Origin: Candidatus Hermodarchaeota archaeon | GTDB lineage: Archaea; Asgardarchaeota; Lokiarchaeia; Sigyniarchaeales; SOKP01 | Assembly (NCBI GenBank): GCA_048885925.1 | Contig: JBHLLG010000085.1 | Coordinates: 1 to 12,222 of the forward strand | Direction: 5' to 3' | DNA length: 12,222 nucleotides | In this document: piece by piece, positions 1 to 12,222 of the stretch | Numbering within the stretch: the first letter of the stretch is position 1 | Layout of the letters: every line of letters starts with the position of its first letter | Translations under genes and position numbers: made by a program | Notes under the pieces: generated by a model | What the model saw: only the letters and a program-made list of their open reading frames with translations | Databases searched by the model: none | Told to the model about the DNA's origin: nothing

Positions 1-147
1 CATCTGTCAGAACTGTGTACTGAAGTGTATCGGCTCTCTGAAAAATTTGAGAAGGTTGAATTCCTTCATGTAAGCCGCAAAAATCGGTACATTCAAAAAT
101 GTGATGAATCATGTAATTCCATATTAGATAAAGAGAGTTATAATTAA
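1..147 (+). CDS. rnhA: Ribonuclease HI family protein, C-terminal fragment (5' end outside window; not in ORF track)
   Basis: Frame 1 reads HLSELCTEVYRLSEKFEKVEFLHVSRKNRYIQKCDESCNSILDKESYN*, with TAA at 145-147. It fits the RNase HI C-terminal pattern F..V.F.HV.R..N...(A/C)D.L.N, and the last catalytic Asp is retained. Confidence 0.75.
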   Translation, partial: HLSELCTEVYRLSEKFEKVEFLHVSRKNRYIQKCDESCNSILDKESYN

Positions 148-184
148 CATTTTTAATTCAAATTAGAGGTTGTATTTCCCTTTC

Positions 185-280
185 TCAGAAATTTTTAAAA
201 CCTTTAAATATATCAGTTTCAATCTTTCTACAGATTCATTGAGATCCAAATAAGATAATACCTTATTTTACATCCTTAGA
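185..280 (-). pseudogene. Out-of-frame, stop-interrupted remnant of the Roadblock domain C-terminal helix belonging to the 276..818 gene
   Basis: A shifted frame starting at 280 reads SKDVK*GIILFGSQ*ICRKIETDIFKGFKNF*, with internal stops at 265-263 and 238-236. It resembles the usual Roadblock ending (..K.LG.I.LD....CEKI) that the ORF lacks. Confidence 0.65.
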
Positions 281-818
281 TATAAACAGTTAATATGATA
301 TTAGGATGTATTTGTAGAAGCCAAATATAACCATTGCTCCCTTTGATAAATAATTGTTCAAAATCCCCTTTTTTCATCTCTTTTACTGAACTTTTAGCTA
401 ATGATAGTAGTGCAGCATTCATTGCGGCTATTAGTGTCTCAACAACTCCATGAGGAAGCGCTGAAGCGATAGGTAAACCCTCCGCAGATACAATAGTAAC
501 TCCTTTCATCTCAGGGATACTTTTTAGTAATCGTTTTAGAAAATAATTGAGATTTTCAATAGTAAGTTTTTTTGAAGGATTTTTTTCGAATTTTATAACA
601 TTATCAGAGAATTTAACTGATATTCCTTTTGACATAAAATATAATTCTACGAATGGTTTTATAATTGGAAGCCCTTCATAAATCTCTAAAAGATCATGGT
701 CGAAGATTTCGAAAAGATATTTCCTCTCTATTGTTAATTTATTAACAGATTTCTTTCGCATTATAGATTCAATTTCATTGATTGCTTCTTCCAAAATACT
801 CATATCGGGAGGTTTCAT
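276..818 (-). CDS. Unknown N-terminal domain fused to a C-terminally truncated Roadblock/LC7 (MglB-like) domain; probable recent pseudogene
   Basis: IPEMKGVTIVSAEGLPIASALP..ETLIAAMNAALLSLAKSSVKEMKKGDFEQLFIKGSNGYI is a typical Roadblock/LC7 signature. The ORF stops right after the last beta-strand (IILTVYI*). Residues 9-79 are homologous to residues 137-209 of the upstream gene. Confidence 0.85.
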   Translation of the reverse strand: MKPPDMSILEEAINEIESIMRKKSVNKLTIERKYLFEIFDHDLLEIYEGLPIIKPFVELYFMSKGISVKFSDNVIKFEKNPSKKLTIENLNYFLKRLLKSIPEMKGVTIVSAEGLPIASALPHGVVETLIAAMNAALLSLAKSSVKEMKKGDFEQLFIKGSNGYIWLLQIHPNIILTVYI

Positions 819-852
819 AGTTACTTTATTTCTAGTTTAAATTTTTTTTTAT

Positions 853-2253
853 TCATAACTTTCCATTTTTTATCTTCTTTGATAATTCCATTTTTAATTT
901 TCTTGAATTTAATTTATCGATTAATATAGTTGCTATTTCAATATTTTTAGATTCAAGAAATTGCTGAATAAGATCTTTTAAAGTCGAATCTAAATTTACT
1001 TTTTTTACATTATAAGATTCCCACATATTTAGAATTTCGTCATAAGTACTTTTAGCATCGTGATTTTTTTTCTCTTTAATTTGTTGTTTAAAAAGAGTAA
1101 TCAGAACTTCACTAAGTTTATTAGCTAATTTTTTTAATTCATCGAAAAGAGCTTCACGTTGATATCTGTCAATAGCTAGATATAATTGGCTTTTGGCCAA
1201 TTTAAAATCATTCTTGCTAACTAAATAGTCCGCAGCAGTACAAATCTTATCTGAAATATCTTTTAATAATTCGAATACTTCTTGATGAGGTAAGCTTTCA
1301 AGGACTCTAAAAGCATCTTCAACTCTACAAGCAGAAATCCATGAATTTATTGCTGAGCGAAAAGCTTCATGAGTTAATTCTTTATCTAAAAATTCTAAAC
1401 TTGCCCAATGGGCAGCTGTTTCATAATTTCTTGCTGCTCGTTCAAATTCATTCCTATTGAAATAGAGATTACCTTCTCTTATAATAGTATCGGCGTATAA
1501 TTTTTTAAAATTCTTTGATTTTTGATCATCTACATTTTCTAATGTCTTACCTGCTTCTAAATATAAATTGATCTTAGAAAAAAGATATGCGATTTGTTCC
1601 AAATCCATTGGAGGTTCATCAACAACTTTTCTTAATTTTATACTCTTTCCAATAAAGTCAGTTTGAATACCCCTAAGCATAAAATAAAATATAACAAATG
1701 GTTTGAAGATCGGAATACCATCACTCTTAGAAAGTTCGATTAGGTCAGCATTGAATATTTCTGAAAGATATTGTCTTTCGATCGTTAATTCATTTATTGA
1801 TTCTTTCTTCATTATGGAATCGATTTTTTTTTCTGCAGATTTTAATACTTGGAGAAATTCATAACCTTCAAAATCTTCTATTTTAATTTCGGGTCTTTTT
1901 CTAACATCAACTATTTTTTTAATAGGTTTAGCTCGTCCTCCACTAATGGGCTTCTGTAATAATTCTTGAAATTCATGATGATCCCTTGAATACATATTCA
2001 AAGAATATAGCCTATAAAATAATCGTAACTGCCGCTTTAACATTCCTGCTAAAATTCCGCCATAAATTTGAACTTTAAAAGAACTGTTGGGTCCATCATA
2101 TGTCCAAATTCTTTTAGTATCATGATCTACTAGAATATACACTTTTTCAAGGTTAGTATCATTCAATATATCACCTACTATTTGCCCTTGAATAATTTCT
2201 TTTGCTACCATAAAAGGAAATTCTTGTAATTCAACTACTTCAAATATTTGCAT
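853..2253 (-). CDS. Multidomain protein: putative gelsolin-like N-terminal domain, unknown middle domain, C-terminal TPR/SNAP-like helical repeats
   Basis: 466-aa ORF. KVYILVDHDTKRIWTYDGPNSS followed by a helix resembles the gelsolin core (V.ILD....I..W.G..SS). EGNLYFNRNEFERAARNYETAA and AADYLVSKNDFKLAKSQLYLAI are TPR-like. It ends 34 bp before the Roadblock gene, so they are probably co-transcribed. The CDS is secure; the domain calls are moderate. Confidence 0.6.
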   Translation of the reverse strand: MQIFEVVELQEFPFMVAKEIIQGQIVGDILNDTNLEKVYILVDHDTKRIWTYDGPNSSFKVQIYGGILAGMLKRQLRLFYRLYSLNMYSRDHHEFQELLQKPISGGRAKPIKKIVDVRKRPEIKIEDFEGYEFLQVLKSAEKKIDSIMKKESINELTIERQYLSEIFNADLIELSKSDGIPIFKPFVIFYFMLRGIQTDFIGKSIKLRKVVDEPPMDLEQIAYLFSKINLYLEAGKTLENVDDQKSKNFKKLYADTIIREGNLYFNRNEFERAARNYETAAHWASLEFLDKELTHEAFRSAINSWISACRVEDAFRVLESLPHQEVFELLKDISDKICTAADYLVSKNDFKLAKSQLYLAIDRYQREALFDELKKLANKLSEVLITLFKQQIKEKKNHDAKSTYDEILNMWESYNVKKVNLDSTLKDLIQQFLESKNIEIATILIDKLNSRKLKMELSKKIKNGKL

Positions 2254-2273
2254 AACGATTATGGATTAATTGA

Positions 2274-2281
2274 TTATATAA
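2274..2281 (-). promoter_or_regulatory. Putative archaeal TATA box (TTATATAA) for the 853..2253 gene; leaderless or very short leader
   Basis: Lies 21-28 nt upstream of the ATG, preceded by AAAA on the minus strand, and no SD is visible. The AT-rich background limits certainty. Confidence 0.4.
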
Positions 2282-2589
2282 TTTTAAGATGTGATTTGGA
2301 TTAGAAGCATAAAATTTTATTTTTATTTTCAATATAAATGATCCTTGCCTTTAGTTATAAATAATTCCAATTAACCACAATTAAAAAATCTAGATATAAA
2401 TTTAAATAGGGCTTCTAAAGTCTCTTTTTTTAATTAGTTTCTCTCGATTTCGACTCTTAGTCTTTTTTCATATAAATTGGAGCAATAAATATACGTAGGA
2501 ATACGATAGATTATTTAGTGACCTATTAGAAAAGATCAAGAAAGTAAAATTAAAAAAAATAAAAATTGGAAATATTAAATTAGTTGTTT

Positions 2590-4227
2590 TTAGGTTGCTC
2601 TTCCCTTTCGTTTAATCAAGACAATAACTACAACCACAATAACCACAGCAGTCGCAGTTCCACCAATGAGCGCCACTAATAACCATGGGAATGGTGCCTC
2701 TCCATCGCTAATGATGGATTGTAATTTTACGTACATTATTTCATAATCAGTACCCCATAAACCAGGCGTATCATCATACCAGACAATATGGATTTGGTTG
2801 TTTGAATCTGTTGCAATTGCAGGCTGTCCGCTCCATCCATCATTCCAATAGGTACCATTATAACCATCAGAAACCACAATTGGGAATGACCATCCGGATG
2901 AAGCCGTCCAGTTTGAATACATTATCTCATCATCGGTACCCCATGTTCCATTGGTACTATCTTCCCAAACTACATGAATAATTCCTCGATCATCAGCCGA
3001 AATATCAACATTTTCACTTTCGCCTAAATTCCACCAGGTTCCACCGTGACCATCAGAAATAATCGTTACATTAGACCATTGACCAGTTGTTGCTGAATAT
3101 TTCGCATACATTATTTCATCATCCTCCATATTACTACGCCATGTTCCATTTGAATAATCACCCCAAACCGCGTGAGCATTTCGAAACTTATCTACTGCTA
3201 TCTTAGGATCGTCACAATCTCCAGTATTCCACCCCCATATATTGTTATAACCATCAGAAATCACTGTAGCATTCAACCATTTACCAGATGATGGGCTGTA
3301 CATGGTCCACATTATTTCTTCATCATCACCCCAAACACCATGTGTTTTATCTTCCCATATTACATGAATATTACCATTACTATCTATATCAATATCAGGA
3401 TCTGCACTCTGATCATCATTCCAACCAGTTGATGTGTCAGAAATTATAGTTATGTTAGACCATTGTCCTGATGCAACTGAATAATTAACATACATTATCT
3501 CATTATCGTCTATTCCACCAGTCCAAGGTCCCAGCGTTCGATCTTGCCAGACCACATGAACATTTCCTGAATTATCAGTAACTATTGCAGGATCTTCACT
3601 TGATTCGTTATTCCATCCCCATACATTATTCCATCCATCAGAAAGTATGGTAACATTACTCCATTGACTTGTAGTTACCGAATATTTAACATACATTATC
3701 TCAGCATCATCATAGGAATCATGCCATTTACCACTTGAATAATCGGACCAGACTACATGAATATTCCCTGAATTATCAACAGCAATACTTGGACTATAAG
3801 ACCAATCATCATTCCAACCCCACATATCATTAAAACCATCTGAAATTATTGTAATGTTTGACCACTGACTTGTAGCAATTGTATATTTAGCATAAAAAAT
3901 CTCAGAATCTATTCCACCTCCCCAATAACCAATAGTATCATCCACCCAAACAACATGAATATTCCCAGATCCATCGACAGCTATATCAGGAATTTCAGAC
4001 CAACCATCGTTCCAACCCCACACACCATTAAAACCATCAGAAAGTACTGTTATATTCTCTCCATATTGAGCATTCATTCTTAAATCGAAATCCTTATAAA
4101 CCCCGTTATTATCTTGAGAATTTAATCTATTCAATGGAATTATGGTTAAAATTAGGCTTGATACCAATAAAAAAGAAACAAAAATCAACCCTACAAAGCT
4201 TAATGCATTTCTTTTCAATAAATTCAC
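2590..4227 (-). CDS. Cell-surface, membrane-anchored Trp/Asp-rich 7-repeat beta-propeller protein (probable glycoprotein)
   Basis: GTG start. N-terminal basic + hydrophobic signal/TM segment (aa ~5-31), seven ~56-67 aa repeats, C-terminal TM (WLLVALIGG...VVIVVVVIVLI) followed by KRKGR, and 12 N-x-S/T sequons. Confidence 0.85.
   Translation of the reverse strand: MNLLKRNALSFVGLIFVSFLLVSSLILTIIPLNRLNSQDNNGVYKDFDLRMNAQYGENITVLSDGFNGVWGWNDGWSEIPDIAVDGSGNIHVVWVDDTIGYWGGGIDSEIFYAKYTIATSQWSNITIISDGFNDMWGWNDDWSYSPSIAVDNSGNIHVVWSDYSSGKWHDSYDDAEIMYVKYSVTTSQWSNVTILSDGWNNVWGWNNESSEDPAIVTDNSGNVHVVWQDRTLGPWTGGIDDNEIMYVNYSVASGQWSNITIISDTSTGWNDDQSADPDIDIDSNGNIHVIWEDKTHGVWGDDEEIMWTMYSPSSGKWLNATVISDGYNNIWGWNTGDCDDPKIAVDKFRNAHAVWGDYSNGTWRSNMEDDEIMYAKYSATTGQWSNVTIISDGHGGTWWNLGESENVDISADDRGIIHVVWEDSTNGTWGTDDEIMYSNWTASSGWSFPIVVSDGYNGTYWNDGWSGQPAIATDSNNQIHIVWYDDTPGLWGTDYEIMYVKLQSIISDGEAPFPWLLVALIGGTATAVVIVVVVIVLIKRKGRAT
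2719..4056 (-). repeat. Seven intragenic tandem repeats, period ~180-200 bp
   Basis: Consensus N(I/V)T(I/V)ISDG.N..WGWN...S..P.IA.D..GNIHVVW.D...G.W...D.EIMY..Y......WS. Visible in the DNA as recurring tacattat(c/t)tca and accatcagaaa. Confidence 0.9.
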
Positions 4228-4369
4228 TTTTTTAAGAAAATGTTATTAGATGTAAAATATATACTAATATTCTTAATATAAGCTTTTACAATAATACCTA
4301 ACAATACAATATTCAAAAAATTTGAATAATTTCGAAGAACTAATAATATTTACTCCCTACATAGTGGGG

Positions 4370-4380
4370 TTATATTTAAG
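4370..4380 (+). promoter_or_regulatory. Putative TATA box for the 61-aa gene (leaderless geometry)
   Basis: TTATATTTAAG 21-31 nt upstream of the ATG at 4401; no SD. Confidence 0.35.
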
Positions 4381-4400
4381 TTCAATATGGGTAATCTACT

Positions 4401-4586
4401 ATGTCGCCAGAATTTAAAGTTGTAATTGAAGAATACAATAAGGATATTCATAAAAAGAGGGCTCTTTCGAGCACATTTGAAGAAAAGGTGAACGATGCAC
4501 TAAGAGCAGGATATAAAGTTATTAATTCACAGCTTATTATCTCTGGAGTATCTCGATTTTTCATTGCTTACTTAGTTCGAGAGTGA
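4401..4586 (+). CDS. Small hypothetical protein, DUF1737-like
   Basis: 61 aa. FEEKVNDALRAGYKVINS followed by a terminal beta-strand (FFIAYLVRE) resembles the F...VN..L..G(W/Y) small alpha/beta family. Followed by a T-tract. Confidence 0.6.
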   Translation: MSPEFKVVIEEYNKDIHKKRALSSTFEEKVNDALRAGYKVINSQLIISGVSRFFIAYLVRE

Positions 4587-4623
4587 TAAGTAAAAATTAA
4601 AAAATTAAAGTATTTTAAAATTC

Positions 4624-4632
4624 TTTTTTTTT
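4624..4632 (+). terminator. Oligo-T archaeal terminator candidate
   Basis: T9 run ~38 nt after the stop codon, in a convergent intergenic region. Confidence 0.4.
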
Positions 4633-4710
4633 CTTTAATTGTGAGATTTCTGCCTTCAAAAGTATAATTTCTTCGTCGTTATCTCTTAATTTTTTTAATA
4701 ATATCTTCTA

Positions 4711-5100
4711 TTAGATTTTCTTAAAATTAATTAAGAATTCGACGAAAAGGCACGCGAAAATGAGATCAACAATAACGAATAGGATTGGAAGGAAGTTGGA
4801 GTAGCCTAATACAAAATAGATTAAGTACAGAATAAAAACATAAGTTTTTAATATTGCTCCTAACACAACAATGCCATGATTCTTAGTGATATCTCTTGCC
4901 ACTAAATAATACCCTATTCCAAAAAACACTACAAAACCAAAAAATGAATGATAAAAGACTAAACTAGGCGGTACTTCCATGTCAAATATTGGCATCAAGG
5001 AATCTACAAGTGGAGATGTAAGAATGAAAATTAATCCAACAAGAATGTTCCAAATTGCGCCAATAATAAACACATACTTGTAATATTTTTTTCTTTCCAT
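4711..5100 (-). CDS. Hypothetical 4-TM integral membrane protein
   Basis: Four hydrophobic segments. The ORF track starts at GTG 5109, but that GTG lies inside an SD-like GGGTGA (5111-5106) just upstream of ATG 5100, so 5100 is preferred (129 aa). Confidence 0.75.
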   Translation of the reverse strand: MERKKYYKYVFIIGAIWNILVGLIFILTSPLVDSLMPIFDMEVPPSLVFYHSFFGFVVFFGIGYYLVARDITKNHGIVVLGAILKTYVFILYLIYFVLGYSNFLPILFVIVDLIFACLFVEFLINFKKI

Positions 5101-5363
5101 TTTATTCACCCTTTTTATAATTGAATTTTTTTAGATTTTCTTAATTTTAGATTATTGGGAATCAAAAATATGAATGTTAGAGAATTATATAAATGTTCTT
5201 AATTCTAAGATTAAAAAGTTACAAAGATCGAAAGATCTATTCGAATCCAATATAATACTTAAATAGTAAAATTGCATCATTAACTTTGTTAAAAAAATCT
5301 AACAAAAATGTATAACTCATTAAACATGAAATTCCAAGAATTGAATTTTTAATAATAAAATTT

Positions 5364-5369
5364 GAGGTG
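5364..5369 (+). promoter_or_regulatory. Shine-Dalgarno GAGGTG
   Basis: 6 nt before ATG 5376. Confidence 0.75.
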
Positions 5370-5375
5370 TGAGAT

Positions 5376-5702
5376 ATGGTAGTAGTTAGTATGACAACTA
5401 CAAAAGTAAAACCGGATGTTGATTTAGATGAAGTAAGAAAGGTATGGGATGAAAGTGTTTATCCTGCTATTAAGGATCAAAAAGGTTATTTAGGTGGATT
5501 CTTATTAGTTTCAGAACAAAGAGATGAAGGAATATCATTTGGATTTTGGGAGACTAAAGAGGATGCTGAAGCTATACAAAAGAGCGGGTTATATCAAGAA
5601 CAAATAAAAAAATTTGCTGCGTTTATCGAAGCTATAGTGGGACGTAAGTTCTATGAGGTTAACAGCGAAATAGTAATTGCCAAAGAATTAGAAGCGATTT
5701 AA
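5376..5702 (+). CDS. Antibiotic biosynthesis monooxygenase (ABM)-family dimeric alpha/beta-barrel protein
   Basis: 108 aa with KVKP...VYPAIKDQKGYLGGFLL....GISFGFWETKEDAEA...FYEV, the ABM pattern (P/K)G(F/Y)...WE(S/T).E.A..; good SD. Confidence 0.85.
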   Translation: MVVVSMTTTKVKPDVDLDEVRKVWDESVYPAIKDQKGYLGGFLLVSEQRDEGISFGFWETKEDAEAIQKSGLYQEQIKKFAAFIEAIVGRKFYEVNSEIVIAKELEAI

Positions 5703-5731
5703 TCTTTTAGATACTAAATTTTATTAAATTA

Positions 5732-5739
5732 TTTTTTTT
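5732..5739 (+). terminator. Oligo-T terminator candidate
   Basis: T8 followed by CTTTCTT ~30 nt after the ABM stop. Confidence 0.4.
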
Positions 5740-5933
5740 CTTTCTTATTCGAATCAATGATTCTTGGATAAATCTGAAACATTTTTTTACTCGAATTTTT
5801 ATTAGTAATCTATCGTTAAGTTCTATGCTCTAGAATTAGGAGTATTAATGTTTACATCAGTATAGATATAGTGATTATAAATTGTTCTACAAAATAGTTC
5901 AGTTGTGTAGGAATAGAGCTTAATTTATTAATA

Positions 5934-8900
5934 GTGAATAGAGGTTGTTTATACTTGAGAATTTTATTGTTAAGTCATCGGAATCCATATTTTCCTCCCT
6001 ATATTTTTTTAAAAACGCCTGAAGCTCTCCAAAGAGATGATATCAAACAAATTCCTTTATTAATCGATCTGTACGATAAAGGTTTTTTTAAACATACTTT
6101 TGGAACTTTTAAAACGGCTAATTTGATATTTGAAATTCAGAGTGAATATTCAAGTACACGAAAGGAGCGTCTTTTAATTTCATTAGTCGTTGATGGTAAA
6201 TCCAAAATTAATTCTACTTTAGCTGAAGAATTTTTAGAGGGATTTGTTGAGGAGTTCAAAAAAATTGAAGATAGTTTCAAGGCTTTTTATGTGGATTCTA
6301 AGGTAGATAAAGGAGATCCTACTAAATTAGAGGAAATTAGAACATTACTTAATACCTTTTATGCTTCTTTCCCGCAGGAAAAAGTCATATTTGAACAAAA
6401 AGAGGCAAGGGTATTAATTTTCGGACTTACTATGGCGGGGAAAACAACTATTATTAAAACGAGAAGAAAATCGGTATCAAAAGCAACCTTTCCAACTATA
6501 AATGTAGACATTTCAAGACTCTTAGTTAATAATGTATCTTTATTGACCTATGATATACCTGGAAAATATAAAGTTAAAGAGCTATGGAAACCTTATCTGA
6601 AAAACCAAGATGGATTGATTTTTGTTTTAGATGTTACTGACAAAGCAAGATTCTCATACGCTCGTGAATTACTACATGAAGTTGCAGGAAAACCTGAGTT
6701 AAGTGAATTGCCGCTTCTTATTCTTTTTAATAAGAGTGATTTAAAGAAACCAGATATGAATGATTTAGAAGAAGCCATGGGAGTTAAGAAACTTGGAAGG
6801 AGGCCATTGAAAACATTTTTCACAAGTGGGTCTAAAAACATAAATATCGATGAGGCATTTAATTGGCTTTCACTTAAAATTGCAGAGAGAGTCGAACGGT
6901 ATATTCCAAGAAGAGAGGTTGGAATTATCTTTTGTCGCTGGCATGAGAATTTAGGTATTAAAATCGAAGCAATATATCCTAAAGATGCATTCGAGAATCC
7001 AGAATTGATCTCTGTAAAAAGCTTTTCAACATCCCAGTTTATTTTCGGAGGAGATGAATTTAAGCCTACATCAGTTATTCTTCCATTTCCTCACTTAAAC
7101 TCAAATGCAGCAATCTATTTTGACTTTGTTCCAGATGAGAGTATTAGGGGTGGCGTTTTACCATTATCTTTAATAATTTATTACAATGAAAAAATTCCTA
7201 AAAATATAATTAACCAATTTAGCTCTTTCATACTCCAGCAATTTGACGAAATAAAAAAGCATTACTTAAGTAGAGATCAAACCATAAATATCCTTGAAAA
7301 TATTCATAGTACAATAAATAATCAAATTGATTTATATCAACCATCAATTGAAGCACTTAAAATGGCTGAATTGCGTTATGAGGCATTATTTAAGGCTGCT
7401 CGAGATGCTATTCTAATAATCGATAAAAAATCAGGAATAATAATGGATGTCAACAAAGAAGCGGAGGTTCTATTTCAACGACCATTTGAGGATTTTATTG
7501 GTATGCATTCAAGCCAAATATTAAGTGGTATAATTAATATAGATTTTAATGAAGAAGTATTAGATCAACTGAATTATCCAAATCCTTTAAGATTAGAAAT
7601 TATTGATAGTTCTGGTAACCTTATTCCTGTTGAAATTAGTGTCAATGAAGTACAGATGGGAGGTCAAATAGCTGTTCAATACATTATTCGTAACATTACT
7701 AAACGAATCGAAGCAGAAGTTAAACTAAGACATTCTGAAATAAAATATCGTCATTTATTCGAAGATTCACCCTTTTCTATACTTTTAATTGATCATAATG
7801 GAGTGTTAGTTGATTTTAATCCTGTTTTAGAAGAATCATTAGGATATACAAAAGAGGAATTAATGGGAAGGAAATTTGTAGATCTTTCAATAATCCATCA
7901 AGATTATCTATTAAGTGTTCTTGAAAGACTGAAAAGACAAGAAAGAGGTCAGATTTTTTATCCATTAGAAATTCAACTAATTCAAAAAAATGGTAGTCTC
8001 ATTTGGGTAAATATGCAGTCGTCTTTAATTGAAATTGGTGAAACCACTTTTTATCAAATTATTTGTCAGAATATAACAGAACAAAAAAAAATAGAACAAG
8101 AATTAATGAAAATTTCAAGATTAAAAGCGATTATTACAGGAATTGTATCAAGATTTGTAGGTATACAAAAATTTAATAGGGCTATAATTGATTCACTTAG
8201 AGATATTGGCGAATTTGTTCACGCAACGCGAGTATATCTTTACATTTTTAATAATAGTTTTAATTTCATAAAGTCTAGTTATTTTTGGACTCGTAAGGTA
8301 ATTTTTCCCCAAATTAATTTACCTGAAAATTTTATAATTGATAATTTTCCATGGCTAAAGGAGAAATTAAAAGAATTAGATTATTTTTATATTAAAAACG
8401 TAAATAAACTTCCTCAAGAAGCAGTAAATATAAAATATTTTCTTGAAAATCAAAAAGTGAAAAACTTTTTAGTACTTTCAATAAAAATTAACCAAACCTT
8501 AGAAGGAATAGTATGTTTTGATAATATAGACGACAAGGATTATTGGATCGAAGAAAATTTAGATTTATTAACTATTATTTCAGAAATTCTTAAAAATGTC
8601 ATACTACGTAAGTTAGCCGAAGCTACATTGCATATAAGCGAAGAAAAAATGCACGAAGAATTAGATAGAGAATATTTTTATAAGGAGCTATTCGTGAATG
8701 ATATCAATTCTATGATAAATAATATTCAATTATTCTTAGACGAATATATGAAACACGTTAATCAAATGATATTAAAGCCTAAACGAGAATTATTGGATTA
8801 TATTAAAGATCAATGTATAAACAGTCAACTTTTGATATACATAATACAAAAATTAACGATGCTTAATGAAACAAAAATTTCAATTGAACCAGTAAATCTA

Positions 8901-9326
8901 AATAATATTATTGACGATGTTAAAGAATTCATTACAAATAGTTATTCTCATAAAAAAATTATTATCGATGTTGAACATCCATCGGAAAATCTATATGTAA
9001 AAGCTGATAAGTTTCTAATTGATGTCTTTGTCAATATCCTGATTAGTTCAATTCGATATAATAGAAGTCCCGTTATTGAGATCAAAATTATTATTATCAG
9101 AAGTCAAAAGGATAACGTAAATTATATTAAAGTGAAACTTATTGATTATCAAAAAGAGATTCTAAATATTGGAAAAGAAATGATATTCCGAAAGGCAAGA
9201 GAAAAGGATAGCAAAATTAAAGAAATAATTTTAGGATTTCTTTTGGTCGAGCGAGTCTTAAACAATTACAACGGAAAAATATGGGTTGAAGGAGATTCTT
9301 TTGTTATTTTATTACCCGAAGCATAA
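5934..9326 (+). CDS. Fusion protein: longin/uDENN-like - Arf-like small GTPase - longin/uDENN-like - PAS - PAS - GAF - degenerate DHp/HATPase (pseudo histidine kinase)
   Basis: GTPase aa ~157-315: G1 GLTMAGKTT, G2 PTINV, G3 YDIPGK, Arf-like LWKPY...DGLIFVLD and PLLILFNKSD, G5 TSGSK, end EAFNWL. PAS aa ~482-592 and ~605-717, each starting YxxLF and ending NIT(K/E). GAF aa ~745-892. HK-like tail aa ~912-1130 ending GKIWVE..FVILLP. The true start is probably TTG 5955, after GAGGT at 5941-5945. No TM segment is apparent. Confidence 0.9.
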   Translation: MNRGCLYLRILLLSHRNPYFPPYIFLKTPEALQRDDIKQIPLLIDLYDKGFFKHTFGTFKTANLIFEIQSEYSSTRKERLLISLVVDGKSKINSTLAEEFLEGFVEEFKKIEDSFKAFYVDSKVDKGDPTKLEEIRTLLNTFYASFPQEKVIFEQKEARVLIFGLTMAGKTTIIKTRRKSVSKATFPTINVDISRLLVNNVSLLTYDIPGKYKVKELWKPYLKNQDGLIFVLDVTDKARFSYARELLHEVAGKPELSELPLLILFNKSDLKKPDMNDLEEAMGVKKLGRRPLKTFFTSGSKNINIDEAFNWLSLKIAERVERYIPRREVGIIFCRWHENLGIKIEAIYPKDAFENPELISVKSFSTSQFIFGGDEFKPTSVILPFPHLNSNAAIYFDFVPDESIRGGVLPLSLIIYYNEKIPKNIINQFSSFILQQFDEIKKHYLSRDQTINILENIHSTINNQIDLYQPSIEALKMAELRYEALFKAARDAILIIDKKSGIIMDVNKEAEVLFQRPFEDFIGMHSSQILSGIINIDFNEEVLDQLNYPNPLRLEIIDSSGNLIPVEISVNEVQMGGQIAVQYIIRNITKRIEAEVKLRHSEIKYRHLFEDSPFSILLIDHNGVLVDFNPVLEESLGYTKEELMGRKFVDLSIIHQDYLLSVLERLKRQERGQIFYPLEIQLIQKNGSLIWVNMQSSLIEIGETTFYQIICQNITEQKKIEQELMKISRLKAIITGIVSRFVGIQKFNRAIIDSLRDIGEFVHATRVYLYIFNNSFNFIKSSYFWTRKVIFPQINLPENFIIDNFPWLKEKLKELDYFYIKNVNKLPQEAVNIKYFLENQKVKNFLVLSIKINQTLEGIVCFDNIDDKDYWIEENLDLLTIISEILKNVILRKLAEATLHISEEKMHEELDREYFYKELFVNDINSMINNIQLFLDEYMKHVNQMILKPKRELLDYIKDQCINSQLLIYIIQKLTMLNETKISIEPVNLNNIIDDVKEFITNSYSHKKIIIDVEHPSENLYVKADKFLIDVFVNILISSIRYNRSPVIEIKIIIIRSQKDNVNYIKVKLIDYQKEILNIGKEMIFRKAREKDSKIKEIILGFLLVERVLNNYNGKIWVEGDSFVILLPEA

Positions 9327-9549
9327 ATTTTGTGTGCTTAATTCTATTTAACCCGAATTAAAAGATATCAATTATTTTTCTTTAATTTTCTTGAATGTAA
9401 ATGTATATGAGAATCATTCTTTAGAATAGAAAATTTTAGGTATAATTGGACTTTATTTCACAAACTTTTAGAAAAGAATTTCAATAAAATATTATGAAAA
9501 GGTTCTAAAACTTGAGATTTTATCTTATAAATATGAAACAATGAGATGA

Positions 9550-10377
9550 ATGCTTATTATAGAAGATAAAATAATTTTGATCACAGGCTCTACAGATGGT
9601 ATAGGATACCAAGCAGCAGTTGAACTTGTAAAATCTGGGCATTATATAATTTTACATGGAAGAAATCGGGAAAAAACTGAATTGACGATGAAACGTATTG
9701 AAATGGATACAAATAAGAAAAATTTAAGTATAGTATATGCTGATCTTAGATCTTTCTCTCAAATAAAAGAAATGGTAAATGAGATTTACGAACATTTTGA
9801 TAAATTGGACATTTTGATAAATAATGCTGGTATATATAAATCTGAACGCAGTATAACTCAAGAGGGATTAGAGGAAACTTTTGCGATAAATTATGTAGCG
9901 CCATTTCTTCTATCAAATCTTTTAATAGATTTGTTGAAAAAGAGGAAACCAAGTAGAATAGTCAATGTGGCTTCCCAAGTTCATTCTAATCATTTCAATT
10001 TTGAAAATTTACAATTTAAACAGGGATATACCGGTACTAAAGCTTATGCTCAATCAAAGACAGCTCTTATTTTATTTACATATCTACTTGCTGAAAAATT
10101 GAAAAATACTGGAATAACTGTAAATTGTCTTCATCCGGGGGTTATTAATACAAAATTATTAAAGACAGCTATGAGTTTTGGTGGAGCCTCACCAAAAAAA
10201 GGTGCAAAAACCTTAATTTATGCTGCAACAGCACCAGAATTAGAGAATGTAAGTGGAAAATATTTTGTAAATAATCGTTCAGAGCCCTCAAAAGATATTA
10301 CCTATAATAAGGGAATCCAGAAAAAACTCTGGAGAAAAACAGAAGAAATAATAGAGATGGATTTTAAATTCTACTGA
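9550..10377 (+). CDS. Classical short-chain dehydrogenase/reductase, retinol-DH/WWOX/protochlorophyllide-reductase-like subgroup
   Basis: TGSTDGIG, LINNAG, ETFAINY..PFLL, RIVNVAS, catalytic YAQSK, LHPGVINT, SGKYF. Confidence 0.95.
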   Translation: MLIIEDKIILITGSTDGIGYQAAVELVKSGHYIILHGRNREKTELTMKRIEMDTNKKNLSIVYADLRSFSQIKEMVNEIYEHFDKLDILINNAGIYKSERSITQEGLEETFAINYVAPFLLSNLLIDLLKKRKPSRIVNVASQVHSNHFNFENLQFKQGYTGTKAYAQSKTALILFTYLLAEKLKNTGITVNCLHPGVINTKLLKTAMSFGGASPKKGAKTLIYAATAPELENVSGKYFVNNRSEPSKDITYNKGIQKKLWRKTEEIIEMDFKFY

Positions 10378-11588
10378 ATATTATTGACTATAACTGTTCC
10401 AATTCGTCCCTTCAAATCTTCTGGTGTAAATGGTCCTGATTCCATAATTAATTCTCTAGCTTCATCAGCTTTTTCCCAAACGTTCCATAAGAGAACTCCT
10501 TGGACTTTTCCCTCCTTTAAGTAATATATTACACCCTCTTCTAAAGGTTCTTTCCAATCTTCTACTATATCTAATTTTGAGTTTAAAATTCCTACAGCTT
10601 CATATCCAAGGTCAAATAAGTCAGAGTAAAATAAGGATAAATGATCAAAAACATTTTCTTTGCCCGTCATATTTTGACCTGCCAATTCTCCCATCATAAG
10701 GGCGTTATCTTCATGTTCTATGCGAATGTGCTGATCGAGAGCAGAATTGTAATAAATGGCAACATCTCCAGCAGCATAGATATCAGGGTCATTTGTCTGA
10801 AGGTATTGATTTACCACAATTCCATCTTTTACTTCTAAACTTGCTTCTTCTGCGAGCTTTATATTAGGTTTAATTCCTAATCCAGCGATAATAGTATCAA
10901 ATTTCAATTTTTTTCCACTATTAGTTTCAACCAAAAATGTTTTATCCCTTTTTGTAATTTTTGTTACCAGCTCTTCTTTCATTACTTTGATATTATTTTT
11001 CCGATAATATTCATTTAAGTGATTACTTAATGTTTTCGGAAAAATCAGTGCACAAATTCCGGTTTCAGGAAAAATCATTGTAACCTCTGCATCAGGTTTG
11101 TACATTTTTATTGCCGCTGCTATTTCTGATCCGATAAAACCACCACCAATAACTCCGAATGTTTTATTTTGATCAACAAGCTTTTTCAAATTCTGATAGT
11201 CTGACAGCGTACGGTAATATATTATTCCTTTCTCTTCAACTTTAGGTAGTGTTCTAGGAATGCCACCTGTAGCAAGCAAGAGCTTTGAATAACTGTATTT
11301 ATTCCCTTTTTCATCTATAACTTTTTTATTAGGGCGATCAATTTTAGTCACTGTATGTCCAAGATGCATTGTAATATTAGCTTCATTAGTTCCTAAATCA
11401 ATATCTTCAAGTTCTTCATCACCCGTCCAAAGAGCCTTAGAAAGCGGAGGACGTGCATAAGGAGGATCCGCCTCACTACTAACTAAACCAATAGTTCCTT
11501 TGGGGTCACTCTGCCGGATGCTATGAACTGCTGCATCTGCAGTCATTCCTCCTCCAATAATTAGATATTTATAATTATAACTAGTCAT
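10371..11588 (-). CDS. FAD-dependent NAD(P)H oxidoreductase, AIF / ferredoxin-reductase / MDAR family
   Basis: YLIIGGG (FAD), PY.RPPLSK, LLLATGG, VIGGGFIGSE (NAD), TNDPDIYAAGD, RIEH, FYSDL; SD-like AGGAG upstream. Confidence 0.93.
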   Translation of the reverse strand: MTSYNYKYLIIGGGMTADAAVHSIRQSDPKGTIGLVSSEADPPYARPPLSKALWTGDEELEDIDLGTNEANITMHLGHTVTKIDRPNKKVIDEKGNKYSYSKLLLATGGIPRTLPKVEEKGIIYYRTLSDYQNLKKLVDQNKTFGVIGGGFIGSEIAAAIKMYKPDAEVTMIFPETGICALIFPKTLSNHLNEYYRKNNIKVMKEELVTKITKRDKTFLVETNSGKKLKFDTIIAGLGIKPNIKLAEEASLEVKDGIVVNQYLQTNDPDIYAAGDVAIYYNSALDQHIRIEHEDNALMMGELAGQNMTGKENVFDHLSLFYSDLFDLGYEAVGILNSKLDIVEDWKEPLEEGVIYYLKEGKVQGVLLWNVWEKADEARELIMESGPFTPEDLKGRIGTVIVNNIQ

Positions 11589-11637
11589 TTTTTTACAATC
11601 AACTCCTATTTAGATTTTCAGATTAAAAACTATCATA

Positions 11638-11645
11638 TATTTAAA
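11638..11645 (-). promoter_or_regulatory. Putative TATA box TTTAAATA for the flavoprotein gene
   Basis: About 50 nt upstream of the ATG, preceded by GAAAT (BRE-like), leaving room for the SD-containing leader (GGAG at 11606-11603). Confidence 0.4.
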
Positions 11646-11848
11646 ATTTCTTATAAATTTGTCCTAAACATGAAATATATAGTCTAATTTATTTATCCTT
11701 TTATTATAAAATATTAGAGAATATAGTTTCTTTAGATAAATAAAGTAATTATTCTGCTTTATTTATGAATTAAAAATTTAATATAAGTACAAATAAAACA
11801 ATTCGCAAACTTGGCATCTTAATACTTTTGATATTTTCTAATTTCTTT

Positions 11849-11864
11849 TTTAGTTATAACTAAA
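11849..11864. promoter_or_regulatory. Perfect 16-bp palindrome TTTAGTTATAACTAAA, candidate operator
   Basis: Lies in the divergent intergenic region between the flavoprotein and Hsp20 genes; near-identical copy at 2350-2364. Confidence 0.4.
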
Positions 11865-12023
11865 TTTAAAAGAATTTATCTAAAATTTATACTTTAAAAA
11901 TGCAATTCCATTAACATATTCTTTTTATTTGTAAAAAATTAAATTTTCTTTTTCTTTTTCATGCTAATATTAATTATCCTAATCTTTTATATTTGTAATA
12001 ATAATAATAATTTAATACTTTTA

Positions 12024-12030
12024 GAGGTGA
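12024..12030 (+). promoter_or_regulatory. Shine-Dalgarno GAGGTGA
   Basis: 4 nt before ATG 12035; TATA-like TTTTATAT at 11985-11992. Confidence 0.75.
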
Positions 12031-12034
12031 AGTT

Positions 12035-12222
12035 ATGACTGAAATTAAAGAAGAGCAAATTAAAACCGAAATTGAAGAAAAGGAAGATAAACCTGTAAAA
12101 TTAAGAGCATTTCCTGAGATTTGTGCTTTCACCAATGATGAAGGTACTGGATATGATATAGAAATTTATTTACCTGGAGTAGAAAAAGATACTATAGAAC
12201 TAAAAATGAATAAAGACTATAT
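12035..12222 (+). CDS. Small heat-shock protein (Hsp20/alpha-crystallin), 5' part, runs off the window (not in ORF track)
   Basis: MTEIKEEQIKTEIEEKEDKPVKLRAFPEICAFTNDEGTGYDIEIYLPGVEKDTIELKMNKDY. Y.IEI.LPGV.K..I.L is the alpha-crystallin domain motif; strong SD. Confidence 0.85.
   Translation, partial: MTEIKEEQIKTEIEEKEDKPVKLRAFPEICAFTNDEGTGYDIEIYLPGVEKDTIELKMNKDY

Follow-up and report, generated by a model that had tools for sequence, protein, structure and literature searches.

Asgard archaea possess dozens of small GTPases, of which the controllers and targets are almost entirely obscure. The window, i.e., the whole stretch of 12,222 nucleotides analyzed herein, is a 12.2-kb contig of a 181-contig assembly and carries a gene whose family physically wires a small GTPase to classical prokaryotic sensor domains. 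The initial annotation regarded this gene as a candidate for a new signaling system, the architecture of which was not known to it from any description. Because GTPase and sensor are fused, the protein offers a handle, expressible as one chain, on the coupling of two signaling logics before eukaryotes.

The ORF occupies positions 5934..9326 of the + strand, on which all features described below are located, and mechanically encodes 1130 amino acids in the single uninterrupted frame that had been reported. No ATG occurs upstream of residue 167 of this 1130-aa ORF. Translation likely starts at TTG 5955 to yield a product of 1123 aa, because the ortholog N-termini (MRILxLSH) match the residue encoded at this TTG in the alignment and the AF2 model builds the opening two strands of the N-terminal domain from residues 8-27. 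Eight parts are encoded, beginning with a longin-like domain that is followed by an Arf-like GTPase, another alpha/beta domain, and a helical linker; two PAS domains, a putative GAF domain, and a DHp-CA histidine-kinase fold complete the chain. As originally stated, no membrane segment is present, the highest 19-residue Kyte-Doolittle mean being 1.35.

Such a composition could result from chimeric assembly of a GTPase gene with a sensor-kinase gene, or the gene could be a pseudogene, and the degeneration of both enzymatic centers and the shortness of the contig would suit either origin. However, the 120 database relatives listed include 74 full-length, colinear proteins that are 40-91% identical and lie on contigs of up to 1.8 Mb; the 22 orthologous loci include one on a 2.27-Mb chromosome record; near-identical contigs from other studies span positions 7189-7369, with no joints reported; and the frame is unbroken, with close orthologs being 66-84% identical in each domain. 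Misassembly or pseudogenization was rejected on the basis of the orthologs, the junction-bridging metagenome contigs, and the open frame, and we consider it extremely improbable; the junction, checked against orthologs and independent sequence, is genuine. The gene is real and conserved, and its family belongs to Promethearchaeota (Loki-type Asgard archaea). In read run X5, 2 of 30 bins lacked cover, which constitutes no finding. With this query, 13 of 35 same-genus genomes, several of which are 99-100% complete, yielded no copy of the gene, which is therefore dispensable. No neighbor is conserved, since any neighboring gene or cluster is common to at most 6 of the 22 orthologous loci; among the neighbors in the window, the Roadblock gene and the SDR gene each recur at 2 of the 22 loci and the SBBP-like gene at 1. 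The reported absence of a response regulator from the window was also borne out: no receiver domain (Response_reg) was detected in its 7 other ORFs, and 19 receiver domains are encoded elsewhere in the genome.

The GTPase domain (6387..6881) matches the Pfam Arf family (PF00025) over residues 152-314 with an E-value of 1.1e-35 and 123 bits, above the curated cut-off, and its fold in the structure model is Arf-like; the genome contains 84 matches to the Arf model. At E ≤ 1, the window's protein matches 13 Pfam families, from which Gtr1_RagA (PF04670) is absent; a precomputed match to Gtr1_RagA is recorded for some of the longer or stand-alone relatives. All five motifs of the previously described G1-G5 set were located, i.e., the P-loop GLTMAGKT (G1, 6423-6446), switch-I T188 (6495-6497), DIPG (G3) within DIPGK (6552-6566), NKSD (G4, 6729-6740), and TSGSK (G5, 6822-6836), and residues G164, G169, K170, T172, T188, D207, G210, N266, and K267 are invariant across 29 aligned family members. 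One correction is added to that description. The Gln following DxGG in switch II is catalytic and is mutated in Arf1 Q71L, and Lys211 (6564-6566), located after DxPG, aligns with this Gln of the Arf1 DVGGQ motif. The site is Lys in 45 of the 74 full-length relatives, Gln in 24, Tyr in 3, and His in 2. A self-contained GTPase cycle is doubtful because Lys replaces the catalytic Gln of Arf in the window's clade. Arf proteins bind membranes through an N-terminal amphipathic helix, which is usually myristoylated. The Arf-type N-terminal helix is absent here: the G domain begins at approximately residue 152 behind a 145-residue alpha/beta domain, and the protein N-terminus, MRILLLSH, is without Gly2. 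Because the G domain is internal, an amphipathic helix for Arf-type membrane output is lacking. The Lys substitution and the missing helix both argue against the reversed signal flow that had been proposed, wherein a PAS/GAF ligand would act through the helical spine on the N-terminal GTPase, the output, to set its nucleotide state or its effector surface.

Two alpha/beta domains flank the GTPase in the AF2 model, as had been noted. The N-terminal domain (5955..6368; residues 9-144, or 2-137 of the model) has the order bbabbbaa and is composed, in model numbering, of E2-9, E16-21, H28-39, E43-48, E52-62, E70-80, H87-102, and H122-137, and the second domain (6918..7262; residues 329-443; bbabbba) lies directly C-terminal to the GTPase, in the place of the C-terminal roadblock domain through which Rag GTPases dimerize. 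Based on the order of elements in this one model, the former domain would be longin-like and the latter roadblock-like (Rag-CRD-like). For residues 8-150 and 321-460, Pfam returned no family at E ≤ 10; longin, roadblock, and NPR2 families are not among the 25 of 28 families listed in a scan of 43 family members; and profile searches of solved structures yielded only chance-level matches for the flanking domains, with best E-values of 0.7 (N-terminal domain) and 1.2. A common origin of the two domains is not supported, because their profile-profile comparison gave a probability of 2.6%. GTPases fill the lists that VIA and Foldseek gave for the N-terminal model, and these lists barely probe the flanking domains. 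LokiRagO (8yl2) aligns over 237 residues within 150-437, i.e., the GTPase and the following domain, but with an rmsd of 14.2, and the Atlas provides a lead, no firmer than that, for the N-terminal domain in a nearby cluster with NPR2 in 19% of its members (score 0.85). Homodimer prediction for the N-terminal 473 residues (score 0.00, mark 0.42) speaks neither for nor against dimerization. The reversed-flow proposal, which we deem unlikely, would make the longin- and roadblock-like domains built-in exchange/GAP platforms and leave the dead kinase only to hold the dimer; in its favor, longin and roadblock domains are established regulators of small GTPases, and MglB, FLCN, and GATOR1 are mentioned in the literature in this connection.

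A long, signaling-helix-like linker (7272..7370; AF2 helices 440-460 and 462-472 of the N-terminal model) leads from this unit into the sensor half. Pfam delimits two PAS stretches at about 481-595 and 604-716, corresponding to PAS domain 1 (7374..7718; PAS_8/PAS_9) and PAS domain 2 (7743..8087; PAS_9 at 614-716, PAS at 604-699), with scores of 78.4 bits for PAS_9 (cut-off 27), 62.7 bits for PAS, and 43.6 bits for PAS_8. The GAF domain (8172..8522) was retained from the initial annotation as a weak Pfam match, with an E-value of 0.035 for the whole protein and of 0.001 for the isolated stretch, of which the 20.1 bits fall below the cut-off of 22.4. A DHp-like helical hairpin (8550..8870; AF2 helices 156-225 and 233-262 of the C-terminal model) continues unbroken from the last GAF helix and precedes a degenerate CA (HATPase_c-like) domain (8886..9323), and the structure model recovers both the hairpin and the alpha/beta sandwich fold of CA.

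The loss of catalytic residues from this kinase-like tail, described at the outset together with the two PAS domains, extends to the His, N, G1, and G2 boxes. The H box FYKELFVNDIN (8676-8708) lacks the phospho-acceptor His, with N922 (codon 8697-8699) at the site occupied by His in the relatives P0082-86, P0092, P0095, P0097, P0100, and P0109. The ATP-site motifs of kinases comprise the N-box Asn, the G1 motif DxGxG, and the glycine-rich G2 lid. These are missing: NILISSIRYN (9033-9062; N..SS), DYQKEI (9144-9161), and EIILGFLLVE (9222-9251) stand in place of the relatives' N..NA, DNGIGI, and GMGLGLSLVK, and the canonical forms are seen in P0100, P0109, P0171, and P0173. Motif loss predicts, and does not prove, loss of activity. 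An unusual but working kinase or phosphorelay component was also weighed, in which His907 or, in a heterodimer, the His of a partner would be phosphorylated, with ATP bound at the divergent CA domain or provided in trans by a paralogous kinase. His907 (8652-8654), located 15 residues upstream of the canonical site, is conserved in at least 90% of 29 and of 40 aligned sequences and could be an unconventional phospho-acceptor; the adenine-contacting G1-box Asp, D1071, and G1114 are invariant across the 29 aligned sequences, and the CA domain might therefore still bind nucleotide. Furthermore, 6 of the 74 full-length relatives retain the canonical His, and three paralogous kinases of the window's genome share the DHp motif with His retained (FY[KR]DLFxHDINNIL), which would allow mixed dimers. 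However, each of the 21 proteins sampled from the 1100-aa group has Ser in place of the N-box Asn and lacks the G1/G2 glycines; HATPase_c scores 20.2-24.2 bits, under the 26.4-bit cut-off, and is the weakest of the 22 matches in the genome. The canonical site otherwise carries, among the 74 full-length relatives, Asn in 60, Ser in 3, Lys in 2, and Thr, Phe, or Gln in one each, and its variability over seven residue types indicates a relaxed need for phosphorylation. Retained kinase activity is accordingly rated very unlikely.

Relatives with complete kinase motifs help to place these losses. Shorter family members retain the full canonical motifs, and the GTPase-fused proteins P0100, P0108, and P0109 combine H, N..NA, and DxGxG, which none of the 21 proteins sampled from the 1100-aa group does. 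In a 46-row tree built from the N-terminal module, from which the motif filter had dropped the PAS-only rows P0167 and P0174, the window's protein falls within a Lys clade of 6 rows (support 99), itself nested in an Asn clade of 11 rows (support 100), with the forms bearing kinase motifs outside. With the root assumed by taking stand-alone forms as the outgroup, the protein would thus belong to a nested, progressively degenerated clade from which relatives with kinase motifs branch earlier. With apparently competent kinases at one end and doubly degenerate forms at the other, this natural series makes comparative biochemistry straightforward.

The same comparisons bear on the direction of signaling. 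The N-terminal module is the best-conserved region, followed by PAS domain 1; in distant orthologs, its three parts are 53/60/55% identical vs 35-38% in GAF, DHp, and CA, which would also fit a role as the business end of the protein. Moreover, the longin-like/GTPase/Rag-CRD-like unit occurs stand-alone in related genomes and is hence able to act by itself, which likewise favors output through the GTPase. By contrast, relatives with complete kinase motifs carry this module at the usual sensor position, and the N-terminal domain, which recurs alone and ahead of PAS or PAS-kinase, whether or not the GTPase is present, precedes the GTPase-less PAS/kinase proteins P0165, P0171, and P0173, as suits an input or adaptor. 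Reversed flow to the GTPase, as initially proposed, found no direct support, given the input position of the module in complete-motif kinases and the lost Gln, and is deemed unlikely, whereas the accompanying idea of the dead kinase as a dimer scaffold is plausible. A role as regulatory input or co-switch seems to us likelier for the GTPase module than one as the only output.

The best overall reading, which we hold to be probable, is that of a soluble nucleotide-binding pseudo-kinase scaffold that signals via protein contacts. The protein would be a cytosolic multi-domain signaling molecule, in which the N-terminal unit (putative longin-like domain, Arf-like GTPase, and Rag-CRD-like domain) is joined by the long helix to PAS-PAS-GAF and the histidine-kinase fold. 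It would bind guanine nucleotide, with hydrolysis being slow or dependent on outside help, and would not autophosphorylate. The ligands of PAS/GAF and the nucleotide state of the N-terminal unit may together dictate the conformation assumed by the helical spine of a probably dimeric pseudo-kinase scaffold, the conserved DHp surface of which may bind the three paralogous DHp-motif kinases of the genome or a receiver protein; despite the lost His, F915, Y916, E918, L919, F920, and D923 of the DHp stretch are invariant across the 29 aligned sequences. A bolder proposal, which we regard as doubtful, depicts a single-chain bridge between GTPase and two-component signaling in these archaeal relatives of eukaryotes: the dimeric spine would integrate guanine-nucleotide state with PAS/GAF ligands, whereupon the dead DHp-CA would capture or silence the paralogous histidine kinases or a receiver, or the sensor half would set the effector surface of the GTPase. 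The family would then record the passage from a kinase through successive losses of the ATP site, the His, and the Gln to a GTPase-centered, eukaryote-style switch.

The claim of a new system proved too strong, whereas the anatomy on which it was built is right. The exact architecture was not found in the searchable text of openly accessible papers, and the survey of Asgard sensor kinases (PMC10343646) never mentions GTPase, Arf, longin, or roadblock. Within the literature text searched, the only reference to an Arf or small GTPase combined with PAS or histidine-kinase domains in Asgard archaea is a general sentence by Liu et al. The protein is nevertheless not of a new kind, as longin-GTPase-roadblock and longin/two-component fusions are in print; judging from its sequence, the gene is a variant of fusion types already reported in Asgard archaea. 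These fusions and the kinase-roadblock-GTPase partnerships reported in bacteria render it less surprising than originally claimed.

The sensor half structurally matches canonical PAS/GAF sensor kinases such as bacteriophytochromes and HK853 (Foldseek E-values of 8e-12 to 1e-10), with which it shares the predicted order PAS-PAS-GAF-DHp-CA and the continuous GAF-DHp helix; unlike them, it lacks the His, the N box, G1, G2, and an adjacent receiver gene, and an N-terminal GTPase module replaces the sensor or membrane domain. Among histidine pseudo-kinases that signal through contacts, DivL has Tyr in place of His, and RetS pairs with GacS. These two proteins and the kinase-related domain of plant phytochromes are 9-20% identical to the window's protein, a kinship of fold only, and, unlike it, none contains a small GTPase. 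In the same phylum, GTPases fused between longin and roadblock domains (Tran et al., 2024; PMC10933270) and Arfs with extra N-terminal domains (PMC11914678) are described. The window's protein resembles the former in having its GTPase between two small alpha/beta domains, although its module is followed by ~650 residues of PAS-PAS-GAF-DHp-CA, and neither "PAS" nor "kinase" appears alongside such proteins in the main texts searched. Liu et al. (bioRxiv 10.1101/2020.10.19.343400, Fig. 5c) mention "many fusions" in Asgard archaea that join NPRL2-like longin domains to two-component domains; by comparison with their text, a putatively longin-like N-terminal domain likewise precedes PAS and kinase domains in the window's protein, although here the domain has no NPRL2 tie in Pfam or in the profile search of solved structures. 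In bacteria, according to Wuichet and Sogaard-Andersen (PMC4316618), certain GTPases are without the catalytic Gln, and a partner domain is suspected to supply it. The same source describes the actinobacterial conservon, comprising the histidine kinase CvnA, the roadblock/MglB-like CvnB, CvnC, and the small GTPase CvnD. Like the Group 1 Rup neighborhoods, the conservon functionally couples a histidine kinase to a roadblock-type domain and a Ras-superfamily GTPase, as the window's gene may do. As portrayed there, the conservon consists of separate, membrane-bound operon proteins with MglA-type GTPases and active kinases, whereas the window's protein would unite an Arf-like GTPase and a dead kinase in one soluble chain.

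The frame at 5934-9326 (+) lies in a complete 12.2-kb contig (G+C content, 24-37%) of a 3.9-Mb assembly comprising 181 contigs with an estimated completeness of 95%. The initial annotation of a single uninterrupted ORF is confirmed, as the frame remains open over 1130 codons, and its first ATG is not found before residue 167. The start is taken as TTG 5955, yielding a protein of 1123 aa, because the N-termini of orthologs coincide with this residue in the family alignment and the following 20 residues build the first two strands of the N-terminal, putatively longin-like domain (N-domain) in the AlphaFold2 model. The sequence TTTATTAATA, approximately 25-35 nt upstream of TTG 5955, could be a candidate archaeal TATA box. 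An antisense ORF of 82 aa at 6593-6841 (-), within the GTPase-coding part, is also found in five orthologous loci, a recurrence most simply regarded as a by-product of sense-strand conservation.

The junction between the GTPase and sensor halves, for which spanning data and orthologs had been sought, is genuine, and, to the extent that sequence data permit, misassembly is excluded. Among the 120 matches listed, 74 relatives with a P-loop are colinear over the full length (1075-1135 aa) at 40-91% identity, on contigs of up to 1.8 Mb, and 22 orthologous loci were fetched from Promethearchaeota MAGs, one of them on a 2.27-Mb record titled 'chromosome'. Furthermore, the gene is covered by near-identical metagenome contigs from four studies, with pieces spanning 7189-7360 (run X2), 7200-7369 (X5), and 7000-7339 (X3), and no joints were reported in them. 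In one X2 contig (depth 21), 29 different letters replace 8090-8363, a stretch that covers the PAS2-GAF linker and the first part of GAF; the contig may come from a strain or relative in which this segment is shorter or divergent. With the protein as query at E<=1e-50, matches were obtained in 54 of the 120 genomes sampled from the class, 50 of 101 of the taxonomic family, and 22 of 35 of the genus; the gene is accessory, since several genomes of 99-100% completeness contain no match at this threshold, and mostly single copy. Some matches carry submitters' labels of other Asgard phyla (as deposited), and public records name the protein only as 'PAS domain S-box protein', 'ADP-ribosylation factor-like protein', or the like.

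The domain anatomy was established by Pfam searches and by AlphaFold2 modeling of the protein as two halves, each with an alignment of family members. Briefly, Arf is matched at residues 152-314 (123 bits), two PAS domains are recognized, and the GAF and HATPase_c matches are both below Pfam cut-offs. The reported absence of a transmembrane segment is supported, as no hydrophobic segment was found in the protein. The P-loop, switch-I Thr, DxPG, NKxD, and G5 Thr are invariant among 29 aligned members; the claim of a full G1-G5 Arf-like domain therefore stands for the motifs, but a Lys follows DxPG at the position of the Gln in Arf1's DVGGQ. Among the 74 listed full-length relatives, this site is occupied by Lys in 45, Gln in 24, Tyr in three, and His in two. 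The kinase-like tail lacks catalytic residues, as proposed earlier: the H box (FYKELFVNDIN) has Asn at the site of the His in some relatives, the N box is NILISSIRYN versus N..NA in canonical relatives, the G1 box is DYQKEI versus DNGIGI in relatives, and the G2 lid, LGFLL, is likewise degenerate. In the genome scan, its HATPase_c match (24 bits) is the weakest of 22 and the sole one below the cut-off. An unconventional active kinase using His907 would be a minor alternative. The H-box site is Asn in 60 of the 74 listed relatives, His in six, Ser in three, Lys in two, and Thr, Phe, and Gln in one each. The N-terminal module (N-domain, GTPase, and alpha/beta mid-domain) and PAS1 are the best conserved parts and GAF, DHp, and CA the least, the DHp face being conserved; close orthologs share 66-84% identity in every domain.

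The N-domain is a Pfam orphan found in a series of settings: alone (~188 aa), joined to the GTPase (~320 aa) or to both GTPase and mid-domain (~500-630 aa), with added PAS (~700 aa), with PAS plus HATPase_c (800-970 aa), with two PAS, GAF, and a degenerate kinase as here (1100-1126 aa), and with many PAS domains (1661-1897 aa). The last group (P0106, P0107, and P0170) shares the N-domain and GTPase, has precomputed Gtr1_RagA matches, and forms a distinct, well-supported branch of the family tree. The N-domain also precedes PAS or PAS-kinase without a GTPase in P0158, P0165, P0166, P0171, P0173, and P0177. A paralogue in the same genome (G000:C5:89609-90412 (+), 425-aa frame) runs from the N-domain (39% identity) straight into a segment of coiled coil and PAS, lacking an intervening GTPase; other N-domain paralogues lie at C9:64840-65238 and C6:1650-2399, the latter with a GTPase. 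The His, N..NA, and DNGIGI occur together in the GTPase-fused P0100, P0108, and P0109 and in none of the 21 members sampled from the 1100-aa group. In a quickly computed maximum-likelihood tree of this module (N-domain to mid-domain; 46 rows; root assumed on three stand-alone forms; P0167 and P0174 left out by a P-loop filter), the protein falls within a Lys clade (six rows, SH-aLRT 99) nested in an Asn clade of 11 rows (support 100), and forms with His and full kinase motifs fall outside the latter. This topology suggests, depending on the root, that the ATP-site motifs were lost first, followed by His and then Gln.

The protein would bind GTP or GDP, with cycling that is slow or helped in trans, and would be incapable of autophosphorylation. 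A helical spine may couple the PAS/GAF sensors with both the N-terminal module and DHp, and action would proceed via contacts made by the GTPase surface, the DHp-CA end, or both. We favor, on balance, the N-terminal module as a probable input or co-switch, because relatives with kinase-competent motifs carry it in the sensor position and because the N-domain also serves GTPase-less PAS-kinase proteins. The reversed flow put forward in the initial annotation, with the sensor half acting on the GTPase as output, has a precedent in DivL in the available text of two reports (PMC4211667; 10.1101/812529) and is regarded as rather unlikely. No receiver gene was found within the window, in line with the earlier statement that it has no response regulator; the genome as a whole contains 19 receiver domains, along with 22 matches to HATPase_c and 84 to the Arf model. 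Three of its kinases (C2:57288-58616, C35:17220-21074, and C35:21253-23241) share the DHp motif FY[KR]DLFxHDINNIL with His kept.

No neighbor gene is conserved across the 22 orthologous loci. A 180-aa protein at 276-818 (-), 5 kb from the GTPase-kinase gene, begins with ~90 residues of unassigned sequence followed by a Roadblock/LC7 domain (residues 93-179; Pfam E 2.8e-16), and has homologs in two of the 22 loci (L015 and L031). The 545-aa ORF at 2590-4227 (-), with weak SBBP beta-propeller-repeat and cohesin-like matches, lies in a stretch with a G+C content of ~37% versus ~27% around it and strongly negative GC skew, and has a homolog (72% identity) near the ortholog in L015. The ORFs at 853-2253 (-; 466 aa) and 4711-5109 (-; 132 aa) have no Pfam match above noise except a weak TPR_21, and no homologs in the 22 loci. 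A short-chain dehydrogenase gene at 9550-10377 (+) converges with that of a Pyr_redox_2 oxidoreductase whose end is AIF_C-like (apoptosis-inducing-factor C-terminal family) at 10371-11588 (-), their 3' ends overlapping by 7 nt.

The combined chain of GTPase, PAS, GAF, and dead kinase was not found in the main texts searched. Asgard GTPases fused between longin and roadblock domains have been reported (Tran et al., 2024; PMC10933270), and the available text of further studies describes some Asgard Arfs with additional N-terminal domains, e.g., longin (PMC11914678), the conservon of kinase, roadblock protein, and GTPase (Wuichet and Sogaard-Andersen; PMC4316618), and many Asgard fusions of NPRL2-like longin domains with two-component domains (Liu et al.; 10.1101/2020.10.19.343400). 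Liu et al. also propose that two-component systems with 'eukaryotic' regulators remain the center of Asgard growth control. The designation as a new signaling system is too strong, given these related fusions already in print. The gene is real and conserved, and its product, which is worth biochemical study, is a variant of Asgard fusion proteins already reported rather than a categorically new signaling system.
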